NCBI RefSeq assembly: GCF_963921235.1
Contig: NC_086126.1
Location: forward strand, 17,732,001-17,796,000
Direction of reading: 5' to 3'
Origin: Mobula hypostoma
Taxonomy: Eukaryota
DNA: 64,000 nt
Below the pieces are notes generated by a model, which was not told where the DNA came from, made no database searches, and saw only the letters and a program-made list of their open reading frames with translations. Below, one piece after another: positions 1 to 64,000 of this stretch (within the stretch, counting starts at the first letter, position 1; each line of letters starts with the position of its first letter). The position numbers and the translations under genes were made by a program.

Positions 1-32
1 CCCACCACAGTAGTAAGGTACCTAACCAATAT

Positions 33-160
33 CAGTCCAGACGAAGGGCACCGGTCGGAAACGTTGACTGTTTACTCTTTTTCATCGATGTTGTCTGGTC
101 TGCTGAGTTCCTTCAGCAGTTTGTGTGTGTTGCTTGGATTTCCAGCATCTGCAGATTTCT
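33..160 (+). mobile_element. PLE-derived 3' repeat with degenerate hammerhead motif (33-70)
   Basis: cagtc-cagacga-agggcaccggtcg-gaa-acgt-t-gactg, then gctgagttccttcagca...ttccagcatctgcaga as at the PLE 3' end (24965-25060). Confidence 0.7.
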
Positions 161-179
161 CCTAAATTCCTTCAGAGTG

Positions 180-780
180 TAAACACAGGTAGGCAGGACG
201 GTGAAGAAGGTGTTCGCCACACTCGCATTCATCGGTTCGAGTATCGGGCCCTGGACTGTGACGTCACATTACAGCTCTACCAGCCTCGGGGAAACTACTC
301 TTGGAGCACGGAGTACAGTTATAGTTGCCCTGGGATCAGAGGGTGACATTAAACTTTAGAGGGTGCAAAAGGGATTTAACAGGAGGCTGGATAGGCCAGG
401 ACTTTTCTCACCAGAGTGTATGTGACGTTAGAGAGGTGAGAAAATAATGGCAGTCATAGATACGGTCAATAGTGAATCTGTTATCTCCAGGGCCATGGAG
501 TTGAAAGCTGGAGATTACAGGTATAAAGTGAGAGAGGGAAGTTTTAAATGGGACCCTGAGGATCAGGTTTTGTACACAGAATGTGTTGTTTACATGGAAC
601 AAACTACCCCAAGTGGTGGTATAGGTGGGCACAGTTGCAATATCTCTTGGACTGTGGAGAGGGAAGTTTCACAGGGACATGGGCCAAATGCAGGCGACTG
701 ACAATGGTTTTGTTTGGCCACTTGGTCAGCATGGATGTGTTGGGCTGAAGGGCCTGTTTCTGTGCTGCATAACTCAGTGA
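180..780 (+). mobile_element. Degenerate CR1 LINE 3' fragment with 3' UTR tail
   Basis: Decayed RT C-terminal motifs (LQLY..L....LE...QF, F.TE.VV..WN.LP) followed by a gggctgaagggcctgtttctgtgctg tail that recurs at other CR1 ends in the window. Confidence 0.7.
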
Positions 781-1012
781 CTATGTCTGCTGCTGTGGCA
801 GAGCGGGAGGGACAGTGTCAGTAGTGAGAAGGTTTGGGGGATGTAGACAGGAGAGTGGATGGTTGAGGATGTGGCAGATGGAACAGAATGTGGGGAAATG
901 TGCGATCACCCATTCCCAGGAACAAACTATAAGAGTCATTTCCACACGGGGATGTTCAGAGGGACCTGGGCGTCCTTGTAAACAAATGCAGATACAACAA
1001 GTAATGAGATAG

Positions 1013-2770
1013 GGAAACAGTATTTTGTCCTGTGATCCAGGAGGAGTGGAGAAGAGGGTACAGATGTCTCACTGGGATTATATAGGACCCTGGTGAGAGC
1101 ACACCTTGAATACCGTGTCCAGGTTTGGTCACACTTCCTCAGGAAGGATATCCCTGCAATAGAGGGAGCGCAGTGACTGTTCCCCACACTGACTGGGCTG
1201 GTTCCAGGGATGGAAGGTTGGTTATGTGAGAGTAGAGTGTGTGGGCTGGGTCTGTATTCCCTGCAGTTAATGAGAAAACAAGGAAATCTGTTAGATTCTT
1301 TCAGGATGTGACAGGCAGTCGGCAAGGAGAATGTTTCACCTGAATGAGAACTCCATAACTGAGGAAAATACCCTCAGAATGAGGTGTAAATCAGAAACAC
1401 GAGACGATCTGCTGATGCTGGAAATCCAAAGCAACAGACACAAAATACTGGAGGAACTCAGCAGAACAGAAAGAGTAAAGAGTTGACACTTCAGGCCGAG
1501 ACCCTTCCATCAGATCTCAGCGTGAAGGTGCTCAGCCTGAAGCATCGACTCGCTACCCTTTCCCATTGATGCTGCCTGGCCTGCTGACTTCCTCCAGCAT
1601 TTTGTGTCTGTTGCTCAGAATGAGGTGACAAGCATTCAGGATGGAAATGAGATGATATTACTTTAATCAAAGAACAAAGAACTTCTGTATTCCTTATATA
1701 AGTGATGTGGAGCCTCAGGTGCTGGGTTGAGTTAAAGCTGAGATCATTGTTCTCTGGGAGAGTTTTACTCATAAGACCATAAGATATAGGAGCAGAATTC
1801 GGCCATTTTGCCTGTCAAGCCTTCTCTGGCATTCCCTTGTATCCCTTTGTGCCCTGACCAATTAAGAATCTATCAATCTCTGCCTATACCCAGTGATTTG
1901 GCTTCCACAGCTGCCTGTGGCAAAAAAAAATCACAGATTCACCACTCTCTGGCTGAAGAAATTCCTCCTCATCTCCATTCTGAAAGGATGCCCCTCTATT
2001 TTGAAGCTGTGTGGTCCAGTTTTAGACACTCCCACCACAGGAAAAACCCTCTCCACATCAGCTCAATCAAGCCCTTTCACTATTTGATAGGTTTCAATTT
2101 GGTAACCCTTCTTTCTGCTAGGTTCCAGTGAATAGAGGCCCAGAGCCATGAAACTCTCTTCAGTAGACAAGCAATTTAATCGTGAGTAAAATTCTCCATT
2201 TGTGATGTCATGTGAGCAGAAAAAATCCTGGATTTCAGAGATGTTTGCATTTTGGAATTATGGACCAATCTGCACAATCCTAATTACTACTTTGTACTGC
2301 AGTAAACACTGTTTATCCATGCAATCACAGGCACACAGATGCAAAATAAAGACAGGTGTAAATTTAAAGTAGGGAAGTTGAACCTTACTTGGAGGTAAAG
2401 CCTGATAACTAGGCCTCAGAACATTCGATTACCCAAATGATCAAAATAAAGCCAAGTAACAAGGTCCAAAATACCCACAACATGCAGAATTACATGCCTC
2501 TCGTTATGTTAGTCCATGGGATAAACCCTGGCTGGGTAGCCTGGGTGAGGATGTCTCATGATTGGAGACCCGAAACACCCAATGACCCTGAATAATATTA
2601 CTCATGATGTGTCCCTTTGAACACCCAGTTCATTAAGCCAAGTAGTGTCAGGCCACATTAATGAAGGCATGGGCCAGATTGAAGTGGCTACACTACACTA
2701 CCCTATCCACCATAGCCCAACATATCTCACCATACTAAACTCTACAGCCTTATCTCTCCCAGCCCCGCAT
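1013..2770 (+). repeat. Direct tandem segmental duplication, copy 1 (CR1 fragments plus fold-back element)
   Basis: Colinear high similarity to 3211-5050, starting aaacagtattttgtcctgtgatccaggagga. Confidence 0.9.
1387..1613. mobile_element. Fold-back (inverted) PLE-derived element with two back-to-back degenerate hammerhead motifs
   Basis: Arms are reverse complements; 14-bp TSD ctcagaatgaggtg at 1373-1386 and 1614-1627; interrupts a CR1 fragment. Confidence 0.8.
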
Positions 2771-3210
2771 ATACAACCACCAGCCCCACCCTCAAACCTA
2801 ATCCTAAAGTCCAAGGGGGCACACACCCCAATTAACCCAGGGCACACCCCCACAAACCCGATGACTAGTGTAAGGAGGAGGAAGATCCAATAAAGGCAAG
2901 TGTTGGACCTGGTTAATGAAGGCATGGGCCAGATCAAAGTGGCAGCGTTGTGTGACACTGAATCCAGAGTGACGAGATGAAGAAGCACAAGAAGGATGAT
3001 TCTCCCACTGACCGTATAATCAGTTTGTTATTTTGATTTTGTTCTGATAGTCTTCTGACTCTTTGAATATTTTGGTATAATTCATATTAGGCCTGTACTG
3101 TGCTGTACTGTTCTATGTTCTATTTACATGGGAGGCAGGGTTTGAGGGTCGGCACAACATTGTGGGCCGAAGGGCCTGTACTGTGCTGTACTATTCTATG
3201 TTCTATGTTC

Positions 3211-5050
3211 AAACAGTATTTTGTCCTGTGATCCAGGAGGATTGGACAAGAGGGGTACAGATGTCTCACTGGGATTATATAGGGGCCCTGGTGAGAGCAC
3301 ACCTTGAGTATCGTGTCCAGGTTTGGTCACAGTACCTCAGGAAAGATATCCCTGCAATAGAGGGAGTGTAGTGACTGTTCCCCACACTGACTGGGCTGGT
3401 TCCAGGGATGGAAGGTTGGTTATGTGACAGGAGAGTGAGTGGGCTCGCTCTGTATTCCCTGCAGTTCATGAGAAAACAAGGAAATCTGTTACATTCTTTC
3501 ATGATGTGACAGACAGTAGACAAGGAGGATCTTTCCCCTGAATGAGAACTCCATAACTGAGGAAAATACCTTCAGAATGAGGCCTAAATCACAAACACAA
3601 GAGAATCTGCTGACGCTGGAAATCCAAAGCAACACACACAAAATGCGGGAGGAACTCAGCAGGACAGGCAGAACTTATGGAAAAGAGTAAACAGTCAACA
3701 CTTCGGGCTGAAACCCTTCATGAGTTCCTGCCCTGGTGAAGCTTCTCAGCCCGAAGCATCGACTCGTTACCCTTTCCCATAGATGCTGCCTGGCCTGCTG
3801 ACTTCCTCCAGCATTTTGTGTCTGTTGCTCAGAATGAGGTGACTAACATTCAGGATGGAAATGAGATGATATTTCTTTAATCAGAGAACAAAGAACTTCT
3901 GTATTCCTTATATAAGTAATGTGGAGCCTCAGGTGCTGGGTTGAGTCAAAGCTGAGATCAACAGTCTCTGAGAGAGTTTCAGTCACTAAGTGAGTCCATA
4001 TGACCATAAGATACAGGAGTAGAATTCGGCCATTTTGCCTGTCGAGCCTTCTCTGGCATTTCATCATCACAGATCAATTTTTCCTCTTATCCCCAATCCC
4101 CTGCCTTCCCTTGTATCCCTTCACGCCCTGACCAATTAAGAATCTATCAATCTCTGCCTATACCCAGTGATTTGGCCTCCACAGCTGCCTGTGGCAAAAA
4201 AAAAATCACAGATTCACCACTCTCTGGCTGAAGAAATTCCTCCTCATCTCCATTCTAAAAGGAGGCCCCTCTATTTTGAACCTGTGTGGTCCAGTTTTAG
4301 ATATTCCCACCACAGGAGAAACCCTCTCCACGGGCACTCAGTTAAGGCTTTTCACTATTTGTTGGGTTTCAATTTGGTAACCCTTCTTTCTTTGAAGTTC
4401 CAGTGAGCTGTGAAACTCTCTTCATTAGACAAGCCATATAACCCTGAGTAAAATTCTCCATTTGTGACATCATGTCAGCACAAAAAATTCTGGATTTCAA
4501 AGATTTTTGCATTTTGGAATTATCGACCAATCTGCACAACCCTAATCACTACTTTGTACTGCAGTAAACACTGTTAATCCATGAAGTCCCAGGCATACAG
4601 ATGCAAAATAAACACAGGTGTAAATTTAAAGTACGGAGGTTGAACCTTACTTGGAGGTAAAGCCTGATTACTAGGCCTCAGAACATTCTACTCCCCAAGT
4701 GGTCAAAATAAAGCCAAGTAACAAGGTTTAAAATACCCACAACATGCAGAATTACATGCCTCTCATTATCTTGGTCCATGGAATAAACAGAAGCCGTGGC
4801 TGATTAACCCTGGCTGGGTTGGCTGGGCGAGGATGTCTCATGATTAAAGACCCGAAACACCCAATGACCCTAAGTTGTATCACCAATGATGTGTCCCTTT
4901 GCACACCCAGTTCATTAAGCCAGGTTGTGTCAGGTCACGTTAATGAAAGGCATGGGCCAGATTAAAGTGACTCCACTACACTACCCTATCCACCATAGTC
5001 CCACCTATCTCACCATACTAAACTCTGCAGCCTTATCTCTCCTAGCCCAC
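3211..5050 (+). repeat. Direct tandem segmental duplication, copy 2
   Basis: Matches 1013-2770, including the nested inserts. Confidence 0.9.
3585..3827. mobile_element. Fold-back PLE-derived element (duplicate of 1387-1613)
   Basis: Inverted arms; hammerhead-like motifs on - (3692-3725) and + (3733-3765); flanks tcagaatgagg. Confidence 0.8.
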
Positions 5051-5339
5051 ATGAACTGTACATTTCACCTGTACATAAATAAACTCGATTTGAACTTTAC
5101 ATTGAAATGTCCAAATCTCTCCTTCACTCTCCTGAAGCCCTATGTCATGAACTGAACGTCTCAGTGTTTAATTTTTACAAAATTTCATCTGATTTTATTT
5201 AATTCTGCGTTTGAAATTTGCGTTTCTCTTTTCAATCTCAGCCCGCACCCCGGCCTGTCTCTGCCCTTCAGTACTTCCTCCCGCATCAAACGACAGCGGT
5301 AAACCCCGCCCATTGGCGCCGCCTCCCATCCCCCAGCGT

Positions 5340-5431
5340 TCCGATTGGTGACTCATTTCTCCAAACAGCCAATGGAAATGCTCAGAATTCCCATCCTCAT
5401 TAACATCCCGCTTTGGGCGCTGCCTATTTAA
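5340..5431 (+). promoter_or_regulatory. H2B promoter (CCAAT boxes, variant octamer, TATA)
   Basis: gattgg about 5343, ccaat about 5369, ATTAACAT 5399-5406, tatttaa 5425-5431. Confidence 0.75.
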
Positions 5432-5483
5432 TCCGCGCTCCGAACAGCTTCTGCTCATTATTGTGTTTGAAACCGACGAGGAA

Positions 5484-5858
5484 ATGCCGGATCCAGCGAA
5501 ACCCGCTCCCAAGAAGGGCGCCAAGAAAGATTTGTCCAAACCAGCGAGCAAGACTGGCAAGAAGCGCAAGAGGTCGAGGAAGGAGACTTACGCCATCTAC
5601 ATCTACAAAGTGATGAAGCAGGTTCACCCCGACACCGGCATCTCCTCCAAGGCCATGAGCATCATGAATTCATTCGTCAACGATATTTTCGAGCGCATCG
5701 CGGGCGAGGCTTCCCGCCTGGCCCATTACAACAAGCGGTCAACCATCAGCTCCCGGGAGATCCAGACCGCCGTGCGCCTGCTGCTGCCCGGGGAGCTGGC
5801 CAAGCACGCCGTGTCCGAAGGGACAAAGGCGGTGACCAAGTACACCAGCTCCAAGTGA
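5484..5858 (+). CDS. H2B: Histone H2B (replication-dependent)
   Basis: [12 protein letters not shown]...[20 protein letters not shown]...[10 protein letters not shown]; true ATG at 5484; intronless. Confidence 0.98.
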
Positions 5859-5895
5859 AGACAAGTTTACTGACGAAACAAACCGGAAAATCAAA

Positions 5896-5935
5896 GGCTC
5901 TTTTAAGAGCCACTCACGGCTTCATTAAAAGAGTT
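5896..5935 (+). terminator. Histone 3' stem-loop plus HDE (U7 site)
   Basis: ggctcttttaagagcc 5896-5911; aaaagagtt 5927-5935. Confidence 0.95.
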
Positions 5936-6459
5936 ATTTTTTGTTGATGAGATCATTCAGAATCTTATCTCCGTTAATCAGAACTTGCTGTCCACTGCTC
6001 AGTATAATCCCGATTTCTCTCTTATATTCCTGCCTACTGCACAGACACGGAATCGTTAGCACCCCTTCCTCATCATTTCCTCCCGGTCATCAGATTTCCC
6101 TGAAGAAGACACTAATTGTTTCTGGTTTAATGACCACGGGGAATGCGGTTCAGTAAGCTTTGTCCCATTTTAGTTACTTCTCTTAACCCCATTCCAACGC
6201 GAGAGCTGGACACTCACGGTTTGTTTAGAGTATTTGTTAAAGCTCCACTTTCTGAAGGGCGACCCGTTCACAATGGCCGACCGCGGACAGAAGTTGACAA
6301 TCGGTTTTATTCCAATCGTTTATCAATTGAAAGAAATCGGTGAACTAAATTCCCAGACACCATCGCAGTATTAACTACACTTGGTTTAAATATCTCGGAC
6401 TTCAGTAACGGGGGTAAAGGTTCGACAAACAAACCTGTTGTTTATTTTCAACAACAACG

Positions 6460-6670
6460 GCTTTTTTGGCGGTCTTTTGCAAATTTCAGTTTATTTCGGT
6501 CGTTAAACTGTTATTTTCCGCGCTTCTACCGTTGCTGTCTCTTGATTGGTGAATAAAGCAGCTCTCTGATTGGAATATTTGTTCTTTCCAATCAGAGAAG
6601 GCACCGTTTCACCAATCATAAACGTCGCACTACATTCCTCCAAACTCTATAAGAAAGGGCGATTGGGCGT
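6460..6670 (+). promoter_or_regulatory. Orphan H2A-type promoter (no downstream CDS)
   Basis: Colinear with 15903-16110: E2F-like tttggcgg and ttttccgcgc, two ATTGG plus two CCAAT, tataag 6648-6653. Confidence 0.8.
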
Positions 6671-6779
6671 ATTTATAGAAGCCTGATTTTTGATGGTGAA
6701 GACTCTAAGTTTATTTCTGATTTATCAAATTATCTGACGTTGTATATATTGAGGAAACCTGGTTGTTACCGCATTTAAA

Positions 6780-8620
6780 TTCTTCCTTCTAGGATTAAAT
6801 TGTAATTAGGCATGATAGATTAGTTGGTACAGGAAGTGGTGTTGCAAGTTTTATAAAGAGTTGTGGATGTAAATGAAATGTATGAGGCACTTGTAGAAGT
6901 ATTTGATTCAACAGGTAGGGACATTAAAGTGGTCTATTATTATAACCATTGTGGAAAGCTTTCGATTGATTTGTTGGACAGTATATGTAGCTCTAGCTCA
7001 CTAAGGGTTGTGTGGTGTAGGGATTTTAATACATACAGTTCACTGTGGGGTTGTTCTCAGAATGATGGCGATGGTTTGATTGTAGAAGAGTTTTAGATAG
7101 TTCACATCTTGTGTGTCTTACTGGTGGGAGAGTTGCGAGATTTGAAGTTCATAATAGTTCTGAAACTGCTGTAAATTGAACTTTAGTTTCAAACATTCAG
7201 GCTGCAGTAGATAAGTGGTATGTCATGGGAGATGAAGCATTGGGGAGTGATCATTTTCCTGTATTTATAAGCCTGGGTTTACATTTATATAGGGGACAGG
7301 AGGGCACTTATAGGAAGTGGAACTTTGGTAAAGCAATTTGGGAGAAGTTTGAATGTTTTTTATGGTGAGTGTCTGTCTGGGCTGAATGGTGAGGATGATG
7401 TGGATTTCTGCAAAGAAACGTTGTCACATTATTCATCAAATAGTGGTGGAAGAGAATCAATTTAAAAAGTGCATTAGTGGGAGAAAAGCTGTACCACGGT
7501 GGACGGAGGAGTGTGCAGAGGCAGTTACTGAGAGAAACGTGGCATTTCGGAAAGTTACGAAGTATCACTCTCCGCGTGATCATATTAAGTGTAACAGGTC
7601 CCAGGCCGCGGTGAGGAAAGTAATGAAGCTTGTGAAAAAGATTTACTGGAGGTCATATTGTGATAGTATTGGAAGGACTATTGAACTTGGAGATGTTTGG
7701 GGAATGACTAAGAAAATGGGGGTGTGGGATTCATAGGGTTCCGAATATTGATTAAAGAAGGTAATACAATTGTTACTGAAATGGAAAGCGTTTAGTTACT
7801 GGCTCGGTCATTTTCTGCAATTCATAATCAAAATAATGAAAAGACTAAACAATGTAAGGATAAGGTTTTAAGAGAATACCCCGATGTTTTGGAAACCAGC
7901 TGTAGCAGTGATAGCGATGTAGAGTTTTCTTTGTGTGAATTGAAGAAAGTTATTAATAGAACAGGTCAGGCGGCTCCAGGAAAGGATGATACTGTCATGG
8001 TCCCTTCTGGAAATCCCCCACTTTGCTAGTTACCTCAGCAATTGGGCCTCAATCCCCTCGTTGAATTTCCAATCATTCCCAGGTTCCACTAACTGCACAC
8101 ACCAGTTTTCCATCAGGAAATGCAGGATAAAGACACTGTGATCACAACAAGGAGCTGCCAGTTCATTGGTCAACTCTCATGTGAGTAAGTCTGATTCCTG
8201 AAGACTGTCAATTCTAAGTTCCGCATCGTTTCCTGGATACTCTACGTGACCCTTGTCTCTGTGTAAAGACTCTCCTGGATACCGGTTCCCCGTTCGCGGC
8301 TGTGCTAACACCTCACGACTCCGCCTCAACGCCTGTGTCCTGCACTTGGGTTCGTCCCCAGCCACATCCGTGCAACAGATAGATGTTATTGCATGTTTAA
8401 ACATATGGCCAATCTCTTGAGATAATATTACATTTCTGAATTATAATTGGAGTTCAGGCCATCTTCCCTCCTCATGAAAAATGGCAAATGTAGTGTCTAT
8501 TCTAAAACCTGGGAAACCCCTGTTGGATCCTTCTAGTTATAGACCAGTATCACTGACATCCTATTTGTGTAAACTTACAGAATGTATGGTAATAGTGTGG
8601 TTGAATTATATTTTGGAAAA
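6780..8620 (+). mobile_element. Degenerate I/Nimb-like LINE ORF2 fragment (APE endonuclease to start of RT)
   Basis: DFN..S.LWG, GSDHFP, KWNFGKA.W, RKAVPRW, APGKD, ILKPGK..DPSSYRPVSLTS.LCKL.E; stops and frameshifts. Confidence 0.75.
7993..8377 (+). mobile_element. Solo LTR inserted in the LINE
   Basis: Starts TGTCA, ends CAACA; flanks gatac/gatag (4/5 match); removing it restores APGKDD.CY.MFKH. Confidence 0.7.
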
Positions 8621-8771
8621 GGGAGGTGACGTGCTGTTGTTAACATACTGGATTAATTTGAGGGGCAAGTGCTGGTTCAACGCCATGTTTCAAAATCAGT
8701 CAATGATTTTTATGCAGAAAACTCCACAGCTACTTTAACACAGCAAGCTTCCACAAACAGTATACTCAATG

Positions 8772-9296
8772 GAGTTGTCAATCCATGGCCTCATACTGTC
8801 ACAATGAGGCCACACTCGGGTAGGAGGAACAACACCTTATATTCTGTCTGGGCAGCCTCCAACCTGATGGCATGAACATTGATTTCTTGATCTTCTGGTC
8901 CCCTCCCTCATCATTCCCAATCCCCCTTTCCCTCTTGTTGCCTGCCCATCGCCTCCCTCTGGTGTTCCTCCCAGCTTTTCATTCATCCATGGCCTCCTGT
9001 TCTCTCCTGTCAGATTCCCCCTTCTCCAGCCCTGTATCTCTTTCACCGATCAACCTCCCAGCTCTTTACTTCATCTCTCCCCCTCCCAGTTCCACCTGTC
9101 ACTTTGTGTTTCTCTCTTCCCCACCCCCACCTTTGAAATTTACTCCTCATTGTTTTTTCTCCAGTCCTGCTGAAGAATCTGACCCAAAACGTCAGCTGTA
9201 TTTTTATCCACATATGCTGCCTGGCCTGCAGAGTTTCTCCAGCGTGTTGTGTGTGTTCCTTGGATTTCCAGCATCTGCAGATTTTCTCCTGATTAT
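8772..9296 (+). mobile_element. PLE 3' end fragment (GIY-YIG C-terminus, pyrimidine tract, degenerate hammerhead 9162-9198)
   Basis: EEQHLIFCLGSLQPDGMNIDF matches 24700-24779; shared flanks tactcaatg. Confidence 0.8.
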
Positions 9297-9370
9297 TACT
9301 CAATGTCAACAGGCATTTTGTGTGACAACTGTCAAAGTCCCACTCACTTCGAAATGCAGATATGAAACTC

Positions 9371-9560
9371 GAGGTTCAGCAGATGCTGGGAATAAACTGT
9401 AAAATAACACACACAAAGTACTGTGGGAACTCAGCAGGTCAGGCAGCAGCTAAGCAGAGAAATACACGGTCTAGATAGGATGAAGTGTCTTGGCCCATAA
9501 TATCAACTATTTATTCCTCTCCATAGATGCTGCTGGGGCCACTGACTCCCTCCAGTATTT
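9371..9560. mobile_element. Fold-back PLE-derived element, old
   Basis: Inverted arms, decayed central hammerhead, degenerate flanks tgcagatatgaaact / tgcaaacataaact. Confidence 0.6.
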
Positions 9561-10379
9561 TGCAAACATAAACTTCTTTTTTCAGTCAATCAGTTTCCAA
9601 ATGTTGCTGAACTTTCATTTGCAGCCTCATCCTCCCGGTCTGATTCCCTCCTCCTACTCCACGTAAACTCGAGCCTCCATCACATCTGGAGCCCCAAAGC
9701 CCTCATTTGTGCTGACCCCTCTTGTTTCTGCTCCACCATTCTGCTGTCGTACTTTAGAGGAGAGTGTTGTATTGCAACAGCCCGGCAGTGTGAGGCACAG
9801 CCCTTTGAAATCAGTGAAAATGACACAAAACAATGACTAGAGCAGGACAGGAAGATTTTAACCATACAAGACTTCATCCTTGGTCCAGAGCTGTGAGGGA
9901 TGAGGAATATTTGGGACAAAACCCTCGTGAATTCATCTTCTGCAGTTTCCAGAAAGTTACAGATTTAATTCAAAGTAAACCTGTTCATTCACAGACTGGT
10001 GAGCAGTTGCAACCTGAATATTATAGGGTGAGTGAGTGGTGAACAGCAGGGATGGATTTGAAAGCTCTGGTGTGCAACAGGAATATGAGCAGGTACCAGA
10101 TGAACTGAGTGGCCTCTCTACTGTACATTAGCTGTGTGACAGGCAGGAAGCACCTGAGACACAGGATTTGAAATAGAACTGATTAATTTGTCACAGATCC
10201 ACAATATTAAACACCAGTGTTGTTTAAAACTAACATCAGCAGAACGAACCCTCCAATGCTCAGTGATCAGTTGCAATATCTGCAGAATCTGACATTAACA
10301 GTCTCACATGAACTTCCAACTAGATTCAGTCACCATGATGATTAAAATGTTCATATAGAGCTTATTTCAACTTCCTCCC

Positions 10380-11135
10380 TGATGTGAATTTGCCAGTGTT
10401 TCAGCAGGTGTGATGACTGAGTAAATTTCCTTACTGACACAAGACCGAAGTGTGTCCTCCACGTATTATAAACTCACTGGAGCCTCACAAAGTGGGTGAA
10501 CTGAATGAGTCTCCTCCCACACTCGGAGCAGGTGTGAAGCTGAACTGAGAGACCGACAACAGAGCCAAGTACAGCTGCTCACCGGTGTGATCTGCCTGGT
10601 GTTGTAATAGCTCATGTCACTGAATGAATCCCGTCCCACACAGGGAGCAGGTGAATGTCCTCTCCCCGTGTGATCTGCCTGGTGTTGTAATAGCTCATGT
10701 GACTGAATGAATCCCGTGCCACACAGGGAGCAGGTGAATGGCCTCTTCCCATGTGAACTTGCTGGTGTTATAAGAGCTCATGTGACTGAATCAATCCCGT
10801 CCCACAGCAGGTGAATGTCCTCTTCCCGTGTGAACCGGTTGGTGTATCTGTGGGTGCAGTGACCTGGTGAATCCCTTGCGGTGAATATCAGCTCACCAGT
10901 ATCGGTGAATATCAGCTCACCAGTATCAACACTGGCCATTTATCAGGTCAGATCAAGGACATGTCCACATATTGGGGTTCTCCTTGCAAAGACTGGTGTG
11001 CTGTCTTCTCAACCATCTCATCCTTCACATTCAATGGTTGGTAGCATTCAAATGTTGGGGAACTCACAAACACATGAGAACTGACACACTGTTGCGTTTG
11101 AGATTCTCAGACAGAAATTCTGTCTTTTTTGCCCT
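10380..11135 (-). pseudogene. C2H2 zinc-finger array pseudogene
   Basis: Minus strand gives GKFTQSSHLLKHWQIH and H.GERTFTCSLCGTGFIQ*HELLQHQADHTGE; about 83-bp finger repeats with stops and frameshifts; putative acceptor ttttacag near 11134. Confidence 0.8.
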
Positions 11136-11899
11136 GTAAAATGTTTGCAAAGAAGTTCAACAGGTGAAAGAGAATATATCTCAGTTGAGATTATTTTAGT
11201 TTTCATGTTGATGTCTGATGTCACACTGTTACAGTGAGGCTGAACACTGTCGGGAGGAACAACACCTGTAACTGGGCATAGTTCAGGCATAAGGACACAA
11301 CATCAAATTCTCTGTTTTCCTCTCTGCCCATCAAGCTGTGACTTGGCTCAGTGTGTCTCTCTCCATTAGTACAGCTTCACATTCTGGGTATCGCCCACAG
11401 ACCTATTAAGCACACAATACAAACAGAGCTGCTTTGTGAGAGTTTCTGCTGATTATGACCCTGCTGGCATTCGACGGTGGTTAACTCCGAGTTAGCAATG
11501 CCATTAACCCTCAAGAGAATGTGATCAGGCTTTCTGGGTGCAGATTGACACTGCGGTATTCCTGTGGTGTGAATGCTACTTGTACCCAGTGTGTTATTGT
11601 GGGTTTTTACAAATAAAATGGCATCAGGCATTTTATGTTTAAGGACAACTATAACAACTCATTTATTGTTCTCCAAACACAGAAACAAAGCACGGTTTAA
11701 AAAACAATCACCTAATTACATCATAACATCTGTCCAGCCTCTTAAAGAGAAACACAACTCAATGTTGGTGGTTGTTAATTCTGCGTGTTTCCACCCACTT
11801 CATTACCCTACACAGACACTCCCTTCCCCCCAAGTCCTCTCACTCTGTGATCTTTATAGCAGTTTATTTCATTTGAATGTCACTTGCAGGATGTTATGG

Positions 11900-13200
11900 A
11901 CAAATACATCAAGACATATCAGTGCTCCCAAGGGTGCTGCCATTTACTGTGGAGTTTCCTCCAACATTGGACCTGTAAACTCCTCACACTTGTCCAGATT
12001 AAACTCTGTCCCCCATTTCTTCATCCATGATTCCAATTGATCTACATCCAGTTCTGTCTGTTTGACAACCTTCTTCACCACCCACAACTGCACCAATATT
12101 CACGTCATCAGTGATCTGATCAACCATGTGTGTTTTAATCTGATCAAACAGAGGTCTCATTACTGATCACTGTGCACACACGGGTTACAAATCTACAGTC
12201 AAAATCATTCTCAATTCCATCAGCTCGAATGTTGCTACATGCTACACACCATTCAAACCCTCCCACACAGAGACTCGAGGAAAGTGACACATTCATCACA
12301 AGACCAGAGTTGGATTCAATGGTCTGGGCTTGTTACTCTGGATGCTCTGCTCCAAAGTCCATTCAGATCAGTACAATGTAACCAGATACATCATCACTGA
12401 GATACCGATTTACAGCATTTTGTCACAAACAAGAGAAAATCTGCAGATGCTGGAAATCCAAGCAACACACACAAAAGAACTGAGCAGGCCAGGTAGCACC
12501 CGTAGAACCAAAAAATACAGTCAATGTTTCGGTCCAAAACCCTTCGGCAAGGCTGGAGATGAAAAGACAAGGAGTAGATTTAAAACGTGGGGGTAGGGAT
12601 GAGAGAAAACAAGGTGATGGGTGAATCCTGAAAGGGGAGGAATGAAGTAAAGAGCTGGAAAGTTGATTGGTGAAAGAGAGAGAAGACCATGGAAGAAAGA
12701 GGGGAGGAGCACAAGAGGGAGGTGATGGGTGGGCAAGATGAGAGAAGAAAAGGGGATGGGAATTGGTGAGGGGGGGGGGGAGCATTACCAGAAGTTTGAA
12801 AATTTAATGTTCATGCTATCAGTTTGGAAGTTACCCAGACAGAAAATGTTGTTCTTCCAAGCTAAGTGTAGCCTCTTCGCATTGTATGATTTTATTTAAA
12901 AAGCAAACTTAATTTAGTCAAAGAGTTCAATTGTAAGAATGAGTCTGAAAGAACGTTATAAATTTACACTGCGTGAAAGATTGGAAGATACATTGCGAAG
13001 TCCAACTCTCACACTGTACCAGAGACTGACAGGTACAGAATGAACCCCACACACTCACACTGTACCAGAGACTGACAGGTAGAGAATGAAGCCCACACTC
13101 TCTTACTGTACCAGAGACGGATGGGTACAGAATGATCCCCACACTCTCACACTGTACCAGAGACCGGCGGGTACAGAATGAACCCCACACTCTCACACTG
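11900..13200 (+). repeat. Segment duplicated in inverted orientation at 62040-62878
   Basis: 12000-12225 is the reverse complement of 62556-62780; shares the adjacent minisatellite. Confidence 0.9.
12423..12878 (-). mobile_element. PLE 3' end fragment with degenerate hammerhead (12518-12556)
   Basis: Reverse complement of the PLE terminus; absent from the paralogous segment near 62380. Confidence 0.8.
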
Positions 13201-14049
13201 TACCAGAGACCGGCGGGTACAGAATGATCCCCACATTCTCACACTGTACCAGAGACCGGCGGGTACAGAATGATCCCCACATTCTCACACTGTACCAGAG
13301 ACCGGCGGGTACAGAATGATCCCCACACTCTCACACTGTACCAGAGACTGACGGGTACAGAATGAACCCCACACTCTCACACTGTACCAGAGACGGACGG
13401 GTACAGAATGAACCCCACACTCTCACACTGTACCAGAGACTGACGGGTACAGAATGAACCCCACACTCTCACACTGTACCAGAGACTGACGGGTACAGAA
13501 TGAACCCCACACTCTCACACTGTACCAGAGACGGACGGGTACAGAATGATCCCCACACTCTCACACTGTACCAGAGACCGGCGGGTACAGAATGAACCCC
13601 ACACTCTCACACTGTACCAGAGACCGGCGGGTACAGAATGATCCCCACATTCTCACACTGTACCAGAGACCGGCGGGTACAGAATGATCCCCACACTCTC
13701 ACACTGTACCAGAGACTGACGGGTACAGAATGAACCCCACACTCTCACACTGTACCAGAGACGGACGGGTACAGAATGAACCCCACACTCTCACACTGTA
13801 CCAGAGACTGACGGGTACAGAATGAACCCCACACTCTCACACTGTATCAGAGACGGACGGGTACAGAATGATCCCCACACTCTCACACTGTACCAGAGAC
13901 TGACGGGTACAGAATGATCCCCACACTCTCACACTGTACCAGAGACTGACAGGTACAGAATGATCCCCACACTCTCACACTGTGCCAGAGACGGACGGGT
14001 ACAGAATGAACCCCACACTCTCACACTGTACAGAGACTGACGGGTACAG
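13005..14049 (+). repeat. 46-bp minisatellite, about 23 copies
   Basis: Unit actctcacactgtaccagagactgacgggtacagaatgaaccccac with a few variant positions. Confidence 0.97.
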
Positions 14050-14554
14050 ACATTCTGTTGTTTAACAAACCTGGACAACCCTCATCATCATCTCAGTACA
14101 GCATCACTTTGACCACTTTACACTGCAATGGACTCTTGTTCAAATTCTGTTACACCTTTGTAATTCTGTAGAGTATGTTTTTATTTCGTGATTGGTGTGT
14201 CTCTGAAACTGTGTGTCTATTAATCTGCTGCAAGCAAGTTGCAAATGACAATAAACGACTTTCAACCTCACACAGAAATGGGTCTCATGATGACAATTGG
14301 ACCTTCGATCTCCTGCTGCCCTGTTTCATTACATAAATGTTTTACATTATCGAGTGTGTGTTTTTCTCATTCCTTCTGCTTTTCTAGCAGACACAATGAG
14401 CCGAATGCCGAATACTGCTCCTGTGCCTTATGCTCCATTTTGTATGTTAGATTTCCTTCCTGCGGAATTAACCGGCAGCGGCAACTCACCGGATCAGCGC
14501 CAGTTCCCAGTCCGCCGTTTTACCCAAGCGAACCGGGGCAGTCGAGAGAGAGTT

Positions 14555-14689
14555 CTGATTGGTTGTGCGTGTGCCTTCAGAGAGCCAATCAAATGACTTT
14601 ACTGTATGAATAGAATCTTCAAATAGCCATTGGGAATCCAAGGCATCCCATCCCTCATTAGCATACTGTTCCGGGCGCTGCCTATTTAA
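14555..14689 (+). promoter_or_regulatory. H2B promoter
   Basis: CCAAT boxes, ATTAGCAT 14657-14664, tatttaa 14683-14689. Confidence 0.75.
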
Positions 14690-14741
14690 TTCCTGCTCCG
14701 ACTCAGTTCTCCTTCTTCAGGGTCCGAAACCGACGGAAGAA

Positions 14742-15116
14742 ATGCCTGAGCCAGCGAAATCCGCTCCGAAGAAGGGCACCAAGAAAGTTTTGTCCAAACC
14801 AGCGGGCAAGGCAGGGAAGAAGCGCAAGAGGCTGAGGAGGGAGAGTTACTCCATCTACATCTACAAAGTGATGAAGCAGGTTCACCCCGATACTGGCATC
14901 TCCTCCAAGGCCATGAGCATCATGAACTCGTTCGTCAACGATATCTTCGAGCGAATCGGGGGCGAGGCTTCCCGCCTGGCCCACTACAACAAGCGGTCAA
15001 CCATCACCTCACGGGAGATCCAGACCGCCGTGCGCCTGCTGCTGCCCGGGGAGCTGGCCAAGCACGCCGTGTCCGAAGGGACAAAGGCGGTGACCAAGTA
15101 CACCAGCTCCAAATGA
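14742..15116 (+). CDS. H2B: Histone H2B (variant residues)
   Basis: Full H2B, 124 aa. Confidence 0.98.
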
Positions 15117-15147
15117 AGCACCCCAGTGAGATGATCGAAAACACAAC

Positions 15148-15187
15148 GGCTCTTTTAAGAGCCACTCACAATTTCACTGAGAGGGTT
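15148..15187 (+). terminator. Histone stem-loop plus HDE
   Basis: ggctcttttaagagcc 15148-15163; purine-rich gagagggtt. Confidence 0.93.
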
Positions 15188-15729
15188 GTACTAAAATTTA
15201 GACACTAAATTGCACACATTTTAGGTCTGGTGTCTTTTACAAGAGCTAAGGTAGGGTTGGAGTATCCGGTTCATCTCCGTATAATCCCGGTGCTTTACAT
15301 TCCTCCCACTGCACTGACACGGACTTGTTACCTTCACATCCTCATCAGTCCGCCCCTGCCGGTATCCATGTCGAGCGGAGGATTGCTGCCGTTGCTGTTT
15401 TAGCTGCGGGTTCAGGAGTTTATTAGTTACAGTTGGGTAACTTGTCTGAATATTATTTCAATGCGAGGCCTGAACGAGTTCATGATTGTTTCATAGAACA
15501 TTTTTAAATTGCAGATTAGCCGCTGGTCACAGTTTGAGAAGAGCCGTTTGTCCATAACCTGATAACGTTTACACAATGACCGGCACCGGGCAGAAGCTGA
15601 GATTCAGTTTTACTCGGTTCCGTTACGGGTTGAAAGAAATTAGAGAATTGAGTTCCCAGACATTTCAATATCAACTACACTTGCAGTAAATGTGCCCGGT
15701 TTCAGTAACAGGGAAGTACGAACACTCAA

Positions 15730-15832
15730 ACAACAGGAATTCTGCAGATGCTGGAAATTCAAGCAACACACATCAAAATTGCTGGTGAACGCAGCGGGCC
15801 AAGCAGCATCTATAGGAAGAGACGCAGTCGAC
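15730..15832 (-). mobile_element. 103-bp PLE 3'-terminal insert
   Basis: Perfect 14-bp TSD gtacgaacactcaa (15716-15729 and 15833-15846); begins at gtcgactg of the hammerhead. Confidence 0.88.
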
Positions 15833-15902
15833 GTACGAACACTCAATCGTCAAACAGATCAGCAATTATTTAATTTCTGATTAAATTTGAACAAGAGATT
15901 TA

Positions 15903-16546
<644 letters not shown>

Positions 16547-16576
16547 AGCGACGTAAGCTGAACCTATTTACCCAAA

Positions 16577-16617
16577 GGCTCTTTTCAGAGCCACTCACAG
16601 TGTCTGTGGAAGGGCTG
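16577..16617 (+). terminator. Histone stem-loop plus HDE
   Basis: ggctcttttcagagcc 16577-16592; gaagggctg. Confidence 0.95.
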
Positions 16618-17169
16618 AGCAGAGGGTGATTTCCGTTCAGAGTAACTGGGCTCTGTATCTGTCACAGTCACGATAGTTCAATGTCCGTCACGTTTCTTCC
16701 GCGAAGTAAACCGATATATATATATCTGCACAGAAATCGGTCCGCTTCAGTCCTGACTCATTTCCCCCTCTCTGCCGGCTCAATGGGGCTCTCTCCCCTT
16801 GCGGAGAGTCAGCGGGTTCACTCGGCCCAGTGTCGTGAAATGGATTTCCAGAGTCAGCCCCCGGACAGAGAATTTAATCTCCGATCATTGAACGATCCGC
16901 TCTTCATGACCTAAATCCAGGTTGTCTGGGTGTCCCATTGCGGGTTGACCCTGGTCCGTTCCGGTGTGCAGCAGACGGGAACACCGCCTGCTGATCGCTT
17001 CATGAGCAATTCCCACCGCCTCACAGAACAATAATATTTGCTGCTTTACATTTATCTACAAAAGTACATTTACCCTGTGGAACTGACAGTATTTACTGGA
17101 AATCTCGTCCACCCAGGTCTCTGAAATATAAATGAATATTTTGTGAGAGAGTTTGGTCAGATCTCCCGA

Positions 17170-17270
17170 GAGGCTCACTCCGTCAGGCGGTGGGTCGCTC
17201 TGAGAACAGACTTTGGTTTGTGCCAGGGAGGGGGTGGGTGGGTGGATCGAGGTCTCCAGCACCGAAGGAC
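17170..17270 (-). pseudogene. Relic of an H4 gene 3' end (decayed stem-loop)
   Basis: aggcggtgggtcgctctgagaacagactttggtttgtgccagggagg aligns to the H4 3' flank 30471-30520. Confidence 0.65.
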
Positions 17271-17514
17271 CCGTCACTTGTCGAGTCTGATTTCCCACAA
17301 AGAGGTTCAGTGTTGCCCTGTCTCTGGTAGGAACTTCGAAATACTGATTGAGAAGAATCTCCTGGGCACATTGAATAAATTCTCATCCACCAAACCCTTG
17401 GCATTACGGCTGTCCCAGTCAGCATGAGAGAAGTTGAAATGTCCCTCTATTACAACCTTGTTGACTCCTGATATTTGATGGCCAATAATACAATCCCATC
17501 AAAACATCCTGGAA

Positions 17515-19310
17515 CAGCACAGCACAGTACAGGCCTTTCAGCCCTCGATGTTGTGCCGACCCATAGATTCCTTTAAAAGAAAGTACTAAACACACACTAC
17601 TCCGTAACCCTCTGTATTTCTTTCATCCATGTGCCTGTCCAAGAGGCTCTTAAATTACCCCTAATGTTTTAGCCTCCACCACCATCCCTGGCAAGTCATT
17701 CCAGGCACCCACAACCCTCTGTGTAAAAAAACTTACCCCTGATGTCTGCCCTAAACTTCCCTCCCTTGACTTTGTCCTTATGCCCTCTGGTGTTTGCTGT
17801 CCCTTCCTTACTTCAATATTATTGGGACAATCTCCAAGTACCACTGAGATATTCTCCCTGATCAAGCACATCTCTTCCTCCTCTTCCCTCCACTCCATCA
17901 TACCTGTAGCATTTGTACTGTGAAATGCCACAGGTATTTGTAGCATTTGTTGCCCCTCGCACAACCATTTATCGTTCGGGATATAATACCCCAGCCTCGT
18001 GCATGAATCCATGCCCGGGGTCATCTGCTGTTCATAAACACAGGACAGTACAGGGGTGGCCCTTTGGCCCATCTCTACTTATTCCTGTGCCTGTCTGAGA
18101 TTTCCTTAAATACTCCTGTGTCCTCTGCCTCTGCCACCACCCCTGACAGTGCATTCAAAACCTCCACTACTCTGTTTTCTTCACTTCCCTCCTCTGACAT
18201 TAAATACATGTCTACTGGTAGAAGGCAATTCACTCCTGTGAAAAGTATTGCTAGCTATCTACACCAACAATGACCTGCAAAATTCTATAAATTTCTATCA
18301 ACTCTCTCCTGAGCCGATGCCACTACAGGAAAAAAGCTCCAGCATGTACAGCCTCTCCTCAGCGCACACCACCTCCAGACCAGACATCCCGGTAAACCAC
18401 CTCTGCACCTGCTCCACAACCTCCACACGCTTCCAATAATGAGGTGACCAGAACTGAGCACTGTACTCTCAATGTGGCCTCACCAGCTTTTAGAAACCTG
18501 TAACATAATGTCCTGGTGCTTGAACTCAATGCCTTGCCTGAGGAAGGCAAACATGCCATACACGACTTCACCTCCCTGTCAACCTGTGCTCGCAGTTTCA
18601 GTGAGACTGTATGCTTGGACCCCAACATCCTTCTCTTTGTCAATACTGTCAATGTTCCTGCCATATCAGCAACCGTTCGATATCCTGCTGTATCGTTTGG
18701 AACTCTTCTGTGCAATGACCAGTTCCACCAGTTTGTGTGTCATCTGCAAACTTACTCACCTACACAACCATATTTTTTATCCACATCATTTATATCACGA
18801 GTAACCGAGGTCCCAGTACAAACGTCTCTGGTTGATGACTCATCACAGACCTCCACCCAGAACAGGACCCATGCACCACTAACCACTCCCTTCCATGGGA
18901 AAGACAATCAGCCACATCACTGTGGACCCATCCTAAATTCCAACCCATCTATCGATTTACCCAGAACGATCACCCTGGCTGACAGCCCTCACCCGGTAAG
19001 CTTCAGAGCCAGTCTCAGTGACAGGACATCCCCCAGCAGTAGCAAAAAGAGGTTCAGTGTTGCTGAGGGGAATGGCCACAGGAGCTTGCTGTACTGAGGG
19101 CCTGTTCCCGTTACCTCTCCTCGCAGTCACTCAGCTACCTGCTGCCTGTACGTCAGGAGAGACCACCTCACTGAAACTCCAATCTGTAATACATTCAGTG
19201 CCCTGTCTGGTCCTCAGTATGTCCACCTTCAGCTCCACTTCCTTCATACAGTCAGTGAGGAGCTGGATCTGGGTGCACATCCCACGGTGTAGTCCTCAGG
19301 GACACTGAGA
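17515..19310 (-). mobile_element. Several degenerate CR1 fragments
   Basis: Minus-strand FFTQRVVGAWNDLP, RT C-terminus and ORF1-like pieces. Confidence 0.7.
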
Positions 19311-19829
19311 GTCTCCTTTGTGTCACAAGGCCCACAGGGTGAACACAGAAGTGCCCCAGCTGATTACTCCACTGTCCTCAGTCTGAGAGTAAAGCAGGAA
19401 AGCACAACTTCTCAGATCTTAACAGTCTGTCTTCTCAGCCTCCTCTCCCTGAAGCCTCTCAAGCAAATGTTTCAACTCCCCAGCGTTACATTAAATCTTG
19501 CCTCATCATTGTGGGCCAAGGGATCTGTCCTGTACTTTCTATGTTCTTCTACCTATGTACTAAATTTTAGACGACAGTGTTATGGGGAAAGGCTTTTCAC
19601 TGTCTGTCCTAACAACACCCCTCACAATCTGGCACACCCTCTCATATTCTGCTCCTTTCTGAGGAAAGGAAACTCAAACCATCCAATCTCACATCATTGA
19701 TTGGAAGGGGACACTATCAGGGATGACAGCAGAATAGCAGTGGCTTAGATTTCTGGGGGCAAGTTGGATGGTGCAGGATAGATAGTTCCCTTGTAGAAGT
19801 AGTCGTATTCTACAGTCCGGATAATGCAG

Positions 19830-21580
19830 ATTTGACAATGGAAATCTTTATCCAACATATAAGCCAAAGACAAAATTGCAGCTAAAATTATTGGGAAGTT
19901 AGAGAATTGGGAGCTTTTTAAAACCAACAAAGTCAACTGAAAAGCCATAACGAGGGGTAAAAGATGGAATATGAAGGTCAGCTAGCCAATAGTAGTAAAG
20001 AGGATACCAAACATTTACTCAGATATATGAAGAGCAAAATGGAATTGAGAGTAGATATCAGAGCGCAGAAAGCTGATGCTGGAGAGGTAGTAACATGGTA
20101 CAGGGAAATGACAGACAACCTGAGTAAGTATTTTGCATTATTCTTCACTGTGGATGACAAAAGCAGTATGCTGGAAGTTCAAAGGAGTCAGAGGGCAGAA
20201 CTGAGAGAAGTAGCCATTACTAGAAGGTGTTTGTGAACCTGAAAGATCTGAAGGTAGATAAATCACTGGGACCAGATTGTCTACAACAGTGCTATGAAAG
20301 TGCTGCTTGAAGAGATTGTGGAGGCATTTGAAATGATTCTCCAAGAATCACTGGATCCTGGCATGGTTCCAGAGGACAGGAAAATTGCAAATATCACTCC
20401 ACTCTTAAAGAAGGGAGGGAAGCAGATGCTAGAAAATCACAGGCCAGTTAGTCTCACCTCAGTGGCTGCAGAGATGTTGGAGTCGATTGTCAAGGACGTG
20501 TTTTTGGGGTACTTTAAGGCACATGATAAGATAAGCCGTAGTCAGCATGGTTTTCTTGAGAGAAAATCTTGGCTGCCAAATGTGTTGAAATTCTTTGAAG
20601 AAATAACAAGCAGGATAGAGAATGGAGAATCAGTGGATGGGTGGGTGTTGTTTACTTGGATTTGCAGTAGACATTTGACAAGGTGCTACACATGAGGCTG
20701 CTTAACAAGTGAAGAGCTCATGATGTTACAGGAAAGATGCAGGCTGATTTCCAGGAGTCAGAGTGGTAATAAAATGAGCCTTTGCTGGTTGGCTGCAGTG
20801 TTCTACAGGGATCATTTTTAGGACAGCTTCTTTTTACGCTATATGTCAATAATAATTTGAATAGCGAAATTGATGGCTTTGTGGCCAAGTTTTTGGACAT
20901 TACGAAAATAGGTGGAGGGGCAAATAGTGCTGAGGAAGCAGAGAGGCTACAGAAGGTCTTAGACAGATTACGAGAATGGATAATTAATGTCAGATGGGAT
21001 ACAGTGTCGCGAGGACTAGAATAGAAGAACCAGTGATGTCATGTTGAGGCTTTATAAGGCTCTGGTAAGGACTCACTTGGAGTATTGTGAGCAGTTCTGA
21101 GTCCCTTATCTAAGAAAGGGTGTGAAGGTTCAGAGGACATTCACAAGAATGACTCTGGCATTGAAAGGGTTATCATATGAAGACCATTTGATTGCTCTGG
21201 GTCTGTACTCACCAGAATTCAGATGAATGAGAGGGAATCTCATTGAAACCTCTCAAATGTAGAAAGGCCGTGGTCGAGTGGATATGGAGATGACGTTTCC
21301 AATGGATGGGGAGTCCAGGATCAGAGGCCATGGCCTCAGAATAGAGGGACTTTAAACAGAGATGAGGAGGAATTTCCTTAGCCAGAGAGTGGAATTTGTT
21401 GCCAGAGGCTAATGTCGAGGCTGTCATTGAGTATATTTAAGGCAGAGGTTGATAGTTTCTTGATTAGTCAGGGCATAAAGGATTTGGGGCAGGTCAGGAG
21501 ATTAGGATTGACAGGGAAATGGATGAAATGACAGAGCAGTCTCAATGGGCCAAATAGACTAATTCTGCTCCTGTATTTTA
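19830..21580 (+). mobile_element. Degenerate CR1 LINE (RT to 3' end)
   Basis: IANITPLLKKG, HRPVSLTSV, SQHGFL, QGS.LG.LLF.LYVN, KF.DITKIGG. Confidence 0.85.
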
Positions 21581-22039
21581 CGGTCACACAATGGAAAGGC
21601 AACATCCTGGTAAGTCTGCTCTACACTGTCAGGGAGGTTCATTCCTGCTCCCTGGGGTTGACAGGGGGATGGGGACCAGAGCAACAGCTCACAGATTACA
21701 GTGCAATCATGTTCGTCCAACAGTGTGTTCACCAGAACAGCGCCCAGTATGCAGCGGTGTGGGAAAATAAATATTATCAAGCCGGTGCCTGACATCTCTT
21801 TGTTAATCTACTATCTCTTTATTTTCTGCCATTAACTCTCGCACCATCTCCTAGACTCACGGTGCTTTACCAATGAAGCTAAAATTCTCAGCAATAAATT
21901 GATTCATATTAAACATCTCGGCATTAGTTTTCACATCTGTCTAGTTTTATACTGTACCTCGCTCATTTCCATTTTCCACATCTTTATTGTTTTCGTTTAC
22001 AAGAGGTTCATTTTCCCTCCAGTTACAGGTTTGACAGCA

Positions 22040-22590
22040 AAATCCCTCCGTGCACAGTGACGTCACTGCCGCGCCTCTGATTGACAGCTACATCGCTCCT
22101 CCCCCCGGGCTGCGGCCGCCATGTCACGTGACAGGACAGCATCTTGCGGAAAGACGTCTCAGAGCCAGAGTGCAGTCTTGGAAAAGTGCCCAGGGTCGGG
22201 GAGGGCCCTGGACCCGGGGTCGAGTTGAGGTTTCCCCCGCTGATCGGCCCTTTTCCATGAAGAGTACATTGACCCATTTGCAGCTTTACCAGCGGCTCCT
22301 CTGATTGACAGCTCACTCTGCCCGCCTCCTGGGCCGCTGCAAATGGGAGGTGAGGCTTCCTCCCCCCGGCGGGGCGGCAGCGACTGAACTGAAGGGTCGG
22401 TCTGAACTCGCTGCCCTGTGGAAGAATGGGAGGTGATGGAATGGGCCACAGAGGTGATGAGACGAGCTGCTCCTTGTTCTCTGCCATTGCCATGTGGATG
22501 TGGGAGCGGACTGGTGGACCTGACTGCGCCTCCACTGTGAACATCGGCTTCTTCTCTTCCTGCCTGCCGACCGGTAACAGTGAGTGTCCG
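22040..22590. promoter_or_regulatory. GC-rich orphan promoter-like island
   Basis: TGACGTCA 22058-22065, TGATTGACAG at 22078 and 22302, gccgccatg, GTCACGTGAC 22123-22132, GC boxes. Confidence 0.6.
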
Positions 22591-22749
22591 TCTGAGTTTC
22601 AACACACAACACACGTGGGACAGTCCAGCACAGGGAAAGGCCCTTCAGCCCACAGTGTCTGCACTGACCACATCTGATCCCATCTGGCTGAACCTGTCCA
22701 TATCCCTCCAGTCCCTGCCTGTTCGTGCCTGACCAAACAACTCTTAAAC

Positions 22750-22897
22750 TTTACTAGTTACCACCTGCCACCACACCAGCTTCCGTGTCCAGCACATAAT
22801 TCTCTGAAACTTCTGCTATCTCCAACAGGATCCCACCACCAAACACATCTCTTTGCTTTCCGCAGGGATTGCACCCTACACAACTACCTTGTCCATT
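22750..22897 (+). mobile_element. Older PLE fragment, left part (continues 25065-25430)
   Basis: Homologous to 24185-24340; split by the younger PLE. Confidence 0.75.
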
Positions 22898-25064
22898 GTC
22901 TTTGTCGCCGAGACATCAACGGTCTCAACTTCACCACTCCTCTCTCCTGTTCCAACCTCACTCCCTCCGAACACACTGCCCTCCACTCTCTCCGCACTAA
23001 TCCCAACCTCACCATCAAACCTGCTGACAAAGGTGGTGCCGTAGTAGTCTGGCGGACGGACCTCTACCTTACTGAGGCAAAACGTCAGCTCTCTGACACC
23101 TCCTCTTACTTACCACTGGAACAGGACCCCATCAAAAAACATCAAACCATTGTCTCCTGCACCATCACTGCCCTTATCAACTCAGGAGGCCTTCCATCCT
23201 CAGCCGCTAAACTCATTATTCCCACACCCCGTAGCACTCGGTTTTACCTCCTCCCAAAGATACACAAGCCTGATTGCCTGCTCCTGTCCCACTGAACTTG
23301 TATCTTTCTAACTGGACTCCATTTGGTCACCCATAGTTCAGTCCCTCCCCACCTACATCTGGGATACATCCCATGCCCTCCACCTCTTCAATAACTTCCA
23401 ATTCCCCGGTCCCAGCCCATACATTTTTACTATGGATGTCCAATCCTTATACACCTCCATTGCCCATCAAGAAGTCCTCAAAGCCCTCCGCTACTTCCTG
23501 GATAACAGACCTCACCAGTTCCCCACCACCACTACCCTCCTCCAGTTGGCGGAACTGGTTCTCACACTCAATAACTTCTGTTTTGGCTCTTCCCACTTTC
23601 TTCAGACTAAAGGTGTAGCTATGGGAACTCGCATGGGACCCAGCTACGCCTGTCTGTTCGTTGGTTATGTGGAACAGTCTGTGCTCCAAACCTATTCTGG
23701 TACTGCTTCCCAACTTTTCCTTTGGTACATTGACAACTACATTGGTGCTGCTTCCTGCACCCATGCTGAGCTCGTCAATTTCATCGACTTTACCTCAAAC
23801 TTCCACCCAACCCTCAATTTCTCTTACTCTATCTCGGACTTCTCTTCCCTTTCTCGATGTCTCGGTCTCCATCTCTGGAGACAGACTATCCACTGACATC
23901 TTCTACATGCCCACTGACTCTCATAACTACCTCGACTATACCTCTTCCCACCCCACCACATGCAAAAATGGCACTCCCTATTCCCAGTTCCTCCGTCTCC
24001 GCCGCATCTGCTCCGAGGATGAGGCTTTCCGTTCCAGGACATCTCAAATGTCATCTTTCTTTAAGGATCATGTTTTCCCTTCTACCGTCATCAATGATGC
24101 ACTCACCCACATCTCCTCCATTTCCCACACTTCGGCCCTCACCCCATCCTCCCGCAACCACAACAGGGACAGAGTTCCCCTTATCCTCACCTACCACCCC
24201 ACCAGCCTCCGGATCCAGCACAATATCCTCCGCAACTTCCGCCACCTTCAACAGGACTCCACCACTAAGCACATCTTTCCCTCTCCACCCCTCTCCACTT
24301 TCCGCAGGGATCGGTCCCTCCACGACTCACTTATCCACACGTCCATCCCCACGGATCTCCCACCCAGCACTTATCCCTGTAAGTGTAAGGGCTACACCTG
24401 TCCCTACACCTCCGCTCTTGCAACCATTCAGGGCCCCAAACAGTCCTTCCAGGTGAGACAACACGTCACTTGTGAGTCTGTTGGGGTCATCTATTGCATA
24501 AAGTGCTCCCGGTGCGGCCTCCTCTACATCGGTGAAACCCGACGCAGATTGGGGGACCACTTCATCGAGCACCTCCACTCCATCCGCCATAACAGACAGG
24601 ATCTCCCGGTAGCCACCCACTTCACCTCTGCTTCCCACTCCCATTCAGATATGTCCATACATGGTCTCCTCTACTGCCATGATGAGGCTAAACTCAGGTT
24701 GGAGGAGCAACATCTCATATACCGTCTATGTAGTCTCCAGCCCCTTGGTATGAACATAGAATTCTCCAACTTCCAGTAATTCCCTCCCCCTCCCTCCCTC
24801 TATCCCTCAGCTCCCTCATTGTTCTGCCTCCTTGTCCTATTACCCATTGTTTTCAGGGCTATGACGTCAATGCTTCCCCTCCCCCACCCCTTTTTCTTTC
24901 AAATTACTGGTCTATCAATTGACGCTACAAGCATTCTTCAAATCCTTCTCCATCTCTCATTCTACAGTCCTGACGATGGGTTCCGGCCCGAAACATCCAC
25001 TCATCGTTTCTGACTGATGCTGCCCAACCTGCTGAGTTCATCCAGCGTACTGAAAGTGTTACTT
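22898..25064 (+). mobile_element. Penelope-like element (Neptune-like): RT plus GIY-YIG endonuclease, 5'-truncated, frameshifted
   Basis: KPADKGGAVVV, FYLLPKIHKP, MDVQSLYTSI, GVAMGTRMGPSYA, WYID, LPFLDV, Cys-rich linker, VIYCIKCSRCGLLYIGET, LQPLGMN; ORF ends 24779; 14-bp TSD ctaccttgtccatt. Confidence 0.93.
24965..25002 (+). ncRNA. Minimal hammerhead ribozyme motif in the PLE 3' repeat
   Basis: cagtc-CTGACGA-tgggttccggccc-GAAAC-ATC-cactc; core intact, stems I and III partly decayed. Confidence 0.7.
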
Positions 25065-25430
25065 CTACCTTGTCCATTCATCCTTCCCGCCGATCTCCCT
25101 CCTGGCGCTTATTCTTGCAGGCAGGATAAGTGCTACACCTGCCCCTACCCCTCACTACCTTTCAGGGCCCTCAACAGTCCTCACAGGTAGCGCTGCCTCA
25201 CCTGGAAGTCTGTTGTGTTCAGTGCTCCTGGTGTGGCCTCCTACATATCGATGAGACCCGACGTAGATTGGGAGACCGCTTCACCCTGGATCAGCACTCC
25301 ATCCACCAGAGCAGTGGCCACCCACTTTAATTCCACTTCCCATTCTCATTCTGATATGTCCAGTGATGGCCTCCTCCAGAGTCGTGATGAGGCCACGCTT
25401 CAGTTGGAGAAACAACTCCTTATATTCTGT
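25065..25430 (+). mobile_element. Older PLE fragment, right part (GIY-YIG)
   Basis: CSWCGLLHIDETRRRLGDRF, VATHFNSTSHSHSD, LEKQLLIF. Confidence 0.8.
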
Positions 25431-25499
25431 ATATTCTGTACTCCTTATATTCCTAAATCTATTTTAAACATCCCCTCTCTCCATTTAAATTAAAGCTCT

Positions 25500-26460
25500 G
25501 CTCTTGAGTATCTGACATTTGCTTCCTCTCACATCAATTCCATCCAGGGCTTTCAATATTCAATAGTTTTCAATACTATCCTCTGTCATTCCTCTAGACT
25601 CCAGCCAGTCCAGGCCAAGAGCATCAAATGATCATTACGTCGTTGTCCCTTCAGTCCCGGGATCATTCCCGTGAGTCTCCCCTGCAGCCTCTGCAATGCC
25701 AGCAGCTTAGAAAAGTGACCCACATCTGCTCATAATCCTCCAAATATGGCCTGACCAAACCCTTGTAAAGCCTCAGCATTAGATGTTTGTTTTTATATTC
25801 TAGTTCTCTTGAAATGAATGGAAACATTACATTTGCCTTCCTTTTTCCTTATTGGACACGACCCACCCAGCCAACACACTTTTCGTCCCTCTTCCCTCCA
25901 GGAGAAGGTTCAGGAGCTTGAAGACTCGTACGGCCAGATTTGGGAACAGCTTCTTTCCAGCCGTGATAAGACTGCTGAACGGATCCTGACCCGGATCTGG
26001 GCTGTACCCTCCGAATATCCGGACCTGCCTCTCGGTTTTTTTGCACTACCTTACTTCCCATTTTTCTATTTTCTATTTATGATTTATAATTTAAATGTTT
26101 AATATTTACTAATTTTAACTATTTTTAATATTTGTAATCCAGGGAGTGTGAAGCGGAGAACCAAATATTGCTGTGATGATTGTATGTTCCAGTACCAATT
26201 GTTTGGCGACAATAAAGTATAAAGTATAAAATATTACCAGCTCAACGTGCACATTGACCTTTAGGGGACCCCAAAGTCCCTTTGCACGTCCGATTTCTCA
26301 ATTCGCTCCCTAATTACAAAGAGCTTACACCTTTATTTCTCCTACCAAAGTACATGACCACACACGTCCTTACACTGTATTTCATCTGGCACTTCCTTGT
26401 CCATTCTCCAAATCTGTCCAAGTGCTACTGCAGACTCCCTGCTTCCTCAACACTGCCTGC
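25500..26460 (-). mobile_element. Degenerate CR1 fragment interrupted by a Rex1/Babar 3' tail (25852-26230, +)
   Basis: Tail closely matches 35947-36320 and ends in (aagtat)n. Confidence 0.75.
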
Positions 26461-26659
26461 CTCTTCATATCATCCACAGAGTTGGCTTTAAAACTATCAA
26501 TTCTGGATTAGTCACTGTCCAGCTATGGCCTGAGATGAAGCAACGATCTCTTCCCTGGCCTCCACAGTGTATTTTCCAGCTTCCCACAAAGTACGGGAAT
26601 GTACCTGGTAAGGCCCTGGAGATTTAAGAACCTTAATGCATCTTAAAGTGTGCAATACA

Positions 26660-27100
26660 GAACTCTGCCCATTTGAATGTGGTCTAAGACATTCCAGCTC
26701 ATTTCAGATAAGTGTGAGACGGTGCATATTGGAAAGTCAAACCAGTGTAGAACTTACACTATGAATGATCGGTCATTGGGGAGTGGAATGGGCCGGAGAG
26801 ATTTAGGGGTAAAGTGCACACACAGTTCATTGAAAGTTGTGTCACTGGTAGACAGGGTGGTGATGAACGGGGTTTAATATGCTGGTCTTCATTAGTCAGG
26901 GGATAGAGTATATCAGTTGGGACATTACGATACAGTTGTGTAAGTGACTGGAGGCCTCACTTGCCGATTTGTGTACAGCTCTTGTCACCGTTATAGGAAA
27001 CGTGGTTAAACTGGGGAGAGTGCAGAAAAGATTTCCAATGATGTTTCCCGGACCCGAGGTTCTCAGTTACACAGAGAGTTTGGCCAGACAATGTCCTTTG
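26660..27100 (+). mobile_element. Degenerate CR1 RT fragment
   Basis: DKCETVHIGKSN, RDLGV, SLKVVSLVDRVV. Confidence 0.7.
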
Positions 27101-27180
27101 TCCTTTATTCCTCGGTACAGGCCTCTGAATGTGCAGATGTGAACATTGTGTCAGCATAACGCCAAGAGATTCTGGGAATG

Positions 27181-27310
27181 GCGAACAACGCGGACAAAAT
27201 GCTGGAGGAACCCAGCAACTCAGGCAGCATATCCCACCAGAGTCCTGATGAAGGGTCTCGGCGCGAAATGTCGACTGTTTATTCTCACCATTGATACTGC
27301 CTGACTTGCT
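27181..27310. mobile_element. Fold-back PLE-derived element upstream of H1
   Basis: Inverted arms; degenerate TSD gattctgggaatg / gattcagagagtg (10/13). Confidence 0.7.
27241..27277 (+). ncRNA. Best-preserved minimal hammerhead ribozyme motif
   Basis: agtc-CTGATGA-agggtctcggcgc-GAA-atgt-C-gact; stem I AGTC/GACT; GUC cleavage triplet 27270-27272. Confidence 0.75.
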
Positions 27311-27357
27311 GATTCAGAGAGTGTTTTAAAGCGGCGGGCGGATTAGACGAGTATCAC

Positions 27358-27783
27358 TGTGTTTGTGGGTCCGAACACATCGCCGGATTTCCCAGCGCCT
27401 CCTGTACAAAATGAAAAGATTTCTCTGTTACGGGATGGTCCCACTCCCCAGCTCAGTCCCGAAGCGGGAATTAAACGCAAAGTTTTAGTTAGTTTCAAAA
27501 TTTCAGCCGAAAAGCAGAGAACAGGTCAACAAAATGGAGAGAGATTGCGGGCAGTGCAGTAATGAAACGGGTTAAAATAGAAAGTGCTGCCTTTAATCCC
27601 GATTAAACTCTTTTTCCGGCGAACTTTCCGGCCTCAGTGACAAACAGGGACCAGTCCGAGTCTCCGGAGTGTCCGATTTTAATTGGAATCGGAGAGTTTT
27701 TTAGGAGAGAGAAACACAGAAAAATGAAGCCGCCAGGAACTGACAGCAGGATGTCTCCGCCCCGTCCGCTCGCTGCCTTTAAA
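27358..27783 (+). promoter_or_regulatory. H1 promoter: TG-box, H1/AC-box, GC box, TATA-like
   Basis: tgtgttt 27358-27364; aaacaca 27712-27718; ccgccc 27757; tttaaa 27778. Confidence 0.75.
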
Positions 27784-27858
27784 TTGCTCTGGGCCGCCGC
27801 CTTTCGCTTTATTTCTCATTCAGTCTGATTGGGAGAAGCATTTTCCAGAGTCGCCGAC

Positions 27859-28494
27859 ATGACCGAGACAGCACCCGCCGAAACGGCTCCTCCAGCCGCA
27901 CCCGCCGCCGCAAAGAAGACTCCCAAGAAGAAGGCGGCCGGCCGGAGCAAACCAGCCGGTCCCAAGCTGGGCGAACAAATCGATAAGATTGTGGCGGATT
28001 GTCGCGACAGGAAGGGGATGTCCGCTGTGGCCATCATGAAGGCTCTGACCAGCAGCGGTGTCGATGTGGGGAAACGTCGCGCCCAGATCAGGATGTGCAT
28101 CAAGAAGAGAGTGGAAAGCGGCTCCTTGGTTCAGACCAAGGGCGCGGGTCTTTCGGGATCCTTTAAATCCGGTCAAGGAAAAAGTGCCGTGAAAGCGGTG
28201 AAGAAAGCGAAAAAGCCATCGGTAAAGAAATCTCCCAGCAAGAAGTCCGGCGCCAAGAAACCAGCAGCTAAAAAGGCGGCAGCGAAGAAACCAGCGGCTA
28301 AAAAACCAGCAACTAAGAAACCAGCGGCTAAAAAGGCGACAGCGAAGAAACCAGCGGCTAAAAAGGCGACAGCGAAGAAACCAGCGGCTAAAAAGGCGGC
28401 AGCTAAGAAACCAGCGGCGTCGAAGCCAAAGAGCCCCAAGAAACTCGCAGCCCCGAAGAAGAAGGCGGCCAAGAAGACAGCAGGCAAAAAGTGA
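27859..28494 (+). CDS. H1: Histone H1 (divergent globular domain)
   Basis: ATG 27859; [14 protein letters not shown]; Lys/Ala/Pro tail of [10 protein letters not shown] repeats; 211 aa. Confidence 0.95.
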
Positions 28495-28530
28495 ATTGAG
28501 ATATACCGTTTGTAAGTGTTTGAACCCAAC

Positions 28531-28569
28531 GGCTCTTCTCAGAGCCACCCACATCTCAGAAAAGAGCTG
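28531..28569 (+). terminator. Histone stem-loop plus HDE
   Basis: ggctcttctcagagcc 28531-28546; aaagagctg 28561-28569. Confidence 0.95.
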
Positions 28570-29374
28570 ATCATGAATATTGAGATTCCCGCGCCGGGTC
28601 CGACTGAGTTTTGCGGGGGAACTTCTCGCATAAAACCAGATATTCCCGGTACCTCGCTGACATTCAGTGCCGCCGTGACGTCGCAGATTTGAAGTGAAAC
28701 GCTGCGTTTCACTCGGGCTGTGTGTGTGAGAGAGAGTGAGACCGGTGGGGTGGTCTGCAGGCCCAGTTCCTTCTCCCGCTCCAGGAGAGCGTGACTGAGA
28801 TTCCGCACCTCGCATCCCAAGGCCCGATTCAGCTGAGTTGATTGGGAACTGCTGAATCCTATGTGAGAGGTGAGGGGGCGTCTTGAGAGAGGGATCTGTC
28901 TGTGGGGATGGACTGCAGGGGGAAGATATATGAGAAACTACCCGGTGACATTGCCGACTGACCTTCAATCAGGTATGAGCCACAAAACTACATAAGTTTA
29001 TTCACACAAAACACCAACATTAAATATGTACTGGAGAGTGAAATCAAATTACAAAAACAATAAGCACTATTGCCTGGGGTCACCGCTCACGGAAATCACT
29101 CTCTCTACCCATCTCGACCTCATGCTCCCACTCCAAGTACAGCCGGGAATGTCCAAAGCAAACAAAACGGAACAGCCGAACCAGCGGTACATGGCAGGTT
29201 TGTGGGAGAAGTGAAGGGCCAGGTGAGACCCTGACAGGGAGGGAGCGCGTTCATCTCCTGTCTCTCGCTGAATTAACCTGTCGGCACAGAACAGCTGATG
29301 ATCGCGGTCAGTTAATGCAAAACCGAACAACCCCATCAGGAAGGCAGATCGCCACTACAATAATCAGCAAGCGA

Positions 29375-29415
29375 CAGCCCTTTCCTTTGCTGTGGTAGTG
29401 GCTCTTAAAAGAGCC
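29375..29415 (-). terminator. H3 stem-loop plus HDE
   Basis: Reverse complement ggctcttttaagagcc 29400-29415; aaaggaaagggctg. Confidence 0.95.
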
Positions 29416-29444
29416 TTTTCTTCTGTTTGTTGAGGAGGCCGGGT

Positions 29445-29861
<417 letters not shown>

Positions 29862-29926
29862 TCAGAACCGACAACACAGGCTGAAATACAGGAACAAGAT
29901 AGACGAAACGGGTTCAGGGACAGGAT

Positions 29927-30135
29927 TTTATACTGTTGGAAAGAGTCTGCCCGTCAGCTCTGATTGGTTGAACCAGGTGTCTATTAAGGTTCCTTACTGC
30001 GATTGGTTGATTCATTTCCTGCAGGCTGGCGGCGAATAAAAATTTACGACAAATAAAGATTTGCCGGGCGGTCGGACTTCATTCATGCAGAGTGATTGGC
30101 GCCGGATTAATGTAAAATCGCCCGCCAATTTCAGA
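29927..30135 (-). promoter_or_regulatory. H3 promoter
   Basis: TATAAA (rc) 29927-29932; CCAAT (rc) near 29962, 30001 and 30094. Confidence 0.7.
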
Positions 30136-30481
30136 GCACCCAGTAACGGTGCTTCATTGTTTTATTTACAATTAATTCTATGACGAATTATACAATTTCA
30201 GGTTCAATTAATAAATTTAATATCTAATTTCCTCAGGTAGGATTTAAATGCACAACTACGGAATCGTTCTCTAAACGAGTGAACTGATTTCTGTTCGAAA
30301 CTGATAGAGGATTAAGATGGATCCTAATGCAGGTTTTGCGGTAATCACCGACTACAAAGGCAGAATTCAAGTATGTTCCAAGCGGAATCGATCAATCTGT
30401 ATCAAATGCAACTGAGCTGAGTATAAAATTTAAAAAAATCTAAAAGTCTGTGGATACGGCTCCGTCTGTGAGGCGGTGGGT

Positions 30482-30497
30482 GGCTCTTAGAAGAGCC
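30482..30497 (-). terminator. H4 stem-loop
   Basis: Reverse complement ggctcttctaagagcc. Confidence 0.93.
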
Positions 30498-30530
30498 TTT
30501 GTTTTGTGCTCGGGAGGAGGTGGGAGTTTT

Positions 30531-30851
<321 letters not shown>

Positions 30852-31169
30852 TCACTCAGGTCGCTGCTCACTGACAAACTGCCTGCTGCTGTCTCCTTTT
30901 ATACACAGCGCCCCGACCTGCCCGAGAAACGCGCAGAGAGACAGAGGCGGGGAGGGGAGGAGACAGAGTCAGAGTGACGGACAGAGCCGAGAGCGGCCTC
31001 TCATCGTCCAGCTCCGCCTTCACTTTACCACAACCGCCAATTTCCAACGATTCATCCGACACAAAGCGCTCCAGCGAAAACAAAACTCCCTCACACAGAG
31101 TCTGAAAAGAACGAGAGCCAATAAACATGGTGGGACGGATGAGCTGAAATGAGTTTATTTCAACACTAC

Positions 31170-33420
31170 GAGTGTTACGTTAGCCGAGGGACAGGGCTGG
31201 CAGCTCAACAGTCCTGGGTTTGATTGTTTTACATGTGAGTGGGGGGGGGGGGGCGGAGTTAAAAGATGCAGAGGTTACCCCACTGGGAATGTCACAGCAA
31301 ACTGGAAGGCTCATTTACAGAGGCAATCTGCAGTTGCACTGATGGGTTTATCGTATTGGCCCCCAATAACCACTGGGAGGTGGAGGATCGGATATGTTGA
31401 TGCTTATGGAGAGGTGCAGAACAACAGGGTTGTCATAGTGAGGGACTTCATCTTCCCTGGAGATCTTGCTCAAATGCACAAGATTTGTTCAGTGAATCCG
31501 AGGAGTGTTTGAAACATTATGTACAGGGCCCAACCAGAGTTGAGATACAGGAATTATTTTTGAGAAACGGGCCAGGCCAGCTGACAGCCAAGAGTCAGTG
31601 AACAGTTTGGGAACAGTGATCACAACTTTTTTTTACTTATGAGTAAGAATAAAATTAGATCTTGTATGAAGGTACTAATTTGGAGGAGGACAAGTCAGGA
31701 CGGAGGAAAACAGGAGCCAAGGGGCATTGACTGGGAGCAGCCACTGTCAGACAAGTCCACATCTGACATGTGGGGGTTGTTTAAAGAACAGAAACTCTGA
31801 CCTGAGCATCAGCATGTTCCGCTGAGGAGTGAGAAGGATGGTAAGGTAAAGGAACTTTCGATGAGCAGAGAGATCCTAAATTTAGACAGAAGGATATGTA
31901 AGGTTTGTGAAGCTAAAGTCAGACTGGGTACCTTTGGAATATAAAGATAGCGGGGAAATGCTAAAGCAGATGATAGGAAAGGCCAAAGGGGCCACAAACT
32001 GTCCTTGTAATGTGGGACCAAAGATAATCACAAGGCCTTTTGATTTGTATTAATAAGGCGAGGATAACCAGAGAATGGAAAGTTCGACTGAAGATTAAAG
32101 GAGGAATGATGTGGTTGAAGTCAGACCAAGTGGCTGAGCTAGTAAATGGGTACGTTGTGTCAGTGTTTACTGGGGTGAAGGAATTGAATGACAATGAAAA
32201 CAGAGTGAGACATGCTAATGTGAAGAGACGTGTTGAGATTAAGGGGGAGGTTGTGCTGGAACATCGGAAAAGCAATAAGATGGATAAGACTCCAGGGCTT
32301 GAAGGCATATATCCTACAACAGTGAAGGAAGCAAGTGAGCAGATTTGACAAGGATCTATGTGTCCTCCATCACAACATGAGGTCCCACAGGACTGGAGTG
32401 TCACAAATGTTGCAGCTTTGATCAAGAAGGGAAATAACAAGAATCCAGGAACCTATAGGCAGGGCAACCTCATTTCCATGGTAGAGAAGCTACTGGGGAG
32501 GATATTGAGGTACAGGATTTATGCACATTTGGAAAGGCATGGCCTGCTGAGGGACAATCAGCATGGTTTTGTGTGGACAGATCACGCTTGATAAAATTAA
32601 TTGAGGTTTTTGAGGAGGTGATACAGACTAAGATATAGGAGCAGAATTAGACCATTTCGCCCATCAAGTCTGCTCCGACATTTCATTATGGCTGATCCAT
32701 TTTTCCTCTCAGCCCCAGTCTCCTGCCTTTCCCCCATATTCCTTCATACTCTGACCAATCAAGAATCTATCAACCTCTGCCTTAAATATACATAAAGTCT
32801 GGGGTTGACAGCTCCCTGTGGCAATGAATTCCACAGATTCACCACTCTCTGGCTAAAGAAATTCTTCATCTCCACATTCTACAAGGACAATCCTCTATTC
32901 TGAGGCTGTGTCCTCTGATATTAGACACTCCCATCTTCTGCACATCCACTTTATCATTGCCTTTCACCATTCAATAGGTTTCAATTGGGCCACACCTCAT
33001 TGTTCAAAAATTCCAGTGAATACAGGCCCAGAGCCATCAAACACTCTTCATATGACAAGCTGTTTCATCCTGGAATCAATCTGGAGAACGTCCTTTGAAA
33101 CCCATCGAGATTCAGCTCATCCTTCCTCAGATAAAGAGCCCAAAACTGCTCACAATACTACAGTGAGACCTCCCCAGTACTTTATAAAGTCTGATCATTA
33201 TTATGATTGGCACAGATATTGTGGGCCAAAGGGCAGGTTGCCATCTGTTTCATATTGTGTACTGTCGAATATGTTTGATCTAACAGCTATTGCAGGGACA
33301 TGGTTACAGAGACTGGGACTGGGAATTCGACATTCCACTGTATTCAATGTTCCACACGGAATCGGCAAAATGGAAAAGAGCAGGGTGGATTTGTTCATAA
33401 CGTGCTGGTGAAGGAGTGGA
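31170..33420. mobile_element. Degenerate CR1 fragments (+ 31170-32625; - 32625-33200)
   Basis: KTPGLEGIYP, WSVTNVAALIKKG, NQHGFV; inverted 3' tail. Confidence 0.75.
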
Positions 33421-34853
33421 TACAGTGCCTATAAAAAATGTTCAGTCTCCTTAGAAGTTATTGTGTTTTATTATTCTGCAATGGATTTAATTTGGCTTTT
33501 TTGGCACTGATCAACAGAAGACTATGGTGTCACAGTGAAAACAGATCTCTACAAAGTGATCTAAATTAATTGTAAATATGAAACAAAATAATTCATTGCC
33601 TTTGCATTCACCTCCTTCTAATCAGTAATTAGTTGGTGCACCTTTGACAGTATTTACAGTTGAGTCTGTGTGGATAGGTGTCTATCAGCTTTGCACATCT
33701 GAACACTGCAATTTTCCCCATTCTTCTTTACAAAACTGCTGAAGCTCTGTCAGAATGCATGGGTTGGTGAGCGAACACTTCTTTTCAAGTCCAGCCACAA
33801 ATTCTCAATTGGATTGAGGTCTGGACTCTCACAAAGCCACTCCAGGACATTAACTTTGTTGTTTTAAGGCATTCCTGTGCAGCTTTGGTTTTGTGCTTGC
33901 GGTCATTGTCTTGCTGGAAAATTAATTTTCTCCTAAGTCGCAGTTCATTTGAAGACTGAATTAGGTTTTCCTCCAGGATTTCCCTGTATTTTGCTGCATT
34001 CATTTTACCCTCTACCTTTACGTGCCTTTCAGGGCCTGCTGCAGTGAAGCATACCCACAGGATGATGCAGCCTCCACCATACTTCACGGTAGGGATGGTG
34101 TGTTTTTGATGTTGTGCGGTGTTTGGCTTACTCCAAACTTAGTGTTTGTGATGGTCAAAAGGTTTAATTTTGTTTTCATCAGACCATAGAATCTTCTTCC
34201 AACTAACTTCAGAGTCCCCCACAATTCTGGGAAACTCCAGGGAAGATTTCATGAGAGCATTTTTCAACAGTGGCTTTTTCTCTGCCACTCTCCCATAAAA
34301 CTGCGACTGGTGAAACACCCGGGCAACAGTTGATGTATGCACAATCTCTCCCACCACTGAAGCTTGTAACTCCTCTAGAGTTATCATAGGTCTCTTGGTG
34401 GCCTCCCTCACTGGCCCCTTCTTGCATGGTCACTCAGTTTCTGAGGATAACCTGCTCTTGGCAGGTTTACAGCTGTGCCATATTCTTCCCACTTCTGGAT
34501 GAGTGACTTAACTATACTCCAAGGGCATTCAGTGACTTGGAAATGTTCTTGTATCCATCTCCTGGCTTGTGTTTTTCAATTACCTGTTTGCAGAGCAGCT
34601 CAGAGTGTTGATTTGTCTTCACGGTGTAGTTTCTCCCAGGATACTGACTCACCAGCAGTTCGACCTTCCACTTACAGGTGTACTATTACTACACAATCAA
34701 TTGAAACACCCTGACTGCACAGGGTCATCTTCATTTAACTGATCATGTAACTTCGAAAACTAATTGGCTGCACCAGTGATGATTTGGTGTGTCATATTAA
34801 AAGGGGTGAATACTTATGCAGACAATTATTTTGTGTTTTAGATTCATAATTAA

Positions 34854-36330
34854 GTCACACGACCTCACTTCAGAAAATTGGACCATCAGGCCGTACTCCT
34901 CCTCCCGGCTTACAAACAGATACTGAAGCGGGAGGTCACGGTGTCAAATGTAGTGTCGTTTTGGATGGAGGAAATGGATGACGTCCTCCGTGACTGCTTT
35001 AAGTTGGTGGACTGGTACCTCGATGATTTGCAATTCGCCTACCGGAGCAACAGGTCAACGGCAGATGCCATCTCTCTAGCCCTACATTCCTCCTTAGAAC
35101 ACCTGGAGAATAAAGACGCATACGTAAGGAACATTTTCATTGACTACAGCTCTGCCTTTAAAACCATAATTCCAAATAAACTGATTCCTAAGCTCTGGAA
35201 CCTAGGCCTCAGCACTCAGATCTGCAGCTGGATCTTCAACTTCCTCACAGACAGGACCCAGGCTGTAAAAATAGGGGACAAGATCTCCTCTACAATAACT
35301 CTGAGCACCGGTGCCCCACAAGGCTGTGTACTCAGCCCCCTGCTGTACTCCGTGTACACCCATAATTGTGTAGCCACGTTTCCATCAAACGCAATATGTA
35401 AGTTTGCTGATGACACAACAATTGTCTGCTGTATCTCTGGTAATGATGAGTTTGAGTACAGAGAGGAAATTAAGAACCTGGTGGCATGGTGCGAAGACAA
35501 TAACCTATCCCCCAACGTCAGCAAGACGAAGGAATTGGTTGTTGACTTCAGAAGGAGTAGCGGACAGCACAACCCAATTTACATCGGTGGTGCGCAAGTG
35601 GAACAGGTCAAAAGCTTTAAGGTCCTCAGGGTCAAAATCACAAATGACCTGACTTGGTCCAACCAAGCAGAGTTCACTGCCAAGAAGGCCCACCAGCGCC
35701 TTTACTTCCTGAGAAAACTGAAGAAATTTGGCCTGTCCTCTAAAACCCTCACTAATTTTTATAGATGTACCGCAGAATGCATTCTTCTGGGGTACATCAC
35801 AACCTGGTATGGAAGTTGCCCTGCCCAAGACCAAAAGAAGCTGCAGAAGATCGTGAACACGGCACAGCACATCACACAAACCAATCTTCCGTCCGTGGAC
35901 TCACTTTACATCGCACGCTGTCAGAGCAGTGCTGCCAGGATAATCAAGGACACGACCCACCCAGCCAACACACTTTTTGTCCCTCTTCCCTCCGGGAGAA
36001 GGCTCAGGAGCTTGAAGGCTTGTACAGCCAGATTTGGGAACATCTTCTTTCCAACTGTGATAAGACTGCTGAACAGATCCTGACCCGGATCTGGGCCGTA
36101 CCCTCCAAATATTTTTTTTTGCACTTCCTTACTTTCCATTTTTCTATTTTCTATTTATGATTTATAATTTAATTTTTAATATTTACTAAGTTTTACTATT
36201 TTTAATATTTTTAATATTTAATATTTGTAATCCAGGGAGTGGGAAGCGCAGAATCAAATATCGCTGTGATGATTTTACGTTCTAGTATCAATTGTTTGGC
36301 GACAATAAAGTATAAAGTATAAGTATAAGT
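34854..36330 (+). mobile_element. Rex1/Babar LINE, 5'-truncated with internal deletion; RT ORF 34878-36083
   Basis: LQFAYRSNRSTADAI, FIDYSSAF, GAPQGCVLSPLLYS, KFADDTT, KKAHQRLYFLRKL, LPSGRR; TSD ataattaa; (aagtat)n tail. Confidence 0.92.
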
Positions 36331-36445
36331 ATAATTAATTGAGAGCATTTTGTAGAGATTTGTTTTCACTTTGACACAAAAGAGTCTTTTTCCATTGATT
36401 GGTTTCAAAAAAAAAGCCAAACTCAATCTACTTCTAAGGGGTAAA

Positions 36446-38345
36446 TTAGAAACATAGAACATAGGTGCAGGAGTAGGCCATTCAAGCCTGCAACACCATT
36501 CAGTATGATCATGGCTGATCATCCAACTCAGAACCCTGTACCTGCCTTCTCTCCATACCCCCTGATCCCTTTAGCCACAAGGGCTGTATCTAACTCTCTC
36601 TTAAATATAGCCAATGCACTAGCCTCAACTGTTTCCTGTGGCAGATAATTCCACAGATTCACCACTCTCTGCGTGAAGAAGTTTTTCCTTGTTTCGGTCT
36701 TAAAAGGCTTCCCCTTTATCGTCAAACTATGACCCCTCGTTCTGGACTTCCCCAACATTGGGAACAATCTTCCTGCATCTAGCCTGTCCAATCCCTTTAG
36801 AATTTAATACGTTTCAATCAGATCCCCCTTCAATCTTCTAAATTCCAGAGAGTACAAACCTAGCCAATCCAGTATTTCATCATATGGAAGTCCTGCCATC
36901 CCAGGAATCAATCTGGTGAACCTTCTTTGTACTCCCTCTATGGCAAGAATGTCTTTCCTCAGATTAGGGGACCAAAACTGCACACAATACTCCAGGTGTG
37001 GTCTCACCAAGGCCTTGTACAACTGCAGTAGTACCTCCCTGCTCCTGTACTCGAATCCTCTTGCTATGAATGCCAGCATACCATTTGCCTTTTTCACTGC
37101 CTGCTGTACCTGCATGCCCACTTTCAATGACTGGTGTACAATGACACCCAGGTCTCGTTGCACCTGTCCTTTTCCTAATCGGCCACCATTCAGATAATAA
37201 TCTGTTTTCTTGTTTTTGCCACCAAAGTGGATAACCTCACATTTATCCACATTAAATTGCATCTGCCATGAATTTGCCCACTCACCTTAACCTATCCAAG
37301 TCACCCTACATCCTCTTAGCATCCTCCTCACAGCTAACACTGCCGACCAGCTTTGTGTCATCCACAAACTTGGAGATGCTGCATTTAATTCTCTCGTCTA
37401 AGTCATTAATATATATTGTAAACAACTGTGGTCCCAGCACTGAGCCTTGCGGTACCCCACTAGTCACTGCCTGCCATTCTGAAAAGGTCCCATTTCTTCC
37501 CACTCTTTGCTTCCTGTCCGCCAGCTAATTCTCTATCCACATCAATACCTTACCCCCAATACCGTGTACTTTAAGTATGCACACTAATCTCCTGTGTGGG
37601 ACCTTGTCAAAAGCCTTTTGAAAATCCGAACATACCACATCCACTGGTTCTCCCCTATCCACTCTACTAGTTACATCCTCAAAAAATCATATGAGATTCA
37701 TCAGACATGATTATCTTTTCACAAATCCATGCTGACTTCGTCCGATGATTTCACTGCTTTCCAAATGTGCTGTTATCACATCTTTGATAAGTGACTCTAG
37801 CATTTTCCCCACCACCGATGTCAAGCTTACCGGTCTATAATTCCCCAGCTTCTCTCTCCCTCCTTTTTTAAAAAGTGGGGTTACATTAGCCACCCTCCAA
37901 TCCTCAGTAACTAATCCAGAATCTAAAAAGTTTTGAAAAATTATCACTAATGCATCCACCATTTCTTGGGCTACTTCCTTAAGCACTCTGGAGGGATGCA
38001 GACCATCTGGCCCTGGGGATTTATCTGCCTTCAATCCCTTCAATTTACCTAACACCACTTCCCTACTAACATGTATTTCCCTCAGTTCCTCCATCTCACT
38101 GGACCCTTTGTCCCCCACTATTTCTGGAAGATTATTTATGTCCTCCTTAGTGAAGACAGAACCAAAGTAGTTATTCAATTGGTCTGCCATGTCCTTGTTC
38201 CCCATGATCAATTCACCTGTTTCTGACTGTAATGGACCTACATTTGTCTTAACCAATCTTTTTCTTTTCACATATCTATAAAAGCTTTTACAGTCAGTTT
38301 TTATGTTCCCTGCCAGCTTTCACTCATAATCTTTTTTCTCTTTCC
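36446..38345 (-). mobile_element. Young CR1 LINE (RT to 3' end); continues at 41313-41496
   Basis: [55 protein letters not shown]. Confidence 0.95.
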
Positions 38346-41312
38346 AGGGCAAGCATTAAAAAGGGCCACTTTTCAACATAATTGTATAAGGGCTAAGAGA
38401 GTTGTAAAAGAGCACCTGAAGGCTTTGTGTGTCAATGCAAGAGCATTTGTAATAAGGTGGATAAATTAAAGTGCAGATTTTTATTAATGATTATGATATA
38501 GTTGGGATCACAGAGACATGGCTCCAGGGTGACCAAGGATGGGAGCTCAACGTTCAGGGATATTCAATATTCAGGAGGGATAGACATGAAGGAAGGGGAG
38601 GTGGGGTGGCGTTGCTGGTTAAAGAAGAGATTAACACAATAGAAAGGAAGGACATAAGTCAGGAAGATGTGGAATCGATATGGGTAGAGCTGCGTAACAC
38701 TAAGGGGCAGAAGACGCTGGTGGGAGTTGTGTACAGGCCACCTAACAGTAGTAGTGAGGTCGGAGATGGTATTAAACAGGAAATTAGAAATGTGTGCAAT
38801 AAAGGAACAGCAGTTATAATGGGTGACTTCAATCTACATGTAGATTGGGTGAACCAAATTGGTAAAGGTACTGAGGAAGAGGATTTCTTGGAATGTAAGC
38901 GGGATGGTTTTTTGAACCAACATGTCGAGGAACCAACTAGAGAGCAGGCTATTCTGGACTGGGTTTTGAGCAATGAGGAAGGGTTAATTAGCAATCTTGT
39001 CGTGAGAGGCCCCTTGGGTAAGAGTGACCATAATATGGTGGAATTCTTCATTAAGATGGAGAGTGACATAGTTAATTCAGAAACAAAGGTTCTGAAGTTA
39101 AAGAGGGGTAACTTTGAAGGTATGAGACGTGAATTAGCTAAGCTAGACTGGCAAATGACACTTAAAGGATTGATGGTGGATATGCAATGGCAAGCATTTA
39201 AAGGTTGCATGGATGAACAACAACAATTGTTCATCCCAGTTTGGCAAAAGAATAAATCAAGGAAGGTAGTGCACCCGTGGCTGACAAGAGAAATTAGGGA
39301 TAGTATCAATTCCAAAGAAGAAGCATACAAATTAGCCAGAGAAAGTGGCTCACCTGAGGACTGGAAGAAATTCAGAGTTCAGCAGAGGAGGACAAAGGGC
39401 TTAATTAGGAAGGGGAAAAAAGATTAGGAGAGAAAACTGGCAGGGAACATAAAAACTGACTGTAAAAGCTTTTATAGATATGTTAAAAGGAAAAGACTAG
39501 TAAAGACAAATGTAGGTCCCCTACAGACAGAAACAGGTGAATTGATTATGGGGAGCAAGGACATGGCAGACCAATTGAATAATTACTTTGGTTCTGTCTT
39601 CACTAAGGAGGACATAAATAATCTTCCAGAAATAGTAGGGGACAGAGGGTCCAGTGAGATGGATGAACTGAGCGAAATACATGTTAGTAGGGAAGTGGTG
39701 TTAGGTAATTTGAAGATATTGAAGGCAGATAAATCCCCAGGGCCAGATGGTCTGCATCCTAGAGTGCTTAAGGAAGTAGCCCAAGAAATAGTGGATGCAT
39801 TAGTGATAATTTTTCAAAACTCGTTAGATTCTGGACTGGTTCCTGAGGATTGGAGGGTGGCTAATGTAACCCCACTTTTTAAAAAAGGAGGGAGAGAGAA
39901 ACCGGGGAATTATAGACCAGTCAGCCTAACGTCGGTGGTGGGGAAACTGCTGGAGTCAGTTATCAAAGATGTGATAACAACACATTTGGAAAGCGGTGAA
40001 GTGATCGGACAAAGTCAGCATGGATTTGTGAAAGGAAAATCATGTCTGACGAATCTCATAGAATTTTTTGAGGATGTAACTAGTAGAGTGGATAGGGGAG
40101 AACCAGTGGATGTGGTATATTTGGATTTTCAAACGGCTTTTGACAAGGTCCCACACAGGAGATTAGTGTGCAAACTTAAAGCACACGGTATTGGGGGTTA
40201 GGTATTGATGTGGATGGAGAATTGGTTTGCAGACAGGAAGCAAAGAGTGGGAATAAATGGGACCTTTTCAGAATGGCAGGTGGTGACTAGTGGGGTACCG
40301 CAAGGCTCAGTGCTGGGACCCCAGTTTACAATATATATTAATGACTTGGATGAGGGAATTAAATGCAGCATCTCCAAGTTTGTGGATGACGCGAAGCTGG
40401 GTGGCAGTGTTAGCAGTGAGGAGGATGCTAAGAGGATGCAGAGTGACTTGGATAGGTTGGGTGAGTGGGCAAATTCATGACAGATGCAGTTTAATGTGGA
40501 TAAATGTGAAGTTATCCACTTTGGTGGCAAAAATAGGAAAACAGATTATTATCTGAATGGTGACCGATTAGGAAAAGGGGAGGTGCAACGAGACCTGGGT
40601 GTCATTATACACCAGTCATTGAAAGTGGGCATGCAGGTACAACAGGCGGTGAAAAAGGCGAATGGTATGCTGGCATTTATAGTGAGAGGATTCGAGTACA
40701 GGAGCAGGGAGGTACTACTGCAGTTGTACAAGGCCTTGGTGAGACCACACCTGGAGTATTGTGTGCAGTTTTAGTCCCCTAATCTGAGGAAAGACATCCT
40801 TGCCATAGAGGGAGTACAAAGAAGGTTCACCAGATTGATTCCTGGGATGGCAGGACTTTCATATGAAGAAAGACTGGATGAACTGGGCTTGTATTCGTTG
40901 GAATTTAGAAGATTGAGGGGGGATCTGATTGAAACGTATAAAATCCTAAAGGGATTGGACAGGCTAGATGCAGGAAGATTATTCCTGATGTTGGGGAAGT
41001 CCAGAACAAGGGGTCACAGTTTGAGGATAAAGGGGAAGCCTTTTAGGACCGAGATTAGGAAAAACTTCTTTACACAGAGAGTGGTGAATCTGTGGAATTC
41101 TCTGCCACAGGAAACAGTTGAGGCCAGTTCATTGGCTATATTTAAGAGGGAGTTAGATATGGCCCTTGTGGCTACGGGGATCAGGGGGTATGGAGGGAAG
41201 GCTGGGGTGGGGTTCTGAGTTGGATGATCAGCCATGATCATAATAAATGGTGGTGCAGGCTCGAAGGGCCGAATGGCCTACTCCTGCACCTATTTTCTAT
41301 GTTTCTATGTTT
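38346..41312 (+). mobile_element. Young CR1 LINE, near-complete ORF2 (APE plus RT) with a few stops
   Basis: ITETWL, VYRPP, MGDFN, SDHN, RT motifs; ttctatgt repeat tail. Confidence 0.95.
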
Positions 41313-41559
41313 CTAATTAAGCCCTTTGTCCTCCTCTGCTGGACTCTGAATTTCTCCCAGTCCTCAGGAGTGCCGCTTTTTCTAGCTAATTTGTATGTTT
41401 CTTCTTTGGAATTGATACTATCCCTAATTTCCCTTGTCAGCCACGGGTGCAATACCTTCCCTGATTTATTCTTTTGCCAAACTGGGATGAACAACTGGTG
41501 TGAATACTTTTCATAGGAACTTTTTATGTAGGGAAAATGATGGTGAACGGGGAGGGTAA

Positions 41560-44500
41560 GAAGTCATGGGTAGGAGTGGCCTCAAGATCCTGAGATGTGG
41601 CCAAAGGCATTCAAGGAAATATTAAATCAAAGAACATACAAAGAGGCAAGGGCTGGTGGTGCACAAGAGAATCAGAGATTTTCTAGGAATCAGTGAAAAG
41701 TTAAAAGTAACAAGGATCACGCAGAGAAGTTAACTCAATAATTTGCATTAGTGTGCACAGTGGGACACAGCAAACATCCCACAGATATCTAACAGTGACA
41801 TTTCAACATTGTGCCATAATGTGTAACGATCGCCATCACAAGGGAGAAACTAATGGGACCAAAAGCAAACTTTACCAGGTCCCAACGACCTGCACTGGAG
41901 GTTTCACAGGAAGTCTGGAGAGAAAGTAGAGACACTGAAGTTTGTCAAAACTCACTGTTACAGAAAGGTCCCAGTGGAGTTGAAAACCATTGTTGAAGAA
42001 GGGTGGAAGATAAAATGCAGGTAACTGTAGTCCTGTTAACTTCACTTTAGGTACTGGAGTCTATAATCTATGATGAAATAACAGATCATTTGGAAAAGTT
42101 TAATGTCAACAGGGTCTACAGTCAGATTCACACAGATTCCTCGATGACCAAAGTTCCCCTCTGAGCTCGTGGTCTGTAACTCCCTCACCACCACATTATG
42201 AACAAGGCTATCCTCCTCCTTGTCCCATTTCTCTGCATCTCCCATATACTTCAAAACCTTTCCTTTCCATCTACCTGTCCAAGTACCTTTTTAATGTACC
42301 TGACTCAACCACTCCCCCTCGCAGCTCATTCCATTTACTGACCAGCCTCCAGGTCCCTGATGATTTTATACACCTCTGCAATATCAGCACTCATTCTCCA
42401 ACGTTCCAGGGAAAATTGTCCGAAACACCTTTCCACAAATCCTTTGAGATCCAGTAAAATCCCCGTAAATCTCCTCTGCACTCTCTCCAGCTTAATGGTG
42501 TCTGTCATACAGCAGTGTCACTAAAACTAAACACTATTTGCGAAATGTGGCCAAACCAACGTGTTGGACAACTGCAACATCTCATCCCAGCTTCTATATT
42601 CGGTGCCCTGACTGAAGGCCAGTGTTCCAAAAGCCTCTTCACCACCCTGTCCATCTGGAACCTGGTCTTGGACCCTGTAACTGGGTTGAATGTTAAGTCA
42701 TGTTTGACAAACATTCCAGAGATTTGAGAGTTTACAGTGGAAGTTGGAGAAGTGGTGTTTTTGGATTTTCAGGAGCCATTTGCCAAGGTGCCACATGTAA
42801 GGCTGGTGCACAAGACGAGAGCTCAGTACTGGGAAGGAAGTGTGTTAATACTGACTGAAGACTGGTTATCATACTGAGACAGAATAACAGGTCTGTTTCA
42901 GACTGGGATGATATAACTAGTGGAGTGTCCCAGCGACCAGTTCTGGATTGTCAATGATTTATTATTGATATTAATGACCCGGAGGAGGGGCAGAGAGTGA
43001 GGAATCCACGGTGGAAATGATGGGGAATGTGGTGGGGGACATGTTGTGTTTGGACATTTCATCTCTCCAACGGGACGTGGGGAAGCTGGTGAGTAGAATA
43101 CTTGGTAAATGGAGTTTAATGTGGTGAGGTGTGATGGCATGTAGAGTGGTAGGAGGAATCAAAAGTCAAACTATTATTTATGTGGAGATAAATTGTAAAT
43201 GAGAGAAATAGAGAGGGGTCGAGGTGCTGAACTACACAACAAAATAGAGACGGGAGCAGTGAGTGGTTCATAAAACCATATATGACCAAGGTTCAGAGGT
43301 GAATGGTTCATTGACATTTACTGCTGGGGTGTTGGTGCAGAGAAACAGAGGAGTGTTGTTACTGTGACAGACAAGTGCACAATGATGGACTTTGGGAAGT
43401 TAAAGCAGGTCAGGACGTACCCAGTGAATGGAGGGTCCTGAGGAGTGTTGATGAAAGAGAAACCTGGGGCACAGGTACGTAACTCCCTGAAAGTGCCAAC
43501 ACAGGTAGACAAGGTGGTGAAGAAGGAACACGACATGCTTGTCTTCATCAGCAAAGGCTCTGAGAGGAGTTGGGTCATCACATTACAGTTGTACAAATGA
43601 ATAATGACACCACACCAGGAGTACCCTGTGCAGTTCTGGTCACATGAGAGGAAGGATGTGATTAAGCTGGAAAGGTGCAGAAATAATTTACAGGAATGTT
43701 ACCTGCACTGGGGGCTTGAGTTACAAGGAAAGATCAGACCGACTGGGACTGTTTTCCCTGGAGTGAAGGAGACTGAGGAGAGACCTGACTGAAGTTTATA
43801 AAACTATGACAGGTGTAAACAAGGTAAACAGGCAGGATCATTTTGCCAGGGTAGAAATATCAAATATGAGAAGGCACAGCTTTAAAATGCCAGATTGAGA
43901 ATTTAAAGGTGGGCATTAGGGCAGGTAAGATTTCTGTTTCTGTACAGAGAGTGGTGAGGGCTTCCACGAATGCTGCCCGACCTGCTGAGTTCCTCCAGCG
44001 TGTTGTGCCTGTTGCTTTGACCCCAGCATCTGCAGAGTATTTTGTATTTACAGAGATCAAGCTGACAGAAGGGCAAGATTGGTAGCAAAACATTCCAGGA
44101 TTCAGATGATTCAGACGGTCCAGAGGGAGGTGAATGAGGTTGGGGATCTGTACTGCTGATCAGGCAGAATGTCACAAGGTCGAGGTCACCCCGGAGGCTC
44201 TTCCAGTAAGACAATGTGGGTAGAGTTCAGGAATAAGAAAGGTGCAATCACCGTGATGGGATTATACTGTAGGCCTCACAATCGTCAGTAAGAGAGGAAC
44301 AGGTATGTCGGCAGGTTATGGACTGATGTAAAAACTACAGAGTAGATTTGGTGAGTGAATATTCTCCCCAGAGTAACTGGGACTCCGTTACACCCTGAGG
44401 CTTGGATGTGGCATTATTTGTATTCAGGAAGGTTTCCTGAAACAATATGTGGTCCACCAGGGAGAGGGACATTCTTGACTTCACCTTGGGAAATATGGGA

Positions 44501-44660
44501 CTCAGCAGAGTGGTGGCAGGAACAACCGGTGTTCAAAGAGGAATTAGATAGGTCCTTCAGGGGAAATGACCTGCAGTGCTGTGGGGACAGAGTGGGGAAT
44601 GGGATTGTGGAAATGTTGTAGCAGGAGTTGGTATAAACTTAATGGGTCAAATAGTCTCGA
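41560..44660. mobile_element. Mosaic of old CR1 fragments on both strands, with a short PLE tail at about 43970-44040
   Basis: Scattered RT and APE motifs; gctgagttcctccagc...ccagcatctgcaga. Confidence 0.65.
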
Positions 44661-44959
44661 CGATCACAGAATGATTCTCGGCCCAATAATAGTCTGAAAA
44701 AAATTATTCTGGTCGCCAGTGAATCTTCCAAGCTCCAGGGTGGACAAGATCAATTGTGTAATAAGGACACACTTCTGTTGAAACACTGACACTGTATACC
44801 AAACCCACTGAGCTGCCAGAGCACAGCACCGGCCAGTGAGGACACAGACCAGTACAACACCCGGCTCTCTACTACAAAGTTCAAAGCTGAAAGTAAATGT
44901 ATTATCAAAATACATTTCTGTCACCATATACAACCCTGAGATTAGTTTTCTTGTGGGCA

Positions 44960-47900
44960 TACTGCTGGTTTGTTAGAGCAGTTGGGGAGGGTTTAAACTA
45001 ATTTGTCAGGGGCATGGGAACAGGCGTGAAAGGACTCAGGATAGGACAGATGGTAAAAAAGCAAAGATCACATACAGTCACACTGTCAGGAAGGGCAGGC
45101 AGATGACAGGACATAACTGCAGCCAGCAGGGTGAGTATCAGCGCATGAGGGATGCAGAATGAAGAAGGGTAGCAAATGCAGAACTCAAACTGTTATATCT
45201 GAATACACGGAGTGTAAGAAATAAGGTGGATAATCTTATTGCCCTATTACAGATTGTCATGTTTAATGATGTGACTAACTCTGAATCATGGCTGAAGAAT
45301 GTTTGTAGTTGGGAGCTAAGTGCCCAAGGTTACACGTATCAGAGGGACAGGAAGGTAGACAATGGGGATGGCATGGCTCTGCTGGTAAAGAATGTTAACA
45401 AATCAGTAGAAAGATGTGACACAGGATCGGAAGATGTTGAATCCTTGTGAGTTGAGTTTAAAAACTGCAAGTGTAAAAAAGACGTTGATGGTAGTTGTTT
45501 ACAGGCCTCCCAACAGTTTCTGGGATGTGGACCACAGATTACAACAGGAAATAGAAAAGGCAGGTCAAAAGGGCAATGTTGTGGTAGATTTCATCAGAGT
45601 CATGGGAGATTTTAACATGCAGGTCGATTGGGAAAATCAGGTTGGAAATAGATCTCGAGAGAGTGAGTTTGGTGAATGCTGAACAGATGGCTTTTTAGAG
45701 CAGTTTGTCATTGAGCCTGCGAGGGGATCAGCTATACTGGATTGTGTGTTATTGAATAAACTGGAGGTGATTAGGGAGCTGAAGGTAAAAGAACCCTGAG
45801 GAGGCAGTGATCTCAGTATCATTGAGTTCAGCTTGAAATTGGACAGGGAGAAAGGACAGTCTGACACAGCAGTGTTTCAGTGGAGTTAAGGTAGTTACAG
45901 TGGTTTGAGAGAGGAGTTGGCTAAAATAAGTTGGAAGGAGATGCTGGCAGGGATGACAGCAGAGCAGCAACAGTTTCTGGGGAGAATGAGGGAGGTGCAG
46001 AATGAATGTATTCCAAAAACAAATAAATACTCAAATGGCAAAATAGTACAACCGTGGCTGACAAGGAAATCAAAGCTAATGTAAAACCAAAAGTAAGGCC
46101 TTTGACAAGGTCCCGCATGGGAGGTTAGTTAGGAAAATTCAGTCGCTAGGTATACATGGAGAGGTGGTAAATTGGATTAGACATTGGCTCAATGGAAGAA
46201 GCCAAAGAGTGATAGTAGAGAATTGCTTCTCTGAGTGGAGGCCTGTGACTAGTGGTGTGTCACAGGGATCAGTGCTGGGTCCATTGTTATTTGTCATCTA
46301 TATCAATGATCTGGATGATAATGTGGTAAATTGGATCAGCAAATTTGCTGATGATACAAAGATTGGAGGTGTGGTAGACAGTGAGGAAGATTTTCAGAGC
46401 CTGCAGAGGGACTTGGACCAGCTGGAAAAATGGGCTGAAAAATGGCAGATGTAGTTTAATACAGACAAGTGTGAGGTATTGCACGTTGGAAGGACAAACC
46501 AAGGTAGAACATACAGGGTTAATGGTAAGGCACTGAGGAGTGCAGTAGAACAGAGGGATCTGGGAATAGAGATACAAAATTCCCTAAAAGTGGCGTCACA
46601 GGTAGATAGGGTCGTAAAGAGAGCTTTTGGTAAATTGGCCTTTATTAATCAAAGTATTGAGTATAAGATCTGGAAAGTTATGATGAGGTTGTATAAGGCA
46701 TTGGTGAGGCTGAATCTGGAGTATTGTGTTCAGTTTTGGTCACCAAATTACAGGAAGGATATAAATAAGGTTGAAAGAGTGCAGAGAAGGTTTACAAGGA
46801 TGTTGCCAGGACTTGAGAAACTCAGTTACAGAGAAAGGTTGAATAGGTTTAACTTTATTCCCCGGAGCATAGAAGAATGAGGGGAGATTTGATAGAGGTA
46901 TATAAAATTATGATGGGTATAGATAGAGAGAATGCAAGTAGGCTTTTTCCACTGAGGCAAGGGGAGAAAAAAACCAGAGGACATGGGTTAAGGGTGAGGG
47001 GGGAAAAGTTTAAAGGGAACATTAGGGGGGGCTTCTTCACACAGAGAGTGGTGGGAGTATGGAACGAGCTGCCAGATGAGGTCGTAAATGCAGGTTCTTT
47101 TTTAACATTGTAGAATAAATTGGACAGATACATGGATGGGAGGTGTATGGAGGGATATGGTCCGTGTGCAGGTCAGTGGGACTAGGCAGAAAATGGTTCG
47201 GCACAGCCAAGAAGGGCCAAAAGGCCTGTTTCTGTGCTGTAGTTTCTGTGGTTTCTATGGTATGGAAGGCATATAACAAAGCAAGGCAGCAGAAAGGGAA
47301 TTATAGACCAGTTAGCCTGACCTCAGTGGTTGGTAAGATATTGGAGTCAATTATTAAGGAGTATTGGAAACACAGGACAAGAAAGGACAAAGTCAGCACA
47401 GTTTCCTTAAGGGAAAGTCTTGCCTGATGAACCCGCTGGAATAGTTTGAAGAGATTACACGCAGGATGGATTAAGGGGATGCACTGATGTCATATATTTG
47501 GACTTTCAAAAGGCTTTCTTTGACAAGGTGCCACAAATCATCCTGGCAATAAAAGGATTAATGCACCAGGGTGACCACTAGAAGTGGGAATAGTGCTGAG
47601 ATGGACAGACCCAGAGTTTCCAGGATGCTGAGACCAGAGATTCATTGAGTTGGTCAAACCTGAGGTCAGGCTGCAAATAGTTTGGTGACTACCACGACTG
47701 GAAAGGGGAAGAGACAGACAGTGCAATGTCTCCTTGTGGCCGTGACCCTCAGCAACAAGTACACTCCTTTGGATACCCCTGGGAGGATGACAAACCAGAG
47801 AACAGCAGCCTGTCATGTCAGTGATACTGCCACCCCAGTCCGATGCTCCGCGGGAGGAAAGATCAATCACAGCAGTGATGACAACAGACTCACAGTACAG

Positions 47901-48440
47901 GGGATGTGCAGGAGATTTTGTGGCAGCAAGATAGATGCCACGGTGGTGTGTCCCCTCCTGGGTGCTGGGGTCAGGCACATCGCAGATGTGCAGGATTTCC
48001 TAATTATAAACTTGACAGTTGATTTGGTGGTAAGGAAATCAAATTCAACGTCAGCATTCATTTCAAGAAGACTACAACACAAAAGCAAGGATGTAATGCT
48101 CAGACTTTATCAGGCATTGGTCCGATCACACTTGGAGTATTGTGAATTGTTTTGGGCCCCTTATCTAAAAAGGTATGTGTTCACATAGGAGAGGGTCCAG
48201 AGGAGGTTCACAAGAATGATCCTGGCAATAAAAGGGTTAATGCACGAGGATTGTTTGCTGGCTCTGGGCCTGTACTCGCTAGACTTTAGAAGAATGAGGG
48301 AATCTCATTGAAACCTATCAAAAATAGAAAGACCTACAATGGAGTGGGGAGGATGTTTCCGATAGCGGGGCAGTCTGGGATCACAGGGCACAGTCTCAGA
48401 ATACTAGGACATCCTGTTAGAACAAAGATCAGGAATAATT
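44960..48440 (+). mobile_element. Older CR1 interrupted by a younger CR1 3' half (46096-47260)
   Basis: APE motifs 45180-45850; younger copy SGVSQGSVLGPLLFVIYINDLD, KFADDTKIGG with tail. Confidence 0.85.
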
Positions 48441-48449
48441 TCCATACCA

Positions 48450-49960
48450 AGGGGTCGTGCATCTGCACAGCCTGTGTCAGGGTGTTGTTCATTGACTATA
48501 GCTCAGTGTTTAACACCATCAATCCCACAGTCCTGATTAATAAGCTGCAGAACCTGGTCTCTCTGCAACTCGATCCTCGCCTTCCTAACCGGGAGACCAC
48601 AATCTGTGCGGATTAATGGAGACGGGCTAACCCCTATTGACATCAATGGATCTGGGGTTGAGACGGTAAACAGCTTTAAGTTCCTCAGCATCAGCATACC
48701 CGAGGATCTCACGCAGTCTGCACACACCAGCTGAGTGGTGAAAAAGGCACAACAGCGCCGCTTTCACCTCAGACGGGTGAGGAAGTTTGCTACGGGCCCC
48801 CAAATCCTTAGAACTTCCTACAGGGGCAAAATTGAGAACATCCTGAATGGCTGCATCACTGCCTGGTATGGGAACTGCATCTCTGTTAATCGCAGGACTC
48901 TGCAGAGAGTGGTGCAGACAGCCCAGCGCATCTGTAGTTGTGAACTTCCCATGACTGAGGACACTTACAACAAAAGGTGTGAGAAAAGGGCCTGAAGGAT
49001 CATCGGGGACCTGAGTCACCCCAACCACAATCTATTCCAGCTGCAACCATCCGGGAAATGGTACCGCAGCATAAAAGCCAGGACACACAGGCTCCAGCTC
49101 AGCTTCTTCCACCAGGCCATCAGACTGATTAACTCACACTGATTTGAGTGTATTTCTATGTTACATTGGCTGTTCTATTTATTATAAATTAATATAAATT
49201 ACTATGATTGTAAATTGCACATTTACACAGAGATGTAACAAAGATTTTTACTCCTGATGTACATGAAGGATACAAGAAATAAAGTCAATTCAAATTCAGA
49301 TTAATATCTCCTCCTTGCTGACGATCAACACTGACACCACAAACCTCAGGGACTGTGCTTAGCCGACTGCTCCACTCCCCCTCTACCCATGACTGTGTGA
49401 CTACGCATAGCTCAAAAGCCATCCATAAATATGGTGGATACCACCATTGCTGGTACAATCTCAGACGGAGAGGAGAGGACTTACAGGAGCAAGATATACC
49501 AGCTAGTTGAGTGGTGTCGCAGCAACAACCTTGTGCTTAATGTCAGTGCAACAAAAGAGCTGATTGATCAGGGAACACAAACCAATCCTCAGAGAGGGAT
49601 CAGAGGTGGAGAGAGTGAACAATTTCAAGTTCCTGGATATCAGTATCTCTGAGCATCTAACCTGGTCCCAACATATCGATGCAGCTACAGTATAAAGAAG
49701 GGAAGACAGCGGATATATTTCTTCAGGAGTTTGAAGATATTTGATTTCTCAATTTAAAACAGACAAAACTGCTATAGATGTATTCTATATATGTTATTTC
49801 TGTTTTTGCACAGTTTTCAATCTACATAATAAACATATCCATACACACACATACTGTAATTTATTTATTCTTTCTATATTATCATGTACAGCATTGAACT
49901 GCTGTTGCTACATTAACAAATTTCATGACACATACCGGTGGTAATAAACCTGATTCTGGT
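48450..49960 (+). mobile_element. Rex1/Babar fragments, nested (inner 48618-49298, flanks gattaat)
   Basis: VRVLFIDYSSVFNTI, KKAQQRRFHLRR, ILNGCITAWYG. Confidence 0.8.
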
Positions 49961-50399
49961 TCTGACTCTGAATTCATCCCCACAGACGGCTGTGGCCAAT
50001 TCACTGGGTATATTTAATGTGGATGTTGTTGATTGTGGGTGGGATGGGAGGGGGGTTTGAGAGGGATAAGGATCAGTGATGGTCTCCCGAATGAGCTGCC
50101 AGAGGAGGTGGTGGAGGCAGAAACACACAAAGTCTCTGTTCATGAACACTTCTCAGGAACCTGTCATTCACCGTGTACGTCCTGCCCTGGTTAAACTTCC
50201 CGGTGCTGGGTCCATTGTTGTTTTCCATCTGTATTAACGATCTGGATGAGAATGTGGTGAACTGGATCAGCAAGTTTGCAGATAACACCAAGATTAGGGG
50301 TGCAGTGGACAGCAAGAAAGGCTAGCAAATACTGACATGGGACGTTGTCCAGCTGTTAAAATGGCAGATGGAATTTAATGCCAACAATTATGAGGTGTG

Positions 50400-53370
50400 T
50401 GTAACAGAAGTTTAACGAGAGAAATGTGTGGTTTAAAGAGGATGAGGAAAAGCAAGCAGGCTGCGAGTGGAACGGCTCAGGATTTCCGGAGCGAAGGTAT
50501 TTTACTACTCGGAGTAAAGAGAGGCAAGACTGCACAGGCGCGTGACATCAGCCAGTAGAGCGGGAAAAGGTTAAAAAGACCGCCATATCCAGCGGGCAGC
50601 AGAGTGAGAGGGCTTTGGCTCAACGGGCTTAGGTGGTAACGAGACGAGGTAGGTTTACCTGTGTTAATTGCGGAAAGGAAGTATGTGTGTGAGACCGGTG
50701 TTCTGTGCTCGGTGTCCGATGTGGAAAGTTCTGGAGTCTCCCAGCCTCCTGGATGGCAATATCCGCACCCGGTGTGTTGAGCTGCGGCTCCTAAGGGACC
50801 GCGTTAGGGAACGGGAGTTGCAGCTCATTGACCTTTGTCTGGTCAGGGAGAGCGAGGAGGTGATAGAAGGGAGTTATAGGCAGGTGATCACACCGGGACC
50901 ACAGGAGACAGACAAGTGGTTAAGAGTCAGGAGAGGGAAGGGGAAGAGTCAGGTACCAGAGAGTAGCCCTGTGGCTGTCCCCCTGAACAGTAAGTACTCC
51001 TGTTTGAGTACTGTTGGGGGGGAGGGGTGAGATAGCCTACCTGGAGGAAGCAACAGTGGCCGTGCCTCTCACACAGAGTCTGGCCGTGTGGCTCAGAAGG
51101 GCAGGGAAAGGAAGAGAAAGGCAGCAGTGATAGGGAACTCTTCAGTTAGGCGATTCTGTGGATGCAGGAAAGAAACATGGATGGTAATTTGCCTCCTAGA
51201 TGCCAGGGTCCTGGAAGTTTCAGATTGCGTCCAAAATATCCTGCAGTGGAATGGAGAACAGCCAGAGGTCGTGGTACATACTGGTACCACTGACGTAGGT
51301 AGGAAAAGGGAAGAGGTCCTGAAAACAGTCCACAGGGAGTTAGGAAGGAAGTTGAGAAGCAGGAGAGCAAAGTTAGTAATCTCGGGATTACTGCCGGTGC
51401 CACGTGACAGTGAGTATAGGAATAGAATGAGCTGGAGGATAAATGAATGGCTGAGGGATTGAAGCAGGGTGCAGGGATTCAGATTTCTGGATCATTGGGA
51501 CCTCTTTTGGGGCAGGTGTGACCTGTACAAAAAGGACAAGTTGCACTTGAATCCCACGGGGACCAATATCTTTACGGGGAGGTTTGCTACTGGGGAGAGT
51601 TTAAACTAGAACTGTTGGGGGGTGGGAACTGAACTGAAGAGACTGGGGAAGAGGCGGTTGGCTTACAAATAGAGAAAGCTTGGAGATGGTGTGTGAGGGA
51701 GGACAGGCAAGTGATAGAGAAGGTACGTGCTCAGACCAACGGTTTGAGATGTGTCTATTTTAACGCAAGGAGTATTGTGAACAAAGCGGATGAGCTTAGA
51801 GCATGTATCACTACTTGGAGCTATGATGTGGTGGCCATTACAGAGACTTGGATGGCTCAGGGACAGGAATGGTTACTTCAAGTGCTGGGTTTTAGATGTT
51901 TCAGGACGGACAGAGAGGAAGGCAAAAGAGATGGGGCGTGGCACTGTTGATCAGAGATAGTGTCGTGGCTGCAGAAAAGGAGGACGTCATGGGAGGATTG
52001 TCTTCAGAGTCTCTGTGGGTGGAGGTTAGGAACAGGAAGAGGTCAATTACTCTACTGGGTGGTTTTCATAGGCCACCCAATAGTAACAGGGATATCGAGG
52101 AGCAGATAGGGAAACAGATCCTGGAAATGTGTAATAATAAGAGTTGTCGCGGTGGGAGATTTTAATTTCCCAAATATCGATTGGCATCTTCCCCGAGCAA
52201 GGGGTTTAGATAGGGTGGAGTTTGTTAGGTGTGTTCAGGAAGGTTTCTTGACACAATGTGTAGAAAAGCCTACAAGAGGAGAGACTGTACTTGATTTGGT
52301 ATTGGGAAATGAACCTGGTCAGGTGTCAGTTCTCTCAGCAGGAGAGCATTTTGGAGATAGTGATCATAATTCTATTTCCTTTACAATAGCATTGGGAGAG
52401 CTAGGAACAGAAAAGCGTTTAATTGGAGTAAGGGGAATTATGAGGCTATCAGGCAGAAACTTGGAAGCTTAAATTGGGAACAGATGTTCTCAGGGAAAGG
52501 TACGTAAGAAATGTGGCAAATGTTCAAGGGATATTCGTGTGAAGTTCTGCATAGGTATGTTCCAATGAGACAGGAAAGTTATGGTAGGGTACAGGAACCG
52601 TGGTGTACAAAGGCTGTAGTAAATCTAGTCAAGAAGAGAAAAGCTTACAAAAGGTTAAGAGAGTTAGGTACTGTTAGAAATCTAGAAGATTGTCAGGCTA
52701 ACAGGAAGGAGCTTAAGAAGGAAATTAGGAGAGCCAGAAGGGGCCATGAGAAGCCCTTGGCGGGCAGGATTAAGGAAAACCCCAAGGCAGTCTACAATTA
52801 TGTGAAAAGCAAGAGGATAAAATGTGAAAGAATAGGACCTATCAAGTGTGACAGTGGGAAAGTGTGTATGGAACCGAAGGAAATAGCAGAGGTACTTAAT
52901 GAATACATTACTTCAATATTCACTACAGAAAAGGATCTTGATGATTTTAGTGATGACTTGCAGCGGACTGAAAAGATTGAGCATGTAGATATGAAGAAAG
53001 AGGATGTGCAGAGGTTTTGGAAAGCATCAGCTTGGATAGGTCACTGGATGGGACGAGATGTACTGCAGGCAACTGTGGGAGGCAATGGAGAAGATTGCTG
53101 AATGTCTGGCGATGATCTTTGCATCATCAATGAGGATGGGAGAGGTTCCGGAGGATTGGAGGGTTGCAAATGTTGTTCCCTTATTCAAGAAAGGGAATAG
53201 GGATAGCCCAGGAAATTATAGGGCAGTGATTCTTACTTCAGTGTTTGGTAAGTTGTTGGAGAAGATCCTGAAAGGCAGGATTTGTGAACATTTGGACAGG
53301 CATAATATGATTAGGAATAGTCGGCATGGCTTCGTCAAAGCAGGCCGTTCCTTGCGAGCCTGATTGAATA
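50400..53370 (+). mobile_element. CR1 LINE with 5' UTR, ORF1 (Zn finger/coiled coil plus SGNH esterase) and ORF2 5' part; degenerate
   Basis: CARCPMW..RCVELRLLRDRVRE.ELQL, AAVIG.S, VVVHTGT.D, LHLN; YFNARSI, ITETW, GDFN, SDHN. Confidence 0.9.
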
Positions 53371-53736
53371 TTTCAAGCATTCATAATGTATTATTGGGCT
53401 GTTAATATACGTTATGTGTGTTCTTGGTTATAGTGGACTAATAAAAATGAACGACCACTTTGGGTTGATTTGGAATTGAAAGCTGTGAAACAATTTTACT
53501 TAACTTCGTTATTAGGCTTCTTTACCTGTACAATTAGCCAAATTTTCTAGTCTAAATTTATATCCTATGATTAAGCAGTCATTATGAATTTGGTACCAGT
53601 TTCGTAATTTTTTTTAATCTGACAAAATTTAACCTTCTTAGTTTAATTTATCGAAACTATTCAGTTAAACCTTCACTTAGTGATCTTGCCTTTTCTCTTT
53701 GGAGGAATAAAGGAGTTTATTCCTTCATGTATCTGT

Positions 53737-54216
53737 TCCAAATTGCTTAAGGACAACAAAGTCATGGTATTGGAGTGGCCATCACAAAGCCCTGACCTCA
53801 ATCCGATAGAAAATTTGTGGGCAGACCTGAAAAAGCATGTGCGAGCAAGGAGGCCTACAAACCTGACTCAGTTACACCAGTTCTGTCTGGAGGAATGGAA
53901 CTAAATTCCAGCTACTTACTCTGTGGAAGGCTACCCAAAACATTTGATGGAAGTTAAACCATTTAAAGGCAATGCTACCGAATACTAACAAAGTGTATGC
54001 AAACTTCTGACCCACTGGGAAACTGATGAAATAAATAAAAGCTGAAATAAATCATTCTCTCTACTGTTATTCTGACATTTCACATTCTTAAAATAAAGTA
54101 GTGATCCTAACTGACCTAAGACAGGGAATATTTTCTCGGATTAAATGTCAGCAATTGTGAAAAACTGAGTTTAAATGTATATGGCCAAGGTGTATGTAAA
54201 CTCCTGACTTCAACTG
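53737..54216 (+). mobile_element. Sleeping Beauty-like Tc1 3' end (transposase C-terminus plus right IR/DR)
   Basis: LKDNKVMVLEWPSQSPDLNPIENLWADLKKHVRARRPTNLTQLHQ; two DRs; ends gtgtatgtaaactcctgacttcaactg-TA. Confidence 0.92.
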
Positions 54217-54219
54217 TAG

Positions 54220-54925
54220 TATTAATGGCAGGACTCTTGGCCATGTGGAGGATCAGAGGGATCTTGGGTTCCGATTCCATAGGACACGCAAAGTTGCCAC
54301 TCAGGTTGACTCTGTGGTTAGGAAGACATATGGTTCATTGGCCTTCATCAACAGTGGGATTAAGTTTAAGAGCCAAATGGTAAATTTGCAGCTCTGTAGA
54401 ACCCTGGTCAGACCCCACTTGGAGTACTGTGCTCAATGCTGGTCACCTCACTAGAGGAAGGATGTGGAAACCATAGAGAAGGTGCAGAGGAGATTTACAA
54501 GGCTGTAGCCTGGATGGGGAGCATGCCTCATGAGAATAGGTTGAGTGAACTTGGCCTTTTCTCTTGGAGCGACGGAGGATGAGAGGTGATCTGATAGAGG
54601 TGCAGAAAATAACGAGAGTCATTGATCATGTGGATGCTCAGAGGTTTTTTTTTCCCAGGGCTGAACTGACTCGCACGACAGGACATAGATTTAAGGTGGA
54701 TGGAAGTAGGCACAGAGGAGATGTCAGTGGTAAGTTTTTTTATTATGCAGAGAGTAGTGAGTGCATGGAATGGGCTGCCGGCGGCAGTGGTGAAGGTGGA
54801 AACAATAGGGTCTTTTAAGCAACTCCTGGATGGATACATGGAGCTCAGAAAAATAGAGGGCTATGCGTAAGCCGAGGTAGTTCTACGGTAAGGGCATCTT
54901 TGCTGTAGGTTTTCTATGTTTCTAA
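54220..54925 (+). mobile_element. CR1 3' end
   Basis: QRDLG, LVRPHLEYCAQ.WSP, RRMRGDLIEV, ttctatgt tail. Confidence 0.85.
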
Positions 54926-55049
54926 CATTATCTAAGTTTTAGATGAAATTCCTAAATCTGCAGAAATTCTGCACTAAGATAATCTGTCAATTTTGGGGAA
55001 ATTACAGTCACACATTACTCAGTTGCTTTTACAATTTTCCATAACCTGC

Positions 55050-56900
55050 CCACATTCATGTTTCTCTTTCTGCCAGTGGCATTTCCAAAACTTTTCGAAA
55101 TTGAAACACACATAATTCAAGGTTCTCCTTTATCATCTCTCTGTTAGATCCTGAGAGATGCTCAGTGGGAGGGAGGGGATAGATAGTATCTGTGAATAGC
55201 AGTCCACTATCAGGGTTGTACAGGTGTCTGTCTTTGAAGTGCCTGTGTTGCACAAGGGTTTAATGGTGGGTTATAGTGCTGGGTATGTACAGGTCTGTGT
55301 ACTCACTGCACAGTGCTATGAGTATTATTGGCCTGTGTCCTGGTATTGAAGGTCTGGATATTGTAAAGCTCACTGTCCCTGTATTCAGCTGCTGCCTTTC
55401 TTGAGCAGTCACATATGCAGGGTATGTTTATAACAGAAATAGACTCTGTCCGTCCCCTTGCAAGACGGGCCAGATATTATTAGGTTCTGTCTCCTTACAG
55501 TACGGTACCAGCAATTTAAACATCATATTTAACAGCATGTGGTCTGTGTATCCCAAAGGACTAAATAACCCACAGGATTTACCCATCTAAATGGTCTGAG
55601 AGTCCCAACAGCACCTCCTCTTCAGTATCAACATGCCAGAGAATATCACCATACCCCCTTTCTGATCACGCTGTCCTCCATATCCTTCTCCTTAGTGAAC
55701 ACCAATGCAATGTGTTCATCTTCTACCTGGCATGCTAACTCTGGCTCCAGGCATAAACTCAATGTATTCATTTTCTGGTCACTGTTCGCTCTCCTGATTC
55801 ACAGTGTGACTTATTTCTTGCTTCTGGTATAGTTCTCCAAGACCCTGTCTAATTTCATCTTCCTCAACCTTACACATGACTCCTCTTGCATTTTTAAACA
55901 AATTCTCACCACCCTCAGTTCCTGAATGTCCCTGTCCTTCTCCAGCTTCCTCACAGAGACAGGGAACTCCTGAATTCTGACCGGCTGGGCTGTAAGTGAC
56001 GCTGGCATGTCAGACAACACTTAACATTAGCTCCATCCAGTAACATCAGTTCCCAGACTACTCTGTATGATTCCTGCTCAATTCTGCTGTAATTTGTCTT
56101 CAACAAACTTACATTCATCCACCTGCAGGTCCATTTTTATCCTTATCAGTAACCTCCTTAAAACTTTCTGCATTATCATCCTTAATTTTCTTTTCCCAAT
56201 GAATCTCCAATGATCGTGTTAGGCTCATTCCACAATACCTTGCCAAATATGCCCCCTCCCTGGCGGACCATCTATACACTGTTTCTGGAAACCTTCCTGA
56301 ACATACCTCACAAATAATGTCCCGTCCAAGCCTCAGGTGGTAAAGGAGTCCCTGTCATTCGGAGAAGATTATTCACCCACTACAGCTACTCTATTGTTTT
56401 TACATTAGTCCATAACCTGCTGACTTATCTTTTCCTCTCATTTACTGGCTATTGTGAGGTCTACAGTATAATCCCATCACAGTGATTGCACCTCTCTTAT
56501 TCCTGATTTCTGCCCACATTGTCTTACTGGATGAGCCTCTGTGATGACCTCAAACTTGTGACATTCTGACTGATCGGCAGTACAGCTCCCCAACCTCTTT
56601 TGACTCCCTCTGGACTGTCTGAATCATATAAATCCTGGAATGTTCAGATACCAGTCCTGCCCTTCTCTCAAACAGATCCTGTAATGGATGAATCACCGTG
56701 ACATTGCTAATCCAGGCTCTAAGTACACCTGTTTTCACTGTTCTACACTCTGCCCTGAAATGAACTCACATCTGCCTTTCGGTGCCACTTTGCTCATTAA
56801 TGTGTCCCCATCTTTACTTCCTTTGGGGGTTCTTTGACCTCACCTCTACCTTCCGCTCAATGCTACTTACTGAGCTGTAGCTCAGGATCCCAACACCCGC
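55050..56900 (-). mobile_element. Old CR1 fragments
   Basis: Decayed APE and linker motifs on the minus strand. Confidence 0.55.
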
Positions 56901-56944
56901 TCCACATGGCACATGATAAAAATCATCAGGGTGGCTCCAGAAGC

Positions 56945-58310
56945 AAAAAGTAAATTATAGACCTGTTAGCTTGACATCGGTGGTTGGGAAGTTGTTGGAG
57001 TCGATTGTCAAGGATGAGGTTACAGAGTACCTGGAGGCATATGACAAGATAGGCAGAACTCAGCACGGATTCCTTAAAGGAAATTCCTGCCTGACAAACC
57101 TATTACAATTTTTTGGGGAAATTACCAGTAGGCTAGACAAGGGAGATGTAGTGGATGTTGTATATTTGGATTTTCAGAAGGCCTTTGACAAGGTGCCACA
57201 CATGAGGCTACTTAACAAGATAAGAGCCCATGGAATTACGGGAAAGTTACATACATGGATAGAGTGTTGGCTGATTGGGAGGAAACAGAGAGTGGGAATA
57301 ATGGGATCCTATTCTGGTTGCCAGTTGCCGGTTACCAGTGGTGTTCCACAGGGGTCAGTGTTGGGGCCGCTTCTTTATACATTGTACATCAACGATTTGG
57401 ATTATGGAACAGATGGCTTTGTGGCTAAGTTTGCTGATGATACGAAGATAGGTGGAGGGGCCGGTAGTGCTGAGGAAACGGAGAGTCTGCAGAGAGACTT
57501 GGATAGATTGGAAGAATGGGCAGAGAAGTGGCAAATGAAGTACAATGTTGGAAAGTGTATGGTTATGCACTTTGGCAGAAGAAATAAACGGACAGACTAT
57601 TATTTAAATAGGGAAAGAATTTAAAGTTCTGAGATGCAACGGGACTTGGGAGTCCTCATACAGGATACACTTAAGGTTAACCTCCAGGTTGTTTGAGTAG
57701 TGAAGAAGGTGAATGCAATGTTGGCATTCATTTCTAGAGGAATAGAGTATAGGAGCAGGGATGTGATGTTGAGGCTCTATAAGGCGCTGGTGAGACCTCA
57801 CTTGTAGTACTGTGGGCAGTTTTGGTCTCTTTACTTAAGAAAGGATGTGCTGACGTTGGAGAGGGTACAGAGAAGATTCACTAGAATGATTTCGGGAATG
57901 ATAGGGTTAACGTATGAGGAACGTTTGTCCGCTCTTGGACTGTATTCCTTGGAGTTTAGAAGAATGAGGGTAGACCTCATAGAAACATTTGGAATGTTGA
58001 AAGGCATGGACAGGGTGGATGTGGCAATATTGTTTCCCATGATGGGGGAGTCTAGTACGAGAGGGCATGATTTAAGGATTGAAGGGCGCCCATTCAGAAT
58101 AGAAATGCGAAGAATTTTTTTTTAGTCAGTGGGTGGTGAATCCATGGAATTTTTTACCTCGGGCAGCAATGGAGGCCAAGTCATTGGGTGTATTTAAGGG
58201 AGAGATTAATAGGTATCTGAGTAGCCAGGGCATCAAAGGTTATGGTGAGAAGGTGGGGGAGTGGGACTATATGGGAGAATGATCAGCTCATGATAAAATG
58301 GAGGATCAGA
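56945..58310 (+). mobile_element. CR1 RT to 3' end
   Basis: [48 protein letters not shown]. Confidence 0.92.
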
Positions 58311-58314
58311 CTCT

Positions 58315-58555
58315 AAAGCAACACACACAAAATGGAAAAGATTAAACAGTTGACGGGATTCTGATGAACCGTCTCGGCAGGAGAAGTCGACAATTTACTC
58401 TTTTCCATAAATGCTGCCTGGATTGCTGAGTTCCTTCAGCATCTTGTGTGAGGAAAATGGTAAACAGTCGACGTTTCGAGTCGAGACCCTTCATCACGAT
58501 CTGATTTTGTGTGAGTTGTTTTGTATTTCGAGCATCTGCAGATTTTCTCATGTTC
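58315..58555. mobile_element. Compound fold-back PLE-derived elements with hammerhead motifs (+ 58361-58391; - 58465-58503)
   Basis: Minus copy: gtgatga-agggtctcgactc-gaa-acgt-c-gactg. Confidence 0.75.
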
Positions 58556-58659
58556 GTTTTGTAACTCTGTTCATCACATTGTTTCCATTTACCCACAAGT
58601 GGGGGAGAGAATTGGGAGCATGACGGCAGTTGAATTGTAAAACTTTGCAGCGTTTATTT

Positions 58660-59561
58660 CTAACGTTTCCTGAGTTTCAAAATCTGATTCAGTGGGTATT
58701 TCACGGCATTCTTTAGTTCCTCTCGGAATTTGCTCTGAGTCAGGGCGTAAATACACGTGTTGGTGCAGGAACTGAGAATCTGCAGCATTCCCGATGCTTG
58801 GTCTGTGATGTAACGGGGATCCGTGACAGAATAAACAAAACTCATTGAAATCCGTCTATAGATAGAAAATACCACCGTTGTTCCCCACAACAATATGAAA
58901 CTACCGGTGATGATGAAGAGCAAAACGATGGATTTGCGTCGGTTCTCCATCTCCCGGTCCTTGTCATTCTCTCCACTCTTTTGTCCCCGGAGCCCCCTGC
59001 GGGCTCGACTGGCCGCTAGAATCCGCCTGACAGTCAGAATATTGAACAGCAACATCAGACAGAATGGGAAACAAGGGACTAAAATGCGGTGAAACACTTC
59101 AAATGCTGACCATGAGGGAGAGTTTGTGAAGCTCGGTGTCATAACACAATCCCAGGGAACACCGTCAATTATTTCTCCAGCCCCATACACAAAGCCCCAG
59201 GGGACAGTCTCCAAACAGGACAGCACACTCACTGTCCCGATAACCACAGCCGCCGTTCTCTCGGTGCAATATTTTGTTTTCAGCTTCTCACAGCAAATAG
59301 CCACAAATCGATCGACGGTGAAAGCGACAGTCAGCCAGACTGAGGTCGCAGTGCTCGCAGCAACCAACCATTCACCGAGTCTGCACACAGGAGTGATTCG
59401 CAGGAATGATCGGGGAAAATAAATCCGAGCAGTCCACTTCATCAGCGGATCGGAGATAACGACCAGGAGATCGGCCGCTGCCTTTCCCACCAGGTAACGA
59501 GTGACACATTTGGAGAGACCGCACTTTCCCCGGGACAGGATCACAATCGTCACCAAGTTCG
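58660..59561 (-). CDS. GPR139/GPR142-like class A GPCR, exon 2
   Basis: ANLVTIVILSRG, AADLL, AFTVDRFVAIC, SCTNTCIYALTQSKFREEL; acceptor ctctcttccag; AATAAA directly after the stop. Confidence 0.9.
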
Positions 59562-60345
59562 CTGGAAGAGAGACAGGGATCAGCAACTTGAGGAAGTACT
59601 GAGCAGACGCCAATGCAGCAGTTTGGTGGAGACAGTAAAATAAATTACACAACCTCACAAACAGACATGACGCCTCTCGTTGTTTCCATCACAGGGAAGC
59701 AGGGGAGAGGAATTCAACGTCCAGCAGCAAACTCGGTGCCGTGTCAGATGTCTGTCAGATAGAGATATGATGGAAAACGTTTCACTCTGAAGCACGAGGT
59801 TAGCTTTGTTAATTGACTCTGCAATGAGTTCAGTCTGTTTTCCATCAGCTGTTCACATTCAGTCAAACCGCAGACATTTATTTAAAATCGACAATAGATT
59901 CGATCTACAACAGGAAGGTCCGCACATTTGCTAAATTGTTACTACCAATCATTTGTTTGAGTGTTGCTCCTAACTCAGAAATTCACTCACATATAAATGC
60001 AGACGATCAATCGGTATAATCTCCGCGGGCTCTATAAACACAATATTTGCAGATGCTGCCAGACCAAACGCACAGAGACGGAACATCCCATTATTGATCA
60101 CAAACCGCTGGAAGAACACTGTCTGACCAGCTCAGTTCCACCCATGTCGGCGGATTCGCTAAATTCCTGCAGCGGTTTGTTTCTAGATCCAAATTCCAGC
60201 ATCTGTCGTCCCGGTGTTTCCACTCCATTCCTGAAAAGCGGAATACCGGGACTGGAATGTGAGAGTTTAAACCGGCGGCAGAATCAATCACAACATTGGA
60301 ATTAAACTTCAACATCCGCCCACGACAGCTGACACTACGGCTTAC

Positions 60346-60415
60346 CGGGAATTCCAAAGGCTGAAATAAAAGGATAGTAAACGGCTTCTATCCGCCAGAT
60401 GACTGAATGCACCAT
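60346..60415 (-). CDS. GPR139/GPR142-like GPCR, exon 1
   Basis: MVHSVIWRIEAVYYPFISAFGIP + G|gtaagc; phase 1 joins exon 2 in frame to give 323 aa; TATAAAT (rc) 60494-60500. Confidence 0.85.
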
Positions 60416-60847
60416 TTCAGTGCGAATCTGTGATTTCTGTTGCTCCTGTATTCACAGCTCCGGCTGACAGCTGATGCATTCAAAGCGGCCCTGATTTATA
60501 CAGAGGGTCTGTCTCCAGAGATACGGTTATACTCCTCACTAACTTGCTCAGTTACAGTTGCTTGAACAAACACTTTCATTCAATACCATTGTCTGTATTG
60601 TAAATATTGGAGCGATTGGAGACAAATCCATGAAAATTCTTTGGCATTATCTCAGCAGAGTCTCTGGTGAAAATAGGCCGGTTGATTTAATTACAAAGAC
60701 TGAGCTTTGTCACGGAGCAGCGACATTTACATATTTCGTCTTTTTGTTGGCTAATTACTGATTTCTGAACGGACACCAGCCACACTAACCGATCTCTACC
60801 TCTGTCCCCACAGTTTCCCATTTTGTAAATGTTCTTTAGTACTTCAT

Positions 60848-61235
60848 NNNNNNNNNNNNNNNNNNNNNNNNNNNNNNNNNNNNNNNNNNNNNNNNNNNNN
60901 NNNNNNNNNNNNNNNNNNNNNNNNNNNNNNNNNNNNNNNNNNNNNNNNNNNNNNNNNNNNNNNNNNNNNNNNNNNNNNNNNNNNNNNNNNNNNNNNNNNN
61001 NNNNNNNNNNNNNNNNNNNNNNNNNNNNNNNNNNNNNNNNNNNNNNNNNNNNNNNNNNNNNNNNNNNNNNNNNNNNNNNNNNNNNNNNNNNNNNNNNNNN
61101 NNNNNNNNNNNNNNNNNNNNNNNNNNNNNNNNNNNNNNNNNNNNNNNNNNNNNNNNNNNNNNNNNNNNNNNNNNNNNNNNNNNNNNNNNNNNNNNNNNNN
61201 NNNNNNNNNNNNNNNNNNNNNNNNNNNNNNNNNNN
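60848..61235. other. Assembly gap (388 N)
   Basis: Run of N. Confidence 1.
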
Positions 61236-61589
61236 TTGTATTTCTATGTTATATCAAATGTCCTGTTGTACATACTGGACAGGTATATGGAGGAATTTAA
61301 GGTGGGGAGTTGAATGGAAGGCAGGGTTTGTGGGTCCGCACAACACTGTGGGCCAAATGGCCTGTACTGTGCTGTATTATTCTACACTTCTATGCTCTAT
61401 GCTTACTATAAATTGCACATTGCACATTTAGACGGAGACGTAACTAGAGATGTTTACTCCTTGTGTATATGAAGAATGTAAGTTATAAAGTCAATTCAAT
61501 TCAAAACCCACAACCTCAGATTCGAACAAAGATACAATAGTGAGGGTTAGGATGAAAACGGTCAAATGAGCACATTGCTAACGTACAAT

Positions 61590-61675
61590 CAAGAGAAAAT
61601 ATGCAGATGTTGGAAATCCAAGGCAACGCAAGAAATTCTGCTGAGCTCCTCCAGCATTCTGTGTGTGATATTGCT
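61590..61675. mobile_element. Short fold-back PLE tail (hammerhead deleted)
   Basis: tgcagatgttggaaatc...gctgagctcctccagcattctgtgtgtg. Confidence 0.6.
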
Positions 61676-61869
61676 GAAGTCACAGTCTTTAATGGGCATC
61701 TCAAATCTGTCAAATGTCAAAATAAATTGAGAAGGAATATTTCAATCTGCAAAAGAATTGGCAGACTGGTTAAATAATAAAGAAAAGTACTCGAAACAGG
61801 GAGATGAATAGATGCAGGATGACTGGAAGTGAAGGAGAAAAAAGACAATCGTGAGATAACACCTTAGCT

Positions 61870-61890
61870 GAGAGAGAGAGAGAGAGAGGC

Positions 61891-61921
<31 letters not shown>

Positions 61922-61927
61922 GAGAGA
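61870..61927 (+). repeat. (GA)n microsatellite
   Basis: Direct reading. Confidence 0.95.
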
Positions 61928-62039
61928 CATACAATTGGACAGATGCTGCTCCTGTATCTCCCAGTCTCTGTTACAGAGTGAGGGTGTAGGAGTCAATCTC
62001 TGCTGGTCAGTTTCGGGTGCCTTGTGTAAATGTCGGCTT

Positions 62040-62878
62040 GATTCTGTCCCTGTCAGTCTCTGGTACAGTGTGAGAGTGTGGGGTTCATTCTGTACCTGTC
62101 AGTCTCTGGTACAGTGTGAGAGTGTGGGGTTCATTCTGTACCTGTCAGTCTCTGGTGCAGTGTGAGAGTGTGGGGTTCATTCTGTACCTGTCAGTCTCTG
62201 GTGCAGTGTGAGAGTGTGGGGTTCATTCTGTACCTGTCAGTCTCCGCTACTGTGTGATATTTGTGGTTAACACTGCATCTTTCAATCTCTCATCTCGTGT
62301 AACATTACAACATTTCTTTCAGATTTATTCTTGCAGTTGAATTTTTTGAGTAAGTCTATTTTTCATTTTAATCAATACCACAGGGATGATGCCACAGGTT
62401 ACATTGAGCTAATATTCAGGTACTTTGCAGCAGAGCATCTGGAGCAACAAGACTAGACCATTAATTCAAACACTATTCTGTGATAAATATATAACTTTCC
62501 TCGAGTCTCGGTGTGGGACGGTTTGAGTGGTGTGTACTCTGTAGTGACATTTGGGCTGATGGAATTGAGAATGATTTTGACTGTAGATTTGTAACCCGTG
62601 TGTGCACAGTGATCAGTAATGAGACCTCTGTTTGATCAGAGTAAAACACACATGGTTGATCAGATCACTGATGACGTGAATATTGGTGCAGTTGTGGGTG
62701 GTGAGGAAGGTTGTCAAACGGACAGAAATGGATGTAGATCAATTGGAATCATGGATGGAGAAACGGGGGACAGAGTTTAATCTGGACAAGTGTGACGAGT
62801 TTACATTCCAATGTTGGAGGAACGTACACAGTAAATGACAGCACCTTTGGGAGCACTGATATATCTCGATGTGTCTGT
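62040..62878 (-). repeat. Inverted paralog of 11900-13200, including about 4.5 copies of the 46-bp minisatellite (62040-62245)
   Basis: Reverse-complement similarity. Confidence 0.9.
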
Positions 62879-63483
62879 TGTGACGAAAGAGGGTTACAAA
62901 AAGTACACATAGATTAAGATGTTAACTGTCCTGTGCTGGCACCAGTGGGATCAACAGTTGATCTGCCACCTGTCTTCAGGAGAAAGAAAGATAAGGAAGA
63001 CAATGGAGCAGCATTTGGAAATGTTAATGAAGAGACGAGAGAGTTTAATGGAAGGAGACACCGGTCTGGGTATTTGTCAAGATCGGCTCCTTTCTGAACC
63101 CTGAACTATTTGAATTGTGATGGACAGGCGATACCCCAGCAGGGGGATTAAAAGGGACAGGTTCGCTAAGGCAGCACACGACACGACATTACGAGGTAAC
63201 GAGACCCTGGAAGCGGTGCGCCTCCCACAAGTCGGTGGGAACTGTTGGAGGTCTGTCGCGGGACCAGCCAGAGACGCACAGGGTAGAAAGGTACGGATTG
63301 GCGGAAAACTGGTGTGTGTGTCCACCCTTGCCTGGGTGCTGGGTTCAGCGCAGAAGAACAATCGTATCTGAAACGTAGGGGTCACAGTCGGTGACCTCAG
63401 AAGACATTACAAAGGGCTCGCCCGAAAGCTGACTGTGAGGAATATCGAAGGTCTGTTTGGAATCTGATTTGAATATTCATTCG

Positions 63484-63518
<35 letters not shown>

Positions 63519-64000
63519 CCACGGCGACAGTGATTGCTGTGAACTGAACTGAACTCAATTGAACTGAACTTTGCGTCACTTGAAACTGGTCATTTACCCC
63601 TAGACGACGATAGAGCTTGATTGATCCTATTATCCTAGATCTGTGCACATGTGTGTTTATTCATTGCTAACCTTTTGCATTTATATCCTTACTATTAGAG
63701 TACTGTGTTGCTTATTTCTTTAATAAAACTTTCTTAGTTCCAGTAATCCAGACTCCAACTGAGTGGTCCATTTCTGCTGGTTTGGCAACTCAGTTACGGG
63801 GTACGTAACATAAGTGGGGTTCTCGTCCGCGCTATTGAACGCCAAATTTGGGACGGAGTAAATTGATTGGGTTAAAATTCCCGAAAGAAAGAAAAGCCAA
63901 ACAGCAGAAATGGAGATTGAGGAATTTCTAAAGGCGCCGACCTTGGAGGCATTAGAGGATGCCAGGAAAGCGGAATTGGCAGCTGTGGCCAAATGGTTGA
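62879..64000 (+). mobile_element. Gypsy-type LTR retrotransposon 5' end: LTR 62879-63810, tRNA-Pro-like PBS, start of gag (ATG 63910)
   Basis: TGTGACG...CGTAACA; AATAAA 63722; tggggttctcgtccg resembles the tRNA-Pro PBS TGGGGGCTCGTCCG; MEIEEFLKAPTLEALEDARKAEL resembles a Gmr1-like gag start. Confidence 0.85.

Follow-up and report, generated by a model that had tools for sequence, protein, structure and literature searches.

A one-ended Sleeping Beauty-clade Tc1 remnant in the devil ray Mobula hypostoma, very probably a trace of horizontal transfer between bony fish and rays

We describe a piece of DNA of the devil ray Mobula hypostoma that we take, with high confidence, to be a one-ended, dead remnant of a Tc1 transposon from the Sleeping Beauty (SB) clade. 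In this reading, the family of the remnant moved between bony fish and rays by horizontal transfer, long after the two lineages had split. The remnant lies in a 64-kb stretch of DNA that was analyzed as a whole (the window), where positions 53740-54218 comprise the C-terminal ~83 codons of a Tc1 transposase gene, a right inverted repeat of 228 bp (IR/DR type), and a TA dinucleotide. An initial annotation of this DNA, made from the letters alone, had pointed to a transposase C terminus and an IR/DR ending in TA, both of which can be read directly from the sequence; it had placed their start at 53737, and we find that the homology begins at 53740. The features of the remnant and of its surroundings are collected in Table 1.

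Table 1. Features of the SB-clade remnant and its flanks (positions in the window)
Feature	Position	Strand	Basis
Left part of CR1-group LINE (APE-type endonuclease and start of RT)	51693..53378	+	Pfam, tblastn
AT-rich filler, mid-copy host-lineage repeat	53379..53739 (360 bp)		Coverage in organism A
C-terminal remnant of SB-clade Tc1 transposase gene	53740..53988	+	SB100X match, Pfam DDE_3, nucleotide identity
Right inverted repeat, IR/DR type	53989..54216	+	88.4-91.2% identity to teleost-type copies
Inner transposase-binding repeat (in right inverted repeat)	53993-54019	+	Alike with the outer repeat at 18/27 positions
Outer transposase-binding repeat (in right inverted repeat)	54190-54216	+	25/27 positions identical to the SB end
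TA target-site dinucleotide, right junction	54217..54218		Read directly; coverage in organisms B-D ends at 54218/54219
Right part of the same LINE (C-terminal RT and 3' tail)	54219..54930 (3' limit approximate)	+	tblastn

By its gene content, the window is devil-ray DNA, from Mobula hypostoma. The GPR139-like exon at 58660-59556(-), 4.4 kb from the Tc1 piece, is identical to a M. hypostoma protein at 298/298 residues in a pairwise comparison from residue 35 onward, and the few N-terminal differences between the GPR139-like ORF and this protein correspond to the spliced first exon of the gene model. The best 120 matches of the ORF (58660-59658, minus strand) are all elasmobranch GPR139-like receptors, with M. 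hypostoma first, in keeping with the cartilaginous-fish host that had been proposed from the letters; the host is not a teleost. Paralogues from Heptranchias, Heterodontus, and Mobula account for dozens of these 120 matches, a sign of how hugely this receptor family is expanded in elasmobranchs. Elsewhere in the window, ORFs of a histone cluster (H2B, H2A, H1, and H3) are found at 5463-5858, 16013-16546, 27829-28494, and 29445-29855(-), amid LINEs and Penelope-like elements, and a M. birostris gene model beside a GPR139-like paralogue also bears histone domains. A run of Ns occupies about 60.8-61.4 kb.

The coding part of the remnant retains the end of the transposase catalytic domain. In the frame starting at 53737, it reads ..LEWPSQSPDLNPIENLWADLKKHVRARRPTNLTQLHQFCLEEWN (also written ..LKDNKVMVLEWPSQSPDLNPIENLWADLKKHVRARRPTNLTQLHQFCLEEWN) up to an in-frame TAA at 53902-53904, downstream of which it continues as ..VEGYPKHLMEVKPFKGNATEY to the natural stop at 53986-53988; a deletion of 9 nt lies between 53920 and 53921. 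The remnant peptide matches Pfam DDE_3 (E 7.8e-09) at profile positions 102-145 of 146. The NPIEN motif, which bears the final E in SB100X, is present, and both D residues of the DD34E triad fall in the deleted part. The copy is cut off at 53739/53740 and the 5' part of the element is absent, a truncation point set by contigs from three organisms (B-D, below) that extend upstream of 53740 into transposase sequence absent from the window. The copy is dead: it is truncated and carries a stop codon and a deletion. It cannot encode a transposase, and it cannot be mobilized, because only one transposon end is left.

The noncoding part has the architecture of an SB end. A long repeat of the IR/DR type with an outer and an inner binding repeat is present at the right end only, and as in SB, the binding repeats are ~170 bp apart and are followed by a TA target. 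The inner and outer 27-mers are alike at 18/27 positions. A search for the outer 27-mer that allowed 3 mismatches gave a single match in the window and 0 matches in 100 shuffles, so that no left inverted repeat was detected in this way anywhere in the 64 kb. TA is likewise present at the right end only, and the two inverted ends with duplicated TA are absent from this copy; the single end and single TA mark it as a fragment and not as a family with a different structure.

The closest relatives that we find are SB itself and its natural counterparts in bony fish. Among all PDB chains, the remnant matches only the catalytic domain of SB100X (PDB 5CR4, chain 5cr4_A), with 47/53 residues identical (E 1.3e-27). 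A protein word search gave 891 relatives; of the best 120, every one that bears a name comes from a bony fish (Oncorhynchus mykiss, O. tshawytscha, Salmo trutta, Sander lucioperca, and Denticeps); matches in the ESM Atlas are to generic Tc1 clusters only. For comparison at the DNA level, we used two copies from a rainbow-trout assembly (L001 and L002; GCA_900005705.1), a near-complete element on a Logan contig (L004), and a metagenome contig (L003). By BLASTN, the entire 479-bp ray piece aligns end to end with L004 and L002, and over the ungapped columns of a MAFFT alignment, it is 91.0% identical to L004, 89.4% to L002, and 90.0% to L001; the initial annotation had set its floor at about 70%, and the identities to these three natural teleost-type copies span 89.4-91.0%. 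Coding and noncoding parts, the DRs included, are about equally similar: 89.6-90.8% nucleotide identity to L001, L002, and L004 in the ORF, 88.4-91.2% in the inverted repeat, and 90-92.5% in the spacer between the binding repeats, with the highest value in the inner DR (96.7% to L004). Among themselves, the teleost-type copies share 94.5-96.5% identity.

Likeness to pT2-type vectors, for which BLASTN gave no match in PLSDB plasmids, was judged via SB100X at the protein level, natural salmonid copies, and the last 27 nt of the element. In L004, these 27 nt are the SB end known from publications, given for instance as the T-prclvd primer in PMC5224488, and the ray outer 27-mer differs from it at 2/27 positions. 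It had been suggested in the initial annotation that both protein and inverted repeat differ from salmonid-derived SB only at scattered positions, and the figures agree (47/53 residues, 88.4-91.2%, and 25/27 positions, respectively). Members of the SB clade share more than ~80% identity of their coding sequences, and 61% with the sister SB-like clade (PMC9777934). The ray copy, at 89.6-90.8% in its ORF and 47/53 residues, lies within the range of the SB clade. A second Tc1-like transposase remnant, decayed and far more distant, is found at 33662-34351(-), with ~34% amino acid identity to the trout SB-type ORF and 75% nucleotide identity over 81 bp to 53753-53833; beside the SB-type piece, it indicates at least two Tc1 families in the ray window.

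The remnant sits between two collinear parts of one CR1-group LINE. ORFs in the left part match Pfam Exo_endo_phos_2 and Exo_endo_phos; its tblastn alignment to LINE ORFs elsewhere in the window extends to about 53354, and its frame (..LIEYFK) runs to about 53378. On the right, the outer repeat and TA are directly followed by the LINE frame (..INGRTLGHVEDQRDLG..), a clean junction, and 54221-54514 aligns by tblastn to residues 24-121 of another LINE ORF. Measured against an intact RT ORF, the left part reaches about residue 47 and the right part picks up near residue 212, so that about 0.5 kb of the LINE RT core is missing. The embedding in host CR1 sequence that had been described therefore holds at the right junction only, where the LINE adjoins the element; the left side adjoins 360 bp of unrelated filler (53379-53739), in which we found no ORF and which has no match elsewhere in the window. 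We suggest that the LINE received a complete element at a TA, as the clean right junction indicates, and that a later rearrangement or deletion would have removed ~1.1 kb from the 5' end of the element together with ~0.5 kb of the LINE, leaving 360 bp of unrelated host repeat in place of the removed sequence. The remnant would then have decayed, acquiring its stop codon, the 9-nt deletion, and point changes.

Contigs of public sequencing runs from four organisms (A-D), aligned with the window at a likeness of at least 88% in 30 bins, separate the element from its surroundings. Organisms B, C, and D cover 53740-54219 only, at summed depths of 1e5-2e6, and at this likeness, their coverage of the LINE flanks and of the filler is zero. 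Organism A covers 30/30 bins, at summed depths of ~1e5 in the LINE flanks, ~1e4 in the Tc1 piece, and ~1e3 in the filler, which points to the host (ray) lineage and identifies the filler as a host repeat. From what each of them covers, A would thus belong to the ray lineage and B-D to bony fish. The SB-type family appears to be multicopy in the ray lineage.

Individual positions allow the differences to be apportioned. At nine listed sites (53826, 54000, 54023, 54032, 54066, 54137, 54152, 54181, and 54186), organism A has the letter of B-D and the window has another, and these sites represent private decay of the window copy. Organism A shares the letter of the window, and not that of B-D, at 53805, 53989-91, 54022, 54100, and 54134, and its letter at 54130 is a third one; we read these positions as ray-lineage markers, according to which the ray has an SB-type subfamily of its own. 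In rough terms, this subfamily would differ from most teleost copies by a few per cent and the window copy would have decayed by a further few per cent, figures that come from the contigs listed, which are biased toward window-like ones.

In all, there are 35 sites at which the teleost copies agree with one another and the window has a different letter, with 21 transversions vs. 14 transitions, and only one of the 35 changes is attributable to CpG decay. Such an excess of transversions is unusual for plain neutral decay. Many of the transversions fall in three clusters of differences (53900-53921, 53948-50, and 53989-91), which, as small indel misalignments, may explain part of the excess. By codon position, the differences in the ORF number 2 at position 1, 4 at position 2, and 2 at position 3, with no third-position excess.

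Together, these comparisons argue that the family was very probably transferred horizontally between bony fish and rays. Cartilaginous and bony fish split about 450 million years ago. Ray and trout copies that are both dead, ~90% alike, and as similar in noncoding as in coding sequence cannot have come by vertical descent from an ancestor of that age, and the LINE flanks, which have no counterpart in organisms B-D, serve as an internal control for vertically inherited sequence. Copies that are 89-91% identical, a spacer that is 90-92.5% identical, and a LINE with no match at 88% or above in B-D amount to the excess similarity by which horizontal transfer is recognized. Horizontal transfer had already been proposed in the initial annotation, and the ~90% identity in both ORF and noncoding inverted repeat, the elasmobranch host, and the LINE control all speak for it. 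As a rough estimate, the transfer would date to tens of millions of years ago and not be recent, given how far the window copy has diverged privately and how slowly elasmobranch sequences are usually taken to evolve.

If the SB clade had instead been present in the common ancestor, its likeness would have to be kept by selection on the transposase and its binding sites. The DRs are indeed functional binding sites, and it is the inner DR that is best kept (96.7% to L004), but the ray and trout copies are both dead and yet 89-91% alike, the spacer (90-92.5%) is as similar as the ORF, and the ORF differences show no third-position excess. Neutral sites would moreover be saturated over ~450 million years, and the LINE flanks, which are inherited vertically, lack a counterpart at 88% or above in organisms B-D. 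The abundance of TcMar elements in rays and skates (PMC12361510) speaks for vertical descent; that the SB clade was found in no cartilaginous fish of the survey in PMC9777934 speaks against it. We therefore regard vertical inheritance as very improbable. An assembly artifact, in which bony-fish DNA from prey, index hopping, or a chimeric read was built into a ray contig, seems to us equally hard to credit. Neither junction is bridged by any of the ~100-nt repeat contigs or by a read that we found, and the locus is known from the assembly alone, as such an artifact would allow; the piece is, however, a mutated fragment, its end coincides exactly with a TA in a LINE with collinear halves, a Mobula gene lies 4.4 kb away, and ray-lineage contigs bear the same diagnostic letters as the window copy. 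The case against contamination made from the letters, which had invoked the host LINE, is strengthened by these observations.

A real transfer with another partner, whether a parasite, a prey invertebrate, or a virus acted as carrier or rays were the donors, is unlikely, though less so than either of these. Related Tc1 groups are reported from parasites and lampreys (PMC3516227, PMC12441823), SB is reported from one mollusc (PMC9777934), and the present data would fit either direction of transfer. Weighing on the other side, an invariant 29-mer of the element has 0 matches in 2.9 million viral contigs, and the far greater abundance and diversity of the family in organisms B-D and, according to the literature, in ray-finned fish point to bony fish as the reservoir.

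The SB clade has been reported from 107 ray-finned species and one mollusc and from no cartilaginous fish (Jia et al. 2022, PMC9777934), and our literature search found no published report of it in rays. With the members of that clade, the ray copy shares the C-terminal sequence, the right IR/DR, the TA, and 89-91% DNA identity to salmonid copies; it differs from them in its host, in its one-ended, 5'-truncated, and mutated state, and in its ray-lineage substitutions (PMC9777934). For cartilaginous fish, a single SB/ZB-group element has been listed to date, ZB-Calmil of Callorhinchus milii (PMC9777934 and its supplementary table), which, like SB, has ~200-bp TIRs and a TA target but belongs to the ZB-like branch, with a coding sequence 52-54% identical to the SB groups, and has a chimaera and not a ray as its host.

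High nucleotide identity across such a deep divergence has a precedent in another Tc1 group. That Tc1 elements move between aquatic vertebrates is well documented (PMC3516227, PMC7070016). The Group 1 Tc1 elements of teleosts and lampreys likewise show high nucleotide identity across a split of more than 400 million years, and this identity, together with their patchy distribution, has been interpreted as horizontal transfer in an aquatic setting (Kuraku et al. 2012, PMC3516227). The identities in that group are higher (95-99%, vs. 89-91% for the ray copy), and PCR for Group 1 elements was negative in elephant shark, thornback ray, and dogfish (PMC3516227). Group 1 is probably a different clade from the ray element. 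The ZB-like elements of lampreys are, we presume, the same as Group 1. It is as ZB-like that the lamprey elements are filed in the supplementary table of PMC9777934.

The remnant leaves the understanding of such elements unchanged, since the horizontal spread of Tc1 among aquatic vertebrates is established and the copy is inert; what it adds is that the host range of the SB clade extends to a cartilaginous fish, so that a known phenomenon is recorded in a further host. It also offers a testable origin for the Tc1/mariner excess in rays and skates. A 2025 genome paper gives Tc1/mariner shares of 2.3% in rays and 3.3% in skates vs. 0.14% in sharks, and the word "horizontal" is absent from it (PMC12361510). 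We can imagine, while thinking it rather doubtful, that the SB clade invaded the genomes of batoids (rays and perhaps skates) from bony fish and so seeded their Tc1/mariner expansion. If this were true, it would be the first record of the SB clade in a cartilaginous fish and would account for Tc1/mariner shares of 2-3% in rays and skates vs. 0.03-0.14% in sharks and chimaeras, and younger, possibly intact, naturally active SB-type copies may exist in rays.
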